Below, in pieces: positions 1 through 64,000 of a stretch of 64,000 bases of DNA (positions are counted from its first letter, which is position 1; each line of letters opens with the position of its first letter). Origin of the DNA: Armatimonadota bacterium (GTDB taxonomy: Bacteria > Armatimonadota > SYMT01). Below the pieces are notes generated by a model, which had not been told where the DNA came from, searched no databases, and saw only the letters and a program-made list of their open reading frames with translations. The translations under genes were made by a program, and so were the position numbers. Location of the stretch: assembly GCA_041690135.1 (NCBI GenBank), contig JAWLHY010000010.1, positions 224,001-288,000 of the forward strand. Reading direction: 5' to 3'.

Positions 1-195
1 GGTGTTCACCGGTGGCCGAACGCGGCATGAAAGGCGTAGAACTGACCGGGTCCCTTCAAACCCACCTCGAAGGGCCGGGCTTCCATTGCCAAGCGATTCC
101 TGGGTACCGGGGGTACGGGGAGGCATGAGACGCCCCAAACCCGAAAAAGTACGTCGGTCGTTCGAACACCTGGAGGGGAACTCCTGGAGGTAAAG

Positions 196-3100
196 ATGCG
201 GAGAGGTTGGTTAGCTCTTCTACTGGCGAGCGGATGGGTGACCGGGACGGGTGGCCCGGGTTGGTCCGCGTCCCAGGCAGCCCCCCCAACTCCAGGCCCG
301 CCTCCTCCGACCACCGGGGAGAAGAAGGTCGAGGCGCCCAGCACGCCCGTAGACGAGGCCGCCGGGCGGGCTCTCGAACCGGCGAAGGCACTGCTGGCGC
401 AGAAGAAGTATCCGGAAGCGATCGCCGCGTTGGAGAAATTCCTCGCCGACCACGCAAAAAGCTCGCTGGCGGCAGCGGCCCGGGTCCATCTGGGAGAGGC
501 GCTCCTCGGAGCCGAGCGGAACGAGGCGGCGATCAAAAGCTTCGAAGAGGCCCTGGGCGCAAAGCCCGGGCCCGAGGTTCGATCCGCGGCGCTGGTGGGC
601 CTGGGCGAGGGCTTGCTCCGGCTCAAGACCTATCCGCGGGCTAGCGAGGTGCTGACCGAAGCTTTCGATCTCACGACATACGATGAGAAATACGGCCCCC
701 TGGCAGGATACTTCCTCGGCGAATCTCTCCTGGCGTTGAACAAACCGGAACAGGCAGCGAGAGCTTTCTACCGCGGAACCCGGTGGCCGATGCACCCGGA
801 GGCGCCTCGCTCTTATTACATGGTCGGTGAGGCCTACCGGCGCTCCGGCAACCTGGACGAGGCCGCGCTGGCGTACCGGACAATGGCGGACCGCTACTGG
901 CGCCATCCGCTTGCGCCGCAATCCGCCCTGGCTGCCGCGGAATCTTACCTGGGTCTCAAGAAGTACGAGGAAGCGGAGCGAGAACTCCGGAGAGTCCTGA
1001 AGGACTACATCGAGAGCTCTTCCGCACCCCGCGCACAGATGGGGCTAGGACGCCTCGCCTACCTCCAGGGCAATTACAACGTAGCCCGAGCTGCCTACAA
1101 TGCCGCCGCGGTGGTCTTCGCGAAAGCCGGCGTCGGTCCCGAAGCGGAGTTGCGGATCGCCGATTGCTATCTCGCAGAAAAGAACCTCGAAGAAGCGACC
1201 AGGCGTTACTCGGCACTCGGCAGCGGAATGGACCGTCTCATCGCGGGCGAGGCGCTCTATTCCCTGGCCATGCTCCATCGGGAACAGGACAAACCGACCC
1301 TCGCCGTAGAGGTATTCGAAAAGCTCCTGGCAGACCGATCTACAGGCAAGTGGTCGCACCTGGGAGGCCTTCGCCTGGCCGAAATCCGCGGCGGCAGCGG
1401 CGACCTGAACGGCGCCGTGGCCGCCCTTAAAGCCGTCCTTGCGGCAATGCCCGGCGCCGAGCAGGCGGATGAAGCCCAGTTCGCGCTTGGTCAGGCCTTG
1501 CTGAAAGGGAATGAGTTCACCGCCGCTGAAGGAGAGTTTCGAGCACTCCTTCAACGACGGCCGGAAGGACCCTTCGCGCTACGGGCCGCCGCCGCCGCCG
1601 CCCGGACAAAGCTCGGCCTGAAGGATGCGACAGCGGCCTCTTCGGAATGCCTGGCGCTGCTGAAGAAGGAGCTTTCTCCGGATCTCCGCGCCGGTGTCCT
1701 GACCACGCTCGGGCATGCCCAGCTCCAACTCAAGCAGGATACCGCTGCGGTCACCGTCCTCAAAGAGGTCCTGGAGAAACATCCCACAAGCCCCAGCGCC
1801 CCCGAGGCGGCACTGGCTTTGCTCGATCACTACCGAACGACCCGCCAAACAGGGCCCGCCGCCGAGTTGGAGAAGCTCATCGCGCAGCGCTACCAGGGGG
1901 CGGGGCCCGCAGTAGCCGGGCTACTGAATGAGGCGGGAAAGCTGATGATTTCCGGCCGCTATGAGGAGGCCATCCGGCTCTACACCCAGTCCCTGGGCCG
2001 GGTCCCCGACCGTGCCTCACGCCTGCAAGCGCGAGCGGGACTGGCGGAGGCCTGCGCCGCGCTCAAGAAGCCTGCGGAGGCGGCGGCCCACCTGGAGGAG
2101 ATCCGCCAGGACGCGCCCCCCACGGGGTTCCTGGCCCGCGCCCATTACCGGGCAGCGATAGCTCTGGAAAAGCACGGGGCTCGCGGTGAAGCCCTCGCCG
2201 CCTATCGTTCCGCCCTCACCGCCGAACCCGATGCAGAGGTATTGGGCGCGTCCTTACTGGCAACCGGGCGTCTCCTCTCCGATGCCGGCAACCAGGCTGA
2301 AGCAGAAGTGGCCTTGAAGAAACTGGTAGAGGGACAGCCCAAGTCGCCTCTCGTGCCGGATGCCCTCTACGCTCTGGCCTGGTGTCGGATCCTGACCGGG
2401 CACCCTTCCCAGGCGTATCCCCTCTTCGCGGATCTCTCCACGCGTTTTCCGACCCACCCCCTTGCGTCCGACGCCCTGTTCCGCCTGGCGGAGCGAGACT
2501 ACGCGGCGGGAGAGATCGAAAAGGCGGCGGCGGCCTACGCGCGCGTGGCGAACTCCGGCGCACCCGTGTCCGACCGGGCGGGCTATAAGCTGGGGTGGAT
2601 CCGGCTCAAAGAGCGTGACTTTGCCGCGGCCGCGGCGGCCTTCCAGGCCGTGGTAGACCGCACCCCGCGGAGCGAAGTGGCGGTTGAGTGTCGCGTCAGG
2701 GCCGGGGAAGCCTACCTGCAACTGGAACAGGACCAGAAGGCCGCTGCGCACTTCGACGCCGTGCTGGCATCCCCTCCCACAACGGAGGAAGGGCGCCGGC
2801 TTCACCTCCAGGCGCGGGTCGGGCGGGCCCTCACCTATCTGATGCAGGGTGAATTCGATCGCGCCCGCGAAATGGCCCACGCCGATGCCCTACCGGAGAA
2901 CGGCTGGTACGGGGGGCGAGCACAGATCGTATCCGCGGAAGCCGTGTTCTTGAAGTCCGGGCCCAAAGCGGCATTGGCTGAGTACACCCGGGGCGCCTCT
3001 CTTTTCAGTCGCCATCGCGACGTAGCGGCGGAAGCTTACTTCCGTGCGGGAGAGTGCTATGAGAAGCTGGGGAACATCAAGGCGGCACGCGGCGTCTGGC

Positions 3101-3198
3101 AACGGGTGAGCGATCTCTTTCCTGAAACCGAGTGGTCTCGCCGGAGCCGGGAAAAACTGGAGGCGCCCTCACCCGTCGCCTCCCGATCCGGTAAGTAG
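196..3198 (+). CDS. Exported large tetratricopeptide-repeat protein (YbgF/BamD-like TPR array)
   Basis: 1000-aa ORF; GGAGG RBS before ATG; N-terminal signal-like segment, Pro-rich linker, many TPR units (e.g. 'YPEAIAALEKFLADHAKS', 'APRSYYMVGEAY', 'AEAYFRAGECYEKLG'). Confidence 0.85.
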   Translation: MRRGWLALLLASGWVTGTGGPGWSASQAAPPTPGPPPPTTGEKKVEAPSTPVDEAAGRALEPAKALLAQKKYPEAIAALEKFLADHAKSSLAAAARVHLGEALLGAERNEAAIKSFEEALGAKPGPEVRSAALVGLGEGLLRLKTYPRASEVLTEAFDLTTYDEKYGPLAGYFLGESLLALNKPEQAARAFYRGTRWPMHPEAPRSYYMVGEAYRRSGNLDEAALAYRTMADRYWRHPLAPQSALAAAESYLGLKKYEEAERELRRVLKDYIESSSAPRAQMGLGRLAYLQGNYNVARAAYNAAAVVFAKAGVGPEAELRIADCYLAEKNLEEATRRYSALGSGMDRLIAGEALYSLAMLHREQDKPTLAVEVFEKLLADRSTGKWSHLGGLRLAEIRGGSGDLNGAVAALKAVLAAMPGAEQADEAQFALGQALLKGNEFTAAEGEFRALLQRRPEGPFALRAAAAAARTKLGLKDATAASSECLALLKKELSPDLRAGVLTTLGHAQLQLKQDTAAVTVLKEVLEKHPTSPSAPEAALALLDHYRTTRQTGPAAELEKLIAQRYQGAGPAVAGLLNEAGKLMISGRYEEAIRLYTQSLGRVPDRASRLQARAGLAEACAALKKPAEAAAHLEEIRQDAPPTGFLARAHYRAAIALEKHGARGEALAAYRSALTAEPDAEVLGASLLATGRLLSDAGNQAEAEVALKKLVEGQPKSPLVPDALYALAWCRILTGHPSQAYPLFADLSTRFPTHPLASDALFRLAERDYAAGEIEKAAAAYARVANSGAPVSDRAGYKLGWIRLKERDFAAAAAAFQAVVDRTPRSEVAVECRVRAGEAYLQLEQDQKAAAHFDAVLASPPTTEEGRRLHLQARVGRALTYLMQGEFDRAREMAHADALPENGWYGGRAQIVSAEAVFLKSGPKAALAEYTRGASLFSRHRDVAAEAYFRAGECYEKLGNIKAARGVWQRVSDLFPETEWSRRSREKLEAPSPVASRSGK

Positions 3199-3203
3199 CG
3201 TTC

Positions 3204-4676
3204 ATGGAATTCGCGCCGACCAGCCGCCTCTCGTACCTTGCGGAGCCGGGTCTCCGGCAGGCAGTGCTGCGCCAGGCGATTGCGGGGGCAATCGGCGGAT
3301 TCCTGGTGTTCCTGCTGCTGGAGCCGGTTCGCCGTGCGGGCGGGGGCTACGGTGCGGACCTTTTCGACGGGATCTCCGACCTGTACATGCCCGGCATCCT
3401 GTTCGGAGGGATCGTCACGGCACTGCTGGTCGGCGCGGAGGAGCTGTTTTCCGGAAGTCTCCTTCGCCTTTGTGCTCGAACTGTGGCCAGTGCCCTGGCC
3501 GGCGCGGTGCTGGGCGCGGGCTATTCGGTGATCGGGCAAACCCTCTTCGATGCCCTCCGGGAGACCCTTCCCGGCAGTGCGCTCCTCGCCCGCAGCCTGG
3601 GTTGGGCGATTTTCGGTCTCGGCACGGGGTTAAGTGCCGGAATCGCTTCCCACTCCGGTCAGCGTGCCTATCAGGGATGTGCCGGAGGCCTGGTCGGCGG
3701 ATTCCTGGCGGGTTGGATCTTCGCCTTGATTCCGGAAGCCTTCGGCGCCGGCACGCTCCGGCTGTTCACCGGCTTCGTCATTCTCGGGGTCGCGGTGGGT
3801 ATCGCGACGGCGCTCTTCGAGCACCTGTCACGCTCAGTTTGGCTGACATTTCTGACCGGATCGCGCGAAGGACAGGACCTGCTGCTTTACCGCGACCCGG
3901 TAGTGCTGGGGCGCAGCGAGCTGGTTGACGTGCCGTTATTTGGGGACACTTCGGTCGACAAGCGACATGCCGTTATCCTGCTCCATCCCAGCCCACGGAT
4001 CGAACAGGTGGGCGAAGGGGAGATGTTGACTATCGACGGCGATCCGGTTTCCGCCGCCGACCTTCTGGATGGGAGTGTCATCGGGATCGGCAAGCATCGT
4101 CTCCGGTTCCACCATCACGAGTACCGGCACACCACCCCTAAAGGCCCGGTGCCGCCCACCGCAATCGCATTCGAACATTTCGTGGGGGATTCTGCATCTC
4201 AACAAGCGGAAGCTCCCATCCCGCTCCCAGGAAGCGGGCCGGAACCGGTTTTCCCGGGACTTGCAATGGCTCACACCGGCTCCCCGACTGCTACCATGCT
4301 GGATCCTACCCCCATCGCACCCGCAACCGCTCCGGCCGGATGGGCCCAGGGGCCCCCAACCGGGCTTTTGCTCCGCGTGGTATGCGGTTCTGGAGTAGGT
4401 TCCGTGGTGCCGTTGGCCGGAGAAGTCGTGACCCTGGGACGCGACTCGGACAGCACCATTCCGCTGAAGGCCAGTAACGTATCTCGCAACCACGCGCGCA
4501 TCGCTTGCGTGGAGGGCTACTGGATTCTGACCGACTTGGGCAGCACGAACGGCACCTGGCTCAACGGTCTCCGGGTCAACCGGGCGGGGCTGGAACCGGG
4601 CGACCGCATAGAGGTCGGCGGGACCACAATTCGGGTAGAATCGATCGAGGGAGGCGCCGGGCGGGCGCCCTGGTGA
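3204..4676 (+). CDS. Multi-pass membrane protein with two FHA domains
   Basis: Gly-rich TM helices; degenerate FHA (LGRSE...VDKRHA), Pro-rich linker, canonical FHA (LGRD...VSRNHA...DLGSTNGT). Confidence 0.85.
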   Translation: MEFAPTSRLSYLAEPGLRQAVLRQAIAGAIGGFLVFLLLEPVRRAGGGYGADLFDGISDLYMPGILFGGIVTALLVGAEELFSGSLLRLCARTVASALAGAVLGAGYSVIGQTLFDALRETLPGSALLARSLGWAIFGLGTGLSAGIASHSGQRAYQGCAGGLVGGFLAGWIFALIPEAFGAGTLRLFTGFVILGVAVGIATALFEHLSRSVWLTFLTGSREGQDLLLYRDPVVLGRSELVDVPLFGDTSVDKRHAVILLHPSPRIEQVGEGEMLTIDGDPVSAADLLDGSVIGIGKHRLRFHHHEYRHTTPKGPVPPTAIAFEHFVGDSASQQAEAPIPLPGSGPEPVFPGLAMAHTGSPTATMLDPTPIAPATAPAGWAQGPPTGLLLRVVCGSGVGSVVPLAGEVVTLGRDSDSTIPLKASNVSRNHARIACVEGYWILTDLGSTNGTWLNGLRVNRAGLEPGDRIEVGGTTIRVESIEGGAGRAPW

Positions 4677-4686
4677 CGAGCTATCC

Positions 4687-6054
4687 GTGAAGGGATCTGA
4701 AAACGCGGCCGTTATCGCTGCCCTGCGCCAGGGTCTCGCCGGAGCCCTGGGCGGGTTCCTCGGCTTCCTGGTCCTAGAGCCCCGTATCCGCCGCGAGGAG
4801 TTGGGCGGTGCATCGGGATTCGAAGACGCGCTGGGGCTACTGCTAGCGGGCCTGTTGCTCGGCGGGCTAATCACTTTTCTCCTGGCCGCCGCCGATGAGC
4901 TCCCCACAGGCCGCTGGGTGCGCGCACTCTTGAGGGGAGTGGGGGCAGGAGGCGCCGGCGCACTCCTGGGTGTGCTGTTCCTCGTCGGCGCCGGCTTCCT
5001 CTACAGTGCTCTCTTGCCCCTGGCGGTACTGGGCGGGCCGGTGTTCCAGATACTACGCCGGGCCCTGGTTTGGGGCCTCTGGGGGTTCGGCGTTGGCTTG
5101 AGTGCGGGGCTGGTCTCCCGCTCGCAACGGCGGATCGTCCAGGGCTGCCTCGGGGGCCTTCTGGGCGGCCTGGTGGGCGGCTTCCTCTTCGACGTCCTGG
5201 CCGAAATGACCAGCGGCGCCACGCTGAGCCGGTTCGTCGGCTTTGTGGGGTTGGGCCTTTGTGTCGGGGTCGCAACGGCCCTCGTCGAACAACTGGCGCG
5301 GGTGGCGTGGGTGCGCTTCCTCACCGGCTCGCGGGAGGGAAAGACGATCCTGCTCCACCGGGATGTCAATCTTTTGGGCCGGGACGAGCTGGCCGACCTG
5401 CCCCTGTTCGGGGATCCGGCGGTGGCACGAAAGCAGGCTTTGCTGCGCGTGTCCCCCACCCCCTCCATCCAGGAAATCGGCCCCACTCCCCTTCTGCGGG
5501 TGGACGGTCAGCCATGCCGGGCCTCCAGTCTTGCGGACGGCACCGTGATCGAGATCGGACGGCACCGGTTTCGTTTCCATCTCCGCGCTTCCGCACCGCC
5601 TGGAATGGTCATGTCCCCAACCCCAAACCCTGGGGTTCACCCACTGCCGGCCCCTCCGATGCTTTGCGCCTCGCCGATGGACACGCACAACCGTACACTC
5701 CAGGGAATCGCTCCGGACGCCTCTCCCGAGGCGACGATCCTGTCCGAGCCGGAACCGCTACAGAGAGAGGATGGGATACCGGTACTCCGGGTCGTCGCGG
5801 GCCCCTCTGCCGGGTCTCTGGCGCGCCTGACACCGGGACTCACGCTGGGGCGCGAGCAGGACAACCACCTCCAACTCGCGGACGCCAAGGTTTCCCGCTA
5901 CCATGCCCGGATCGACCGGATCGAGGACTCCTGGGTGCTGACGGATCTCGACAGCACCAACGGCACCCGCCTTAACGGCGTCCAAATCACCCGCGCCGGC
6001 TTGGAACCGGGGGACTATCTCTACCTGGGGGACTCGGTAGTCGCGGTGGAATGA
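4687..6054 (+). CDS. Multi-pass membrane protein with two FHA domains (paralog of upstream gene)
   Basis: Same architecture; shared motifs FLTGSREG and PLFGD; C-terminal FHA LGRE...VSRYHA...DLDSTNGT. Confidence 0.85.
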   Translation: MKGSENAAVIAALRQGLAGALGGFLGFLVLEPRIRREELGGASGFEDALGLLLAGLLLGGLITFLLAAADELPTGRWVRALLRGVGAGGAGALLGVLFLVGAGFLYSALLPLAVLGGPVFQILRRALVWGLWGFGVGLSAGLVSRSQRRIVQGCLGGLLGGLVGGFLFDVLAEMTSGATLSRFVGFVGLGLCVGVATALVEQLARVAWVRFLTGSREGKTILLHRDVNLLGRDELADLPLFGDPAVARKQALLRVSPTPSIQEIGPTPLLRVDGQPCRASSLADGTVIEIGRHRFRFHLRASAPPGMVMSPTPNPGVHPLPAPPMLCASPMDTHNRTLQGIAPDASPEATILSEPEPLQREDGIPVLRVVAGPSAGSLARLTPGLTLGREQDNHLQLADAKVSRYHARIDRIEDSWVLTDLDSTNGTRLNGVQITRAGLEPGDYLYLGDSVVAVE

Positions 6055-6103
6055 GAACGGACTGAAGGTATTCGGGTGTTCAGGCTTTCGGCCCCCAATT
6101 CGA

Positions 6104-6296
6104 TCGCGGGCAGTTGGACTGCCCGCGAAATACTTCGTCCGCAGTTGCACTGCGGAAGCCTGTAGTCTCGCTGTCGTTGCGGATCACCCGGGTCGCCACT
6201 GTCGGCACGGGGTTGGGCGCGGCGCAGTGCAACTGCGCACGATCGCCCACACCCAGGGGGTGCCCGGTACCCGCCGGCTGCAGTGTAACGGCAGCC
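6104..6296. repeat. Cluster of four REP-like palindromes with a GCAGT-NNN-ACTGC core
   Basis: Hairpins at 6104-6128, 6138-6156, 6222-6238 and 6276-6296 (last imperfect), between convergent genes. Confidence 0.6.
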
Positions 6297-6360
6297 AATC
6301 CTGGAGAATTTCCCATCAACATCGTTCAGGCGTTCGCGCGGGAAGGCAGGCGGTCCGGCA

Positions 6361-7653
6361 TCACGGCAGCGGCATCCACGACCGGGCGACATCGCCATCG
6401 GTCTTCTGGCCGGTGCCTGGAGTATAGGGTTTCCCGCCATTGTCGTCGCCATCCGGGCCGCGGCTGTAGATGAGGGTTCGCGGGCCTTCCCGGCGGTAAA
6501 CCAGCGGTTTCGGGGCGAAGGGATCGGCCGGAATCTCCGGTAGGTATCGTGGCACCAGGGCCTTCAGCGTGGAAGGTTCGCGCCCCTTCTCGTGACGGTA
6601 AAGCCGGACGGCCAGACGGGTCTCAAGGATCGCCATCTGAGCATCCCGGAAATCCCAGTTTTCGAACTCGCTACCGATGATAGCGCTAGGAAGCAAGAGT
6701 TGGTTGACCGGGTCCGGCGGCACCTGCGGCATCGACTTCCGTTCATGGAACGGAAGTCTGCGCCGGGCAGCGAGTTCATCCATATAAGCTCGCCAATGGG
6801 AAAGGACCCTTGGTCGTGGGGTGAGCCGCAGCTTCCACCGATGCACATCGGTTACCTCTTCCGGTCTGCCGCTTGTCCACTCCGCCATTAGCTTGAGGGG
6901 GTCGGATTGCAGCAGCAATTTACGGAGGCGGTCCGTACCCAATTCCTTCTCGTCCAGCACGGCCTCCGCGGAACTGGTGAACTCTTTCTCGAGTTTCCGT
7001 AGATCACGAAGGAGGCTTCCGGCGAGTGCCGGCTCCAACCGATCCGCGATGAGAAGAAGTCCATCCAGGGCATGCAACTCCGTGTCCACGATCTCGAACA
7101 GTCCTGCTCCCCGCCTTACCGCCATCCCGAACCGGAGTGCGTCCAGGTAGTGTCGCACGGCCGCGGCATAATGACCTTGCTGTGCCTCAACGTAGCCCTC
7201 GGCAGCCAGTAATCGGCCGAGGGCGTAAAAAGAGTGGCCGACGGTGTGCGGTCGCCGGTACGTGCTGCCGAAGGGAACCCGGCACTCCATCCGCAGACCG
7301 GTGCGGACCTGGTCAAGTGCGCCGTGATAGGTGGAGAGCAGTCGCCGCACCTCCTTGGATCGCAGCGGCTTAAGGCTCGTAATGATCTGAACTCGGTCGT
7401 CGGGGTCGAGCTTCTCCCCGGCAGCGACAAATTGATCGTAACCGTTGGGCGTGGGAGACCAGGTGGATTGAGGTGGAGTGTAGGCCGGGACCTGGGCGGC
7501 CCACTTCAGGTAGATGGGAATACCGATGAGGGGTGGGAGAAAGGTGAGTGCCAGGGCGACCCACACCAGCTTCCACGCGCTGATGCCCCCACCCTGTACC
7601 CTTGCTTCCTGCTCTGCCGTTGTTGCCGCTTCCGCCAAAGACTGCCTTCCCAA
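6361..7653 (-). CDS. Membrane-anchored hypothetical protein with a GspG/pseudopilin-like C-terminal motif
   Basis: One N-terminal TM; C-terminus 'LVPRYLPEIPADPF...IYSRGPDGDDNGG'. Start uncertain (TTG 7653 after GGAG chosen; ORF open to 7842). Confidence 0.6.
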   Translation of the reverse strand: MGRQSLAEAATTAEQEARVQGGGISAWKLVWVALALTFLPPLIGIPIYLKWAAQVPAYTPPQSTWSPTPNGYDQFVAAGEKLDPDDRVQIITSLKPLRSKEVRRLLSTYHGALDQVRTGLRMECRVPFGSTYRRPHTVGHSFYALGRLLAAEGYVEAQQGHYAAAVRHYLDALRFGMAVRRGAGLFEIVDTELHALDGLLLIADRLEPALAGSLLRDLRKLEKEFTSSAEAVLDEKELGTDRLRKLLLQSDPLKLMAEWTSGRPEEVTDVHRWKLRLTPRPRVLSHWRAYMDELAARRRLPFHERKSMPQVPPDPVNQLLLPSAIIGSEFENWDFRDAQMAILETRLAVRLYRHEKGREPSTLKALVPRYLPEIPADPFAPKPLVYRREGPRTLIYSRGPDGDDNGGKPYTPGTGQKTDGDVARSWMPLP

Positions 7654-8102
7654 TCCGTCACGCTCCAGAGTTAGTCTATGCGAGTGCGTGCGCGGATGCC
7701 CCAGCGAAACTTCCGCATCCGGATAACACCAGGCCGCGCGCCTCATCGAGTCAGAAGAGGGCCGAGCGTCATTGCGAAGCCGGCTACACCGCACTTTGTA
7801 CAGTGAAGCTGCCGATGCCCACCCTTCAGGCGTGGTTCTCACGTCGCCGCTGTGCCGGCTGTGGCAATCCCCCTGGTGAATGGCTCGGGCTGTTGAATAC
7901 GGGGTTTCCGGCGGTGAACACGGCGCCCGACCTGGGCGGTGCAGAAGCCCGTGGCATCTATACTTTGGCAGGAGACTACCGCAACCATATGAACACGGCT
8001 GCCCTGACCAGGGGGCCTGCCACGTCGGGTGACGAGGCGGAGGTTCAGAGCGTCAGTGCTTCGGCAGTGCGGCGGCCGGCAGTCTGTGAAGTCGGTTGGG
8101 TT

Positions 8103-10721
8103 TTACCCCTCCTCGCAGAGACGCTCTGGAGTTGGCCATTGTGTCGCTGATTTGCGCGTGGGAGTGATCCAAGGGAACACGGCCCAGGCGATGAGGTAGC
8201 AGCCGGCGCCGATCAGCAGGGCGGTGCCGTAGCCGCTGAACTTGGCGATGGCCATGGTGGCCACCGAGCCCAGGATGCTGGTGACGCCATTGACGCTCCA
8301 GTAGGCCGGGATCATCCGCGCGGAAGCACCCGTGAGGCAGCGCAGGGCCGTGGGGAACGCCATCCCCATGAGGAAGCCCGCTGGGGCCAGGAGGAACATC
8401 GTAGCGGCGATCCGGATGGGCAAAGAGAAGGGCAGTAGCGCTTCCAGGACCGGCGGCAGCACGAACCGGTAAAGGACCAGTAGACCCACCAGCAGCGGCA
8501 ACATCCGCCGGAGCCGAACGCCGGCGTCGGCCGGGGCGCCTCGCTGGGTCATCCGGCTCCCCAGAGCACTGGAGACGAGGAGCGCAAAGAGGGTGACGCT
8601 GAGGGAGCGGGTCGGGAAACCCAGCAGCAGGATGAACCGCTGCATCAACGCCAGTTCCACGAGCATGAAGCCCGCGCCCAGCATACTGAAGTAAGCCAGG
8701 GCGGATACGGTTGAGCTAAGAGGACTGCCGGGTTGGAAGGTTGGAAGGTTGCAAGGTTGGAAGGTTGGGGCCGAAGGGTCCGCGAACGCATGGTCGGATG
8801 GGTCGGCCGGAGGTTGGCTGGCAACAGCGGGTTCCACTCTGGGCGCGCTCTCGGCGGGAGAGGGCGAGAGATCCCGGTGGCGCTCGCGGAGGGCGGTGAC
8901 GAAAACCAGGACCAGGACGATTGCCGTCGCCGCCGCGGAGCCCTGAAGGAGTTGGAGCAGGCTCGGATGGAGACCGCGGGAGATGTCCACGTAGAACGGG
9001 CTGTCGTCCGTCACGGCGGCGAGGTGCGCCGGTACCGTCTTCCCGTTCTGTGGATCATTCAGATCCTCGGGAACGGGGTACTGGGCTTCCATCTTCGCCT
9101 GCACGCCCTTCAGGTCGCCAGGGTTGTCGATGCGTGCCCCTCCGGCCGCATAGGGGCGGGTATCCGGCACGTACAGCGGTTCCAGACCGTTCGCCTGGAT
9201 GGCATTCATCACCGGCACGAGGCGGGGGGTTTTCCAGGGTTGCCGGGAAAGCGTCAGGATGTGGCGATAGGGCCCAAATCCGAACTGCTCCTGCGGCACC
9301 CGGGCCATCACCAGGTGGTCGGCCGCTTCCGCCGGCGGAATGCCCTCCTGTCCCAGGGCGGTAATCGCCGTGAGCCAGAGGCGGTCGGTGACGTGCGCTT
9401 CCTGCGTCACCAGGGCCAGCATCCCGTCGTCCGCCAGGTGCCTCCAGTAGTCGCGGAAGGCCTCGACCGTGTAGAGATGGTTGTCCAGCAGGGCTACGCC
9501 ACTCGTTTGCGTCGTCGCGGTCTTGGCGCAGGCGAAGTAGATGAGGTCGTATTTTCCGGCCCGCTGTAGGAAGCTTCGGCCCTCATCCACGACCAGGCTC
9601 ACGCCGGGCTCCTGGTAAACGCGCGCGTAGGTCTCCTGGAACCGCGGATCGCGCACGATCGCCGGAATCGAGGGGTTGATCTCCACGGCATCGATCGTCT
9701 TCGCGCCGGCAGCCCGCGCCAGGAGCACGTCCAGGCCGCCCCCGGAACCGATCGCCATCACGCGCTCTGGGGCCTTCTCCCGCAGCCGGTAAGGAAGCGT
9801 GCCGATGAACCGGCCGTAGGTCCGGCGCGCCGAGTCGTAGCTGCCATCCCACGCTTCCATTTGTGTCGGCACGTCGCCGTCCGTGTAGATGTAGTAGACC
9901 TGCTGGCTCGGATCGTAGACGACATCCGTGCGCGAGACGGCCGTCCAATCGGTGCGGACGATGCGAGAGCCGGCAAACGGATCCCCGAGCTCCACGAAGA
10001 GCGGCTTGGTGATGGTGTGCCAGCGGTGCGTGCGGTCGTTGAGGGCCTCAATCGGGGCCTTCATGGGCGGGAGGTCGATCCACCGAGAGGTGAGATTGGT
10101 TCCCAGCACAGCGGCGAGCAACAGGGCCGCCAACGCGGGTATCACGGTCCAGCGCTTCAGGTCGGCGCGGAAGGCGATAGCGAGTCCCGCTACGGCCGTG
10201 GCGAGAGCCAGCACGAGGGGGGTATTGACGGCGCCGAGGGCGTTCAACAGAAGCACGGCGGCGGGTGCCGCGAGTGCCGCAGCGGCGAGATCGACGAAGT
10301 AGAGAAAGCCCCCAGACTGCGAGTACCAGCGGAAGATGAGGGAGAGGAGCGCGCCCGCGATGCAGAAGGTGACCATCGGCACCGCCACCACCACGCCGGT
10401 CTCCGCTCCCGCCACCAGGCCTCGTCCCCACGGACTGGCAAAGAGCAGCAGTGTCGGCGCGGCGAGGGCGAGAGCCAACGCCACGCAGAGCCCCGCGATC
10501 CAGTGCCGCAGCCGTGCCTCCGCCGGCCGGACCCACTGCACGAGCAAGCCGCCCAGGCCGAGCCCGCCGATGGCCCCGGAGACGATCAGGAAGACGTAAG
10601 GCGCGCGGAAGAGCACGGAGAAGACGCGGCTCAGCGCGACTTCCGCGGCGAGGATGCTGAACGAGACCAGCGCAACGGCGACCACGGCCTCCAGCGGGGG
10701 GTGTTGGGATTTCTGCTCCAT
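8103..10721 (-). CDS. Multi-pass membrane protein with a central spermidine-synthase-like SAM-binding domain
   Basis: TM bundles at both ends; SAM motifs 'VMAIGSGGGLDV', 'AVEINP', 'DEGRSFL', 'LYTVEAF', 'TDDSPF'; start taken at MEQKSQ. Confidence 0.8.
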   Translation of the reverse strand: MEQKSQHPPLEAVVAVALVSFSILAAEVALSRVFSVLFRAPYVFLIVSGAIGGLGLGGLLVQWVRPAEARLRHWIAGLCVALALALAAPTLLLFASPWGRGLVAGAETGVVVAVPMVTFCIAGALLSLIFRWYSQSGGFLYFVDLAAAALAAPAAVLLLNALGAVNTPLVLALATAVAGLAIAFRADLKRWTVIPALAALLLAAVLGTNLTSRWIDLPPMKAPIEALNDRTHRWHTITKPLFVELGDPFAGSRIVRTDWTAVSRTDVVYDPSQQVYYIYTDGDVPTQMEAWDGSYDSARRTYGRFIGTLPYRLREKAPERVMAIGSGGGLDVLLARAAGAKTIDAVEINPSIPAIVRDPRFQETYARVYQEPGVSLVVDEGRSFLQRAGKYDLIYFACAKTATTQTSGVALLDNHLYTVEAFRDYWRHLADDGMLALVTQEAHVTDRLWLTAITALGQEGIPPAEAADHLVMARVPQEQFGFGPYRHILTLSRQPWKTPRLVPVMNAIQANGLEPLYVPDTRPYAAGGARIDNPGDLKGVQAKMEAQYPVPEDLNDPQNGKTVPAHLAAVTDDSPFYVDISRGLHPSLLQLLQGSAAATAIVLVLVFVTALRERHRDLSPSPAESAPRVEPAVASQPPADPSDHAFADPSAPTFQPCNLPTFQPGSPLSSTVSALAYFSMLGAGFMLVELALMQRFILLLGFPTRSLSVTLFALLVSSALGSRMTQRGAPADAGVRLRRMLPLLVGLLVLYRFVLPPVLEALLPFSLPIRIAATMFLLAPAGFLMGMAFPTALRCLTGASARMIPAYWSVNGVTSILGSVATMAIAKFSGYGTALLIGAGCYLIAWAVFPWITPTRKSATQWPTPERLCEEG
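8731..8768. repeat. Octamer tandem repeat (GGTTGGAA) x~4.75 inside a CDS
   Basis: GGTTGGAA GGTTGGAA GGTTGCAA GGTTGGAA GGTTGG read directly. Confidence 0.85.
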
Positions 10722-10798
10722 CGATGGTTGCGGGAAGTAGGGATCGGCGACAGAGCTTAATACGCGCCCCGGTGAGGGAGGCACCTCCTGGCAATGCG

Positions 10799-11785
10799 TC
10801 AGAAGATACCCGCTTTGGCAATGTCCTTGAGATTCAGCACCCCGGCCGGCCGGTCCTGCTCGTCGAGGACGGGGAGCTCGCCGCACGCCGGCGGCTGCTC
10901 CATCAGCGCCAGTGCTTCCGTGACCAGCCGATCGGGGGTGGTGTGGCGTGGGTGAGTATTGAGTGCCTCGGAAACCGGCCAGTCGAAGGCGCCTTTGTCC
11001 CGCAGCAGCAAGCGGCGGATATCGCCATCGGTCAACAGGCCCGCGAAGCGCCCCTCCCCATCGACGGCGAACACGCAGCCGGCCTGCGCGCGGGTAATGG
11101 CGAACAGGGCATCCTGGATCGTTGCGCCCGGCGAGCAGAGGGCCATGCGATCCCCGGTGCGCATCAGGTCACCCACGCGGAGGAGCAAACGACGACCCAG
11201 CGAACCAGCCGGATGGAAGAGGGCGTAATCCTCGTGGCTGAAGCGCCGGGCCCGCATGGCCGCGACCGCCAGCGCATCCAGGAGAGCCAGCATCGTGGTG
11301 GTGGAAGTAGTCGGTGCCAGGTTCAGGGGGCACGCCTCCCGACTGACGGAGACGTCCAGGGTCGCATCCGCGCTCTCCGCCAGGGTGGAGCGGACGTTGC
11401 CGGTTACCGCCACCAGCACGACCCCCAGGCGCTTCAGGACCGGCAGGACAGCCAGGATCTCATCCGTTTCGCCGCTGTAGGAAAGCGCGATGACAACGTC
11501 GTCCGGAGTCACCATGCCGAGGTCGCCATGCACCCCCTCGGCGGGATGCAGGTAAAACGACGGGGTCCCGGTGCTGGCGAGCGTCGCCGCCCCTTTGCGG
11601 GCCACGGCCCCCGATTTGCCCATCCCCGTGACCACGACTCGGCCGCGGCATTCCACCATCCACTCGACGACGCGGACGAAGTCATCCCCCAGGCGGGATG
11701 CCAGGGCACGGACGGCATCCGCTTCCTGGATCAAGACGTCACGCGCGGTGTCGAGTAGCTCTTCCCGGGAAACCTTGCCGGACAT
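10799..11785 (-). CDS. kdsD: D-arabinose 5-phosphate isomerase (KpsF/GutQ, SIS + 2 CBS)
   Basis: 'VTGMGKSG', 'HPAEGVHGDLG', 'SYSGET', 'LAPTTSTT', 'FHPAGSLG'. Confidence 0.95.
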   Translation of the reverse strand: MSGKVSREELLDTARDVLIQEADAVRALASRLGDDFVRVVEWMVECRGRVVVTGMGKSGAVARKGAATLASTGTPSFYLHPAEGVHGDLGMVTPDDVVIALSYSGETDEILAVLPVLKRLGVVLVAVTGNVRSTLAESADATLDVSVSREACPLNLAPTTSTTTMLALLDALAVAAMRARRFSHEDYALFHPAGSLGRRLLLRVGDLMRTGDRMALCSPGATIQDALFAITRAQAGCVFAVDGEGRFAGLLTDGDIRRLLLRDKGAFDWPVSEALNTHPRHTTPDRLVTEALALMEQPPACGELPVLDEQDRPAGVLNLKDIAKAGIF

Positions 11786-11793
11786 TTGGCCCC

Positions 11794-12621
11794 CTACCCT
11801 GCCGGCCGGTTGACGACCGCATGCAACTCGGCTAATTGCGCAAGCAGCGCCTGTGCCTCGGGAATCGCCAACTGGGCTGCCGCGTCACTCCGCGCTTCGG
11901 ACGGGTTGGGATGCACCTCCAGGAAGAGCGCGTCGACTCCTACCGCAACCGCGGCGCGTGCCAGGTGGGGAGCAAACTCGCGGGTGGCGCCGGAGCTGGT
12001 CCCCTGCCCGCCCGGCTGCTGGAGGCTGTGGGTGACATCGTAACAAACGGGGTGACCCAGCGTCCGCATTTGCGGAAGACTGCGGAAGTCCACGACCAGG
12101 GTGTTGTAGCCAAAGCTGGCGCCCCTCTCCGTAAGCAGGATCTGCTCGCAGCCGCTTTCCCGCAGCTTGCCGACGACCTGCGTCATGTCCCAGGGCGCCA
12201 TGAACTGCGCCTTCTTCACGTTGATGGGAAGACCGGTGCGGGCACCCGCCGCGAGGAGGTCCGTCTGCCGGGCCAAGAAGGCCGGAACCTGGAGGATATC
12301 GACCACCTCGGCCAGGGGAGCGGCCTGATGGGATTCATGGAAATCGGTGAGGACGGGGACCCCCAGCTTCTGCTTCACCGACGCCAGGATCTCGCAGCCG
12401 CGCTCCAGGCCGGGGCCACGGTAGGAGTGGATGCTCGTACGGTTCGCCTTATCGAAGCTGGCTTTGAAGATGTAGCCCAGGCCCAACTGCTCGCAGGTCG
12501 CCTTGAGCGCCGCTCCCACTTCGAGGCAGCACTCCTCGGACTCAATCACGCACGGTCCGGAGATCACACACAACGTGCCTGTTCCGATCCGCACCGGCCC
12601 GACTTCGAAACTCTTGATCAT
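11794..12621 (-). CDS. kdsA: Kdo-8-phosphate synthase
   Basis: 'GPCVIES', 'FKASFDKANRTS', 'PAFLARQTDL', 'ERGASFGY', 'THSLQQPG'. Confidence 0.97.
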   Translation of the reverse strand: MIKSFEVGPVRIGTGTLCVISGPCVIESEECCLEVGAALKATCEQLGLGYIFKASFDKANRTSIHSYRGPGLERGCEILASVKQKLGVPVLTDFHESHQAAPLAEVVDILQVPAFLARQTDLLAAGARTGLPINVKKAQFMAPWDMTQVVGKLRESGCEQILLTERGASFGYNTLVVDFRSLPQMRTLGHPVCYDVTHSLQQPGGQGTSSGATREFAPHLARAAVAVGVDALFLEVHPNPSEARSDAAAQLAIPEAQALLAQLAELHAVVNRPAG

Positions 12622-12678
12622 TCGCTCTTCCTACTTAGGGACTGCCAAACAGTAACCGCTACATTTGGGCGAGTGACG

Positions 12679-12742
12679 ACCCACTAGTGGGTGCCCCGGC
12701 TACACACGGCTAAGCCCGTACGGGCTGGGAACCACATAGCCG
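12679..12742. repeat. REP-like palindrome pair downstream of the Uma2 gene
   Basis: Perfect 14-bp palindromes ACCCACTAGTGGGT (12679-12692) and AGCCCGTACGGGCT (12713-12726), the latter flanked by CGGCTA...TAGCCG. Confidence 0.55.
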
Positions 12743-12760
12743 TTATTCTTTGACGACTCC

Positions 12761-13390
12761 TTAGCCCACGGCAAGGACTGCGTCCACATCAACCCCGAAC
12801 CCCGGTAACAGTTGGGAGACTGCCCGGTCGCCGGCGGCATACTCCCCCGCCACTTCGTAGGCGGTGGCATCCGGGTTCAGCGCCAGGACGGTGATCTGTT
12901 TCCGCTCCGGATCGACTATCCAGTATTCCGCGATACCGCCGCGCGCGTATTCCTCACGCTTCGTAACGATGTCTCGGTCGCGGCCCCGGGGGCTCACGAT
13001 CTCCATCGCCAGGTCCGCTCCTTCCCAGAACCGCTCACCGCGCTTTCCAGAATTCTCAGCCCGCAAGAAAACCAGGTCCGGCTGTCGCAGCTTCCCCTCC
13101 CACAACCGGACAGGGATACCGGCCATCAATACCAGCCCGGCGGCCTCCGCTTCGACGTAGGCGAACAGCAACCGGTAAAGAAAACCCAGGATCAGTTGGT
13201 GCTGTTCGGTAGGCATCGGCAGCAGTTCCAGACAGCCCTCGGAAAGCTCGGCTCGACTGTCATCGGGCAGGAGCAGGTAATCCGCTTCGGTCCATTGACC
13301 GCGCGGCGGGAACAGATGCGCCACGTTCCATTCAGGCTCGTCCGCGTTATCCCCTGGGGGCGGATGATGGGAATGGTAGACGGTTTCCAT
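12761..13390 (-). CDS. Uma2 (DUF820) family PD-(D/E)xK-like endonuclease
   Basis: 'WTEADYL', 'ELSEG', 'QPDLVF', 'EIVSP', 'KREEYARGGIAEYWIVDP'. Confidence 0.92.
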   Translation of the reverse strand: METVYHSHHPPPGDNADEPEWNVAHLFPPRGQWTEADYLLLPDDSRAELSEGCLELLPMPTEQHQLILGFLYRLLFAYVEAEAAGLVLMAGIPVRLWEGKLRQPDLVFLRAENSGKRGERFWEGADLAMEIVSPRGRDRDIVTKREEYARGGIAEYWIVDPERKQITVLALNPDATAYEVAGEYAAGDRAVSQLLPGFGVDVDAVLAVG

Positions 13391-13408
13391 ACTGCCTCCG
13401 GAACCGGG

Positions 13409-14146
13409 TCAACCTGGGGTCGCGTTGTCCTGGAAGAGGGCTTCCACCCGCTCCAGGTCCTCGGGCGTGTCGACGCTCACGGCATCATGTTCTACGGTCA
13501 CCACGAGAATCCGGTGTCCGTTCTCGAGCACCCGGAGTTGCTCGAGGCACTCCGCCTGTTCCAGCGGGGTGGGCTGGAGCGCGGCGTACTGCTGCAGGAA
13601 GGACTTCCGGTAAGCGTAGAGCCCCAGGTGCTTATAATGCTCGCCCGCGTCCCCCGAGCGGTAATAGGGGAGCGGCAGCCGGGAAAAGTAGAGGGCGTAT
13701 CCTTCCCGGTCGCACACCACCTTCACGACGCCCGGATCGGCTACGTCGCGCGGGTCGAGAATACGGACGCGTGCCGTGGACATCAGCAGGTCGGCGCTAT
13801 CGGCAAAGGGCGATACCACCGCGTCGATTTCGGCGGGATCGAGTAGTGGCTCATCCCCCTGGACGTTCACCACCACATCGGCCTCCAGTGCGGACGCCGC
13901 TTCGGCGATGCGGTCGGTGCCGGAGGGGTGATCGGACCGCGTCATCACGACCAGCCCGCCGAAAGCCCGCACCGCGTCGAAGATCCTCTGGTCGTCGGTT
14001 GCTACCCACACTCCCTGGAGCGACTGGGCCAGCGACGCGCGCCGGTAAACGTGCTCGATCATCGTCTTGCCGGCGATCTCGACCAACGGCTTACCGGGGA
14101 AACGGCTCGATGCATAGCGGGCCGGGATGATGGCAATGGCTTTCAT
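13409..14146 (-). CDS. kdsB: CMP-Kdo synthetase (3-deoxy-manno-octulosonate cytidylyltransferase)
   Basis: 'IIPARYASSRFPGKPL', 'SGTDR', 'NVQGDEP', 'LEQLRVLENG', 'VDTPEDL'. Confidence 0.97.
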   Translation of the reverse strand: MKAIAIIPARYASSRFPGKPLVEIAGKTMIEHVYRRASLAQSLQGVWVATDDQRIFDAVRAFGGLVVMTRSDHPSGTDRIAEAASALEADVVVNVQGDEPLLDPAEIDAVVSPFADSADLLMSTARVRILDPRDVADPGVVKVVCDREGYALYFSRLPLPYYRSGDAGEHYKHLGLYAYRKSFLQQYAALQPTPLEQAECLEQLRVLENGHRILVVTVEHDAVSVDTPEDLERVEALFQDNATPG

Positions 14147-14155
14147 CGGCGGAGC

Positions 14156-14638
14156 TCAAGAGGAAGCATTCAGCGAGCGGACGCGAGCAACAATATCGGT
14201 CGTGGAACGGCCGGGAACGAGCGGCATGATCAGCACCTCGCCGCCGCACTCCCGCACCACCGCGGCCTCGGGTAGATCCTCGGCCCGGTAGTCGCCGCCT
14301 TTGACGTGGACGTGGGGCCGTAGCGCCGCGATAGCTTCGCTGGGAAGCGGCTCATCGAAAAGGGTGACGTAATCCACGCAAGCGAGGGCAGCGAGCATCT
14401 CGCATCTTTCCTCTTCAGGGACGATCGGACGGGTGGGTCCCTTCAACCGCCGGACCCCGGCATCGGTGTTCACCCCGACTACCAGCACATCACCCGCGGC
14501 GCGCGCATCCTGAAGATAGCGCACGTGTCCGACGTGCAGGATGTCGAAGCAGCCATTCGTAAAGACCACCCGCTTCCCTTCCGCCCGGAGACGCTCGCCC
14601 AACGCTGCCAGATCCTTCCTGGAAACCAGCTTGTCCAA
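14156..14638 (-). CDS. rfaE2: Heptose-1-phosphate adenylyltransferase (stand-alone HldE/RfaE domain II)
   Basis: 'VFTNGCFDILHVGHVRYL', 'LKGPTRP', 'VKGGDY', 'GRSTT'. Confidence 0.92.
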   Translation of the reverse strand: MDKLVSRKDLAALGERLRAEGKRVVFTNGCFDILHVGHVRYLQDARAAGDVLVVGVNTDAGVRRLKGPTRPIVPEEERCEMLAALACVDYVTLFDEPLPSEAIAALRPHVHVKGGDYRAEDLPEAAVVRECGGEVLIMPLVPGRSTTDIVARVRSLNASS

Positions 14639-14666
14639 AATTATCCTCGTCCCATCTCCCAGTGAT

Positions 14667-15854
14667 CTATCCGAGCGTAGCGGGCGCCTCTCCGCGCGTC
14701 ACGGCCGTGTAGAGCGCCTCGTACCGGCCGACCGTACCGCTCAAGCTGAAGGTGGTCTCGATATGCCTTCGAGCGGCCTTCCCCATCCGCGCTCGCAAGT
14801 CGCCGTCGGCAAGGAGGGCCGCCAGCGCGCCAACGGCGGCCGGTTCATCATCGGGTGGGATGGCGACGCCGGATACTCCGGAGTTGATGAGCTCGCGGGT
14901 GCCCGAAACCTCCGTCACCACGCAGGGCAGGCCACATGCCATCGCTTCCTGCACCGCGCAAGAGAGCCCTTCACGAAGAGACGGCAGCGTAAAGATATCG
15001 CAAGCCTGGAGGTACCGGACCACCTGCTGAGGCTTGACGCGTCCGAGGAAGCGAATGCGATCGGAAATCGGTAGGGAATGCGCGAGAGCTTCCAGGGAAG
15101 GCCGGTGCTCCCCCTCCCCCAGGATCCAGAGATTCGCGTATGGATGCTGGTCCGAAACCGCGTGGAACGCCCGAATCAGCAGATCGATCCGCTTGTGCGG
15201 CACCAACCGGCAGGCGGTGGCGATGACCCTTTCGTCCGCTCCAATGCCCAACTCGCAACGGAGCCTCGCGCGTTCATCCGGTGAGGCGGGCCGGAACTGC
15301 TCTGTATCCACGCCATTGGGAAGCATCACGATGCGGGCGGGATCGATCCCGAAGCCGAGCAAATCCTCCCGAATCTGCTCACTCAGGCTGACCCAACAGT
15401 CCGGCGGGTGCCAGCAGGTACGCAGTGCGCGGGTGAGGGCGTGGGGGAGCTTGCCCGCGAGCCGGCGCGCGCCGGACAGGCGGGATCCGGGGCCCGACAC
15501 GCACGGCTGGGCGATCAACGGTTTGCCGAGCCGGCGCCGCGCCGCACACGCGGCAAGGAACTCCGGGCCCAGGCCATACACGTGGATTAGGTCGTAACTG
15601 TCGGCGGTGGTCAGCAGGTGCCGATAGATGACCCGGGCGAAGTCCCACTGATTGCGGGCGGGTAGGAACTCGCAGGAGAAGCCTGCGGCCCAGGCGGAGA
15701 GATCTTTCCCCCGGGGCGGTTGGTGGCAAAGCATGGTCACCGGCAGCCCGCGAGACGTGAGGTGTGCGCAAACCCGTCGCGACTGCACCTGGATTCCCCC
15801 GATGCCCGCCAGGCGTTTGACCACCACCCGAACGCGAGGACTTTCAGTGGACAC
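14667..15854 (-). CDS. Glycosyltransferase family 4
   Basis: 'LPNGVD', 'RLVPHKR', 'LPSLREGLSCAVQEAMACGLP'; start GTG overlapping the upstream stop chosen (uncertain). Confidence 0.88.
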   Translation of the reverse strand: MSTESPRVRVVVKRLAGIGGIQVQSRRVCAHLTSRGLPVTMLCHQPPRGKDLSAWAAGFSCEFLPARNQWDFARVIYRHLLTTADSYDLIHVYGLGPEFLAACAARRRLGKPLIAQPCVSGPGSRLSGARRLAGKLPHALTRALRTCWHPPDCWVSLSEQIREDLLGFGIDPARIVMLPNGVDTEQFRPASPDERARLRCELGIGADERVIATACRLVPHKRIDLLIRAFHAVSDQHPYANLWILGEGEHRPSLEALAHSLPISDRIRFLGRVKPQQVVRYLQACDIFTLPSLREGLSCAVQEAMACGLPCVVTEVSGTRELINSGVSGVAIPPDDEPAAVGALAALLADGDLRARMGKAARRHIETTFSLSGTVGRYEALYTAVTRGEAPATLG

Positions 15855-16950
15855 GAACGGTTGAAAGGGCGGTTCCAGCAGGGCTTTCACGCAGTACTTC
15901 CTCATACACAGCTTCGATCCGGGCGACCACGCTCTCCAACGCGTGCTCTTCACGGATCAGGCGGTCCAGTCCCCAGTATGGCGCGCGGGTTCTCGCTCCA
16001 CCGATCCAGGCCTGGTATAGGTGCAGCATCGACTGGTGAAAGTTCTCCACCGTCATCTCCCAGGGGCCGCCCACGTCGCCGAAGTTCCAGGACATGGCGT
16101 CCCGTAGGTTTTCGGCACGAATGATACCGTAGCCCCAGAACCCGGCCCCCACGACCGCCGTCCCCTGCATAATCGCCTCCAGCGCGCAGTAGGAGGCCCC
16201 GAACAGCACGTGCGCTCCCTCAACGACGGGGGCCGGATCGGTCACGACGCCATGAACCCGGACCACCTCCCCATTCGCTGCCCGGTTGAAATCCGCGGCG
16301 GCACGGCGGACTTCGCGAAGGATGGAGCCGCCGCCTAGAAGGTCCAGTCTCGCATCGGGAACGGTTTCCCGGAACCGCCGGAACGCTTCGATAAGGTTGA
16401 GCGCATTCCGGCCCTTACGCTTCGACATGCGGCCAACGCCGGCGATCCGGAACGTCCCCGTTTCCGCCGGGTAGCACGGCCGATGGTCGATGGGACGGCG
16501 CAGCAGGGTGATCTTTCCCGGATCGAAGAGCTCGTGGTGGCGATTCAGCCGCTCTACCGCGATCTCCTCGAAGGTGAGAATCCGCCGGGCCATCTGAAGG
16601 CAGGTGGCCGTGTGGTCGTTCTTGCCCAGCAAACCGTGGACGCTCATCACCAGCGGAGTTCCGGTCCGCCGGCATGCCCACTCCGCGGCACGGCCGGGGG
16701 TGGCGTTCGAAGCATGCACCAGGTCAATTCTCTGGGAACGAATCACGCGTTCGATCCAGAGGCCGCCCCAGGGCGCCGGAGGGGTCCACACGAACGGGAT
16801 CCCGGCCTTGCGGAAGCGAGGTACCATTTCGCCCGGTTGGGAAGCCACCCATACTTCGTGTCCCCTGGCCAGCAGGCCGCGACCGATATTGTACCGGAAG
16901 GTACTGCCACCCCCGATCTTCGCACTCCTTCCCACGAACAGAATCCGCAT
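15844..16950 (-). CDS. Glycosyltransferase family 4 (divergent)
   Basis: 'MRILFV...IGGG', 'GHEVWV', 'DLVHAS', 'SVHG', 'GRMSKRKG', 'ALEAIMQG'. Confidence 0.8.
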   Translation of the reverse strand: MRILFVGRSAKIGGGSTFRYNIGRGLLARGHEVWVASQPGEMVPRFRKAGIPFVWTPPAPWGGLWIERVIRSQRIDLVHASNATPGRAAEWACRRTGTPLVMSVHGLLGKNDHTATCLQMARRILTFEEIAVERLNRHHELFDPGKITLLRRPIDHRPCYPAETGTFRIAGVGRMSKRKGRNALNLIEAFRRFRETVPDARLDLLGGGSILREVRRAAADFNRAANGEVVRVHGVVTDPAPVVEGAHVLFGASYCALEAIMQGTAVVGAGFWGYGIIRAENLRDAMSWNFGDVGGPWEMTVENFHQSMLHLYQAWIGGARTRAPYWGLDRLIREEHALESVVARIEAVYEEVLRESPAGTALSTVRVH

Positions 16951-16956
16951 TATAAT
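16951..16956 (+). promoter_or_regulatory. -10 box (TATAAT), probable leaderless promoter of the inverted GT2
   Basis: Exact TATAAT 5-8 nt before GTG16962/ATG16965; no room for an SD. Confidence 0.45.
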
Positions 16957-16961
16957 TTCCC

Positions 16962-17759
16962 GTGATGCCTGAAGCGCCGAACGTAAAGAATATCGTCCAC
17001 GCCGGTACCGGAGAACCGGTAGTCTCCATCGTCATCGTCACCTACAACGCCGTCGAGTACGTGCGGCGATGCCTGGCGAGTATCCACCGGCACTCGCACG
17101 TGCCCTACGAGGTGCTGGTGATCGACAATGCCTCGCAGCCGGAGACGCGGGAGTTTCTCCGCGCGCAATCGGGAATCCGGCTCTACCTCAACGAGGACAA
17201 CCTGCTGTGGTCCGGCGGCTGTAACCAGGGGATGCGGGAAGCTCACCCGGCCTCGCGGTATCTCCTGCTGCTCAACCCGGATACGGAGGTGCTCCGCTCC
17301 GACTGGCTAGAGGTAATGATCCGGCATATGGAGAGTGACCCGCAAATCGGAATTGTGGGCACGCAGCACCACTACCGGGATGCGGGACCGATTTACGGCT
17401 GGCTTGACGGGCAATGCTTCATGATCCGCCGCAAGGTGATTGAGCAAATCGGGTATCTGGACGCGCAGCGCTTCCCCATGGGCGGCGCACCCCAACTCTT
17501 CACGATCAAAGCGTTCAAGGCCGGTTGGAGTTACAAGCGGGTTCACCGGAAGAGCCGCCTCATCGTGCACCACAAGGCGAAGTCGCGCGATGAGATCAAG
17601 GGGGAGAAGCCGTGGAAACCGGGCCGGCCCAACTTCGAGCAACTGATGCGCGAAGAGGGGCTTGATCCCGTCATCGCCCCTCCGCTGGTCCGTTTCATCC
17701 GGCGCAGGCTGTACCGCCACTATGTCCGGACCCGGTTCTTCTATGCCCCGCCAACGTGA
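16962..17759 (+). CDS. Glycosyltransferase family 2 (WbbL-like), inverted relative to the cluster
   Basis: 'VSIVIVTYN', 'VIDNAS', 'GCNQG', 'LLLLNPD'. Confidence 0.88.
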   Translation: MMPEAPNVKNIVHAGTGEPVVSIVIVTYNAVEYVRRCLASIHRHSHVPYEVLVIDNASQPETREFLRAQSGIRLYLNEDNLLWSGGCNQGMREAHPASRYLLLLNPDTEVLRSDWLEVMIRHMESDPQIGIVGTQHHYRDAGPIYGWLDGQCFMIRRKVIEQIGYLDAQRFPMGGAPQLFTIKAFKAGWSYKRVHRKSRLIVHHKAKSRDEIKGEKPWKPGRPNFEQLMREEGLDPVIAPPLVRFIRRRLYRHYVRTRFFYAPPT

Positions 17760-19141
17760 AGCAGGCTGTCCTTCTCCCGCCGGTCCCAGGTAACCAGCCA
17801 CGAGCGGGGGAAGTAGTTCATCGCCGGGGTGTCGTTGGCCCGCAGGAACTCCAGGTATTTCCGGTGGAGATCGACCGCCACGGTGCGGTTCTTGGCGTAC
17901 ACGTTCGTCTTCTCCGTCGGGTCCGACGGTAGATGATACAACTCCGGCTCCACCCCCGCGCGCCAGTACACCAGCGCCCACTCGTCCGTGCGGATCACGC
18001 TCGGCCGGAACACGCTCCAGTTCTTGAGCGACCACGAAGAGACGGAGACGTCCCGCACCTTCTCCCGCTCCCCTTTCAGCACCGGCACCAGGGAAGCGGT
18101 GCGCATCGTGTCCGGCACCTTCACCCCCGCCAACTCCAGCAGCGTCGGCCCCACGTCGCCCGGATGGACGAAGGCGTTGCGCCGTCCCGGCTTCAGTCCC
18201 GGCGCCCGGAACATCATCGGCACCCGGGCGACCTCGCTATAGACGGGCCAGCCCTTGAGGTTTTCCTTCTTACCGCCCATCTTACCGAGGAGGCCGCGCT
18301 CCCCGAGGAGGATGCCGTGGTCCGACATGAAGCAGACCACCGTATCGTCCCGCCGTCCCAGGGCGTCGATCGTTTCCAGCAGCCGCCCCAGCCAGCGGTC
18401 AACCATCGTTAACTCGCCCGCGTAGAGCGCACGGATGCGCTTGATGTCCGCGTCCGTATACGGATCCGCGCGCCCGTACATCGGATAGATGACGTTATCA
18501 CCGGTCCCTTGCGGGTCGTACAGATCGATGTACTGCTGCGGCGGGTCCCACGGCTCGTGCGGATCGAAGAGATCGACGTGGAGGAAGAAATTGCCCCGGT
18601 GGTGGTTCTGCTCCAGCCAGTGGATCGATTCCGAAATTACCTGGGGGGCAAAGCAGTCCTCTTCCCCGCGCCGGATCGAGGTGTTCCGAAGGTACTGCTT
18701 GATCCGGCCGTCGGCGACCTCACGCAGCTTCTCCGGCGGGCAGGGCCAGGAGAACTCGCGGGTGGAGGGCTGGAAATTGTCGTACCACTGGCCCCGCACC
18801 CGGTGGCGCGCGTGGAAGCCGCGATCGTAGCCGTAGCCGGCCCGGCTCATGGGCAGGTTATCAGTGATCTGGGTGCAGGTGTAATTGGCGGCGGCAAAAG
18901 TCTCGGAGAGCAGGACTTCCTGCCGCGGCAGCGGCCCCCAGTTGAGGTAGGGAAAGACGAACTTGCCGGTAAAGACTTCGGCGCGGCAGGGAAGCGTCGG
19001 AAAAGAGCAGGAGTGGGCGCGGTCGAAGATGACGCTCTCTTCCGCCAGGCGATCCAGGGTGGGCGTGTGGATCCACTTGTTGCCGTAGGCGCCCACGTGG
19101 TCGCGACGAAACGTGTCGCTGATGATTAACACGACGTTCAT
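17741..19141 (-). CDS. Sulfatase/alkaline-phosphatase-superfamily enzyme, copy A (TxPxR motif)
   Basis: 'SDTFRRDH', 'TPTLDRLA', 'PTLPCR...TG', 'FDPHEPW', 'SDHG'; no signal peptide. Confidence 0.88.
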   Translation of the reverse strand: MNVVLIISDTFRRDHVGAYGNKWIHTPTLDRLAEESVIFDRAHSCSFPTLPCRAEVFTGKFVFPYLNWGPLPRQEVLLSETFAAANYTCTQITDNLPMSRAGYGYDRGFHARHRVRGQWYDNFQPSTREFSWPCPPEKLREVADGRIKQYLRNTSIRRGEEDCFAPQVISESIHWLEQNHHRGNFFLHVDLFDPHEPWDPPQQYIDLYDPQGTGDNVIYPMYGRADPYTDADIKRIRALYAGELTMVDRWLGRLLETIDALGRRDDTVVCFMSDHGILLGERGLLGKMGGKKENLKGWPVYSEVARVPMMFRAPGLKPGRRNAFVHPGDVGPTLLELAGVKVPDTMRTASLVPVLKGEREKVRDVSVSSWSLKNWSVFRPSVIRTDEWALVYWRAGVEPELYHLPSDPTEKTNVYAKNRTVAVDLHRKYLEFLRANDTPAMNYFPRSWLVTWDRREKDSLLHVGGA

Positions 19142-20439
19142 GCGGTTCTCGTCCCTACTCCCCCGAGCTCTTCAACCACTTCAGTCAGGAGCGCCAACCA
19201 GCGCTGCGTACTCTTATCTTCGGAAAACTCATCCAGGGCACGTGCCCGCCCGGCCCGTCCCATCTTTCGACGCAGTGCCTCGTCCCGCAGCAGGCGGTCC
19301 AGGTGCGACCGTAGGGCCGGCTCATCGTCGACCGGGGAGAGGAACCCGGTATCGCCGTGCACGACTAACTCCGCTGTCCCGTAGGCAGCCGCCGCCGCGA
19401 CCGGTAAGCCCGCCACCATTCCTTCGAGGACCGCGTTGGGCGCCCCTTCCCGGCGCGACGGGTGACAGAGAATGTCCGCGGCGCGCAGCAGGCGAGGCAC
19501 GTCCTCGCGGAAGCCGAGCAGTTGCACGCGTTCTCCCAGCCCCAACCGCGCAATCTGCGCCGCGAGGGCCGTTTTCTCCGGTCCGTCTCCGGCAAACCAC
19601 ACCTTCAGGCGGGGGTGCTCCGGCGCCAGTCTAGCTACGGAATCCAGCAGCAGATCGTGTCCCTTGATCGAGATCAGGCGGGCTGCGACGATCACCACCA
19701 GATCGTCTGGCCTGCATCCGAGAGTTTCACGCACCGCAGTTGGGTCGGCGCCATCGATCGGACCGGGGTCCACCCCGTCGTAAATACAGGTGAGCTGCTC
19801 CGGCCGGAACCAGCCGAACTCCTGGAGCTCCTGGAGCGTGGCCTGGGCGTTGGCGACGAAGCGGCTGACACGCGGCGCCACCAGGCCGCGGTTCAACGCA
19901 CTCTTCTGGAACACCCCCGCCCCAGAGTGGTAGTAAACCAGCCCCGGGCGCCTTCCGGCGCCGCGCGTGGGCAGCAGGCGGGCGGCCAGGGCCGCGTGCT
20001 GGAGCGAGCGCTCCGTGTAACAGATGGCCACGTCGACCCGGGCCTGGCGCAGAGCCCGCGCCAGGGCGAGAACGCGCCGGGGGGAGAGGCGTTTTCCCAG
20101 GTGGAACGGGAGTACGGATGCCCCCATGGCCTCGATTCGCCGGTACGCCTCGCCCCGTGGATGGGCGAAACCTACGGGGACATGCCCCCGCTTCTGGAAC
20201 TCGGTAGCGGCCTGCACAATCCGCTTTTCTCCCCCACCATAAAAGGGGACCGGGTTCAGAAGGCCGATGCGCAGCGGCTGCCCCTGTTGCGACGCAACTT
20301 CGGCCACGTGAGTGCTTCTCGGGAAAGCAATTTCGCCTTCCACTACCGGAGAGACGGACGGAGAACCGTACCCGTCCGGGGCCTGCGCCAGAAGCGACGG
20401 GGGTTGGGGGTTCCCATTCTCTAATCCCCTTCGACGCAA
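19138..20439 (-). CDS. Glycosyltransferase family 4
   Basis: 'YGGGEK', 'IYDGVD', 'ARLISIKG', 'PSRREGAPNAVLEGMVAGLP'; true start probably later (~20307). Confidence 0.88.
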   Translation of the reverse strand: MRRRGLENGNPQPPSLLAQAPDGYGSPSVSPVVEGEIAFPRSTHVAEVASQQGQPLRIGLLNPVPFYGGGEKRIVQAATEFQKRGHVPVGFAHPRGEAYRRIEAMGASVLPFHLGKRLSPRRVLALARALRQARVDVAICYTERSLQHAALAARLLPTRGAGRRPGLVYYHSGAGVFQKSALNRGLVAPRVSRFVANAQATLQELQEFGWFRPEQLTCIYDGVDPGPIDGADPTAVRETLGCRPDDLVVIVAARLISIKGHDLLLDSVARLAPEHPRLKVWFAGDGPEKTALAAQIARLGLGERVQLLGFREDVPRLLRAADILCHPSRREGAPNAVLEGMVAGLPVAAAAAYGTAELVVHGDTGFLSPVDDEPALRSHLDRLLRDEALRRKMGRAGRARALDEFSEDKSTQRWLALLTEVVEELGGVGTRTA

Positions 20440-21821
20440 AGCAGGCTGTCCTTTTCGCGCTTACCCCAGGTGACCATCCAGCTCCGGGGATAGTAGTTCC
20501 GGGCCGGTGTCTCGTTGGCCCGCAGGAATTCCAGGTATTTCCGGTGAAGATCGACCGCCACGGTGCGGTTCTTCGCGTAGACGTTCGTCTTCTCCGTCGG
20601 GTCCGACGGCAGGTGATACAACTCCGGCTCCACCCCCGCGCGCCAGTACACCAGCGCCCACTCGTCCGTGCGGATTACGCTGGGCCGGAACACGCTCCAG
20701 TTCTTGAGCGACCACGAAGAGACGGAGACGTCCCGCACCTTCTCCCGCTCCCCTTTCAGCACCGGCACCAGGGAAGCGGTACGCATCGTGTCCGGCACCT
20801 TCACCCCCGCCAACTCCAGCAGCGTCGGCCCCACGTCGCCCGGATGGACGAAGGCGTTGCGCCGTCCCGACTTCAGTCCCGGCGCCCGGAACATCATCGG
20901 TACCCGGGCGATCTCGTTGTACACCGGCCACCCCCGCAGCGTCTCGCCGCGCTTGCCCATCTTACCGAGGAGGCCGCGTTCCCCGAGGAGGATGCCGTGG
21001 TCCGACATGAAGCAGACCACCGTATCGTCCCGCCGTCCCAGGGCGTCGATCGTCTCCAGCAGCCGCCCCAGCCAGCGGTCGAGCATGCTCACTTCACCCG
21101 CATAGAGCGCCCGGATTCGCTTCAACTCCGCGTCGTTGTAGGGCGTGGCGTCTCCGAAACTCGGCCAGATGATGTTATCGCTATCCGGGTTGGGATCGTA
21201 GAGGTCAACGTAATTCTGCGGCGGGTCCCAGGGCTCGTGCGGATCGAAGATGTCGACGTGGAGGAAGAAATTGCCCCGGTGGTGGTTCTGCTCCAGCCAG
21301 TGGATCGCCTCCGACACCACCTGCGGGGCGAAGTAGTCCTCTTCACCACGCCGTCCGGACACATTGCGGAGGTACTGTTTGAGGCGACCATCCTTCTGGT
21401 CACGCAGCTTCTCCGGCGGGCAGGGCCAGGAGAACTCGCGGGTGGAGGGCTGGAACTTGTCGTAGGATTGGCCTCGGACCCGGTGGCGCGCGTGGAAGCC
21501 ACGGTCGTAACCGTAACGCGCCCGCGTCATGGGAAAGTTATCGGTGATCTGGGTGCAGGTGTAGTTGGCGGCGGCGAACGTCTCGGAGAGCAGGACTTCC
21601 TTCCGCGGCAGCGGCCCCCAGTCCAGATACGGGAACACGAACTTGCCGGTGAAGATTTCGGCGCGGCACGGGAGCGTGGGAAAAGAGCAGGAGTGGGCGC
21701 GGTCGAAGATGACGCTCTCTTCCGCCAGGCGATCCAGGGTGGGCGTGTGGATCCACTTGTTGCCGTAGGCGCCCACGTGGTCGCGACGAAACGTGTCGCT
21801 GATGATTAACACGACGTTCAT
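20421..21821 (-). CDS. Sulfatase/alkaline-phosphatase-superfamily enzyme, copy B
   Basis: Same length (1401 nt) as copy A, offset exactly 2680 bp; start MNVVLIISD at 21821. Confidence 0.88.
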   Translation of the reverse strand: MNVVLIISDTFRRDHVGAYGNKWIHTPTLDRLAEESVIFDRAHSCSFPTLPCRAEIFTGKFVFPYLDWGPLPRKEVLLSETFAAANYTCTQITDNFPMTRARYGYDRGFHARHRVRGQSYDKFQPSTREFSWPCPPEKLRDQKDGRLKQYLRNVSGRRGEEDYFAPQVVSEAIHWLEQNHHRGNFFLHVDIFDPHEPWDPPQNYVDLYDPNPDSDNIIWPSFGDATPYNDAELKRIRALYAGEVSMLDRWLGRLLETIDALGRRDDTVVCFMSDHGILLGERGLLGKMGKRGETLRGWPVYNEIARVPMMFRAPGLKSGRRNAFVHPGDVGPTLLELAGVKVPDTMRTASLVPVLKGEREKVRDVSVSSWSLKNWSVFRPSVIRTDEWALVYWRAGVEPELYHLPSDPTEKTNVYAKNRTVAVDLHRKYLEFLRANETPARNYYPRSWMVTWGKREKDSLLCVEGD

Positions 21822-21844
21822 GCGGTTCTCGTTCCTGCTTCCCG

Positions 21845-22957
21845 TCAGTTCCGCAGCAGATCCAGGGCCGCACGCATCACCTGCTCGGGTGTGATCGCCG
21901 ACAGGCAAACCGGTTCGGCGCACACCCGATGACCCGCGCAGGGGCACACCAGCGAGGAGTTCACGGCCTGGTAACGCGTTCCGTAAGGATAGAACCGCGT
22001 CCGGTCGATCTCCAGGTCTCTCGGTCCGTAAAGCGCGAGCACCGGCACGCGGACGGCCGCGGCCATATGCATCGGACCGGTGGGGACGCTCACGAACAGG
22101 CCCGCTTGCGCCAGGACTGCCGCCAGTTGTTTGAGGGAGGTCCCACCCGCCAGGGACAGGACCGGGCTGCGTGCCCCGGCAGCTACCTGCGCCACCAGTT
22201 CCCGCTCTCCCCCACTGCCGGTAACGCCGACCTGAAATCCCGCTTGCGAGAGGCGATCGGCCAACTCCGCGTAATGCCCGGCGGGCCAGCACTGCCGCCC
22301 CCCACCGTGGCCCGGATGGAGGATGGCCAGCGGACGCCCTTCGTCGCGACCGGCGCCCCGCAAGAACTCCCTGGCCCAGGCGTGGTCCGAATCATTTACG
22401 TCAACGCGCATCCCCTGGTGCCGCGGCTCCATGCCGAGACTGCGGAGGACATCCAGGTTGTGCTCGATCTCGTGGCGGTCGCCGGTGCCCCGCGCCTGGC
22501 GGATATGCTGGTGAAACCAGCGCGCCCAATGCGGAGGCCGGTTGTCGCCGTATCTCCAGACGCAGGTACGCCAGCGAATTCCGGCCAGGCAGAGCGCCAA
22601 AGCCACGCTGCTGGCGGAGTGGACCGAAAGCACCCAATCGAAGCGGTGCGAGCGAAGCTCCCGCGCCAGTTTCAGCCGGTCGCCCCACCCGCGATGCGTC
22701 GACTGCCGGTCGTAGGTGAGCACCCCGTCAAGATCCGGGTTGCCTTCCAGGATGCGATCGAACGGCCGGTGGACCAGTGCGGTGATCTCGGCGCGGGGGA
22801 ACTGGTTGCGGAGCGCCGAAAAGAGCGGCGTCGCGCAGAGAACGTCTCCCAGGCGCTGCGTCTGGACCACCAGGATGCGGTGGATCGGCAGCGTACCTCC
22901 CCCGATGGCCGGCCAGGTGTCCGCCCCGGAACTGCTTGCCGAGACGACCTGCGTCAC
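21845..22957 (-). CDS. Glycosyltransferase family 9 (heptosyltransferase-like)
   Basis: 'RLGDVLCATP', 'HPGHGG', 'TSLKQLAAVL', 'TGPMHMAAA', 'LYGP'. Confidence 0.9.
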   Translation of the reverse strand: MTQVVSASSSGADTWPAIGGGTLPIHRILVVQTQRLGDVLCATPLFSALRNQFPRAEITALVHRPFDRILEGNPDLDGVLTYDRQSTHRGWGDRLKLARELRSHRFDWVLSVHSASSVALALCLAGIRWRTCVWRYGDNRPPHWARWFHQHIRQARGTGDRHEIEHNLDVLRSLGMEPRHQGMRVDVNDSDHAWAREFLRGAGRDEGRPLAILHPGHGGGRQCWPAGHYAELADRLSQAGFQVGVTGSGGERELVAQVAAGARSPVLSLAGGTSLKQLAAVLAQAGLFVSVPTGPMHMAAAVRVPVLALYGPRDLEIDRTRFYPYGTRYQAVNSSLVCPCAGHRVCAEPVCLSAITPEQVMRAALDLLRN

Positions 22958-24105
22958 CGGCTAAAGTCTCCCGCTTCACGCAGTGGTGGACCCACCGATG
23001 CGCGCCGGGTGCCCGGCCCCCCGATCTCTTCGAACAGACGGCACCAGTTGTCGGTTTCGCCGGTGAGGGGGAACAGCGTCTCCGCACGGCGCCGTCCCGC
23101 CGCTCCGAACCGCTCCCGGACGGTGGCGTCGCCGTAAACTCGGTCCAGCGCCTGCGCCAGGGCCGGTACGTCCCGCGGGGGGACCAGAAGCCCTGTCTCC
23201 TCGGGCACGACGACATCGACGATCCCACCAGCCGTAGACGCGACGATCGGTCGCGCCGCGGCCATGGCCTCGAGCAGGGTATTGCCCAGCCCCTCGCGGT
23301 GCGAAGCCTGTACGACGATATCCACCGCCTGGAGGACCGCCGGAATGTCCGTGCGGAAGCCCAGGAAACGCACCCGCGACTCCAGTTTGAGCTCTCGCAC
23401 CTGGGCTTCGAGTTGGGGACGCAGAGTGCCTTCCCCCACGATCCAGAGCTCCGCACGCGGATGCCGGGAGGCAATGGCCGCCAGGGCATCGATCGTCTCT
23501 ACCTGGCCTTTGTCCGGGGTCACGCGCGCGAGTATCGCGGCGACCACTGTGTCCCCGACACAGCCGACTTCGGCCCGCACCCGCTCTCGGGCCACCGGAT
23601 CGGGCTGATACGGACGCAGGTCAATCCCGTTGCGAATGATCTGCAGCCGATCCTCGGGGATCCATCCGTAGCTGGCCATCTCCTCGCGGAGGGGCTCCGA
23701 GATCACGACAAGACGGGTCATCCACCGTCCCAGAAGGCGATTGATGGCCTTGTTTTTGAAGGTGGCCGTCAGGCCATTCCGGTAAACCAACGGTGGACTG
23801 CCCGCCAGGCGAGTCGCCGGCGCCGCCAGTCGGAAGGCACGCTCGTTGCAGCAAAGGACGAGGTTCGGCTGGAAGCCGCGCAGAGCGCCCGCGATGGCGC
23901 CGACCGCCCGGAGCGAGAGATCGTGGGGCATCGGCAGGGCTACCGTGGGAAGGCCGGACTCTCGAGCGTGCCGCTGCACGCCCGACGCGGGCTGGCAGAG
24001 GAGCAGCGGCTCGTGTCCGCGCTGCTTCCAACAGCTCGCCTGCCGCACCAGCCATTTCTCCCCGCCTCCCAGGACGCGAATTGAGTTGACTACCGCTATC
24101 CGCAA
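22954..24105 (-). CDS. Glycosyltransferase family 4
   Basis: 'LGGGEK', 'IRNGID', 'SHREGLGNTLLEAMAAARP'. Confidence 0.9.
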   Translation of the reverse strand: MRIAVVNSIRVLGGGEKWLVRQASCWKQRGHEPLLLCQPASGVQRHARESGLPTVALPMPHDLSLRAVGAIAGALRGFQPNLVLCCNERAFRLAAPATRLAGSPPLVYRNGLTATFKNKAINRLLGRWMTRLVVISEPLREEMASYGWIPEDRLQIIRNGIDLRPYQPDPVARERVRAEVGCVGDTVVAAILARVTPDKGQVETIDALAAIASRHPRAELWIVGEGTLRPQLEAQVRELKLESRVRFLGFRTDIPAVLQAVDIVVQASHREGLGNTLLEAMAAARPIVASTAGGIVDVVVPEETGLLVPPRDVPALAQALDRVYGDATVRERFGAAGRRRAETLFPLTGETDNWCRLFEEIGGPGTRRASVGPPLREAGDFSR

Positions 24106-24168
24106 GACCGGTTCTCCCCGCCGCAGTCCGGGTCATGCTGGATGGCCCACCGTATAATCCATCGATCT

Positions 24169-25374
24169 TTACCGGTTGTCACGGTTCTTTCGCCTTAAGG
24201 GGGATGCCGGCTGCGACGACGGAGGCGCGCTGGGCGTCGAGGGAGGACTGTACAACTTGAGCGCCGCTTCCACGCACTCGTCCGCGGACACGGTGTGGAT
24301 GCAAGGCGGGTGGGCGGGATCCAGCCAGTTGGGCCGATCCCGGGGAGTCTTCTCGGAACGCCGAACGATCTTTTGCACGTTCGGCAAATATCCCTGGGAG
24401 CTTTCGTTGACCGGCATGGCGCAGTCGTCACACCCCACTTCGTGCCGGATGACGGATCCCAGGGTAGTGAACGGGCCGAACTTGGTGGGACTAGTGGGAC
24501 CGAACATCGCCACGACCGGCACGGCCATCGCGACCGCCATGTGCATCGGGCCCGTATCGTTGGTGACCAGCAGATGGCACCGTTCCAGCAAGGCGGCGGT
24601 TCCCGCCAGGGAGAGATGTCCAGCCGCCACAAGGGGATGGTGTGCCATCCGCGAGACGATGGAGGCGGCCAACTCCCGGTCTCCCGGTCCCCCGAAGATG
24701 ACGATCGGGAGCCCGGTTTCCGCGTGGAGGCGGTCCGCCACTTCCGCGAACCGCTCCACCGGCCATCGCTTCTGCGCTTCCGTAGCGCCGGGATTGATAC
24801 CGATGAAACGCGCGTCGGCATCGATGCCGCGATTGCGGACGAACTCGGCTACCATGGTCCGCGCCTCGGAGGTAGGCTCCAGCTCCAGCACGGGGTTCGG
24901 CTCACGAGGGCAACCCAGCATCTCGGCCAGATCCAGGTACTTGTAGACTTCATGCTGGCTCGAGCGCACCGGGCTGACATGCTGGTAGAACCGCCGCGTC
25001 TTTGGGTGGTCCAGGGCGATGGTTACGGGCCGGCGAGGGTTGCAGAGCCCGATGTAGGCTGTCGTCCACGCATAGAACATGGACTTCTCCTGCAGCGAGA
25101 TGATGAGATCGTACCCTTTGCGCCGCTGCTCTATCGCGAACTGGATCTTCGAGCCCCAGTACTTGATCTTGGGCCGCACGACGATCTCGTCGACATGCGG
25201 ATTGGTGATCAGGAGGTCCCGGTTGGCTTCCGGCACGGAAACGGCCACATGCGCGCGTGGGAAGCGTCGTTTCAGAGCCCGCAGCATTGGGGTGGTGAGG
25301 AGACAGTCCCCAATGTGGATGCGGTTGAGCACCAGGATGCGTCTGATTTTGCCTAGTCGGACGGCTTGCTGCAC
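24169..25374 (-). CDS. Glycosyltransferase family 9 (WaaF/WaaQ-like heptosyltransferase)
   Basis: 'HIGDCLLTTP', 'INPGA...KRWP', 'TNDTGPMHMA', 'FGPT'; start uncertain (GTG 25374 or ATG 25419). Confidence 0.9.
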   Translation of the reverse strand: MQQAVRLGKIRRILVLNRIHIGDCLLTTPMLRALKRRFPRAHVAVSVPEANRDLLITNPHVDEIVVRPKIKYWGSKIQFAIEQRRKGYDLIISLQEKSMFYAWTTAYIGLCNPRRPVTIALDHPKTRRFYQHVSPVRSSQHEVYKYLDLAEMLGCPREPNPVLELEPTSEARTMVAEFVRNRGIDADARFIGINPGATEAQKRWPVERFAEVADRLHAETGLPIVIFGGPGDRELAASIVSRMAHHPLVAAGHLSLAGTAALLERCHLLVTNDTGPMHMAVAMAVPVVAMFGPTSPTKFGPFTTLGSVIRHEVGCDDCAMPVNESSQGYLPNVQKIVRRSEKTPRDRPNWLDPAHPPCIHTVSADECVEAALKLYSPPSTPSAPPSSQPASPLRRKNRDNR

Positions 25375-26444
25375 TCGCGTAACCCTTTCTCCAGGGAACC
25401 GGTGTGGGCCCGGCGGCATTCTTCCTTGGCCTGTTCTGGGATCTGCTCCGGCTGCAATTTCCAGCGGTTGTGCAGCCAGCACCAGAGCTCCGGCCGTTCG
25501 CGGATCTGAAGCTCTATAATCCGGGTGACCTCGGCGGTCAATCGCACGATGTCCGCATTTCGGTCGCCCGTCGACTCGGGATAGATGGGAGGCCACGCCT
25601 TCATCGTGTGTGTGCCGTCGGCCTCCCTCAAGCAGAATGTCGGCACGATGGCCGCTCCCGTCTTAAGCGCAAACACCGCCGGACCCGTGGCGGTGCTGGC
25701 GGGATAACCGTAGAACGGGACGAACACACCGCCCTCCGCCGTGTTCTGGTCGAGGACGATCGCCAGGATCTCGTTCCGACGGAGGGCTGCCAAACCCTGC
25801 CGCGCAGCCTGTCGCCGCGGGATTTGCCGAAGCCCGCAGCGGGTTCGGATCGCCTCGATCATCCGCTCCATGCCCGGGTCATCCGCAGTCCGGCTAACCC
25901 CGCTCACCTGGTAGCCGGCCCGTGCCAGGCGTGGCCCCATCATCTCCCAGTTGCCGTAATGGGCCGTGATCAGGAGCACTCCCTTGCCACGGGCAAAAGC
26001 TGCTTGGTAGTGTTCCTGCCCCTCGAACCGGACTTCCCGCTCCACTTCATCCATCGAGATGCGGGGTTGCCGCAGGAAGAACTCAATGAGGGTCACGCCG
26101 AGGTGCTCGAAGCTCGCGATCGCCAGCCGCAATCGCGCCTCCTCGCTCATGCAGTCCCCGTACGCCCGGTCGAGGTTGGCGAGCGCCACGCGCCGGTAGC
26201 GCCGCATCGTCCGATAGGTGATGCGGCCCAGCGCCCGCCCCAACGGAGCGAGAGCCGAGCGGGGGATGCACCGGCCGACGACGTTCAGCGTCCGGATCAG
26301 TTGACGGGTCAACCACCACTCCAGGGGCTTGCTCCAGCGACGCGGTTGCGCGGGAGCTTCCTTGAGTGATTTACCGCCGGCGCGCTGGGCGGGCGGGTCA
26401 GTTGGCTCCGGCGACCCGGGCGCGGAGGAGGGACTCGATGTCAT
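25353..26444 (-). CDS. lpxL: Lipid A late acyltransferase (LpxL/HtrB family)
   Basis: 'GKGVLLITAHYGNWE', 'LDQN', 'PELWCWLHNRWK'. Confidence 0.9.
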   Translation of the reverse strand: MTSSPSSAPGSPEPTDPPAQRAGGKSLKEAPAQPRRWSKPLEWWLTRQLIRTLNVVGRCIPRSALAPLGRALGRITYRTMRRYRRVALANLDRAYGDCMSEEARLRLAIASFEHLGVTLIEFFLRQPRISMDEVEREVRFEGQEHYQAAFARGKGVLLITAHYGNWEMMGPRLARAGYQVSGVSRTADDPGMERMIEAIRTRCGLRQIPRRQAARQGLAALRRNEILAIVLDQNTAEGGVFVPFYGYPASTATGPAVFALKTGAAIVPTFCLREADGTHTMKAWPPIYPESTGDRNADIVRLTAEVTRIIELQIRERPELWCWLHNRWKLQPEQIPEQAKEECRRAHTGSLEKGLRECSKPSD

Positions 26445-27525
26445 TCTGTCCACTCAAAAACTCTAGATCGATCTCAAGCACGCAACAGCGCGTGTTCGCA
26501 AACCAGGTTGGCGGTATCTTGACGGCATCCTTCTCGGTAGTGACCACCCCGGTCAATGCCTCGCGCTCCACTCGCCGGCAAAGCGCGCGGACGTCCTCTT
26601 CAGTGTAGGGATGGTGGTCCCGGAAACGCGCCGGGCTGATCTCTCCCGCCTGCAACTCCATCAGCGTCCGTTCGAACGACTCCGGCTGACCCAGGCTGGA
26701 GACCGCAAGCCAATGCCCTTTACGGAGTTCCTCCAGCGACACCCTTTCGCCCGTAGCATGGTCCCGCAGCGCCACCGGTACGTGCCGGGCCTCGGCGACG
26801 ACCAGCCGGGGATTGCGTCGCCGGAGTTCGTTTCGCAATTTCTCCCTTGCTTCCGCGTCGATCCAGCCGGCGTGCGTGACGACGACCGCGTCCGCGCGCC
26901 GGAGGGCGCCGGGCGACTCGCGCAGCATGCCACGCGGGAGGAGGCGCCCGTAGCCGAAGGGGTTCGCCCCGCTCATCAACACGATCTCCAGGTCCTTCCG
27001 CAGCCGCCAGTACTGAAAAGCATCGTCCAGCACGCAAACGTCTACCGCAAACTCACGGCAGGCCCGTTCACCACTCAACACCCGCTTCTTCCCAATGAGC
27101 ACCGGTACGCCCGGCAGCGACCGCGCCAGAAGCTGCGGTTCATCACCGCTTACCTCCACCGGTTCCCGGATTCCATCGGGTCCCGCCACCACGTGCACCG
27201 CGTCCGGGTCGCGACGTGTCCCCCCGGCGCGGTAACCATAACTCAGAACCGCGGGGCGGACCCCCCAGGCAGCCAGGCGCCGGATGAGCCAGCGGACAGT
27301 GGTGGTTTTTCCGGTGCCACCCACCGTCAAATTACCGACAGACACCACAGGGCACCGCAACGTATGGGTCTTGAGCATCCCCAGGTCGAAGCCCAGGCGG
27401 TAACCGGCGACCACGCCTCCATAAAGTCCGGACAGCACCGACAGCCCACTCCGAGCCGCCGGCGCCCACCACTGGCGGTTCGCGCCGGAGATCAACTCCC
27501 GCCACGATGTCTCAAAGTCGCTCAC
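26398..27525 (-). CDS. lpxK: Tetraacyldisaccharide 4'-kinase
   Basis: 'VVSVGNLTVGGTGKT', 'GDEP', 'LDDAFQY', 'LLPRGMLRE', 'TTEKDAVK'. Confidence 0.95.
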   Translation of the reverse strand: MSDFETSWRELISGANRQWWAPAARSGLSVLSGLYGGVVAGYRLGFDLGMLKTHTLRCPVVSVGNLTVGGTGKTTTVRWLIRRLAAWGVRPAVLSYGYRAGGTRRDPDAVHVVAGPDGIREPVEVSGDEPQLLARSLPGVPVLIGKKRVLSGERACREFAVDVCVLDDAFQYWRLRKDLEIVLMSGANPFGYGRLLPRGMLRESPGALRRADAVVVTHAGWIDAEAREKLRNELRRRNPRLVVAEARHVPVALRDHATGERVSLEELRKGHWLAVSSLGQPESFERTLMELQAGEISPARFRDHHPYTEEDVRALCRRVEREALTGVVTTEKDAVKIPPTWFANTRCCVLEIDLEFLSGQNDIESLLRARVAGAN

Positions 27526-28553
27526 AGCAATCCCTGCACGGCGGTCAGGACACGCTCAGCGGAAAGCGCGCGCATGCAGTCCCAACGTCCACCGCAGGTC
27601 GGGTGACGGAGGCACGGGGAGCAGGTCATCGGCTCCCGGACCAACGTAAACCGTTCATAATCCTGGAACCCCGGCCACCAGGAGGCTCCGCAGACCCCCA
27701 CCGTCGGGGCGCCTACCGCGACCGCCATATGCATCAGTGCGGTGTCGACCGCCACCACCACTCGCGCACCTTCCAGGAGAGCCGCGGCGGATTTCATCGA
27801 AGTCTTTCCGGCCGCAATCGCGCACCCGCGCCGGCTTCCTTTCCGGATCTTCTCTGCCAATTCAGCGTCGCCCGCGGCGCCCATCACCACCGGAGTCAAC
27901 CCTAACCGCTCCTGGAGAAGGTCCGCCAATTCCGCCCAATTCTCCGCAAACCAATGCTTCTGCGCCCACGTGGTCGCCGGTACGAGACACGCGTAAGGCG
28001 CGCCCGCAGCCAACCCGATTTCGCCCAGCACCCGATGAGCCGCTTCCCGCTCCGCTTCCGACACGTGGACCACCATCCGCCGATCGGCGGTCGTGACCCC
28101 CAGGGGGGCCAACAGGTCGAGGCAACGCTGCCGCGAGCTCAGATCCGTCTCGCTCCGTGGGACCCGCTGATGGTAAAGCAAGTGCGCCGACTCCTTGGCC
28201 CGCGTGTTCCCCACCACCAGCCGCGCGCCGGAGAGGCGTGCCAGTACCGCGCTCCGCAACAATCCCTGACAGTCGATGGCGCAATCGAACTTCCCGCTCC
28301 TGAGGCGCTTGCCGATTTCCAGCAACGACTTCAGCGGCAGGGCTCCCTTGGGACGATCCCACGCAATGACCTCGTTGAGGTACGGATTGCCTTCCAACAC
28401 TCCGGCGGCTCGGGTCTCCACGACCCACGCCAGGTGAGCGTTGGGAAACGCCGTCCGCAGCGCGCGTGTCACGGGGGTGGTCACCACCACATCCCCGATC
28501 GCGGAGAGCCGGATGACCAGTATCCGCTGTGGAGTTACCGCCGGCGCGCTCAC
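27522..28553 (-). CDS. Glycosyltransferase family 9 (WaaC-like heptosyltransferase)
   Basis: 'IRLSAIGDVV', 'DCQGLLRSA', 'PATTWAQKHW', 'DTALMHMA'; directly after waaA. Confidence 0.9.
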   Translation of the reverse strand: MSAPAVTPQRILVIRLSAIGDVVVTTPVTRALRTAFPNAHLAWVVETRAAGVLEGNPYLNEVIAWDRPKGALPLKSLLEIGKRLRSGKFDCAIDCQGLLRSAVLARLSGARLVVGNTRAKESAHLLYHQRVPRSETDLSSRQRCLDLLAPLGVTTADRRMVVHVSEAEREAAHRVLGEIGLAAGAPYACLVPATTWAQKHWFAENWAELADLLQERLGLTPVVMGAAGDAELAEKIRKGSRRGCAIAAGKTSMKSAAALLEGARVVVAVDTALMHMAVAVGAPTVGVCGASWWPGFQDYERFTLVREPMTCSPCLRHPTCGGRWDCMRALSAERVLTAVQGLL

Positions 28554-29932
28554 CTGGGCACCTCACCCGTCACGCCTAAGTGTTCGGTGCCGGGCCGAGA
28601 AATTCCGCCCGCGAGACGGCGTAAAAGGTTGGCACATTCTTGGGCGGCGCCTGTGTTTTGGAGCAGCAGCCGATCACCCGCCGACTGCATACCGGCCCGG
28701 CGACTGGGATCGGAAAGCAAGTCGATCACCGCATCCCCCAGGGCTGTCGCGTCGGACACAACCTCCACCGCGCCCGACTCGCGGGCCAGGCGCACCAGAT
28801 CGTGCTGGTTGTGGGTGTGGGGGCCGACCAGGGTGGGCCGCCGGAAGAATAACGGTTGCAGGATGTCGTGACCGCCGATCGGCACGAGACTTCCGCCCAC
28901 GAATACCACGTCCGCCGCAGCGTAGAGGCCCGCCAGTTCCCCCATGGTATCGAGCACCAGCACTTCCACCGGACCCAGGGCGGCTTCACTCCGGCGGCCC
29001 ACCTGCCACCCTTCCCCGCGCACCGCGTTCACGACCTCTTCCGTACGCTCGATGTGCCGGGGCACCAATAGCAGGCGGATCTGCGGGATAACTTTGCTCA
29101 CGCGCCGGAAGGCTTCGAGGACCTGAGCTTCCTCTCCCGGATGCGTACTGCCCGCCAGGAACAGGAGGTTGTGGCCGAGACGATCCGGCGCGGCTTCAGT
29201 CTCCGCCGCATCGCCCGAAATGAGACCCAGGCGCTCCCGCACCACCTGGAGAGCTTCCGCGGCCGGTTGGAGAACCGGCTGCTCGAACTTGACGTTGCCA
29301 ACGACACGGACGCGATCGGCCGGCGCCCCGAGAAACAGCGCCCGTTCGGCCGCCTGTTCGGTCTGCATCCAGAGGGCCTCGAGGCAGCCCAACGCCCACC
29401 GGTACAGAGGACGAGCCTTGCGGGCGCCGCGAAAGCCCTTATCCGCGAACTGCCCGTTAACCAGCGCGGTACGGATGCCCTGAACTCGGGCCAACCAGAG
29501 CCAATTCGGCCAGATCTCGGTTTCCACCGTCGCGACCACGGTCGGTCGTACCCGCGCCAGGGCCAACCCGGCGCAGGGGAGAAAGTCGAAGGGGAAGTAA
29601 AACCAGGCGGCCGCCTGCGGGAGAAGCCTGCGCGCCTGCTGCTGCCCGGCGGGGGTGGTGGTGGAGATAACAACTTCCACTTCCGAGTCCGCCTCTCGCA
29701 GGCGCCGGGCAATTGCGGCCGCGGCGACGACTTCTCCCGCCGAAACGGCGTGCAGCCAGACCCGGCCGGCGGTGGGGGGCGGACCCAGGGAGGGCGCCCA
29801 ACCCAACCGCTGCGGCAGGCCCTCGCGGGATTTGCCGCGGATGACGAGCCGGTAGGTGAGATAGACCAGCAGCAGCGGACTGGCCGCCAGCAACAAGAGG
29901 TTGTACAGGAACGGCATCACGACGGGCGTCAC
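28550..29932 (-). CDS. waaA: Kdo transferase
   Basis: 'WLHAVSAGE', 'PFDF', 'ETEIWPN', 'GNVKFE', 'AGSTHPGEE', 'PRHIER', 'FVGGSLVPIGGH'. Confidence 0.95.
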   Translation of the reverse strand: MTPVVMPFLYNLLLLAASPLLLVYLTYRLVIRGKSREGLPQRLGWAPSLGPPPTAGRVWLHAVSAGEVVAAAAIARRLREADSEVEVVISTTTPAGQQQARRLLPQAAAWFYFPFDFLPCAGLALARVRPTVVATVETEIWPNWLWLARVQGIRTALVNGQFADKGFRGARKARPLYRWALGCLEALWMQTEQAAERALFLGAPADRVRVVGNVKFEQPVLQPAAEALQVVRERLGLISGDAAETEAAPDRLGHNLLFLAGSTHPGEEAQVLEAFRRVSKVIPQIRLLLVPRHIERTEEVVNAVRGEGWQVGRRSEAALGPVEVLVLDTMGELAGLYAAADVVFVGGSLVPIGGHDILQPLFFRRPTLVGPHTHNQHDLVRLARESGAVEVVSDATALGDAVIDLLSDPSRRAGMQSAGDRLLLQNTGAAQECANLLRRLAGGISRPGTEHLGVTGEVPR

Positions 29933-31767
29933 TCGCGCGGGGCGCGGCCGTTGTCATCCCCTTCCCACCGGAACTGCGTGCGATAGAGGTCCGAGTAGAT
30001 GCCGCCCTTGGCGAGCAACTCGTCGTGCCTCCCCATTTCGACCAGGTGTCCTTCCTTGAGCACCAGGATCTTGTGGGCGTTCCGGATGGTCGTGAGGCGA
30101 TGCGCGATCACCAGCGTCGTACGATGCTTGGTAACCTTCTGGAGCGCATCCTGCACCAGCGCTTCTGACTGGGTATCCAGAGAAGAAGTAGCCTCATCGA
30201 GGATGAGAATGCGAGGATTTCGCAGCACGGCTCGCGCGATGGCGATGCGCTGCCGTTGGCCGCCGGAAAGCATCACCCCGCGCTCGCCGACCCGGGTTTC
30301 GAGCCCCTCCGGCAACCGTTCGATAAACTCCCAGGCGTTCGCCAGCTTTGCCGCCTCGATCAACTCTTCATCGGAAGCATTGAGACGTCCGTAGGCGATG
30401 TTCTCCCGCAAAGTGCCGGCGAACAGCATCGTGTCCTGCGGGACGATGCCGATCTGGTCGCGGAGCGAGGCCAGGGTACAGTCGCGCACGTCGACACCAT
30501 CGATGCGGATCGCGCCGTTGGTTACGTCGTAGAACCGTGGAATGAGAGCGGCGATCGTGGTCTTCCCCGCTCCCGTGGGCCCCACGATGGCGACGGTTTC
30601 GCCCGGCTGCATCTCAAAGGAGATTTCGGCCAGAACGGGAATGCCCCCCGTATAGGCGAACTCCACCTGCTCAAAAGTCACGTGCCCGGTCACGTCTTTG
30701 AGGGGAATGGCGTCCGGCTTTTCGGTGATCTCGCTCTTATGGGAGAGCACGGTAAAGATGCGGTCCGCCGCCACTCCCGCCGCCGCAAAACCGATGGAAA
30801 TACGCCCCGCTTCCTGCGCCGAGTTCGCAATCTGCTGAAGCACCAGCACGAACCAGGTCAGCGTTCCCAGCGTCAGGTTGCCCCAGCCCTTCACGATCTG
30901 GATGCCGCCCACCCAGAGGACCAGCATGATCGAGAGGGCACCCATCATCTCGATGCTGGGCTTCATCGCCAGGCGCACCCGGGCAGAGCGCATCATCCCG
31001 CGGAAGACGTTGTCGTTCGCCTTCTGGAAGCGGCGGATCTCATAGGCCTCGCGACCAAAGGCCCGGACCACGCGCCCGCCCGCCAGGGTTTCCTCGGCCA
31101 GGTCGATGACGTCGGCGCGCGAACCCTGGAGTTGCTCCGTGTACTGGCGCGTCTTGCGGGTGGCCCAGTTGATGACCAGCGCGACCGGGGGCAGGAGGAT
31201 GCAGGTGATCAGGGCCAGCGGCCAGTTCAAGTAGAAGAGCAGGCCCGTTCCCAGCACGATCATCACGGGCGCATAGATCGAATCCTGGATCGTTTCCAGA
31301 ATTCCGATCGCGACCGGCACGTCGCTGCTGATGGTGGCCATCAATTGACCGGTCTTGCGGTTATCGAAGTAGCTCTGACTCATGTGTTGGAGATGAGCGT
31401 AGAGATCATCGCGTAACCGCTGCGCCAGCTTCTGGGACGCGTAGGTCCAGGGGTAGTTCATGCAGAAATACACGCCCCCCTTGGCCACCATCCACACCAC
31501 TCCGAGGAAGGTGTACTTGTTCAACTCGTCCAGGCGGCCTTCGCCTCCGCTCTTGCTCAGCACATCCAGGAACATTTTGGCCAGACCGCCGTAACCCAGG
31601 TTGGCGACCGACCAGATGAGCGTGAAGAAGAAGGCGATGACCATCACCTTCCAGAGAGGGACCAAGTAAAGGAGTAACCGCCGGATCCCTTCCCAGGAAC
31701 CGAGCTCACCCCGAACGCGCTCCAGACCGCCTTTGTGACGGGTCCACGCCTTACCTTTTTTCTTCAC
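29929..31767 (-). CDS. msbA: Lipid A/core exporter ABC transporter (TMD+NBD)
   Basis: Walker A 'GPTGAGKT', signature 'LSGGQRQR', 'ILDEATSSLD'; position inside the lipid A operon. Confidence 0.85.
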   Translation of the reverse strand: MKKKGKAWTRHKGGLERVRGELGSWEGIRRLLLYLVPLWKVMVIAFFFTLIWSVANLGYGGLAKMFLDVLSKSGGEGRLDELNKYTFLGVVWMVAKGGVYFCMNYPWTYASQKLAQRLRDDLYAHLQHMSQSYFDNRKTGQLMATISSDVPVAIGILETIQDSIYAPVMIVLGTGLLFYLNWPLALITCILLPPVALVINWATRKTRQYTEQLQGSRADVIDLAEETLAGGRVVRAFGREAYEIRRFQKANDNVFRGMMRSARVRLAMKPSIEMMGALSIMLVLWVGGIQIVKGWGNLTLGTLTWFVLVLQQIANSAQEAGRISIGFAAAGVAADRIFTVLSHKSEITEKPDAIPLKDVTGHVTFEQVEFAYTGGIPVLAEISFEMQPGETVAIVGPTGAGKTTIAALIPRFYDVTNGAIRIDGVDVRDCTLASLRDQIGIVPQDTMLFAGTLRENIAYGRLNASDEELIEAAKLANAWEFIERLPEGLETRVGERGVMLSGGQRQRIAIARAVLRNPRILILDEATSSLDTQSEALVQDALQKVTKHRTTLVIAHRLTTIRNAHKILVLKEGHLVEMGRHDELLAKGGIYSDLYRTQFRWEGDDNGRAPRE

Positions 31768-31813
31768 GGCACACGATCCATTTCCAGCGGGTAGCAGGTG
31801 GCAGCGAGCGTTC

Positions 31814-32560
31814 CTAGAGTTGCCAGAACATCTTCACCACGAAGATGCTGGAGAGCACGATCACCCAGATGATGTTCACGTACTCTTTATTGGCGCGCAC
31901 CTGTTTCCAGTCGAAGCGGCCGCGCCCTTGTTCCGGGCGCTGAAGGCGGGGAATGAACCGGGGGACACGGCGACAGTAGGCCGCATACCGTTCGCCGAAC
32001 AATTTGTACAGCATCGCCTCTTCGGTGGTGACCGCGGCGCTGTAGAGGATCAGGAACAGGGGGATGTTGATGAACGCGCTCTGCCAGAGACCGGTCATAA
32101 AGCAAAGCGCCACCGCATGGACGAAACTGCCCACGTAGAGGGGATGGCGAACGAAGGCATAGGGCCCGGCGGTGGTCAACTCTTCCGTCTTGTGGATGGT
32201 TCCGGCCGCCCAGATGCGAATGACCTCCGCCAGAAGGGACAGGGCGATGCCGACCCCCAGCGTCCATGGACGAGGCTGCGCCCAGGGAACCATACAGAGA
32301 ATGCCGAGGAGGACGATAAACGTCCGCCGCCGGAACAGGAACGCCACTACCGGATGGGGAGTAACGATCTCATCGAACTTGGAAAGGTTGCCGTCCGCAT
32401 TCCGAAGTGGGATGGAGGGGGTGCACGGCTCGTCGTCTTTTACGGCTGCTTCGCGTTCCACTACGGCTGTCCCTGCGCTGCTCGGCGAGTCGATCTTCGG
32501 CACTAGAGTAGTACTCCCTCTGAACACCAGCTCCGGACGAGGTCCTGCAATCCCCTTCAC
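31814..32560 (-). CDS. Isoprenylcysteine carboxyl methyltransferase (ICMT/Ste14/PEMT) family membrane protein
   Basis: 'LTTAGPYAFVRHPLYVG', 'EEAML...FGERYAAYCRRVPRFIP'; start uncertain. Confidence 0.88.
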   Translation of the reverse strand: MKGIAGPRPELVFRGSTTLVPKIDSPSSAGTAVVEREAAVKDDEPCTPSIPLRNADGNLSKFDEIVTPHPVVAFLFRRRTFIVLLGILCMVPWAQPRPWTLGVGIALSLLAEVIRIWAAGTIHKTEELTTAGPYAFVRHPLYVGSFVHAVALCFMTGLWQSAFINIPLFLILYSAAVTTEEAMLYKLFGERYAAYCRRVPRFIPRLQRPEQGRGRFDWKQVRANKEYVNIIWVIVLSSIFVVKMFWQL

Positions 32561-32663
32561 CCGGGCCGGCGCGAAACCTGCCGGGCGTCCTCAATATCCC
32601 ACCCTTAGCTAACGAGAGATAGGGCGTCTTGAGTTCACCTGATGGCAGGTCGGGCTTCCAGGG

Positions 32664-33470
32664 CTACTCTCGCGGACGCGGACGGTTCGGATCGTTCTGG
32701 CGTCCCGCGTAGCCTCGCCGGATCTTGGTCAGGAATTCCAGCAGGTAATCCCGCTCGTCGCTGGGATCGACTTCGTTATAAACGGACTCGATCCCCTGGG
32801 AGAGATTCAGGTTGCTCCGGTAGATCAGGCGAAACGCCTGTTTCAGGCCGGAACGCACCTTGGGGGGTATCCCGGCCCGCCGGAGCCCCAGGACGTTCAA
32901 GCCTACCACTTCCGTAGGTCGGCCGTCTACCATCGTGAACGGAGGCACATCGGTGACCACTTTCGACATGCCGCCGATCATGGCAAGGCGCCCGATGCGG
33001 ACGAACTGGTGGAGACCAACGATTCCACCGAACACGACGCGATCTTCGACCACGCAGTGTCCGCTGATGCCCACCTGGTTAGCCATGATGATCCCGTTGC
33101 CCATTTCGGTATTGTGACCGATATGGCAGTAGGCCATGATCATGTTCCCGTCGCCGATCCGGGTCGCCTGTTCTTCGCCCGTGGCCCGGTGGATCGTGAC
33201 GAATTCCCGGATGACATTCCGGTTTCCGATGACCAGGTAAGTCCGCTCGCCTTTGTACTTGTGATCCTGCGGCGGCCCGCCCAGTACGGCGCCCTGGCGG
33301 ACCTGGCATTCCTCACCAATGGTGGTGTGCGGCTCAATGACCACGTGGGACTCCAGGGAAGTCCCACGACCGATGGAAACGTTGTTACCGATAACACAGT
33401 AGGGCCCGACGGTGACGTCAGGCGCCAACTCCGCCGTCGAATCAACGACGGCGGTAGGGTGGATCCTCAT
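32664..33470 (-). CDS. lpxA: UDP-GlcNAc O-acyltransferase
   Basis: Hexapeptide repeats; 'PQDHKYKGE', 'IREFVTIHRAT', 'HIGHN', 'HQFVRIG'. Confidence 0.96.
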   Translation of the reverse strand: MRIHPTAVVDSTAELAPDVTVGPYCVIGNNVSIGRGTSLESHVVIEPHTTIGEECQVRQGAVLGGPPQDHKYKGERTYLVIGNRNVIREFVTIHRATGEEQATRIGDGNMIMAYCHIGHNTEMGNGIIMANQVGISGHCVVEDRVVFGGIVGLHQFVRIGRLAMIGGMSKVVTDVPPFTMVDGRPTEVVGLNVLGLRRAGIPPKVRSGLKQAFRLIYRSNLNLSQGIESVYNEVDPSDERDYLLEFLTKIRRGYAGRQNDPNRPRPRE

Positions 33471-33554
33471 CTCAGCACCTCAGCTTCCCGCGACGCCAAT
33501 CAGCATCCCGGGAAGGGACTCGCGCGAGCGGTCTCCCGTCGTTAAACGAGGGGA

Positions 33555-33992
33555 CTACCGCTCGCGGGCTGTGACTGCATAGCGCAGTTCCGCTTCCGCG
33601 ACGACCTCTCCGTCGACCAGCGACTTACACTCAATCCGACCAAAACCGCGCCGGTGCCAGATCAATCGCACTTCGTTGACGAGTTGATCGCCCGGCACCA
33701 CGGGCTTCTTGAAACGCACCTTTTCTGCGCCCGCCAGGAAAACGAGGTTGTCCTCGTGCCCATCCATACTCAGAAGGATGATGGCCCCCGTTTGCGCGAG
33801 CGACTCGAGGATGAGCACGCCCGGCATGGTGGGCTGGCCGGGGAAATGGCCCGGGAAGAACGGTTCGTTGACCGTTACGTTCTTGATCGCCTTGCAGAAT
33901 TCCCCGGGGACCAGTTCCAGTACGCGGTCCAGGAGAAGGAAGGGGTAGCGATGGGGAAGGAGTTCGCTAATCTCCCGAATGCTCAGCGCCAT
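33555..33992 (-). CDS. fabZ: 3-hydroxyacyl-ACP dehydratase
   Basis: 'LPHRYPFLLLDRV', 'FFPGHFP...MPGVLILESLAQ', 'FKKPVVPGD'. Confidence 0.97.
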   Translation of the reverse strand: MALSIREISELLPHRYPFLLLDRVLELVPGEFCKAIKNVTVNEPFFPGHFPGQPTMPGVLILESLAQTGAIILLSMDGHEDNLVFLAGAEKVRFKKPVVPGDQLVNEVRLIWHRRGFGRIECKSLVDGEVVAEAELRYAVTARER

Positions 33993-34944
33993 GGGCCATT
34001 CTCCGAATCTGTTTGGCTACCTGGACATGCAGGGAGTGCCCGGCCTTAATGGCCACCACACAGGCGTGGAGGCGGCCACCGACCAGGGCCATATCGCCCA
34101 ACAAGTCGAGAGTCTTATGTCGCGCAAGCTCATCTACGAACCGCATGGGCGTGCTGGGCCCGGAGTCCGAGAGGACGAGCGTGTTATCGAGGCTTCCACC
34201 CGCCCCAAGGCCGGCGGCACGCAGGGGGGCGATCCAATCCTCAAAACAGAAGGTACGGGCGGGCGCCAGTTGCTCCAGGAAGAAACTCAGCGGCGTTCCG
34301 CCTTCCAGCGCCGGCTGCTTGAGCGGGGGTAGCAACGCCGCCACCAGTCCGGAAGCGGCCCCCACCAGTTCCAACGCTTCGATCGAACGCTGCGGGCCCT
34401 CCGTGGAGTAGGAGAAACTCTGCGGGCCGGCAAAGGGTCGGCCGAAGTCCACCGCCCCGATGGCCGTGAAACAATCCATGGGAGCGGCGAGGACGTGGCG
34501 TTCGCCATCCTGCGCCCACACGACGTTCTTCAGCCACACCTCATGGGGGCGAGCATCTTGCTGACGCACTCCCGCGGCGAGCAGCCCTTCCGCGAACGGA
34601 AGCGCGCTGCCGTCCATGGCGGGCAGTTCGGGGCCTTCGATCTGGATCTCGGCATTGTCGATCCCCAGCGCGTACATGGCCGCGAGGAGATGTTCCACCG
34701 TGTAGATCACGGTGTCGCCGGAAACCAACGCACTGCAGCGCGTCGTCTCACCAATATATTCGGCAAGCGCCGGAATGCGTCTCCCCTCCGAGACAAACAC
34801 GCGACCGTGATCCGCGGGCGCGGGGCATACGGTAATCCGGCTGGGGCGGCCGGTGTGCAGACCGATACCAGTGAATACAGCTTCCGTGTGGAGGGTCTGT
34901 TGCTGGGGCGGGAGAAGCTCCGCGCCGGGGAAGGGCACGGCCAT
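33967..34944 (-). CDS. lpxC: UDP-3-O-acyl-GlcNAc deacetylase
   Basis: 'GIGLHTG', 'TVEHLLAA', 'MDGSA', 'PARTF', 'RHKTLDLLGD', 'AGHSLH'. Confidence 0.93.
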   Translation of the reverse strand: MAVPFPGAELLPPQQQTLHTEAVFTGIGLHTGRPSRITVCPAPADHGRVFVSEGRRIPALAEYIGETTRCSALVSGDTVIYTVEHLLAAMYALGIDNAEIQIEGPELPAMDGSALPFAEGLLAAGVRQQDARPHEVWLKNVVWAQDGERHVLAAPMDCFTAIGAVDFGRPFAGPQSFSYSTEGPQRSIEALELVGAASGLVAALLPPLKQPALEGGTPLSFFLEQLAPARTFCFEDWIAPLRAAGLGAGGSLDNTLVLSDSGPSTPMRFVDELARHKTLDLLGDMALVGGRLHACVVAIKAGHSLHVQVAKQIRRMAHGAEHSGD

Positions 34945-35240
34945 GTCGATGTTCGTTTACTCCTGGCAAATTGGGCGAGCGCCCTGCTGGTCCGCAGCTA
35001 ATTATGGAGGACTGACTGAGGAGACCGGATAGCTCCGTGCTACGGCGATGGTACACCGCGACGACTTGCCCCCGGCGACAAGCTCCCACAACTCCTTGTC
35101 GGCCGGGGTGCCGGTAACGGAACAGGCAAATGCCTCCGGAAGTGTATCGCAGGCAATTCGCAATCGATAAAGAGAAGGTACTGAATTCCGACCCAAGGGG
35201 GACCTTTCCGGTTCCGCGCCGCTTGCAGGACGGCGCAATT

Positions 35241-35269
35241 TCGCCACCCATGGCCTGTGCGAGTATAAT
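35241..35269 (+). promoter_or_regulatory. Putative sigma70 promoter for the sulfotransferase
   Basis: TCGCCA-N17-TATAAT. Confidence 0.4.
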
Positions 35270-35340
35270 TGGCCGGCGGGAATCAAGAGGTCCGTGCAGG
35301 AGGGACCCGATGATACATCGTACCCGACCCACTGCTCAAG

Positions 35341-36201
35341 ATGAGAACCACCCCCAAGAAGAAGTTCAAAAAACGCGGACACCCACCCCTGGAACGGCTA
35401 TCCTGGAGTCTTGCGAGCCTCAACCCGGCCGGAAAAGCGGCCTGGCTGGAGCGCCGGCTGCAGGTGGACCCGAACTACGGCTGGCTCTTTGTCCTGGGCG
35501 TGAATAACTCCGGAACAACCCTGGTCAAGCGGCTACTGCAGGACCATCCGGAAATGCGCCCTCTCCCCCGCGAGGGACAGGAACTCTCCCATGCGCTCCC
35601 TCGCGGCACGGATTTCCGGATTCCGCGGGCCTGGGGCCTGCTTGCGGACAAGTTTCACTGGACGGAGGAGCACGACCCGGAACCCAGCTTCCGCGTCAAG
35701 TTCGACTGGGCCCCTTATTTCCCCGCCCGTCCCGGCTATCTTCTGGACAAGAGCCCCACCAATACGATGCGCTCTCGGTGGCTGCAGCAGAATTTCCGCC
35801 CCGCGCGATTTCTCGCCATCGTACGGCACCCTTACCCCATCTGCGAAGGAATCCGGAGACGCAACGGCCGGGATCTGGAATCGGCGGCGCGCCACTGGAC
35901 CACGGCCATGGAAACGATGTTCGCCGATATCGAGCATCTCGAGAAGTGCCTCTGGTTCCGCTATGAGGACCTGACCAGCGAGCCGGAGAAGACCGTCGAG
36001 CGGATTGAAGCGTTCCTGGAAGTGAAGAATCGCCTCGATCGCTCCGTGCTGACCAACATCAAGGTGCACAGCATCGAAGGCGTCACGACCGGGGTGAAGA
36101 GCCTCAACGAAAAGAGCCTCGCCAACCTCACCGAGGAAGACCGGCGCATCATCCGCGCGCAGGCTCTCCCGATGATGGAGCGACTGGGATACGAAGGCTA
36201 G
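35341..36201 (+). CDS. PAPS-dependent sulfotransferase (Sulfotransfer_3-like)
   Basis: 5'-PSB loop 'FVLGVNNSGTTLV', 'LDKSP', 'IVRHP', 'RYEDL...P'. Confidence 0.88.
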   Translation: MRTTPKKKFKKRGHPPLERLSWSLASLNPAGKAAWLERRLQVDPNYGWLFVLGVNNSGTTLVKRLLQDHPEMRPLPREGQELSHALPRGTDFRIPRAWGLLADKFHWTEEHDPEPSFRVKFDWAPYFPARPGYLLDKSPTNTMRSRWLQQNFRPARFLAIVRHPYPICEGIRRRNGRDLESAARHWTTAMETMFADIEHLEKCLWFRYEDLTSEPEKTVERIEAFLEVKNRLDRSVLTNIKVHSIEGVTTGVKSLNEKSLANLTEEDRRIIRAQALPMMERLGYEG

Positions 36202-36252
36202 CCGTACGGCTTCCTCCCAAGCCCAGCGCCAATCAGAATGGACGACTTGAAG

Positions 36253-36296
36253 AAAGGGGGAATCGGAACCGATGTGGTTCGGAGATCCCCCCTTTC
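36253..36296. terminator. Hairpin between convergent genes (possible bidirectional terminator)
   Basis: AAAGGGGGAATC...GATCCCCCCTTT inverted repeat. Confidence 0.45.
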
Positions 36297-36326
36297 CCCC
36301 AATTCCCCCCTTACCATTCCCGAAGC

Positions 36327-37169
36327 TTAATCACCCGCTTGCGCCGTCCAGGAGCGGTACGTGGAAAGTACAACTCCTCTCCGGTCCAGGGCTCGCCGCA
36401 CCTCGCCGGACTGCAGCGCCGCGTATTCACGCCGCCCGGATTCCGTACCCAGGTCGGGATGGCAGTGGAGTTCCAGGTCACCGTCCGGAAGTTCCTCGAT
36501 GAGGCGGACCAGGTACGGGACGTCGAGACGGCCCGACCGGAAGAAGCCGTAACAGCGGCGGGGAGAGTGTAGCCCCGCCGCCGCAACCCGCTCCCGCTGT
36601 CCCGCGCACAAGTGGCGGAAGGCTACCGCCATTCCCCACTGCCGCCGAGCATCCTCCGGGTCGAGCCGGCGATACAACGCGTAGTCATCCTCCGGCACAC
36701 GGAAGCCCACGGCTCGATGCTCCCGTGCCAGGCGCAGGGCGAGGTCGAAGATGGACGGCGTAAGGCCCATGTGGACGTGCGTGTCCACGTGGGATAACGG
36801 CTGGCCGGTCCCGGTGAACGCCTTGAATTGCGCCCTCGCTTCCCGCTGCAGATCGTTGCGGACGACCGGACGGCAGCTATAGCGGATTCCGGCGCGGATC
36901 GGATCCCTCGGAAACCAACCCCGCCGGTCCACCAACCGGGGTATCTCCTCACGGGGCAAGACCGCGGGTGCGGCGAGGAAAGTCAAGTGCAGGCCCACGG
37001 CGAGATCCGGCAAGCTCGCCAGGCGTTCCACCGCTTCCGCCGCCGCGGGCGCTCCCACCATCAAGCTCGTGCTGGTGATCGCGCCTTCCGCGGCGAGCCG
37101 GGCTACCGCCTCGTTGACGCTCTCGGACCAACCAAAATCGTCCGCGTTGATGATGAGACGGCAGGCCAT
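36327..37169 (-). CDS. YdjC/ChbG/HpnK-family carbohydrate deacetylase
   Basis: 'LIINADDFG', 'TSTSLMV', 'VGLHL', 'HVDTHVH', 'ELHCHP'; start MACRL at 37169. Confidence 0.9.
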   Translation of the reverse strand: MACRLIINADDFGWSESVNEAVARLAAEGAITSTSLMVGAPAAAEAVERLASLPDLAVGLHLTFLAAPAVLPREEIPRLVDRRGWFPRDPIRAGIRYSCRPVVRNDLQREARAQFKAFTGTGQPLSHVDTHVHMGLTPSIFDLALRLAREHRAVGFRVPEDDYALYRRLDPEDARRQWGMAVAFRHLCAGQRERVAAAGLHSPRRCYGFFRSGRLDVPYLVRLIEELPDGDLELHCHPDLGTESGRREYAALQSGEVRRALDRRGVVLSTYRSWTAQAGD

Positions 37170-37432
37170 GCGGATACGGTTACGGACAGAGATAAAGATA
37201 AGGAAAAGGATAAGGAGAAGCCCGATACTGGTTGTACACGGCACAGCAGGACCAGGTTTCTCGTGCCGGCACGGAGGGTGGGGACGCGTACTGCCGGGTT
37301 TTACGGTTCGGTTGGCGTCTCGTCCTACGGCCGAAGAGATGCGTGTAAAAAAGCCGGATAAATCAGAGGTTTATCCCCCATGGGGGGGTGGTAATTCATA
37401 GACGTGTTCCAAATCCTAACTCCCTACCGGTG

Positions 37433-37467
37433 GCCTGCCAGCCTCGCGCTTCGGCAGGCTTTTTTTT
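37433..37467 (+). terminator. Rho-independent terminator-like hairpin oriented on the + strand
   Basis: GCCTGCC-loop-GGCAGGC followed by T8. Confidence 0.6.
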
Positions 37468-37489
37468 GCCTGGCCAGTTAACCGGCCGG

Positions 37490-38476
37490 TTAACGGTAGC
37501 CTTCCGGATGAGAGCGGAACCAGTTCCACGCGTGCCCCATGATATCGCGGAGTTCCGGATAACGGGGTTCCCACCCTAATTCGCGGCGAAGTTTTTCGCT
37601 GCTGGCCACCAGCCGGGCCGGATCTCCCGCGCGCCGCGGTTGTACTTCGGCCGGAATGGCGTGGCCCGTGACCTCGCGCGCGACGTCGATCACCTCTTTT
37701 ACCGAGAAGCCGTTGCCGTTGCCGACGTTGTAAGCCTCGAACTCTTTGCCCTGCTCCAGGGCTTTAAGTGCTAGCACGTGAGCGCTGGCAAGATCGCAGA
37801 CGTGGATGTAATCCCGGATGCAGGTACCGTCTGGCGTATCGTAGTCGTCGCCGAAGATCAGGATCTTTTCCCGTTTGCCGAGCGGGACCTGCAGAATCAG
37901 GGGAATGAGATGCGTCTCGGGGCGATGGTCTTCCCCAATTTCCCCCGACGGATCGGCGCCACAGGCGTTGAAGTACCGCAGGATCACCGCGCGCATGCCG
38001 TGAGCCCGGTGAAACCAGTCGAGCATCTCTTCCACCATCAATTTCGAAAGACCATAAGCATTGGTGGGCTGCTTACGCGCCGTCTCCACGATCGGAATCT
38101 GCTCCGGTTCCCCGTAGACCGCCGCCGTGGAGGAAAAGACGATCTGCCGAACGTTATTCCGTGCCATTGCCTGAAGCAGGCTCAGGGTGCCGCAGGTGTT
38201 GTTCTGAAAGTACTTGCCCGGGTTCTGGACCGACTCCCCGGCCTCGATGTAGGCGGCGAAGTGGACCACGGCCTGCACGTCGAATTCCTGAAACACGCGG
38301 TCCAACTTGAGGCCGTCGTGCAGATCCCCGACAATCGTCCGGTAGTTGGCGACGGCGGGGGCATGACCCTTTTCCAGGTTGTCGTAGACCAGGGTTTCGA
38401 ACCCAGCCGCGGAAATCTGCCGCAGGGTGTGGCTGCCGATATAGCCGGCGCCACCGGTAACAAGGACGGATGCCAT
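37490..38476 (-). CDS. galE: UDP-glucose 4-epimerase
   Basis: 'VTGGAGYIGSH', 'FSSTAAVYG', 'YGLSK', 'LRYFN', 'DGTCIRDYIHV'. Confidence 0.97.
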   Translation of the reverse strand: MASVLVTGGAGYIGSHTLRQISAAGFETLVYDNLEKGHAPAVANYRTIVGDLHDGLKLDRVFQEFDVQAVVHFAAYIEAGESVQNPGKYFQNNTCGTLSLLQAMARNNVRQIVFSSTAAVYGEPEQIPIVETARKQPTNAYGLSKLMVEEMLDWFHRAHGMRAVILRYFNACGADPSGEIGEDHRPETHLIPLILQVPLGKREKILIFGDDYDTPDGTCIRDYIHVCDLASAHVLALKALEQGKEFEAYNVGNGNGFSVKEVIDVAREVTGHAIPAEVQPRRAGDPARLVASSEKLRRELGWEPRYPELRDIMGHAWNWFRSHPEGYR

Positions 38477-38487
38477 TGATATTCTCC

Positions 38488-38765
38488 AGGTGCGAGGTCC
38501 GAAGTGCGTGATGCGTGATGTGTAAAACGTGAAACGTGAGGCTTATGTGCGAGGCGGCTGCGGGGGCAGAGATTTTGCCTCGGACATGGGTTTCGTAGTG
38601 CGTATTACGTAACGCGTAAGGTTACGTGCGGAGTGGGTGCGATGGCATGGGTTCTACCTCGGGCTCGTTGGTGTTGTGTGCTTCGTAACGCGTGAGACGT
38701 GATGCGTGCGATCGGGAAACCTAGTGACGTACGGCTTACGCGGAAAGCGAATGTGCTTCGCGTGG
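38488..38765. repeat. Degenerate heptamer low-complexity intergenic tract (CGTGA/CGTAA-rich)
   Basis: TGCGTGA TGCGTGA, AAACGTG AAACGTG, CGTAACG CGTAAGG, CGTAACG CGTGAGA CGTGATG. Confidence 0.55.
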
Positions 38766-38864
38766 GACAGCGGTGAGCCGAACAAGCAGGAAGTGGGTTG
38801 GCTCCTGCTTCGGCAGGCTGGGCCACTGCACCACCAAATGAGGATGCCTACAACCGGGGGAGCC

Positions 38865-39794
38865 TCAAACCCCCGGTGCTACACCGACGCGCGGCAAGAG
38901 AGCATCCACGTCTTGTCGCCGGATCTCGGCCGTCCCTCGCGTGGTCACGATGGCGGCAGAGACGGCGATGGCGTGGCGCAAAGTCTCAGCTTCGTCCCAG
39001 CCGCGCGCCAATCCGAGGGCCAGGCACGCGGTCATCCCGTCTCCCGCCCCCGCAGGGTTGACCACGGGCACGTCCAGGCCCTCGGCCCGCCACACCCCGG
39101 CTCCGGAGACCAGTACCGCCCCTTCCGCTCCCAGGGACACGAGCACACGGTCAGCTCCCCGGTGTTGCAGCCGGCGGGCCGCGGCAACGATTTCTTCCCA
39201 AGAGTCCAACGGACCGGAAACCGACTCCAGTTCGTCCCGGTTCGGTTTGATGGCGGCCACGCCACATCCGACCGCTGCTTCAAGGGCCGGACCACTCGCG
39301 TCCACTACCACGGGCCGGCCACCGTTCCGGGCGGCGCTCACCAGTTGCGCGTATGCATCCGGCGGCCAGCTTTCCGGCAGGCTCCCGGCGATCACCACCA
39401 CCTCGGCCACACGCGCATAGCGCTCGATCCACTCCAGAAGACCGGGTAAGGTGTCGGCGGTGGGACGGAGACCTGCGGCGCAGACGGTGGTGTGTCCTCC
39501 GGTCTCCGTTTCGATCACCACCGTGTTGAAGCGTGTTTCGCCGGGGCACCAGACAAAGTCCGGCACCACGCCCGCACCGCGCAGGATCGCCTCCATCCGC
39601 CGACCGGTCTCCCCGGCGGCCACCCCGGTGGCGAACGTTTCCACCCCCAACTCCCGCAGGATGAGGGAGACATCGCACCCTTTGCCGCCCATCGAATCGA
39701 CCACGTCCGTCGCCTGGTTCCGGCGGTTGCGCTCGAACGAGGAGAGGAACAACACCCGGTCGAGACCCGTGTTGGGCGTCACCGTGAGGATCAC
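38865..39794 (-). CDS. 1-phosphofructokinase-family (PfkB) hexose kinase
   Basis: 'TVTPNTGLDR', 'GGKGCDVS', 'IKPNRDEL', 'NPAGAGDG'. Confidence 0.9.
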   Translation of the reverse strand: MILTVTPNTGLDRVLFLSSFERNRRNQATDVVDSMGGKGCDVSLILRELGVETFATGVAAGETGRRMEAILRGAGVVPDFVWCPGETRFNTVVIETETGGHTTVCAAGLRPTADTLPGLLEWIERYARVAEVVVIAGSLPESWPPDAYAQLVSAARNGGRPVVVDASGPALEAAVGCGVAAIKPNRDELESVSGPLDSWEEIVAAARRLQHRGADRVLVSLGAEGAVLVSGAGVWRAEGLDVPVVNPAGAGDGMTACLALGLARGWDEAETLRHAIAVSAAIVTTRGTAEIRRQDVDALLPRVGVAPGV

Positions 39795-39800
39795 GAGCGG

Positions 39801-40397
39801 CTACTTCAACAGACGCGCCATCATGCAGATGTACGCGTTCCGGTCGATCCGTTCCAGGGCGTCGAAGGTGATGTTCAGGTCCGTCCCGACCACGAAGATC
39901 CCGTGCCGGGGGATGAGTGTGGCGATCGGGTGGTTGGGGATCAGGTGCTCCTGTGGACGGAGCGCCTCCACGACGTTCACCGCCAACTCCGGGGTGTGAG
40001 TCGCGGCCCACTTGCAGAACCCGATTTCTCCGAACTTATCCGTCTGCTCGCTCATCGGGGGGATGGGGATCTGCTGGGACACGAACGGCATGATGTTCAG
40101 CGAGTGGGCGTGAAACACGCACCCTGCCTTTGGAAAGGCGTGATAGCAGGCCATGTGGACCGCCCCTTCTCGCGAGAACTCCCCTTCCCCTTCCAGCACG
40201 TTGCCGTCCAGGTCGAGCAGCAGCACGTCTTCCGGGCGGAGATCCCACTGGTGACGGCCTCCCGCGTAGCTGCGGCTCATGTAGACGCGGTCGCCAAAAC
40301 GGGTGGTGACATTCCCTCCGGCGGCGTCCAGCAGCTTCCGGTCGAAGGCGAGCTTGGCGATGCGCGCGAGGTGCGTTCTGGGATCTTCGACGATCAA
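39801..40397 (-). CDS. Class II aldolase/adducin-family protein
   Basis: 'GGNVT', 'SREGAVH', 'HAHS', 'RHGIFV'. Confidence 0.88.
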   Translation of the reverse strand: MIVEDPRTHLARIAKLAFDRKLLDAAGGNVTTRFGDRVYMSRSYAGGRHQWDLRPEDVLLLDLDGNVLEGEGEFSREGAVHMACYHAFPKAGCVFHAHSLNIMPFVSQQIPIPPMSEQTDKFGEIGFCKWAATHTPELAVNVVEALRPQEHLIPNHPIATLIPRHGIFVVGTDLNITFDALERIDRNAYICMMARLLK

Positions 40398-41728
40398 CTT
40401 GGGTTCTCCGGGTAGACCTGGGTGCGGAAGACGCTCCGCTGGAAGGCCAGGTACTCGTCCTTAGTCATGCGGGGACGGTCCGTCTCGAGAATCCGGTTCG
40501 CGTGCTCGGCCCCGCCACTCAACAGGTCCACGGCCAGCATCGCCAACGATTTCGCCGGCGCGAGATAGCCGTCTTGCGGGTCGGCGATGTGCCACTCGCG
40601 GCTGTGCACGTCCCCGAAACCTCCCGCCATGCTCGGATGGAGCGCCGGCATAATGTAGGACAGATCGCCCATGTCCGTGCTGCCGGTCCCGTGCCCGGTG
40701 TCGCGCACCTGGTCCGGCGCGAACAGGTATTCCCCCGCGTTCTGTTTGAACAGCTCCGCCATGGAGCGGTTGTTGATCAGCGGGAAGTACCCAGGCAGGG
40801 TGCGGATCTCTACCTGCGCGCCCAACGCCAGCGCGCCGGCCTGGAGAGCGCGGTCCACTTTGCGCTCGGCGTCGAGGATCGCCTCGGTAGTCTTACCACG
40901 CACGTAGGTCTCCATGCGGACTTCCGCCGGGATGATGTTCACGATGTCGCCGCCGTGCGTGATGATGGGGTGCACCCGGATGGCATCGTGATCGCGGAAC
41001 GTCTCGCGCTGGGCGTTGATCGCGGTCAGGCCCACCATCGCGGCGCTCAGGGCGTTCACCCCCTTGTGGGGCGCCACTCCCGCGTGCGCCGCCCGCCCCA
41101 TGTAGCGGATGAGCTTGACCACGCACCCATTGCAGCTCTCGTTGACCAGAACCTTGGCTTCCGGATTGCCGCTGGTGTGGATCATACAGGCCATATCGAC
41201 GTCGTCGAAGTGGCCCAGACGCACCAGCTCCGGCTTTCCGCCGAGGAACTCCAGCGTCCCGTCCTGGACCAGCCGCGCCCGGTATTCGACCTCCACATAC
41301 TCTTCCGCGGGAACTGCGAAGAAGACCAGGTTACCGGACAGATGCTCGATGGCGCCGGTCTCCACGATCGCCCGCGCCGCCCCCAGCATCCCCGCAATCT
41401 GCGCGTTGTGACCGCACGCGTGGGCGGCGCCCGTCTCGGGGTTCGCCTGCGGGTGGTCCCACAGCACCAGCGAGTCCAACTCCCCGATCAGCGCCACCGT
41501 GGGCCCTGGGCGTCCGGAGCGCAGCACCGCCTTCACGCCGGTGATCGCCAGCCCCTCCTGCGGCTCCAACCCCATCCGGCGGAACTCCTGGGCCACCTGT
41601 TTCGCTGTCCGGTGCTCCTTGAAGCCGAGCTCCGGATGGCGCATGATGTCTTCACCGATCTCGATGATCTCCGACCCGCGGCGGTCCACCGCCTCGCAGA
41701 GTTGGAGCTTCAGGGCGTGCTTGTCCAT
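40394..41728 (-). CDS. M20-family amidohydrolase
   Basis: 'HPELGFKE', 'HACGHNAQ', 'PAEE', 'AAHAG', 'GSTDMGD'; start MDKHAL at 41728. Confidence 0.9.
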   Translation of the reverse strand: MDKHALKLQLCEAVDRRGSEIIEIGEDIMRHPELGFKEHRTAKQVAQEFRRMGLEPQEGLAITGVKAVLRSGRPGPTVALIGELDSLVLWDHPQANPETGAAHACGHNAQIAGMLGAARAIVETGAIEHLSGNLVFFAVPAEEYVEVEYRARLVQDGTLEFLGGKPELVRLGHFDDVDMACMIHTSGNPEAKVLVNESCNGCVVKLIRYMGRAAHAGVAPHKGVNALSAAMVGLTAINAQRETFRDHDAIRVHPIITHGGDIVNIIPAEVRMETYVRGKTTEAILDAERKVDRALQAGALALGAQVEIRTLPGYFPLINNRSMAELFKQNAGEYLFAPDQVRDTGHGTGSTDMGDLSYIMPALHPSMAGGFGDVHSREWHIADPQDGYLAPAKSLAMLAVDLLSGGAEHANRILETDRPRMTKDEYLAFQRSVFRTQVYPENPS

Positions 41729-42749
41729 CGTCCGATTCGCTTTCTCCCGACACTTGCCCGCAAGAAGACCGCGGGAAGACAGGAAAGGGTTAGGCCCAGT
41801 CCCCTGCCAATCCTGCCTGAACCCCGCCAGGACAGGGCCGGTTCCGTGGGAAGGAATAGGATGGACAGGATGGGAAGGATGAGGGAAGGTGCCTCGAGAC
41901 TGGCTGGGTGTTCGGGAGGGAGCACAGGGCGGGTACCCACGCATTGGCTTCAGCATTCGCGACTGTAATAAACGATGGGTTTGGGAGGTAACACAGGACC
42001 TCGTCGTCGGTTGCGGTACAAACCCACCGTGAATCGCACCAGTCAATGATAGCGGCCGCTCCTGTACTGCCGACTCACCTCGCGATCAGCGCCTAACGCA
42101 CCATTCGTGGCGACGGATTACCCTGCAGCGAGGGAAGTTGCCGTTACCGGACCGATAGCCCGCCCCCATTAACTGCCCGGGGGATGGAGCCGCCAGCCGG
42201 TACGCATCACGGACCACGGTTCACGGGCTTCGCGGCCGGCTTGGGGTTCCCGGATTTCGATAACAGCAGCAGTTACTGCGCCCGAGATCTCTGCCCCCTA
42301 CCCCCAATCCCTGACCCAGGCGTAGCCCTGGTTTGAATGCCTGATGTGGCATCCCTCCGGGTGCGACCGACCGCATCCGTGCCTGGGAGTGCTCCAGCCA
42401 GGCTCGGAGCTCGCCAAACCCGTGCCTGGGACCTGCTTTCGCAAATGGGAGTCGAACCCCGAAACCGGGCTCATTTGCGAAAGGATTTCGCCCAGATCAC
42501 CGGAGACCGAGTGTATCCGCAGACACTTCCGTGAAAAGACCCTGGGTAACGACGACTTCCCTGACCAGGGGGCTGGCCGCGTCGCTTACGGGATCAGGTG
42601 CAACGAGCCTACTGCTTCGACATGCGCTCATCAAACTCCAAAAAGATGCTGCAGACCTATCACTCCTCGCCATGACGTGCGTGGTCACGGCCTGGTGTTC
42701 CAGGACCGTCGGGACGAATTGGCGGAAACACGGAATTTGCCCTGGCGAG

Positions 42750-42780
42750 AAAAAGGCCGGCCGATGTTACTCGGTCGGCC
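42750..42780 (-). terminator. Rho-independent terminator after the DUF1501 gene
   Basis: GGCCGGCCGA/TCGGTCGGCC stem with A5 on + (U-tract on -). Confidence 0.65.
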
Positions 42781-42833
42781 GTTCCTCTTCTCTTGGCGTC
42801 CATTGCGCCTTGGCGGTGAAGTACCCGCCCAGC

Positions 42834-44195
42834 CTACAACAGTTCGTGCAGGGGCTCCGTTCCCAGGGGCAGCAGGCGGACCGGGTGGCCTTCCGGACCG
42901 GGGAGGCGGGTGTCGAGCGAGACGCCCAGGGAGCGGTAGACTGTGGCCGCCAGCATGCCCGGATCGACGGGGCGCAGGGCCGGCGCCGCACCTTCGGCAT
43001 CGGAAGCGCCCACGACCACGCCGCCGCGGATCCCGCCGCCACCGAGCATCACCGACCAGCAGCCGGTGTGGTGGTCGCGGCCGCCGTGGGCGTTGATCCG
43101 GGGCGAGCGCCCGAACTCCGTGAAACAGCAGACCAGCGTGTCCTCGTACAGGCCGCGGTCGACCAGGTCCTGGATCAGCGTGGCGATGGCCCGGTCGAAG
43201 TCGGGCGCCACGTGATCCACCAGGTCCTGCACGCGGGTGGGCAGGTCCGGGTAGCCGTGGCAGTCCCAGGTGTGCGCGTGGAAAAGGGTGTCGAACTGGT
43301 TGACGGTGACGAACCGGGTACCGTGCTCCACCAGCCTACGGGCCAGGAGGCAGCTCTGCCCGAATGTGCTGCGGCCGTAGCGGTCGCGGACCGCCGGCTT
43401 TTCCTTCGCGAGATCGAAGGCGGCGGTGGTGCTAACAGCGGCGCGCACGGCCGGGGCTGCCTCCGCTTCCAGTGCGGCGGAGGCCACTTCCGGTGCGTGC
43501 AGCGCCTGTCGCAATTGCGAGCGGAGAGCGCCGCGGTCCCGCGCGGAAGCCCGGTCCGAGGTCGGGAGCGGCTGGTTCAGGAGCGCCGAAAGGGAGTAAC
43601 CCGCGGCGGCCGGATCGCCCACGGCGAGAAATGGATCGAGGGTGCGGCCCAGGAAGCCCGCGTCCTGCCCGCGCCGGAGCGGCACGCCGGTATCCAGAAT
43701 CGGGTGCGGCAGCACCACGTGGGTGGGCGCGGAACCGCGAGGGCCGGACAGGTGCGCCATCACGGCGCCGAGGTGCGGCCATTCGAGGCCCTCCGCGGAG
43801 AGGTTGCCGGTTTGCATCCACTCCAGGCCCGTCTCGTGAATCGGAGCCGCCGTGTGGTAGACCGAACGCACGAGTGCGTACCGGTGCGCTTGCCGGGCCA
43901 GGCGCGGCAGGATCTCGGAAACGCGGATACCGGGAACGGAGGTCTCGATCGGCCGGAACGGACCCCGAACTTCTGCGGGAGCTTCCGGCTTCGGGTCCCA
44001 GGTGTCCAGATGCGGCATACCGCCAACGCCCACGATGAAGATGCAGTTCTTCACCTTACTGCCGGTGAACGCGCTTGCGGCGCGGGCCGCCTCGGGCAAC
44101 CCTAGTGCCAGGCCTGCCAGGCCCGCCGAGCCCGCTTGCAACACCTCGCGCCGCGTCCACGGCTGGAGCTGTTCCTGGTCCGATTCCTGATGCAT
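42834..44195 (-). CDS. DUF1501 family protein with Tat-like signal
   Basis: 'TRREVLQAG', 'HLDTWDPKP', 'YGRSTFGQSCLLARRLVE', 'WDCH', 'EFGRSP', 'GRDH'; GGAGG RBS. Confidence 0.92.
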   Translation of the reverse strand: MHQESDQEQLQPWTRREVLQAGSAGLAGLALGLPEAARAASAFTGSKVKNCIFIVGVGGMPHLDTWDPKPEAPAEVRGPFRPIETSVPGIRVSEILPRLARQAHRYALVRSVYHTAAPIHETGLEWMQTGNLSAEGLEWPHLGAVMAHLSGPRGSAPTHVVLPHPILDTGVPLRRGQDAGFLGRTLDPFLAVGDPAAAGYSLSALLNQPLPTSDRASARDRGALRSQLRQALHAPEVASAALEAEAAPAVRAAVSTTAAFDLAKEKPAVRDRYGRSTFGQSCLLARRLVEHGTRFVTVNQFDTLFHAHTWDCHGYPDLPTRVQDLVDHVAPDFDRAIATLIQDLVDRGLYEDTLVCCFTEFGRSPRINAHGGRDHHTGCWSVMLGGGGIRGGVVVGASDAEGAAPALRPVDPGMLAATVYRSLGVSLDTRLPGPEGHPVRLLPLGTEPLHELL

Positions 44196-44431
44196 TTCGT
44201 CTCTTCCTCCGGCCCGCCAGTGCCCTCGTCGCTTGCAGTTCGCACCGCTACCGCGCAAGCGTTCGCCCGCTTAAGCCGCGACACGGCCTCGCTATTATAC
44301 CTGTCGGTCGGAGGAGAGGAAGTGGCCCGCGTCACATGCGGGCAGTTCTTTCGGGTCGCCCCAGGGAGGGAACCGGCATGGATGAGGGGTTGCGCCCCAC
44401 CCATGCTCCAGAGATCTTCCGCCGGAGAGGT

Positions 44432-45193
44432 CTACTTGGGAATCCGGGCGACCACCGTCTCGCGGACGGCATCCAGCTTCTTTCCCGGCACTCCCAGCGC
44501 CAGCAGGGCGGTACGAGCCATCAGCTCGTTCCCGGCCGGAGAGAGATGGACCTGGTCCGTGGTCAGCTTGACCGAGGGGCTCTGGGCCCACGCGGTATGG
44601 AAGGCGGCATTCTGGTCCGCCACGCGCGCGCCGTACCGGGCCGCCAGCTCCCGCAGCGCCCGATTGTACTGGTAAATGCGCAGGTTACGGATGCTTTCGG
44701 CCTGGTCTTCAAAGACCGTGGTCGTGAAGAGCACCACGTCCACGTCCGCCTTCCGGGCCGCCTGGAGCATCGCCTCCACGTTCCGGGTGTACTCTTCCAG
44801 GGGTACGCGGCGGGGACCGTAACCCGCGGGATGTTCCTTGGTGAAGCCGTGCCACACGTCGTTGATACCAACGCTGATGGTCACGAGATCCGGCTTCTTG
44901 TCCAGCACGTCCTTCTGGAAACGGCCGAGCATGTCGTTGCTCTTGTGACCGCTGATCCCCGCGTTGACGATTTCGATCTTCCGGTTGGGGTACAGCACCT
45001 GCAGGTACTGGTCCATGAGCCAGACATAACCTCCGGGGCGCCCTCCACCCTGGGTGATGCTATCGCCTAGGGTCACTATCCGCTTCACCTGCGTCAGCTT
45101 GCGCGGCCCCTCCGCGGAGGCAGGAGCGGGGTTGGACCAGGCGGCGACGAAAGTGAAAGCGGTGAAGAGGAGTGCTAACGGGGTCCTGTACAT
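44432..45193 (-). CDS. Exported SGNH/GDSL hydrolase
   Basis: Signal peptide; 'GDSIT', 'NAGISG', 'GIND', 'DQVH'. Confidence 0.92.
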   Translation of the reverse strand: MYRTPLALLFTAFTFVAAWSNPAPASAEGPRKLTQVKRIVTLGDSITQGGGRPGGYVWLMDQYLQVLYPNRKIEIVNAGISGHKSNDMLGRFQKDVLDKKPDLVTISVGINDVWHGFTKEHPAGYGPRRVPLEEYTRNVEAMLQAARKADVDVVLFTTTVFEDQAESIRNLRIYQYNRALRELAARYGARVADQNAAFHTAWAQSPSVKLTTDQVHLSPAGNELMARTALLALGVPGKKLDAVRETVVARIPK

Positions 45194-45208
45194 GTTGGGG
45201 TTCCCAAT

Positions 45209-46051
45209 TCAAAGTTCGTTGCGCTCCGCCAGGCGACGGAGGTTGTCCAGATGTTCTCGCACCGTATCTCCGTCCGGCGCTCCCGGGCAGCGGGAGAGAT
45301 AGTTCCGCAGGTGATGAACGGCGCGGTCCACCTGGCGCGCGCCCAGGAGCAAGTAACCGAGGTCGCGCTCGTGCATGGCGTTGCCCGGTTCCACGAGCAA
45401 GACCTTCTCCGTGGCGACGGCCGCCCGCTGGTACTCGCGCTTCTGAGTGTGGACCAGCCGGATGTTGTTCAGCATCCGCACGAGTACGGAGCGAGGGTCC
45501 GCCGGCCGCAGGTGTTCCTGGATGCGGTCGGGCCGCGCCCCGGTGGCGATCAACCAGCGCTGCGCGAGTTCCTCATCGTCCAGGATCAGGCCACCGTGAA
45601 AGGGGTCGATCGTCAGAACGCCCTCTGCGGTAGCATATCCCAGCAGAAAATGGCCGGGGAAATTGATGCTGTAGAGGGGCCAATCCAAACGCCGGGCGGC
45701 GCCGAGCACCACGGCACCGAGGCTGATGGGAATGCCGAGTTTCCGGTCCAGGACCTCATTGAGGTAGCTGTTCCGGACATCGTAGTACTCTTCCCGATTG
45801 CCGTGAAACGCTTCCTCTTCGAACAGCACACGGCGCAGCGCTACCAGACGAGCCCGGGCATCACCTACCTGCCCGGGAGCCAGGGAGGCGGCCCGCGCGG
45901 CGTACTCGTTCAAGACCGCCTCGTAACGAGCCGGATCCAGCTCCGGATATTCGTCGACGGCCAGCAACAACGCTGCCCGGTCGAGGGGAAACGGTCGCCG
46001 GTCTTCCCGGAGCAAGCGAACCAGTTCCGCGCGCGCCTCCGCAGGGCTCAC
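45209..46051 (-). CDS. SirB1-family transglutaminase-like protein with C-terminal TPR
   Basis: 'FHGNREEYYD..NSYL..VLDRKLGIPISL', 'FPGHFL', 'DPFHGG', 'RMLNNI'. Confidence 0.9.
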   Translation of the reverse strand: MSPAEARAELVRLLREDRRPFPLDRAALLLAVDEYPELDPARYEAVLNEYAARAASLAPGQVGDARARLVALRRVLFEEEAFHGNREEYYDVRNSYLNEVLDRKLGIPISLGAVVLGAARRLDWPLYSINFPGHFLLGYATAEGVLTIDPFHGGLILDDEELAQRWLIATGARPDRIQEHLRPADPRSVLVRMLNNIRLVHTQKREYQRAAVATEKVLLVEPGNAMHERDLGYLLLGARQVDRAVHHLRNYLSRCPGAPDGDTVREHLDNLRRLAERNEL

Positions 46052-46057
46052 GCCGGG

Positions 46058-46156
46058 TTACTTCTTGGCCGGGGTCGCGGCCTTCTTCTGCGCCTTCTGG
46101 GCTTTCTCCCGGCGGTGCCGCCGTCGCTTGATTTCACGGGATCGCTCGCTCGCCAT
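46058..46156 (-). CDS. Small basic protein, 32 aa (MASERSREIKRRRHRREKAQKAQKKAATPAKK); absent from the ORF track
   Basis: Hand translation; GAGGAG RBS 5 nt before ATG; TAA ends 6 nt before the SirB1 start. Confidence 0.75.
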   Translation of the reverse strand: MASERSREIKRRRHRREKAQKAQKKAATPAKK

Positions 46157-46336
46157 AGAATCTCCTCATCGCACTGCGATAACGACGGATGCCGAGAGCG
46201 GCACCCGCTTCTAAACTCATACCCTTTGGCGGCTACTCCCGTCAATCCCTCCCCACGACCGCCGAGATGCCATGGCGGAGGCGGACATTTATCCGTGGCT
46301 GGAGGAGAGTGCGGGTTTCTTAGCCAACGTCGGCGT

Positions 46337-46957
46337 GTGACGGATACGGTTCAGGACCCCGCGCGTGGGGAGACGCGTTCTCCGCTGGTCGCCGTGCTCC
46401 AACTCTGGCTGTTCCTCGCGGTGGTGGGTCAACTCATGCACCTGGCGGGCTGGCCGATGCGGATCACGGGCGATGCCGTTTCCCGTACCCCATCCGTGCT
46501 GGTCGCCCTGTTGCGGCTGAGTATCTACCTGGCCCTGGCCTACGGGCTGCACGAGCGCAGCGGAACGGCCTGGGCGGCCCTCACGCTGGAGCTTACACGC
46601 AGTTTCCTGCAGTTCTGGATGCCCATCGTTCAGGATGAAAGCGGCCTGGGAGGCAGTTTCTACCCGGCGGGCTGGGTGCAAGGCCTGCTTTCCGCCCTAC
46701 TGCCGGCGCTGGGGGTCGTCAGTATTGCCCTCGACCGGGGTTGGAGCCCGGGGCTGCATCTGGAAGCACTAACGGCCACGGCTGCGTATCTTTCCTCGGG
46801 AATTGCGCTGATGGCCGCGTCGCGATTGTTGCAGCACTCCCGCGAGTTCGGGATCGGCAAGCGCGGACGGCTCGCGGTACTGCTCTCCCACGGCTTACCG
46901 CTGGTGCTGTTGCTCACCGCCGGCGAGCGCCTGGCACTCTTCGTCTCACCCCCATGA
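46337..46957 (+). CDS. Hypothetical membrane protein
   Basis: Hydrophobic 3' part of ORF 45251-46957; stop overlaps next ATG (ATGA); start uncertain. Confidence 0.55.
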   Translation: MTDTVQDPARGETRSPLVAVLQLWLFLAVVGQLMHLAGWPMRITGDAVSRTPSVLVALLRLSIYLALAYGLHERSGTAWAALTLELTRSFLQFWMPIVQDESGLGGSFYPAGWVQGLLSALLPALGVVSIALDRGWSPGLHLEALTATAAYLSSGIALMAASRLLQHSREFGIGKRGRLAVLLSHGLPLVLLLTAGERLALFVSPP

Positions 46958-47514
46958 TGAAGCAATCGCGGTTCGATTACGGACCCACGGCCGGAGCCTC
47001 CTGGCTGGGGTTGGCCTATGTTTACAGCGGAATCTTCTGGTTGTGGGCATTCTGGGTCGCCGCGCGAGAAGGGAACGGCGGTGGGGCCGCACTTTTCGCC
47101 TTCCGCCTGGTGGGCACGCTGGGCCTGGGAGTAGGCCTTTGCGCGGCGGAACGCTGGGCCTGGGCGGCGATGACGGTCCACCTGGCGCTCCACGGCGTCG
47201 CCGCCGGCCTGCTGGCGCTCACCTCTGCCGGGGCTCTTGCCACCCGACCGGCAAACGTCTTATCCTGGCAGCCGGTGTTCCTGGGCCTGACCAGCGCCGA
47301 AACCACGCAAGTCCTGGGGGCGAGTGCCTTTCTGGCGCTGGTTGCGGCAACCGGTATCAGCGTGCTCTGGAAAGCGCAGGCGCACTTCGACATCCCCCAT
47401 CGTCGACCGTTCACCTTCCTCACCCGCCTGGGAATCGTGCCGGCGCTCTTCCTCGCCGGTCTGGACGCCGTACTGCTTTTCGGCTGGTGGAAAGACAGCG
47501 CCGGAATGCGGTGA
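46954..47514 (+). CDS. Hypothetical membrane protein
   Basis: Several TM segments; translational coupling with the previous gene. Confidence 0.6.
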   Translation: MMKQSRFDYGPTAGASWLGLAYVYSGIFWLWAFWVAAREGNGGGAALFAFRLVGTLGLGVGLCAAERWAWAAMTVHLALHGVAAGLLALTSAGALATRPANVLSWQPVFLGLTSAETTQVLGASAFLALVAATGISVLWKAQAHFDIPHRRPFTFLTRLGIVPALFLAGLDAVLLFGWWKDSAGMR

Positions 47515-47687
47515 TAGAGTTACGGATAGCCGCGCAACGGAGGCTTACGTGAGGGGACCGGCGAAGTTGGGTAGATAAGGGCCAGTCCCTGTAAGGATGG
47601 CTCGGTGGCAGGCGTGCCGGTTCATCTCCGTCATGCGTGCAGGCACCGGCCGCAACCACCAGCCGCATCCACACGATCGATTGACTT

Positions 47688-49490
47688 ATGACTGACGGCA
47701 TCCGTCTCCTGCTGCCGATCCTGATCGGTTACCTCCTCGGCTCGATCCCGTTCGGATACGTGATCGTCAAGCTGATGCGAGGCATCGACATCCGGGACTA
47801 CGGCTCTCATAACATCGGGGCCACGAACGTCCTCCGGGTCGTCGGGTGGTTCCCCGCTCTCCTCACTTTGCTGGGCGATATCGGCAAGGGAGCAGCCCCG
47901 GCGATCATCGCCTGTCAGCCGTGGTTCTCGGATGGGCAGACCAACCCCTGGATCGTGGTGCTTGCCTGCCTGGGAGCCATCTGGGGACACGCCTACTCCG
48001 CCTTCTTTTACCTGAAGGAGCGGCAGTTCGCTCGCGGCAAAGCCGTGGCTACGGGCCTGGGCGCGGTGATCGGTTTCGTGCTCGCGGGACAGGTCCCGTG
48101 GATGGTGCTGGCTTCCGTCTTCGGCGCCTGGGTCCTTTGCGTGGCCGGCCCCAAGTTGCTGACCCGCAGATACGGCTGGGTGTCCCTTGCATCCATTGTC
48201 GCCGCCGTTGTGCTTCCCATCGCCATGGCGGCGTTCGGGGCCTCTCTGCCCTACATCCTGTTCGGCGTGGCGGCCGCCGTCTTCGTCGTGTGGAAGCACA
48301 AGGAGAATATCGGGCGCCTGCTCGACGGAGTGGAACCGCGCCTGGGGGAACGCGTCCCCCTGGCGGGAGTAGATGAGGACGAAGTTTCCTGCGCGTTCCT
48401 GATCCATGCCATCACCCCGGATGACTGGTGGCAAACGCGCCGCTTCTCCTGGGCCCTCGGTCTCTACCGGGCCGGCCTCCTCCCGCTGGGGGTGATGAAA
48501 CGCCTGATGCTGCTGGTCCGCCCGATGAAGCTGGACACCATTCGCGGGATCCGGGTGACCGACGGGCGCACCGTACAGGTCCACCTGGTCTGCGTTCCTT
48601 TCCTGCCGGAGCAGATCAAGGCGCACCCGAAGCTCGCCGTGAAGCGCGCCGTGCAGGGAGCTCGCCTGGCGAAAGAGTTGGGGGCCCGCTGTTTTGGACT
48701 GGGCGCGTACTGGAGCGTGGTGGGCAACAAGGGGCTGGAGGTTCAGGCCCAGGCTCCTTTCATCCCCGTCACCAATGGCGGCGCCTACACAGCGGGCACC
48801 GTGAAGCAGGCCGTCCCGATGGTTTTCACGAAGCTGACCGGGCGCGGGATCGACCCCGCCGGTTCCACCGCCGCCATTGTGGGGGCGAACGGCGTTGTCG
48901 GCTTCGGGATCTGCCGACAGCTTGTCGGCCGGGTCGCCCGCCTGATCATGGTGGGGACAGACCTGGAACGGCTGGAGAAGTCCGTGGCGCTCCTTCGCCG
49001 CCGGGCGGAGAAGGCCGGGACGGAGATCATCACCACCACCGAAATTGCGGCCTGTAAGGAGGCGGACATGATCTTCACCGCCACTTCCACGGTGGAACCG
49101 GTCCTGTATCCCGATCACGTGCGCGACAACGCCGTGATCTACGACCTGGGCCGGCCGGCGGACGTGGCGGAGAGCGTCCTGTTCATGCCGGACGTGACCG
49201 TCATCCCCGGCGGTGTGGTACGTCCGCCCGGCGAGATCGAGCAGCATGTGGACATCCATTTTGGGGAAGGATGCGTGCCTGCCTGCCTGGCGGAAACGGT
49301 GCTGATCGCACTGGAGTGTTGTTACGACCGGGTGAGCCTGGGGGACGGCACGCGCTCCGAGAACATCGACCACTTTGTGGAACAGGCAGAGCGCCACGGC
49401 TTCCAGGTGGTGGATGAAGCGGCGCGCCCGGCTCCGAAGGCGGTCGTGGTTCGAGCTCCGTTCCCTCTCCTGGGCCGCGGCGCCCGTTAA
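47688..49490 (+). CDS. plsY: Fusion: PlsY-type glycerol-3-phosphate acyltransferase + acyl-ACP-reductase-like Rossmann domain
   Basis: PlsY motifs 'GSHNIGATN', 'RGKAVATGLG', 'KHKENIGRL'; C-terminal 'VTNGGAYT', 'IVGANGVVG', 'DLGRPADV', 'PACLAE'. Confidence 0.85.
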   Translation: MTDGIRLLLPILIGYLLGSIPFGYVIVKLMRGIDIRDYGSHNIGATNVLRVVGWFPALLTLLGDIGKGAAPAIIACQPWFSDGQTNPWIVVLACLGAIWGHAYSAFFYLKERQFARGKAVATGLGAVIGFVLAGQVPWMVLASVFGAWVLCVAGPKLLTRRYGWVSLASIVAAVVLPIAMAAFGASLPYILFGVAAAVFVVWKHKENIGRLLDGVEPRLGERVPLAGVDEDEVSCAFLIHAITPDDWWQTRRFSWALGLYRAGLLPLGVMKRLMLLVRPMKLDTIRGIRVTDGRTVQVHLVCVPFLPEQIKAHPKLAVKRAVQGARLAKELGARCFGLGAYWSVVGNKGLEVQAQAPFIPVTNGGAYTAGTVKQAVPMVFTKLTGRGIDPAGSTAAIVGANGVVGFGICRQLVGRVARLIMVGTDLERLEKSVALLRRRAEKAGTEIITTTEIAACKEADMIFTATSTVEPVLYPDHVRDNAVIYDLGRPADVAESVLFMPDVTVIPGGVVRPPGEIEQHVDIHFGEGCVPACLAETVLIALECCYDRVSLGDGTRSENIDHFVEQAERHGFQVVDEAARPAPKAVVVRAPFPLLGRGAR

Positions 49491-49615
49491 CGCCACCGCG
49501 TAACCTCAACGCTAAGGACGACGTTTGGAAGGACGGGCGAGACCGTCGACCCAATGGGCTCGCAGGTCTCGCCCGGACCCGAATCCGTATCCAGCAAGAG
49601 CGCGAGGTTTCCCCC

Positions 49616-51583
49616 ATGCTACGGCGTACCTTCTTTGGCTGCTGTCTCGCGGCCGTCCTTTCACCGGCTATCCCGGCGGCGGCCCAGGAACGCTCTCCTT
49701 TCAATGGCGACAAACGCCTGGAGCAGCCGGTAACCGTTTCCTGGAGAAAAGCGACACTCTACGACGCGTTGCAGGAGCTGACCCGCACTACCGGTATCAA
49801 GCTCAGTCCCGACCTGGCCGTGGTAGATGAGCCAATTATGGCGGCGGCCACGCAGGTGCCGGCAAGGGTCTTGCTGGAACAAATCGCCGATCTGCTCGAT
49901 CTGACCTGGTCCCGCAGCGAGGACAAAGCGGGGACCTCCAGGTACCTCCTCTATCAGAGCCGGGCGGCCCGGGAACGGGAGCTGGCGGAGCTCCAGAAGT
50001 CCGAGCGAGCCGTCGTGGAAGCCCTGAACCGCGACCTGGCCCGGTACCGCCAAGTCGCGAAAATGCCGGAGGATCAACTCCACCAACAGTTGGAGAAGTC
50101 CGACCGGGAGTTGTCGGAATTACTGGCGGGTGGGTTTGCCGGCCTGGGCAACAACCCCGCGGCCACCCGCAAATTCCAGGATGCGCAGGCGCTAAGAGCG
50201 CTCTCTTCGCCGATCGGGCGCTCGATGCTCGGCGTCCTGGACAGCCTGTCTCCCGGGCAATGGAACCTGCTCCGCTCCGACCGCCCCCTGGTGTTCAGCA
50301 GCGATCCCAAGGAAGGGGAACTCCCCTTGCCCGCCTCCATTCAGAACCAGCTTCGCACCGGCACTCCCGGTTTTCCGCTGCCGAAAGCGCTCTTCCGCGC
50401 GCTGGGCCCCCAGGTAGAGCAGGGCATCGGCCAGGCCGAGCGCATGATGCAGAACCGTTGGAACCAGGCGACCGGCTTTAAAGTGACGGTTCACCTCAAC
50501 CTCAATATCGGCTCGCAACCCCTCGGACTCCTGCGGGTGAACCCTGCCCCGCTGGGGGAAGGCGACGCGGGGCCGCAAGGGGATGCCCTGTTCGGCATGG
50601 CGGGACTCCAGATCATGGGAGTTCCTTCCCTCGCCGAAGAACCGACCGAGGACCCGGCCGCCCGTGAAGCCCGTCTTGCCGCCGACCCGGTGCTGGGTAA
50701 GAAGGCAAAGCTAGCGCTGCCGAAGCCCGAGGCAGCCCCCGGTCCCCTGGCGATCCTCGGCCAGCAGCATCGGGTGGCCGACGTGCTTCCGGCGGTGGAG
50801 AAGGCGTTTGGCATGCGGTTGATATCCGATGCCTACAACCGGCAAGCGATGAGCCTCGTTCCCCCTCTTGGCGAAGGGGAGATCCCCCTCTACCGGGTGC
50901 TGGACACCCTGGCCGGTACGAGCCGACGCTGGGAACGGGACGGCCACACGATCCGATTTCGGAGCCGCACCTGGGCGCACGACCGCCGCGCGGAGATTCC
51001 GGTCCGCTACATGCGTCGCTGGCTCGATGCGCGCGACAAGAAGGGGGGATTCGGCCTGGACGACATGGCCGAGATCGCGGCCCTGCTGCGAGATGAGCAG
51101 GTCGATTCCCTGATGTTCAGCGCGCTGGAAGCCGGCGCGAAGGACTTTACCGATTTCGTGATGATCTCTGCAAACCGGAACATACTCCGCTTCTACGGCA
51201 AGCTCATTCCGCCGCAGCGCCGCACCTTGCTGGCTGGCGCGCCGATTCTGGTCCGCGACCTCTTCCCGTATCAGCAGGCGTTGCTGCTGGACCTGAACCG
51301 CGTGCAGAACCGGTCGATGTTCTCCATTGCTCTCGGGGCCAAGCCACAACGCGGCGCAGCCCAACTGGCCAACGCGACGATCAGACTCACGCGGGTGGAC
51401 CGGCCCCAGAACTCGCCGCAAGGTCAGGGCGACCCTCCCCCCACCGGCAACGCCAGTCCCATGAATGCCGCTGCAATGGGTATCTCCGCTCCCACGGCGG
51501 TCTACACTCTGGTGCTGGACCTGGGACAGGGGCAGAAGGACACCTACACCCTACCCCTCATCCGTGCTGCTGCGCGTCCCTGA
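49616..51583 (+). CDS. Exported hypothetical protein
   Basis: 655-aa ORF with an RR-containing signal-like N-terminus; N-domain 'DKRLEQPVTV...LYDALQELTRTTGIKL' resembles secretin/TonB N-terminal-like domains. Confidence 0.7.
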   Translation: MLRRTFFGCCLAAVLSPAIPAAAQERSPFNGDKRLEQPVTVSWRKATLYDALQELTRTTGIKLSPDLAVVDEPIMAAATQVPARVLLEQIADLLDLTWSRSEDKAGTSRYLLYQSRAARERELAELQKSERAVVEALNRDLARYRQVAKMPEDQLHQQLEKSDRELSELLAGGFAGLGNNPAATRKFQDAQALRALSSPIGRSMLGVLDSLSPGQWNLLRSDRPLVFSSDPKEGELPLPASIQNQLRTGTPGFPLPKALFRALGPQVEQGIGQAERMMQNRWNQATGFKVTVHLNLNIGSQPLGLLRVNPAPLGEGDAGPQGDALFGMAGLQIMGVPSLAEEPTEDPAAREARLAADPVLGKKAKLALPKPEAAPGPLAILGQQHRVADVLPAVEKAFGMRLISDAYNRQAMSLVPPLGEGEIPLYRVLDTLAGTSRRWERDGHTIRFRSRTWAHDRRAEIPVRYMRRWLDARDKKGGFGLDDMAEIAALLRDEQVDSLMFSALEAGAKDFTDFVMISANRNILRFYGKLIPPQRRTLLAGAPILVRDLFPYQQALLLDLNRVQNRSMFSIALGAKPQRGAAQLANATIRLTRVDRPQNSPQGQGDPPPTGNASPMNAAAMGISAPTAVYTLVLDLGQGQKDTYTLPLIRAAARP

Positions 51584-51782
51584 AACCGGTGGAGAGCAGT
51601 AGTTCCGGCGGGCGGCTCGTTTTCCTGGTCACGGCGGGCATGCTTCCGCTCGCGGGGTTCATCCTGAAGATCCGGCGGCGACGCACCAGCTAACGCAGCG
51701 AAAGGCGGGGGGAATGCAACATCGCACTCCCCCCGCCTTTCCTCTTGTCGGTTGCCGCACCCGCGGGACACGAACCGGGCTA

Positions 51783-52232
51783 CTAGCCGGACTGTCGCAC
51801 AAAGTTGAGGCGCAGGTTGTTGAGCATCACCTGCAACTCGCGCTTCTCGTCCGGTTCCGCGAACGGCTCCAGGTGCCTCACCAGGTCCGCGATCAGATCG
51901 ATGCCGCGGCGAGCCTCGGGAATGTTCTTCTCGACCTTCCCCGTGCCCGGGTTGGCGTACAGGCCCATGTTGATCCAGGTCTTCTCGTTGAGAATGCCGA
52001 TCGTCATCCGGAGAATGGCCGTGACGTCGAAGTCCGCTACCGGGTCAGGACCCTCGTCATTCAGCTCGCCCATCTCGTCCCCGGCGCCGGGCATCCCGGC
52101 TACCTGAGGACCGAAGGGGCCAAATGGCGACTGCCCGGCGGCCGCCGTAACTTCCTCGGGACTCGCCCCGCCACCGTTGGCGGGCTCCCGGCGGCGACGA
52201 TCAATGACTTCAAAGCCGCGATCTTCTGACAT
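51783..52232 (-). CDS. DUF1844-family protein
   Basis: 'FEVIDRRR', 'MGLYANP...ARRGIDL...ELQVMLNNLRLNFV'; start MSEDR. Confidence 0.8.
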   Translation of the reverse strand: MSEDRGFEVIDRRRREPANGGGASPEEVTAAAGQSPFGPFGPQVAGMPGAGDEMGELNDEGPDPVADFDVTAILRMTIGILNEKTWINMGLYANPGTGKVEKNIPEARRGIDLIADLVRHLEPFAEPDEKRELQVMLNNLRLNFVRQSG

Positions 52233-52249
52233 ACGTTTGAACCCCTGCT

Positions 52250-53629
52250 TTACTGACCGGCGCCGAAGGCGTTGAAGCCCGCGGGAGCTCCCGAGCCCGG
52301 TCGGAAACCCGGCTCGTTGCGGCGCGCAATCTGCATTCGCTTGATCTCTATCACCTGACCGGCGGGAGCGACAAATTCCAGGCGCCGCCAGGCCCCGTTG
52401 ACTCCGGAAATGTTCACTTCCCAGGAGACCACCCCCGAAAGCGAGGCCGGCCCCTTCTTCAACTGGGGCTCCTGGCGGAGCGGATCGGGGCTGGGTCGAG
52501 CCGGAGTGAGCGTAGCGGTAACCCCGGTGGGGAGTGTTCCATCTACGTCGACACGCCAATCTCCACCCGGCAGGTAGACCCAGTAGGACGCCTTCTGGAA
52601 TCGTGCCGGAGCTCCCGGCACAGTGCCCGGAGCAGGCTGGGATTGGTCCGGAATGAAGGCGGTGGGGGAAACCGTCAACTGGAGCGGCTTCATCTCCTGC
52701 AGGGCGGACGTGATGTAGAGCGGCAGATTCTGCGGGCGGGGCGTGGCGAACTTCTGGAAGAGCGTCTTCAGCACTGCCGGACCGTGCGCCGCTTCCATCG
52801 CGAGGATCTGCCCGATGAAGAAGTTCATCCCATCCGCATCCATCTTCTCCACGGAAGCGGAGGCCGGGCCCTCCTTCAGGAACCGTTCGCGCAACGGCAC
52901 GACCTGGTTGGCGACGTAGGCATTTCCATCGATGGGCGCGCTCCAGACATTGGAGATACCGTTGTCGGCCAGCAGCCACTTCATCAAGAGGCGCTCGCCC
53001 AGGTAACCGTTGGCATTGGCCTCCGGTTCGGTGTACTTACCGATGGTCGGCAAGAAGATGTGAGAGTATTCATGCGCCAACTCGCGCACCCACTCGGCGG
53101 GAGCGCGAGACTCCTTGATGGCATAGAGGAAAATGCTGCCGCGATACTCCTCCGCTCCGGCCTTACCATCGTGCGACAGGAACACGCTCACGGGACGCCC
53201 GTCGACCGGTCCCACGCCGAGGTAATCCCGTGCCACCCAGTAGAGGTGGGTCATCACGTTACCAACCCAGCGGGCCATGGGCTCATCCTCGGGATTGAGG
53301 AAGTGAATCACGAAGCGGAGATCGTTCTCTTCCCGGTTGCTTCCCTGCGCGTCGGTGAGGCACATCACCTGCAGCCGGTGAGGATACTTCAGGTTGTACT
53401 TGGGATCGTTCTCCGGTCCCCGGGCGCTGCGAGCCAGGCGCGGGAGGAACATGGTCCACCGGCGTGGGGGAATTCCCGCGCCCAGGCGCGAGTCTTTGTA
53501 GGAGAGTGAGCCTTCGCGCGGGGGACCGGCGGGCTTCTCCGGCTGGGTCTCTTGCGCGCTGACGCGAGAAACCAGGCACAACGCCGCGGCCATCGCCAGC
53601 CAGAGGCGATGGGTCTGTCGCATTGACAT
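52250..53629 (-). CDS. Exported protein with an HExxH zinc-metallopeptidase-like motif
   Basis: Signal peptide; 'ELAHEYSH'; AGGAG RBS. Confidence 0.65.
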   Translation of the reverse strand: MSMRQTHRLWLAMAAALCLVSRVSAQETQPEKPAGPPREGSLSYKDSRLGAGIPPRRWTMFLPRLARSARGPENDPKYNLKYPHRLQVMCLTDAQGSNREENDLRFVIHFLNPEDEPMARWVGNVMTHLYWVARDYLGVGPVDGRPVSVFLSHDGKAGAEEYRGSIFLYAIKESRAPAEWVRELAHEYSHIFLPTIGKYTEPEANANGYLGERLLMKWLLADNGISNVWSAPIDGNAYVANQVVPLRERFLKEGPASASVEKMDADGMNFFIGQILAMEAAHGPAVLKTLFQKFATPRPQNLPLYITSALQEMKPLQLTVSPTAFIPDQSQPAPGTVPGAPARFQKASYWVYLPGGDWRVDVDGTLPTGVTATLTPARPSPDPLRQEPQLKKGPASLSGVVSWEVNISGVNGAWRRLEFVAPAGQVIEIKRMQIARRNEPGFRPGSGAPAGFNAFGAGQ

Positions 53630-53812
53630 TTTTCTGAATTCTCCTGGCGGCGGACGGATCGGGGAGGTCTTGCCGCGTCCTACACGTAATTATTTATCGG
53701 TAGCGTCGTTTCCGGCCGACTCTGTAATCCCTCGGAAATCACAGTTCGCCCGTTCGACCCTGGTTGCTGAAGCCCGCACCGCTTTCCCGCCCGGCCTCAC
53801 ATCCACCACGCA

Positions 53813-53842
53813 TTAGACGGAACTTGTCGCGACAGGGGTTCC
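53813..53842 (-). promoter_or_regulatory. Possible ECF-sigma promoter (GGAACCC-N17-GTCTAA) containing the palindrome TGTCGCGACA
   Basis: Motif read on the minus strand, facing the 53629 gene. Confidence 0.3.
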
Positions 53843-53992
53843 CCGTGCTGAAGATCCGTCCGCTTGCTACCGAGAATCCTGATTAACCGTAGGTTCCCTG
53901 CTCGCTCCGCCCTTTCGGGTGGCCATCCCTACCAACGGGGTCCGGCCGTACGGAGCCGAGCTATCGATACGTCCAATCACAGGAGCTAGCCC

Positions 53993-54655
53993 ATGCAGTT
54001 CACCCCGCGCATGTTCCTGTCGCTCACCGTCGGCGGCCTTCTAACTCTGGTTTCTCCGAAACCCGGCGTGTTCGCGGAAGATGCGAACCCCGCACCGGAG
54101 AAGCCCGTCGAGTCGTCCGCCCCGGCGACTGCGCCTTCCATCCCAGCAGATACCCAGAATACCCAGGTTGCGCCGGTTCAAACCCCCGATAAGAATGCGG
54201 CGTCCGTCATTCAGCCGACCCCCGAGGAAATCCGCTCGGTAGAGCTGGTGAACCGGGAGCGAAAGAAGCTGGGCCTGCCCCTCCTTACCATTGATCCGAC
54301 GCTGATTGCCGTGGCGCGCGAGCACAGTAAGGAGATGATGGAGAAGAAGTACTTCAGCCATCAGTCGCCGACTCCCGGACTGAAGACCCCGATGGACCGG
54401 TTCCTCAAGGTCGTGCCGAAGCCGGAATATGCGTGCGTGGGCGAGAATCTCTTCTACTGCACTGTGGTGGATGTGCAGCGGGGTCATCAGGCCTTTATGA
54501 ACAGCCCGACCCATCGGGACAACGTGGTCTTCCCCCGGTACGAGAAGATCGGTGTGGGCATCATCAAGAACGAGAAGGGCGAGTTCTGGATCACCCAGAT
54601 GTATCTCACCACCACCGACCCGATCAAAGTCGCCAAGCGGATGGGGATGAAGTAG
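53993..54655 (+). CDS. Exported CAP/SCP-domain protein
   Basis: 'LVNRER', 'AREHSKEM', 'YFSHQSP', 'GENL', 'FMNSPTHRDN', 'IGVG'. Confidence 0.92.
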   Translation: MQFTPRMFLSLTVGGLLTLVSPKPGVFAEDANPAPEKPVESSAPATAPSIPADTQNTQVAPVQTPDKNAASVIQPTPEEIRSVELVNRERKKLGLPLLTIDPTLIAVAREHSKEMMEKKYFSHQSPTPGLKTPMDRFLKVVPKPEYACVGENLFYCTVVDVQRGHQAFMNSPTHRDNVVFPRYEKIGVGIIKNEKGEFWITQMYLTTTDPIKVAKRMGMK

Positions 54656-54687
54656 GTTCGGGTGCCTAGCTCCGCCGGGCAGGCGTG

Positions 54688-54879
54688 GCCATCCCCCAGG
54701 GTGGTTCAGTTTTCGGCGTGGTCGGATCAGCAGCCCCGGCGCATGCGTCCGTATGGAAGGGGCAACTAGACGATAGCCGGGGGTGCAAACCCCCGGACTG
54801 CTACGCACCCATAGAAGGAGCCCTGAAAGGGCGGCAGAGGGCAGCATCTGCGAAAACTGACCCCGTCTTGGCCATCCCC
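54688..54879. mobile_element. Putative ~175-bp MITE with terminal inverted repeats, flanking direct repeats and internal REP-like hairpins
   Basis: TCAGTTTTCG/CGAAAACTGA inverted ends; TGGCCATCCCC on both sides; internal CCGGGGGTGCAAACCCCCGG and GCCCTGAAAGGGC. Confidence 0.5.
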
Positions 54880-54903
54880 TGGTCAGGGCGCTTGCCTGTA
54901 AGC

Positions 54904-54933
54904 AAGGGCCGGCGAGTATCGCCGGCCCTTTTT
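54904..54933 (+). terminator. Rho-independent terminator
   Basis: AAGGGCCGGCGA-GTA-TCGCCGGCCCTT followed by Ts. Confidence 0.7.
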
Positions 54934-54997
54934 CGGCAGGTAAGCTGCCATCCCGAGTGGAAAGTGTTTCCGATACCGGAATTACCCTTTCCATCCC

Positions 54998-55477
54998 ATG
55001 CGCCTCAAGCACCCTGAGACTGCTTCCACGGATTCTACGGAACAGCTTCTGTCGCCGGTGGGTCTCCCCCATGACGCCGGTGAGCGGCTGGAGTCCGCCC
55101 GCGCCGCGGACCGGCGGTGGCGGGAGGCACGGAGCGATCGTGTTCGGCGACAGTTGGTGCAGATCGACCGGGTCCTTCGCCCGCTCGAGCGAGCCACCAA
55201 CGTGGTGCACTTGCTCTTCCTGCTGCGGACTTTTCTCTACGTCTTCCAGTTTGATGGCGCCGTCCGACAAGCCCTCAAAGGCACCTCCGGCGAGTGGTGC
55301 CTCTGGGCGACGGATGCGGTGTTTCTTGCCTATGTATGCGGGGTGTTTCCGCTCTTTCTCTGCGTATGGTTGTTTCGCACGGGCCTGAAGCGCTGGGCGA
55401 GGCGGCAGTGCATCAGCAATGAAGCCGAAGGTGACGGGACCTGCGAGCCGACGCGGGCGGCCGCGGAGTCAGGGTGA
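54998..55477 (+). CDS. Hypothetical two-TM membrane protein
   Basis: Homologous to the next ORF (GERLESARAAD..W). Confidence 0.6.
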   Translation: MRLKHPETASTDSTEQLLSPVGLPHDAGERLESARAADRRWREARSDRVRRQLVQIDRVLRPLERATNVVHLLFLLRTFLYVFQFDGAVRQALKGTSGEWCLWATDAVFLAYVCGVFPLFLCVWLFRTGLKRWARRQCISNEAEGDGTCEPTRAAAESG

Positions 55478-55486
55478 GGAGGAGGC

Positions 55487-56473
55487 ATGCCGACCACCCA
55501 GCATCGTCTCAACCTGGAGCAGGAGGCTCTGCCGCTTGCCGAACCGGTGACCCTCCCGCACGCGGGCGAGCGACTGGAGTCCGCTCGCGCCGCCGACCAG
55601 CAGTGGAGGGAAGAACGCACCGAGCGAGCACGCCGGCGGTTTGCGCGGGTCGAACGGCTCTATCAATGGTCTGTGCGTGCCAACGAGTATACCGGTGGAC
55701 TCCTCCTCTTCTGGGGGATCGGTCGGCTACTCGGTTTCCTTCCCAACTTCCTGGAGTGGATTGGCGAACCAACGCGCAGGTGGTACGTTCACCTCTTGAT
55801 CGTGCTGCTGCTGGTAGACTTCCTCGTGATTCTCCCCCTTCGGTTTGTCACCTGGCTCTACCGCCGTTGGCTGATGGGATGGGCGAAGCGGCACTGTATT
55901 GAGCTTGAGGATGAACCTGAGATCCAGGAAGAAGCTCCGGAGGCTGAGGAAACGCTCGATATCCTGGATCACCTGCCGCACCGGTACCAGGACACGCAAG
56001 CGTCAGGTGCGAATAGACTCACCATTCGGACCGGAGAGGGCACCAGAGGTTCGTTCGCCTTACGGATGCGCCTGCAAACGGGAAGACCGGACGGCAACCT
56101 GGCAGCAGGGGAACAAAAGCAGGACCCAGTTGCCAACGAGCGAACTACCTGCTTGCTGCAAATCCAGGTGAACTGTGCGCGCGGTTCATCCCCCGCCTGG
56201 CCGATTGTGGCAGCCTGCGGTGAAGGGATGGTAGCAAGCCTTGGCGCGCTTGCCGCACAGTTCTCGCACGGAAGAACAGGCGGTATAGTCTCCACCCGAA
56301 GGTATCGAACCCTTGTGCCGGTGCGGAAGGTGAGCCACGAGTGGGTCACCTTTCGCACCGGCGGAGTTCGCGAAGCCTATTCAAGAGGCGTCACTGCTTC
56401 CGGGGACTCCCCGGCGGTTCTAGACGCCGAACCTATACCGGCCTCGGCACCTCAGCCGACGCCGTTGCCGTAG
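55487..56473 (+). CDS. Hypothetical two-TM membrane protein, tandem paralog; C-terminal half doubtful
   Basis: GGAGGAGG RBS; first ~150 aa align with the upstream paralog. Confidence 0.55.
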   Translation: MPTTQHRLNLEQEALPLAEPVTLPHAGERLESARAADQQWREERTERARRRFARVERLYQWSVRANEYTGGLLLFWGIGRLLGFLPNFLEWIGEPTRRWYVHLLIVLLLVDFLVILPLRFVTWLYRRWLMGWAKRHCIELEDEPEIQEEAPEAEETLDILDHLPHRYQDTQASGANRLTIRTGEGTRGSFALRMRLQTGRPDGNLAAGEQKQDPVANERTTCLLQIQVNCARGSSPAWPIVAACGEGMVASLGALAAQFSHGRTGGIVSTRRYRTLVPVRKVSHEWVTFRTGGVREAYSRGVTASGDSPAVLDAEPIPASAPQPTPLP

Positions 56474-57408
56474 GCCTGGTAAATGACCTCCACCGCGCGC
56501 AGGCCGTCCTGACCGGTAACGCGGAGTTCGTTCTCTCCGCGCAGGACGGCGGCGAAGTGGCGGAGCTCTTCGACGAAGCGGCTGCGGTTGTCCGGCTCCA
56601 TCTTCGTCCAGGCGTCTTCTCCGGCCAAGCGATAGCGGGTTTCGCCCGTGTCGTAGTCGATGACGGCGGCGCCGTTCTCGCCATAGATCTCGACCACGTT
56701 GGCCGACCAGGGCGTCATCCAGCTTGCTTCGATCACGCCGATGGCTCCATCCGTGGACGTGAGTAGCATGGCCGCGCTGTCTTCGATCCCGCGCTCCTGA
56801 ATCATCGGGTTGAAGGCACGACAGGCGCCGCTGACCGCACCCACCTCGCCCACCAGGTGGCGGAACAGATCGACACTGTGAACGGAGGTGTCCATCAGGG
56901 TGCCGCCGCCGGCGATCTCGCCGTTGCTGAACCAGCGGTCCTCCACCCCGGTGAACCGCGTGCCGAAGCGGTTGCGGAACATCAGGACGCGGCCCAGTTT
57001 CCCTGCATCGATGAGCCCGCGCACCCACTCCACGGGCGGGTGGAAGCGGTGGCAGAAGGCGGTCATCAGCAATGTGCCCGATTCCTCGGCCGCCACCGCA
57101 ATCGCGCGGGCCTCCTCCGGGGTGCGCGCCAGCGGCTTCTCGCAAAGAGTGGGCAGCCCGCGCTTCAGGGCTGCAATGGCAACGTCCGCATGCAGGTGCG
57201 GAGGCGTGCAGATGTCGAGCGCATCCAGTTCTTCCGAGTTCAGCATCTCCTGCCAGTCGGAGTAGGCCTTGCCTCCCCCGGCTTCCGCCCGGGCCAGGTC
57301 GACGTCGCAGGCGGCGACGACGCGGGCGCCTTCCACCTGCGCCCACGAACGGAGATGGACCGCACCGATCCCCCCGCACCCCACAACCCCTATCTTGAGT
57401 TCATTCAT
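56452..57408 (-). CDS. Gfo/Idh/MocA-family oxidoreductase
   Basis: 'IGVVGCGGIG', 'TPPHLH', 'CEKPLA', 'GGGTLMDTSVHSVD'. Confidence 0.93.
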   Translation of the reverse strand: MNELKIGVVGCGGIGAVHLRSWAQVEGARVVAACDVDLARAEAGGGKAYSDWQEMLNSEELDALDICTPPHLHADVAIAALKRGLPTLCEKPLARTPEEARAIAVAAEESGTLLMTAFCHRFHPPVEWVRGLIDAGKLGRVLMFRNRFGTRFTGVEDRWFSNGEIAGGGTLMDTSVHSVDLFRHLVGEVGAVSGACRAFNPMIQERGIEDSAAMLLTSTDGAIGVIEASWMTPWSANVVEIYGENGAAVIDYDTGETRYRLAGEDAWTKMEPDNRSRFVEELRHFAAVLRGENELRVTGQDGLRAVEVIYQAYGNGVG

Positions 57409-58488
57409 TCACGGCTTTCCTTCACGGCTTTCTTTAACAGCCAACTGGCCGCATGCGGCGTCGATATCCTGGCCCCGCTCCACTCGCTGCGTGGTCGAGA
57501 TCCCATAGCTCTCCAGCACGCTCCGGAAGGCCCGCACGCGCTCCCGGGACGGCGCCTCGAACTGCCCGAACGAGGCCGTTGGGTTCCACGGTATCAGATT
57601 CACGTGTGCGATCAACGGCCGATCCGGCCCCCGGACGAGGCGGGCAAGCTGGTGGGCGTGCTCCACTTCGTCGTTCACCCCGGAGAGGAGAAGATACTCC
57701 AGGGTGACCCGGCGTCCGGTTTTCTCCGTATAGCAGCGGACCGCCTCCATCACGTCTTTCACCCCCCACTTACGCGACATCGGAATCAGCTTCTCGCGGA
57801 GTTCGTCGTTAGGCGCGTGCAGGGAAAGGGCCAGGGTCACGGGGATCCCTTCTTCCGCCAGCTTCCGGATCCCCGGAACGTGTCCCGCCGTGGAGACGGT
57901 GAGGTGACGGTAGGAGAGCCCCACCTCTTCATGCAGGAGCCGGAGCGCGCGAACCAGGTTGTCGTAATTGATCATCGGCTCACCCATGCCCATGACTACA
58001 ACATGGGTGACGCGCCCTTCCGGAGCATTCTCGGCGGCGGTGAGGACCTGGTCCACGAACTCCCCCGGCGTGAGATTCCGACCGAAGCCCATGGTGGCCG
58101 TGGCGCAGAAGACACAGCCGACCGGGCACCCCACCTGGCTGGACACGCACACGGAGGTCCGGTCCTCGTACGGCAACATCACCGTTTCGATGCTCCGGTT
58201 ATCCGGGAGGGCCAGGAGCAACTTTTGTGTGCCGTCGCGGGAGGCCTGGCGCCGCGCCACCTCCGCCCGGCCGACCTGGAACCGCTCCGCAAGCCGCCGA
58301 CGGAAATCCGCCGGTAGATCCGTCATTTCGTCGAACGACCGGGCACCCTTGCGGTAGATCCAGGCGGCCAACTGCCGACCGCGATACCGGGGCTGGCCCA
58401 GCGATTCCACAACCGCCTCCAGTTCCGGCCGCGTTTTGCCCAGCAGAGGCTCCAGCGCCACCGGGGCCTCCAGTACCTGTAGTTCCAT
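57409..58488 (-). CDS. rlmN: 23S rRNA m2A2503 radical-SAM methyltransferase
   Basis: 'CVSSQVGCPVGCVFCAT', 'MGMGEP', 'SLHAPN', 'VNLIPWN', 'DIDAACGQL'. Confidence 0.96.
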   Translation of the reverse strand: MELQVLEAPVALEPLLGKTRPELEAVVESLGQPRYRGRQLAAWIYRKGARSFDEMTDLPADFRRRLAERFQVGRAEVARRQASRDGTQKLLLALPDNRSIETVMLPYEDRTSVCVSSQVGCPVGCVFCATATMGFGRNLTPGEFVDQVLTAAENAPEGRVTHVVVMGMGEPMINYDNLVRALRLLHEEVGLSYRHLTVSTAGHVPGIRKLAEEGIPVTLALSLHAPNDELREKLIPMSRKWGVKDVMEAVRCYTEKTGRRVTLEYLLLSGVNDEVEHAHQLARLVRGPDRPLIAHVNLIPWNPTASFGQFEAPSRERVRAFRSVLESYGISTTQRVERGQDIDAACGQLAVKESREGKP

Positions 58489-58669
58489 CTCTCCCTCTCC
58501 CGTTGCCCACTCCGGTCTCGCCGCCATCGGCGGCTCCGCGCGGCCCGCCCGCCCATTATAGCGCGCCTGCCACCCGTACCCTCTTACCCAGCCATGCCTC
58601 ACCCGGCGCGGGCCTCTGTCTTGCCACTTTCTCGGTTCCGAAAGCCGGAAAAAAAGGCCGGCGCCGCGT

Positions 58670-58698
58670 TTGACGCCCCCACCGACCGCCGGTATCAT
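58670..58698 (+). promoter_or_regulatory. Sigma70-type promoter
   Basis: TTGACG-N17-TATCAT. Confidence 0.7.
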
Positions 58699-58704
58699 GA
58701 CTGT

Positions 58705-58840
58705 ATCAAAGGAGGTGATGACTTAATGGATCACAGTCGTCGAGGTGGCTGTAGGAGTTAACCACCTACTACCAGACTGGGGTGAACTCCTAAATCCAAC
58801 CAGTTCACCGGCGGGGGACCCTTCGGGGTCCCCCGTATTG
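58705..58840 (+). ncRNA. Candidate structured sRNA, possibly dual-function with an 11-aa sORF (58726-58761, MDHSRRGGCRS)
   Basis: Promoter upstream; four consecutive hairpins, the last a 10-bp stem with a cUUCGg loop; AAAGGAGGTGAT at the 5' end. Confidence 0.55.
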
Positions 58841-58949
58841 CTGTACAATGGAAAGCGGCGGGTGGTCGCACGCCGAGCATCCGTACGCAAGGAGATTGCT
58901 CCGGCCCCTCCGTGGGTAGACCAGAGCAGAGTCGCAGGGAGGTACGAAA

Positions 58950-59153
58950 ATGAGCATGGGATCGCCCATCAACCCGTCTGAACCGGAGTCCGAAGAGGAC
59001 GAGTACGAAGAAATCAATATCGACGTCACGGAAGAAGGCGAGGTGTGGGTCCACGGGGAGGATTGGGAACTGAAGTTCAGCCCCGAAGAGGCCCGCCAGT
59101 TGGGGCAGGCCCTGCTGGACGCCGCGGACGACGCGGAGAACCCCACCGAGTAA
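58950..59153 (+). CDS. Small acidic hypothetical protein
   Basis: GGAGG RBS; 67 aa, 'LKFSPEEARQLGQALLDAA'. Confidence 0.7.
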   Translation: MSMGSPINPSEPESEEDEYEEINIDVTEEGEVWVHGEDWELKFSPEEARQLGQALLDAADDAENPTE

Positions 59154-59169
59154 CGCCGCCGCCCGTATC

Positions 59170-59367
59170 TCACACCATCCCGGAAAGCACGCTGAGCGCC
59201 TCCCGGAGGCGCTCGCGTGCTTCTTCCACCCGTTCGAGCACCTCTTGCTTTTGGGCGGTATCCGAGGCCTCAAGGTCCATAACGGCTTTGCGGAAGCGGT
59301 TGAGGTCCTGCAGGATCCGGTTACCGTCTAGGTAGACATCGTTCTCAGCTGCCATCGCTCGGGTCAT
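59170..59367 (-). CDS. Small helical hypothetical protein
   Basis: AGGAG RBS; 65 aa coiled-coil-like; convergent with the previous gene. Confidence 0.65.
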   Translation of the reverse strand: MTRAMAAENDVYLDGNRILQDLNRFRKAVMDLEASDTAQKQEVLERVEEARERLREALSVLSGMV

Positions 59368-59497
59368 CTGCTCCTGGACGTCCGGATGTTGGCATCCGGA
59401 CCCGATTCTGGGTGCTCCCTATCCCAAGAGTGGCTTGCCGAATCCCGGGTCACCCCTGGGAAGTCGGACGGCACTCCTTCGCCTCAGGTTCACAAAT

Positions 59498-60016
59498 ATG
59501 GAACGCAAGTTTCGCGCCGAAATGTACGGCGATCAGGAAGGAATTGCCGAAGTGCACCGGCAGGCATTCGGCCGCGAGAACGAAGCACGCCTGGTCGATA
59601 CTCTCCGAAACACCGTGAACTGGGTGCCCGAGCTCTCTCGGGTCGCTGTCCAGGAAGAGACCGTTGTCGGTCACGTCCTTTTCTCCCGCATTTATCTCGA
59701 AGGCAGCCCTGCCGAATCTCCCCTGCTTGCTCTAGGACCGATCGCGGTTCTTCCTTCCTTTCAGAGCCAGGGCATCGGGGGACAACTGATCCGTGACGGG
59801 CTCGAGCACGCCGGGCGGCTCGGCTTCACGGGCGTTGTGGTCCTGGGACACGCAAGCTACTATCCCCGCTTCGGCTTCGTTCCCGCAAGCCGACTTGGGA
59901 TCCGGTCCCCCATTGAGGTCCCGGACGAAGTCTACATGGCGCTCGAACTCCGCGCCGGCGCGCTTTCCGGCGTGGCCGGCACTGTGCGCTACCCGGAACC
60001 CTGGCTGCGGGTGTGA
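59498..60016 (+). CDS. GNAT N-acetyltransferase (YhbS-like)
   Basis: 'EARLVDTLR', 'LGPIAVLPSFQSQGIG', 'VVLGHASYYPRFGF'. Confidence 0.9.
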   Translation: MERKFRAEMYGDQEGIAEVHRQAFGRENEARLVDTLRNTVNWVPELSRVAVQEETVVGHVLFSRIYLEGSPAESPLLALGPIAVLPSFQSQGIGGQLIRDGLEHAGRLGFTGVVVLGHASYYPRFGFVPASRLGIRSPIEVPDEVYMALELRAGALSGVAGTVRYPEPWLRV

Positions 60017-60135
60017 AGCAATTCACACCCGCAGGCTCTTTCATCACCGAACCGCAACATCCTTAGGTCGTCCTTAGGGGAAACGATCGAACAGCAACCG
60101 GGCTGGCGAACGTTGAATTCCGAAGGAGACGACCC

Positions 60136-61461
60136 ATGCAACGGACTCCCCAGCGACTGGTGTTCACCGTGCTGTGCGCCATGGTGGTGACCAGCCTGTG
60201 CGCCGCGGCTACCGCGCAGTCCCGACCGCGCCGCGAAGGCCCCCCGCCCGGAGGGCGGGCTGAGCGCGGACAGGGCAACGGCGGGCAAAACAATCGTGGA
60301 CAGAGCAACGGCGGGGGTGGAAGGAACAACGACGGTGAACGGGGCAACGGCCGTCTCGGCGCGGCACCATTCCCGGGACTGAGCTCCGACCTCCAGGCCC
60401 GGTTCCAGGCGGGGCTGGAGGCGTTCACCCGCCGCAACGGCATTGAAGAAGGACTGGGGCCCGTGTACAACGGCCGGAGTTGTGCCGAGTGTCACGCGGC
60501 ACCCTCGGTCGGCGGTGCGAGCCCCGACGCCGGCCGGACCCGCGTCACCCGGTTCGGCCAGTTCCTGAACGGCAAATTCAGCGAACTGGAGGAACTGGGC
60601 GGCTCGCTGATCCAGCGGCGCTCCATCCGGGAGATCGATCCGGCCTGTCCCATCACCGGCGAGCGGGTGCCGCGCGAAGCCAACGTGGTCTCTCACCGGA
60701 TCACCCCGCCGATCTTCGGCGCTGGCCTGATCGAGGCGATCCCCGAAGCGCAGATCCTGACCCGGGAGGACCCGGACGACCTGGACGGGGACGGGATTTC
60801 CGGGCGGGCAAACCGGATCCAGAACTTCGAGACCGGCGCGGAGGAAGTGGGACGGTTCGGATGGCAAGCCCCGATCTCGACGCTGCACTTCTTCTCCGGT
60901 GCGGCCCTTAACGGTGAACTCGGCATTACCAACCCCAGCTTCCAGAACGAGAACCTGCCGCAGGGACAGCCGATCCTGGCGGAGTGGGACCGGACGCCGG
61001 AAACGGAGGACGATGGACGGGCCGTGGAAGCGATCGCCGACTTCATGCGCTACCTGGCACCCCTGCCGACCCGGCCCGCCACCGCCGCCTCCCGCCGCGG
61101 TGAAGCGCTGTTCACCTCCGTGGGCTGCGCGGCCTGCCACACGCCGGAGATGCAGACCGCCGGCAGCGACCCGGTCCTCGCCGGCAAAACGGTGCGGTTG
61201 TTCTCCGACCTACTGCTGCACGATATGGGCGACCGGTTGGCGGATGGCTTCCCGATGGGTCGCGCGACCGGACGCGAATGGCGCACGGCGCCCCTGTGGG
61301 GCGTGGCGTCGCGACCGGTGTGGATGCACGACGGGCGCGCCCGCTCGCTGGACGAGTCGATCCGGCTGCACGGCGGCGAGAGCGAGGCTTCGACGCAGCG
61401 GTACCTGGGTCTGAACCGGAACGATCGCCAGGCGCTTCTGGAGTTCCTCAGGACGCTGTAA
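60136..61461 (+). CDS. Exported di-heme oxidoreductase-family (DHOR/thiol oxidoreductase) protein
   Basis: Signal peptide; 'GLGPVYNGRSCAECH', 'GRFGWQA', 'CAACH', 'LLHDMG', 'WRTAPLWG', 'HDGRA'. Confidence 0.9.
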   Translation: MQRTPQRLVFTVLCAMVVTSLCAAATAQSRPRREGPPPGGRAERGQGNGGQNNRGQSNGGGGRNNDGERGNGRLGAAPFPGLSSDLQARFQAGLEAFTRRNGIEEGLGPVYNGRSCAECHAAPSVGGASPDAGRTRVTRFGQFLNGKFSELEELGGSLIQRRSIREIDPACPITGERVPREANVVSHRITPPIFGAGLIEAIPEAQILTREDPDDLDGDGISGRANRIQNFETGAEEVGRFGWQAPISTLHFFSGAALNGELGITNPSFQNENLPQGQPILAEWDRTPETEDDGRAVEAIADFMRYLAPLPTRPATAASRRGEALFTSVGCAACHTPEMQTAGSDPVLAGKTVRLFSDLLLHDMGDRLADGFPMGRATGREWRTAPLWGVASRPVWMHDGRARSLDESIRLHGGESEASTQRYLGLNRNDRQALLEFLRTL

Positions 61462-61593
61462 CGGTCCCGAAAGACCGTGCAGGATCGGAAGCCAAGCAAT
61501 CCACTGGCTGGGGAGCCGGAACGATCACCTACGCAAGTGAAGGGCCCGCGGGTGGCGGCTTCGAGCGGCTACCCGCGCACCCTAGCCAGGCCT

Positions 61594-63000
61594 TCAGGAG
61601 CATTGGCTCACAGAGGCCGTCACGCCGCAGCCGGGGCATTCGAAGAGAAAGAACGTCGCGTAGTTCTCCAGGAACAGATTGAACTGCCCCGATAGTTCGG
61701 ACCGGTGGTTGATCGTGTCCAGGGTGTCCGAGTCCAGTTGGAGCACAAACGCCATGTCTTCCCGACAGAGCGGACATTCGGGCCACTCGTCTGACTGAAG
61801 CCAAAGGGGTAGCGAACCTGCGTGCGTCTGGTCCTCACGGCCTTCACGACCAGGGAATGCGCGGCCTGCCGGTTCCCAGATGAGGGACGCCTGCGGACCC
61901 TGGACTTTCCCTTTGTGGAAGTCCTCCAGATCCGCCGATTCAAAAGCGATCCGCACGGCCTGGCCGCCTCGCCAGAAGACATAGTGTGGGCCGAAGAAAA
62001 TACATTCCTGGCAGCGGATCAACCGCACATCCCGTCCCGGCCGCCCGATCCGATCGCCCGGAACGTGAAGGACTTCATGCCCCCTTCCGCCACAGTGAGG
62101 ACATGCGAGCGGCGCAGGCTGCAAGCCAACGCGGCTCAATCCGGGTGTAAGGGGCACCAACCGGCCGATATACTCGGCGCTCCGGAAACTCCGGGTCGGG
62201 TCACCATACGGCAGCTCCGCTTCCAACAGGAGAACGACGCTGCGCACCCAACAGCGAACGTCCGGGTCAGGTTCCAGCCGCGCGGAGAGGTGCTCCCGGA
62301 GCGTTTCCAGTTGGAAAGTGTCGGGATGCACGCGGTGCTGAGGAGAGAGGTCTTCCGGATAACGCCCGGTGGGCCGCTCCGGTGCATTGCTCCATCCCCG
62401 GGGCCGAGGCCGCGATCGATACGCTGCCGCCCCCACGCTCCAGGAGGCGTCTTCCAGCGCCCCGTCAAGCAGGTCTCGGTCACCTGGGTCATCCCACCTC
62501 CGGAGCACTTCGACTGCCGCCATCCGGGTTCGCACCTCCGGGGAGGCCATCAAGTTCCGCAGCGCCGGCCGTGCAGAGCGGTCATTGATCCGACCGATTG
62601 CACGGATGACTTCTTCGAGAAAGTACGGTTCGAGAGTCTCCAGCAGGGACTCCAACACCGGAACTGCCTCGGGCTCCTGGGATACGCCGAGAGCCCGAAC
62701 GGCTTGCCTGCGGGTCTCCAGGTCCTCGGTGCGGGCGAGAAGGGCTGCAAGCGGCTCCACCATCTCGGGCAAGGGTGCGTACAGCCGGATGGCAATCAGT
62801 CCATCGATCAGGGATCGAGCCGTTTCGCCGTCCGCGGAGTCCAACATTTCGAGGAGGCGAGGCAGCAGTAGCGCCCGGTCTCGGCGTAAACCACCCTGGG
62901 CATATTCGCCTTCCCCTCCTCTACGGAGCTTACGGCACAGTTCGAGCACGCCTTCGGGCGATTCAGGTGCTGCTCCGCTAACTCGCGGTCGTCTCGGCAT
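61594..63000 (-). CDS. HEAT-repeat protein with Cys-rich C-terminal (DUF1963/YwqG-like) domain
   Basis: HEAT repeats ('RRQAVRALG', 'IRAIGRI'); CPHC/CQEC; 'WLQSDEWPECPLC..MAFVLQLDS...FECPGC...QCS'; start uncertain. Confidence 0.65.
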   Translation of the reverse strand: MPRRPRVSGAAPESPEGVLELCRKLRRGGEGEYAQGGLRRDRALLLPRLLEMLDSADGETARSLIDGLIAIRLYAPLPEMVEPLAALLARTEDLETRRQAVRALGVSQEPEAVPVLESLLETLEPYFLEEVIRAIGRINDRSARPALRNLMASPEVRTRMAAVEVLRRWDDPGDRDLLDGALEDASWSVGAAAYRSRPRPRGWSNAPERPTGRYPEDLSPQHRVHPDTFQLETLREHLSARLEPDPDVRCWVRSVVLLLEAELPYGDPTRSFRSAEYIGRLVPLTPGLSRVGLQPAPLACPHCGGRGHEVLHVPGDRIGRPGRDVRLIRCQECIFFGPHYVFWRGGQAVRIAFESADLEDFHKGKVQGPQASLIWEPAGRAFPGREGREDQTHAGSLPLWLQSDEWPECPLCREDMAFVLQLDSDTLDTINHRSELSGQFNLFLENYATFFLFECPGCGVTASVSQCS

Positions 63001-63368
63001 GAGGTTGAATTCCACAGGACGCTTGGGAAAACTCGCCCTTGCGCGAACGCCCCCTTCGGAACGCTCAAGGCGTACCGGACACGTGCCGGCACCTCCCACA
63101 TCGAGAGGTTGTCCGAGTTGGGGGCCATTTCCTCACGACAGGGCTCACACCCAGCCAACCCACACAATCCGCAAAGGCACCAGGCAGGCACAACTTATCG
63201 GCGAATTTCCCGTGGTGAGCCCGTAAGATCTGCGGCCGAACGACGGAAAGCAGTAATCTATGCACAAGGACGGCGCAACTTTGAATGGCCTTATGCCGTT
63301 TACCCAACCAGGCTCCGCCCCCAACCCGCGGGTCCGCGGGCCCTTAAGCGCCCGACCAGGAGGCATTG

Positions 63369-64000
63369 ATGGATAACAACCAACCCAAACTCCCCTACCG
63401 CGTAACCGAGACCCTGACACGCGGCGGAACCACCTTCGAGCTGCTGGAATACGAACCCCTCGCCGGAAACGAATCGGTGAGTACCGCCATCCAGTGCTAC
63501 GAGATGAACCGGGCCGGGGTGCGCCTGCGCCAGCTGCGCCTGCGCCTGAACAACGATGCCGTCCGCACCGAGCCGGGCGCCCTGATGTTTATGAAGGGCA
63601 ACCTGGAGATGGAGAGCAGCACCGGCGGCGGGGGTGGCTTGGGAGGCTTTGCCAAGGCGGCGCTGGCGGCGGCGCGCACCGGGGAGTCGGTGTTCAAGCC
63701 CCTCTATCGCGGGACCGGCGAGGTCTACCTGGAGCCGACTTTCGGTTACTACTGGCTGATAGAGATGAACAACGAGGTGCTGATTGCGGATCAGGGCCTC
63801 TTCAGTTGCTGCGAAGACTCGCTGAAAGTGGAAGCACACAAGGTGGAGAGCTTCAGCGCCCGGGTGGCCGGCGGAGAGGGCCGCTATCAGACAAAGGTGA
63901 CGGGATCGGGCGTGGTCGTGTTCAAGATCCCCGTTCCCCGCTCCGAGATCGTGGAGATGACCCTGAATGGTGACGCGCTCCATGTGGACGGCTCGTTCGC
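63369..64000 (+). CDS. AIM24-family protein (runs off the window end; not in the ORF track)
   Basis: Hand translation MDNNQPKLPY...'VRTEPGALMFMKGNLEM', 'GESVFKPLYRGTGEVYLEP', 'GGEGRYQTKVTGSG'; AGGAGG RBS. Confidence 0.85.
   Translation, partial: MDNNQPKLPYRVTETLTRGGTTFELLEYEPLAGNESVSTAIQCYEMNRAGVRLRQLRLRLNNDAVRTEPGALMFMKGNLEMESSTGGGGGLGGFAKAALAAARTGESVFKPLYRGTGEVYLEPTFGYYWLIEMNNEVLIADQGLFSCCEDSLKVEAHKVESFSARVAGGEGRYQTKVTGSGVVVFKIPVPRSEIVEMTLNGDALHVDGSF

Follow-up and report, generated by a model that had tools for sequence, protein, structure and literature searches.

An RNA unit divergent from rlmN

The window analysed here is a stretch of 64,000 nt from the genome of an Armatimonadota bacterium (G000). 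On its minus strand lies rlmN, identified by the Pfam domains RlmN_N and Radical_SAM, and on the plus strand a small RNA unit is read away from it, as an initial annotation made from the letters of the window had described. The GC content of this locus is 0.47 at 58700-58799, compared to 0.65 genome-wide. When a 141-nt stretch was folded, a z-score of -3.66 was obtained and 1 of 200 shuffles was equally stable. A sequence search found the unit once in its own 9.1-Mb genome. The low GC content, the fold z-score and the conservation across dozens of genomes show that the RNA unit is real and more than chance.

A sigma-70-like promoter was predicted at 58670..58698 on the plus strand. Its -35 box TTGACG (58670-58675) and its -10 box TATCAT (58693-58698) are separated by 17 nt and match the consensus at 10 of 12 positions, in line with the near-consensus promoter of the initial annotation. 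It was the sole promoter-like site found in 58300-59400, where 0.1 is expected from shuffles. An UP-element-like tract of 7 A (58649..58655, plus strand) is located just upstream of the -35 box. The complement of this A-tract and of a GC hairpin overlapping the -35 box gives a terminator-like match on the minus strand (58677..58660). This sequence at 58660-58677 could also end an antisense or upstream transcript.

The first element of the RNA, here called SD1, is AAAGGAGGTGAT at 58708..58719, no more than about 10 nt from the predicted 5' end. The 16S gene of the host itself is unassembled; four short conserved rRNA motifs gave no match in the 25 contigs of the 9.1-Mb assembly. The 16S 3' end was therefore taken from 7 rRNA copies of 4 relatives, where it reads ...GGCTGGATCACCTCCTTTCT. 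The 12-mer is hence its exact Watson-Crick complement over 12 nt, as had been claimed. It occurs twice in the 9.1-Mb genome, and the other copy lies in coding-looking sequence.

SD1 is followed by the hairpin P0 (58717..58741), formed by GATGACT at 58717-23 and AGTCGTC at 58735-41, with an ATG in its loop. This ATG at 58726 opens a mini-ORF of 11 codons that ends with TAA at 58761 (58726..58761) and reads MDHSRRGGCRS. Both hairpin and frame had been recognised in the initial annotation. Inside the frame a second SD-like element, the in-frame GAGGTG at 58742..58747, was found and named SD2. The 5' strand of a helix P1, GGTGGCTG, follows at 58744..58751, and the 5' strand of a helix P2, TAGGAGTT, at 58752..58759, where it spans the final sense codons plus the stop's first base. 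The 3' strand of P2, AACTCCTA, is at 58785..58792. Then come an unpaired, semi-conserved junction between P2 and P1, AATCCAAC (58793..58800), and the anti-SD-like 3' strand of P1, CAG-T-TCACC (58801..58809). Immediately 3' of it lies a terminator (58812..58840), a GC-rich hairpin CGGGGGACCC-TTCG-GGGTCCCCCG whose T tail is weak. The 10-bp C(TTCG)G hairpin that had been read as the end of the unit was found at 58812-58835. All these elements are on the plus strand. The predicted transcript is about 135 nt long in the window's copy and about 130-300 nt over the family.

Comparison with the 15th release of Rfam gave no hit. With the covariance models of Rfam 15 at the gathering score, the whole window had 0 matches, and a sensitive scan of 58500-59000 at E<=10 also gave 0 matches, the Csr/Rsm families included. 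This check, which the initial annotation had proposed, matched no described family. The view that the locus holds a structured RNA unit which stands alone, is unannotated and carries both a tiny frame and a site where the 16S tail can dock was borne out.

Downstream of the RNA, on the same strand, lies an ORF for a very acidic 67-aa protein with its own SD (58950-59153, plus strand). It was also found 3' of the element in G004, G006 and G001 by tblastn (35-53% identity) and at no other locus searched. The four genomes with this ORF, G000 among them, belong to the window's own family.

In 4 sequencing runs the matches were contigs, and the only one from an RNA library is a 180-nt Logan contig of a rhizosphere metatranscriptome (run X5) that covers 58663-58771. 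Across the promoter and the RNA's first 70 nt it departs from the window at 1 base, and its upstream sequence is different. From this near-identity we conclude that a close relative is present in that sample. Since the contig of this RNA library includes the promoter, it shows nothing about the start site, and it is silent on the transcription level.

A single-copy family in the Armatimonadota

The conservation in relatives, another check proposed in the initial annotation, was analysed by blastn against 40 related genomes. The core of the element (window 58709-58766) was found in 11 of them, belonging to several families (E<=0.01). Ten full-length copies were aligned with MAFFT (alignment A1) and a covariance model, R1, was built. 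Of 151 genomes sampled from the phylum, R1 matched 42, each of them once; the matches in G120 and G035 turned out to be coding sequence on reading. A sequence-only model of the 5' module, R2, was then made from 52 copies (alignment A3). R2 matched 86 of the 151 genomes at E<=0.01 and 58 at E<1e-5. In 84 of the 86 genomes the match was single, and the second matches in G047 and G062 were weak and partial. No R2 match was obtained in 65 of the 151 genomes, including all 4 of f9, all 4 of f20 and all 7 of f29. When 20 further, mostly weak matches were inspected, the full layout was present in all 20. For a control, 151 Chloroflexota genomes were searched with R2. This gave 4 matches at E<=1e-3, all of them covering the SD and start part only.

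A degenerate pattern was scanned against one genome per species and returned at least 121 stretches at no fewer than 80 loci. Among the pattern matches listed, 18 loci were confirmed by model and by reading; 16 belong to lineages named Armatimonadota, Armatimonadetes or Chthonomonad*, and 2 are named just 'bacterium'. The listed loci of Saccharibacteria, Ventricola, Synechococcus and Gaiellaceae were coding sequence, and on reading the matches L102, L061, L080 and L072 were ordinary coding sequence as well. A limited search of the Armatimonadetes small-RNA literature found nothing relevant. We conclude from these comparisons of sequence that the RNA family, which has no Rfam match, is real, conserved and single-copy across much of the Armatimonadota, and that it appears confined to this phylum as far as searched.

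The anatomy was counted in 72 distinct members. A promoter with at least 9 of 12 consensus matches was found at the same relative place in 60 of them. Four or more consecutive A occur in the 25 nt that precede the -35 box in 26 of these 60, compared to 14 of 329 control windows. All 72 keep a frame of 10-14 codons, with 11 codons in 47, 10 in 8, 12 in 4, 13 in 7 and 14 in 6. It starts with ATG in 64, ATT in 6 and TTG in 2 members. The stop is TAG in 40, TAA in 19 and TGA in 13 and always occupies the same structural place, inside a predicted local hairpin in each of the 71 testable members. The terminator follows 40-190 nt downstream of the frame. Its hairpin with a T-rich tail was found by a script in 52 of the 72 and was seen by eye in some others.

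SD1 is complementary to the 16S tail over 9-18 contiguous nt when G.U pairs are included; the mode is 12 nt, and the mean predicted duplex energy is -19 kcal/mol. The complementarity extends to 14 nt or more in 19 members and to 16 nt or more in 5 (G092, G071, G059, G034 and G047); the number with at least 17 nt is also 5. The start codon is usually 5-8 nt past the duplex, and in the window's copy the ATG is 6 nt past it. An ATT or TTG start abuts the duplex directly only in G092, G057 and G071. Three families of the phylum have mini-ORFs with an ATT start (L030/G057, L033/G092 and L220, L227, L230, L231, the latter four being G115, G124, G062 and G106). In G057 and G092 this ATT directly follows a 16S-complementary stretch of 13 nt and 18 nt, respectively. 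ATT starts are rare in bacteria, infC being an example. An extension of the 16S pairing to a split site at AATCCAACC was considered and dropped because the 16S of the relatives, GGCTGGAT, mismatches and the junction motif varies. A proposed mimicry of 16S helix 45 was dropped as well, the resemblance being one of low complexity.

SD2 is mostly GAGGTG and is the strongest in-frame binding site for the anti-SD, with a mean of -11.7 kcal/mol over the 72 members. From its 3' end to the stop there are 9 nt in 50 members, and in 69 the distance falls within 6-10 nt. Of the 13 members with 13 or 14 codons, 10 have the usual distance of 9 nt, and two others also carry GAGGTG there. The length of the frame varies mainly upstream of SD2. 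Since the spacing from SD2 to the stop is fixed, the last sense codon lies about 6 nt past SD2, which equals the modal spacing from SD1 to the start codon.

In-frame SD-like signals are also used at the frameshift sites of prfB (+1) and dnaX (-1). Like these, the element is placed in frame at a fixed distance to a stop or shift site, is followed by structure and would act via the anti-SD. In contrast to them, no conserved slippery sequence is present here, all three stops are used and there is no extended frame, because the terminator follows within 40-190 nt.

The initial annotation had favoured a sponge RNA that titrates CsrA/RsmA. In favour of this, GGA occurs in two of the predicted loops of the window's copy and also within its SD1. 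CsrB and RsmZ are likewise small, structured, stand-alone RNAs with purine-rich GGA motifs. A search of the host genome, which is 97% complete, with the CsrA profile PF02599 gave 0 matches, whereas the same search was positive in 3 control genomes. This answered the question of csrA raised in the initial annotation. In addition, the GGA of the first loop (A-TGGA) is kept in only 27 of the 72 members and a GGA near the stop in 5, and the median is 3 GGA per RNA. Unlike in CsrB and RsmZ, the loop GGAs are few and unconserved, and no Csr/Rsm family of Rfam was matched at E<=10. The proposal is contradicted by these results, and we regard a CsrA sponge as extremely unlikely.

The conserved fold and the independence of the unit

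To obtain the common structure, A1 was folded with RNAalifold. This gave P0 with the ATG in its loop, the long-range helix P1, P2 nested in P1, and the terminator. P1 pairs GGTGRCTG with CAG-N-YCACC, in the window 58744-51 with 58801-09. The GAC/GTC core pairs of P0 are kept in all ten sequences of A1, where the ATG is invariant in the loop and the other loop bases vary. Covariation was counted in a second alignment, A2, in which 24 sequences were aligned to the model. There 96.4% of the cells were paired, compared to 74.1% in shuffles and 39-50% with slid partners, and 21 of 26 pairs changed on both sides. For the single helices, 96.6% of the cells were paired in P0 with 2 of 3 pairs changing on both sides, and 97.3% in P1 with 4 of 8; the pair 82-240 is AU in 8, GU in 8 and GC in 6 sequences. 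In P2 6 of 6 pairs and in the main stem of the terminator 7 of 7 changed on both sides. As A2 leans towards the model, we also cite A1, which was aligned by MAFFT and not fitted to any model; it gives the same helices.

The fold of the initial annotation contained two further hairpins. The first, AGGTGG at 58743-48 with CCACCT at 58762-67, is there in the sequence and is specific to this genome. The other, GGTGAACT at 58781-88 with AGTTCACC at 58802-09, is also there, and by eye it recurs only in G004. The complementarity of TAGGAGTT (58752-59) and AACTCCTA (58785-92), offered as an alternative pairing, was confirmed. Since the relatives conserve this helix together with the long-range P1, the conserved fold corresponds to what had been called the alternative.

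The pairing of SD2 in P1 is not universal. In the f22 branch of a Chthonomonas-like subtype the helix begins after GGTGA and leaves SD2 unpaired, as seen by eye. In minimum free energy (MFE) folds of 52 single sequences the 3' strand of P1 paired with SD2 in 24 and with SD1 in 14. Most of A1's 10 sequences have an AATCCA-like motif in the junction; in the Chthonomonas-like subtype it is replaced by TTTTAGCC and GGTCATGAAC. This subtype (L010, L012, L031, L034, L041, L049, L060, L081 and others) has a longer insert after the stop in which the two motifs are conserved, and by eye its repeated GCCTG segments could pair with the end of the ORF in several ways that exclude one another. One Chthonomonas-like branch carries a hairpin CTATCC-GTGA-GGGTAG. 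A reading of GTGATGA as a K-turn or C/D box was rejected, as the sequence is unconserved and many members have GTGGTGG.

A promoter, a short frame, alternative hairpins and a terminator in this arrangement are reminiscent of a leader-peptide attenuator, in which the ribosome would control the transcription of a downstream gene in cis. We therefore surveyed the neighbours at 29 loci by a Pfam scan of 145 frames. Some of them are compatible with such a role. The 67-aa ORF comes next on this strand in G000, G004, G006 and G001, greA lies downstream on the same strand in G086, G063 and G039, and a gene like lysyl- or asparaginyl-tRNA synthetase is next in G086 and G039. Over the 29 loci, however, the downstream genes differ, and they are convergent in at least 6 (e.g. 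G007, G005, G017, G008, G023 and G016). The neighbours vary likewise, with rlmN in G000, G001 and G003, genes for an NYN-domain nuclease with TPR in G008, G023 and G016, greA in the three genomes named, and rsgA, gatB, archease and an RNB exonuclease at single loci. At loci L014-L043 the neighbours are often related to RNA or translation, which is at most a hint.

The frame contains no codon run for one amino acid. The terminator persisted in 44 of 52 MFE folds of the full sequence and, once the part covered by the ribosome was masked, in 45 of 52. Translation-controlled antitermination found no support in the MFE folds of the 52 members. The closest comparison is the leader-peptide attenuator RNA rnTrpL/peTrpL of Sinorhizobium, also a small terminated RNA with a translated 14-codon frame and alternative hairpins, which can act off-locus (PMC6614838, PMC7298713). 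In contrast to that RNA, which lies upstream of trpE(G) and carries Trp codons, no constant downstream gene, codon run or predicted antiterminator was found here. A cis attenuator is very unlikely by these results. Since the neighbouring genes vary, the RNA is, as judged from its predicted signals, an independent unit transcribed separately and not a cis leader.

Proposed engagement of the ribosome

What is conserved in the frame was examined at the level of nucleotides and residues. The codons AGT CGA GGT are nearly invariant in A1, while residues 2-4 and the last three (9-11) vary freely. The conserved core S/Q-R-G-D/G is encoded by nearly invariant, otherwise rare codons, which are those that form P0, SD2 and P1. 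In G064, G052 and G098 the motif GGAGG(T/G) is kept and read in a shifted frame; the ORF still has 11 codons and gives S-Q-R-R-x-G. G040, G106 and G024 are without the Arg. These observations bear on the reading as a micropeptide gene, in which the 11-residue peptide with its S/Q-R-G-D/G core is functional and the RNA fold only tunes its synthesis. It would account for the frame, start and stop that are kept in 72 of 72 members and for the R-G-[DGE] present in most. The sORFs of rreB and rreR, two alphaproteobacterial RNAs considered below, are regarded by their authors as conserved small proteins, according to the available part of that paper (PMC5711450). The freely varying residues, the placement of the conserved ones on rare codons within P0, SD2 and P1, the members that keep the nucleotide motif in another frame and those that lack the Arg all argue against a functional peptide, and we consider this reading improbable. 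The initial annotation had also named a micropeptide mRNA or a ribosome decoy as options. They came nearer than the sponge as far as the frame is concerned, which is kept throughout; the peptide itself is not conserved.

Dual-function sRNAs such as SgrS/SgrT, RNAIII/hld and SR1/SR1P combine a folded RNA and a translated small frame on one short transcript, as is the case here. Their peptides have 26-43 aa and are conserved as proteins, whereas in the present family it is the nucleotides rather than the residues that are conserved. Since frame, start and stop are always kept and the peptide varies, selection seems to act on translating a frame of set length over a set RNA and not on its product. 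We infer that the selected product is the encounter of the RNA with the ribosome.

Another possibility is a non-coding regulatory or protein-binding sRNA, in which the 5' SD serves only as a stabiliser: a ribosome sitting there would block decay in the 5'-to-3' direction, and the frame would be no more than a harmless by-product. In its favour, the genome encodes an RNase J homologue (TIGR00649, 581 bits versus a cut-off of 400), and the motifs AATCCA, TTTTAGCC and GGTCATGAAC are conserved and unpaired. In addition, ribosomes that initiate at a strong SD block RNase J1 on the hbs mRNA of B. subtilis, as the accessible part of that study reports (PMC5737220). Given the RNase J homologue, a bound ribosome could also shield the 5' end of the present RNA. 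However, a start codon and a stop at a fixed distance from SD2 would be needless for a stabiliser, yet they are kept in 72 of 72 members. The comparison with rreB points the other way too, since in the portion of that report at hand the removal of the start codon raised the stability (PMC5711450). We assign this reading, too, a low probability.

The best explanation, which we hold to be moderately probable, is a short transcript of its own that is built for ribosome engagement, a ribosome-binding mini-mRNA of the rre type. This nearest described kind had not been named in the initial annotation. The strong promoter is predicted to drive the transcript. SD1 near its 5' end would pair with the free 3' tail of the 16S, as its complementarity suggests, and place the ribosome at the start codon, which is found in the loop of the small predicted hairpin P0. 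The ribosome would read 10-14 codons and in doing so would have to open P1 and P2. With the stop in the A site, SD2 would be about 6 nt upstream of the P-site codon, the same spacing as from SD1 to the start codon. From this geometry, a terminating ribosome might be held again via its anti-SD at SD2. The opening of P1 would free the anti-SD-like strand, which may then pair with SD1. Such an RNA would be expected to report on or modulate the availability or turnover of ribosomes.

An RNA of this type is rreB, a 165-nt sRNA of Bradyrhizobiaceae with an RpoD-like promoter (Hahn et al., RNA Biol 14:1353, PMC5711450). The following is taken from the available part of that paper. rreB and rreR are both about 165 nt long and have 16-17 nt of 16S complementarity. 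In rreB 17 nt are complementary to the 3' end of the 16S, extending to the GTG start codon's initial nucleotide, and the sORF has 14 codons in rreB and 18 in rreR. rreB binds strongly to 30S and is weakly translated. Its start codon lowers the RNA stability, and its overexpression had no effect on growth, so even the model case gives no function; the function of the rre RNAs is described there as unknown (PMC5711450).

The present family resembles the rre RNAs, as far as they are described in that part of the paper, in several respects (PMC5711450). Its short RNA would be transcribed separately, from a predicted sigma-70-type promoter to a predicted terminator, and it has a 5' stretch complementary to the 16S 3' tail and a predicted conserved fold. 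The sORF is very short, with 14 or 18 codons there and 10-14 here, where the residues are conserved in part. The genomic context is unconserved beyond close relatives in both, and in a few members here the 16S complementarity is 17-18 nt long and adjoins a start codon other than ATG.

There are also differences. The phylum is a different one and no sequence relation is claimed. The complementarity of the window's copy, 12 nt, is below the 16 nt or more of the rre RNAs, and its ATG 6 nt past the duplex looks like an ordinary, strong and efficient ribosome binding site and not like one that suppresses translation, whereas in rreB the duplex extends into the GTG start. The peptide is poorly conserved here, and 30S binding has been shown for rreB, compared to predicted duplex energies for the present RNA. 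A second SD fixed to the stop and an anti-SD-like strand are not mentioned for the rre RNAs in the available part of the paper (PMC5711450). Since the window's copy lacks two defining rre features, we filed it as working like an rre RNA and not as a member of that family. The RNA family may be viewed as rre-like ribosome-binding mini-mRNAs in a new phylum, with a likeness in design.

The breadth of the family argues for a general ribosome-centred role and not for an oddity of one lineage. Small mRNAs with an over-long SD have been published only for Alphaproteobacteria, according to the part of the rre paper available (PMC5711450), and the same design may now be recognised in a distant and little-studied phylum. 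The family supplies about 70 divergent examples and two testable features, the second SD that is fixed to the stop and the internal anti-SD-like strand. It also suggests that genes of 10-14 codons, which are reported by no gene caller, can be under clear selection. The element was found in Chthonomonas among the pattern matches listed. Chthonomonas is a genus with a cultured species, so that an isolate carrying the element may be obtainable.

A more far-reaching version of the ribosome-binding mini-mRNA, which we regard as unlikely, is a phylum-wide 'ribosome-parking' RNA. Here SD1 would dock a ribosome, SD2 would dock it again at termination and the anti-SD mimic would toggle between SD2 and SD1, such that the RNA would act as a sensor or buffer of free ribosomes, initiation factors or termination capacity. 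If this were true, the family would represent a class of housekeeping riboregulators, which would also explain the enigmatic rre RNAs.
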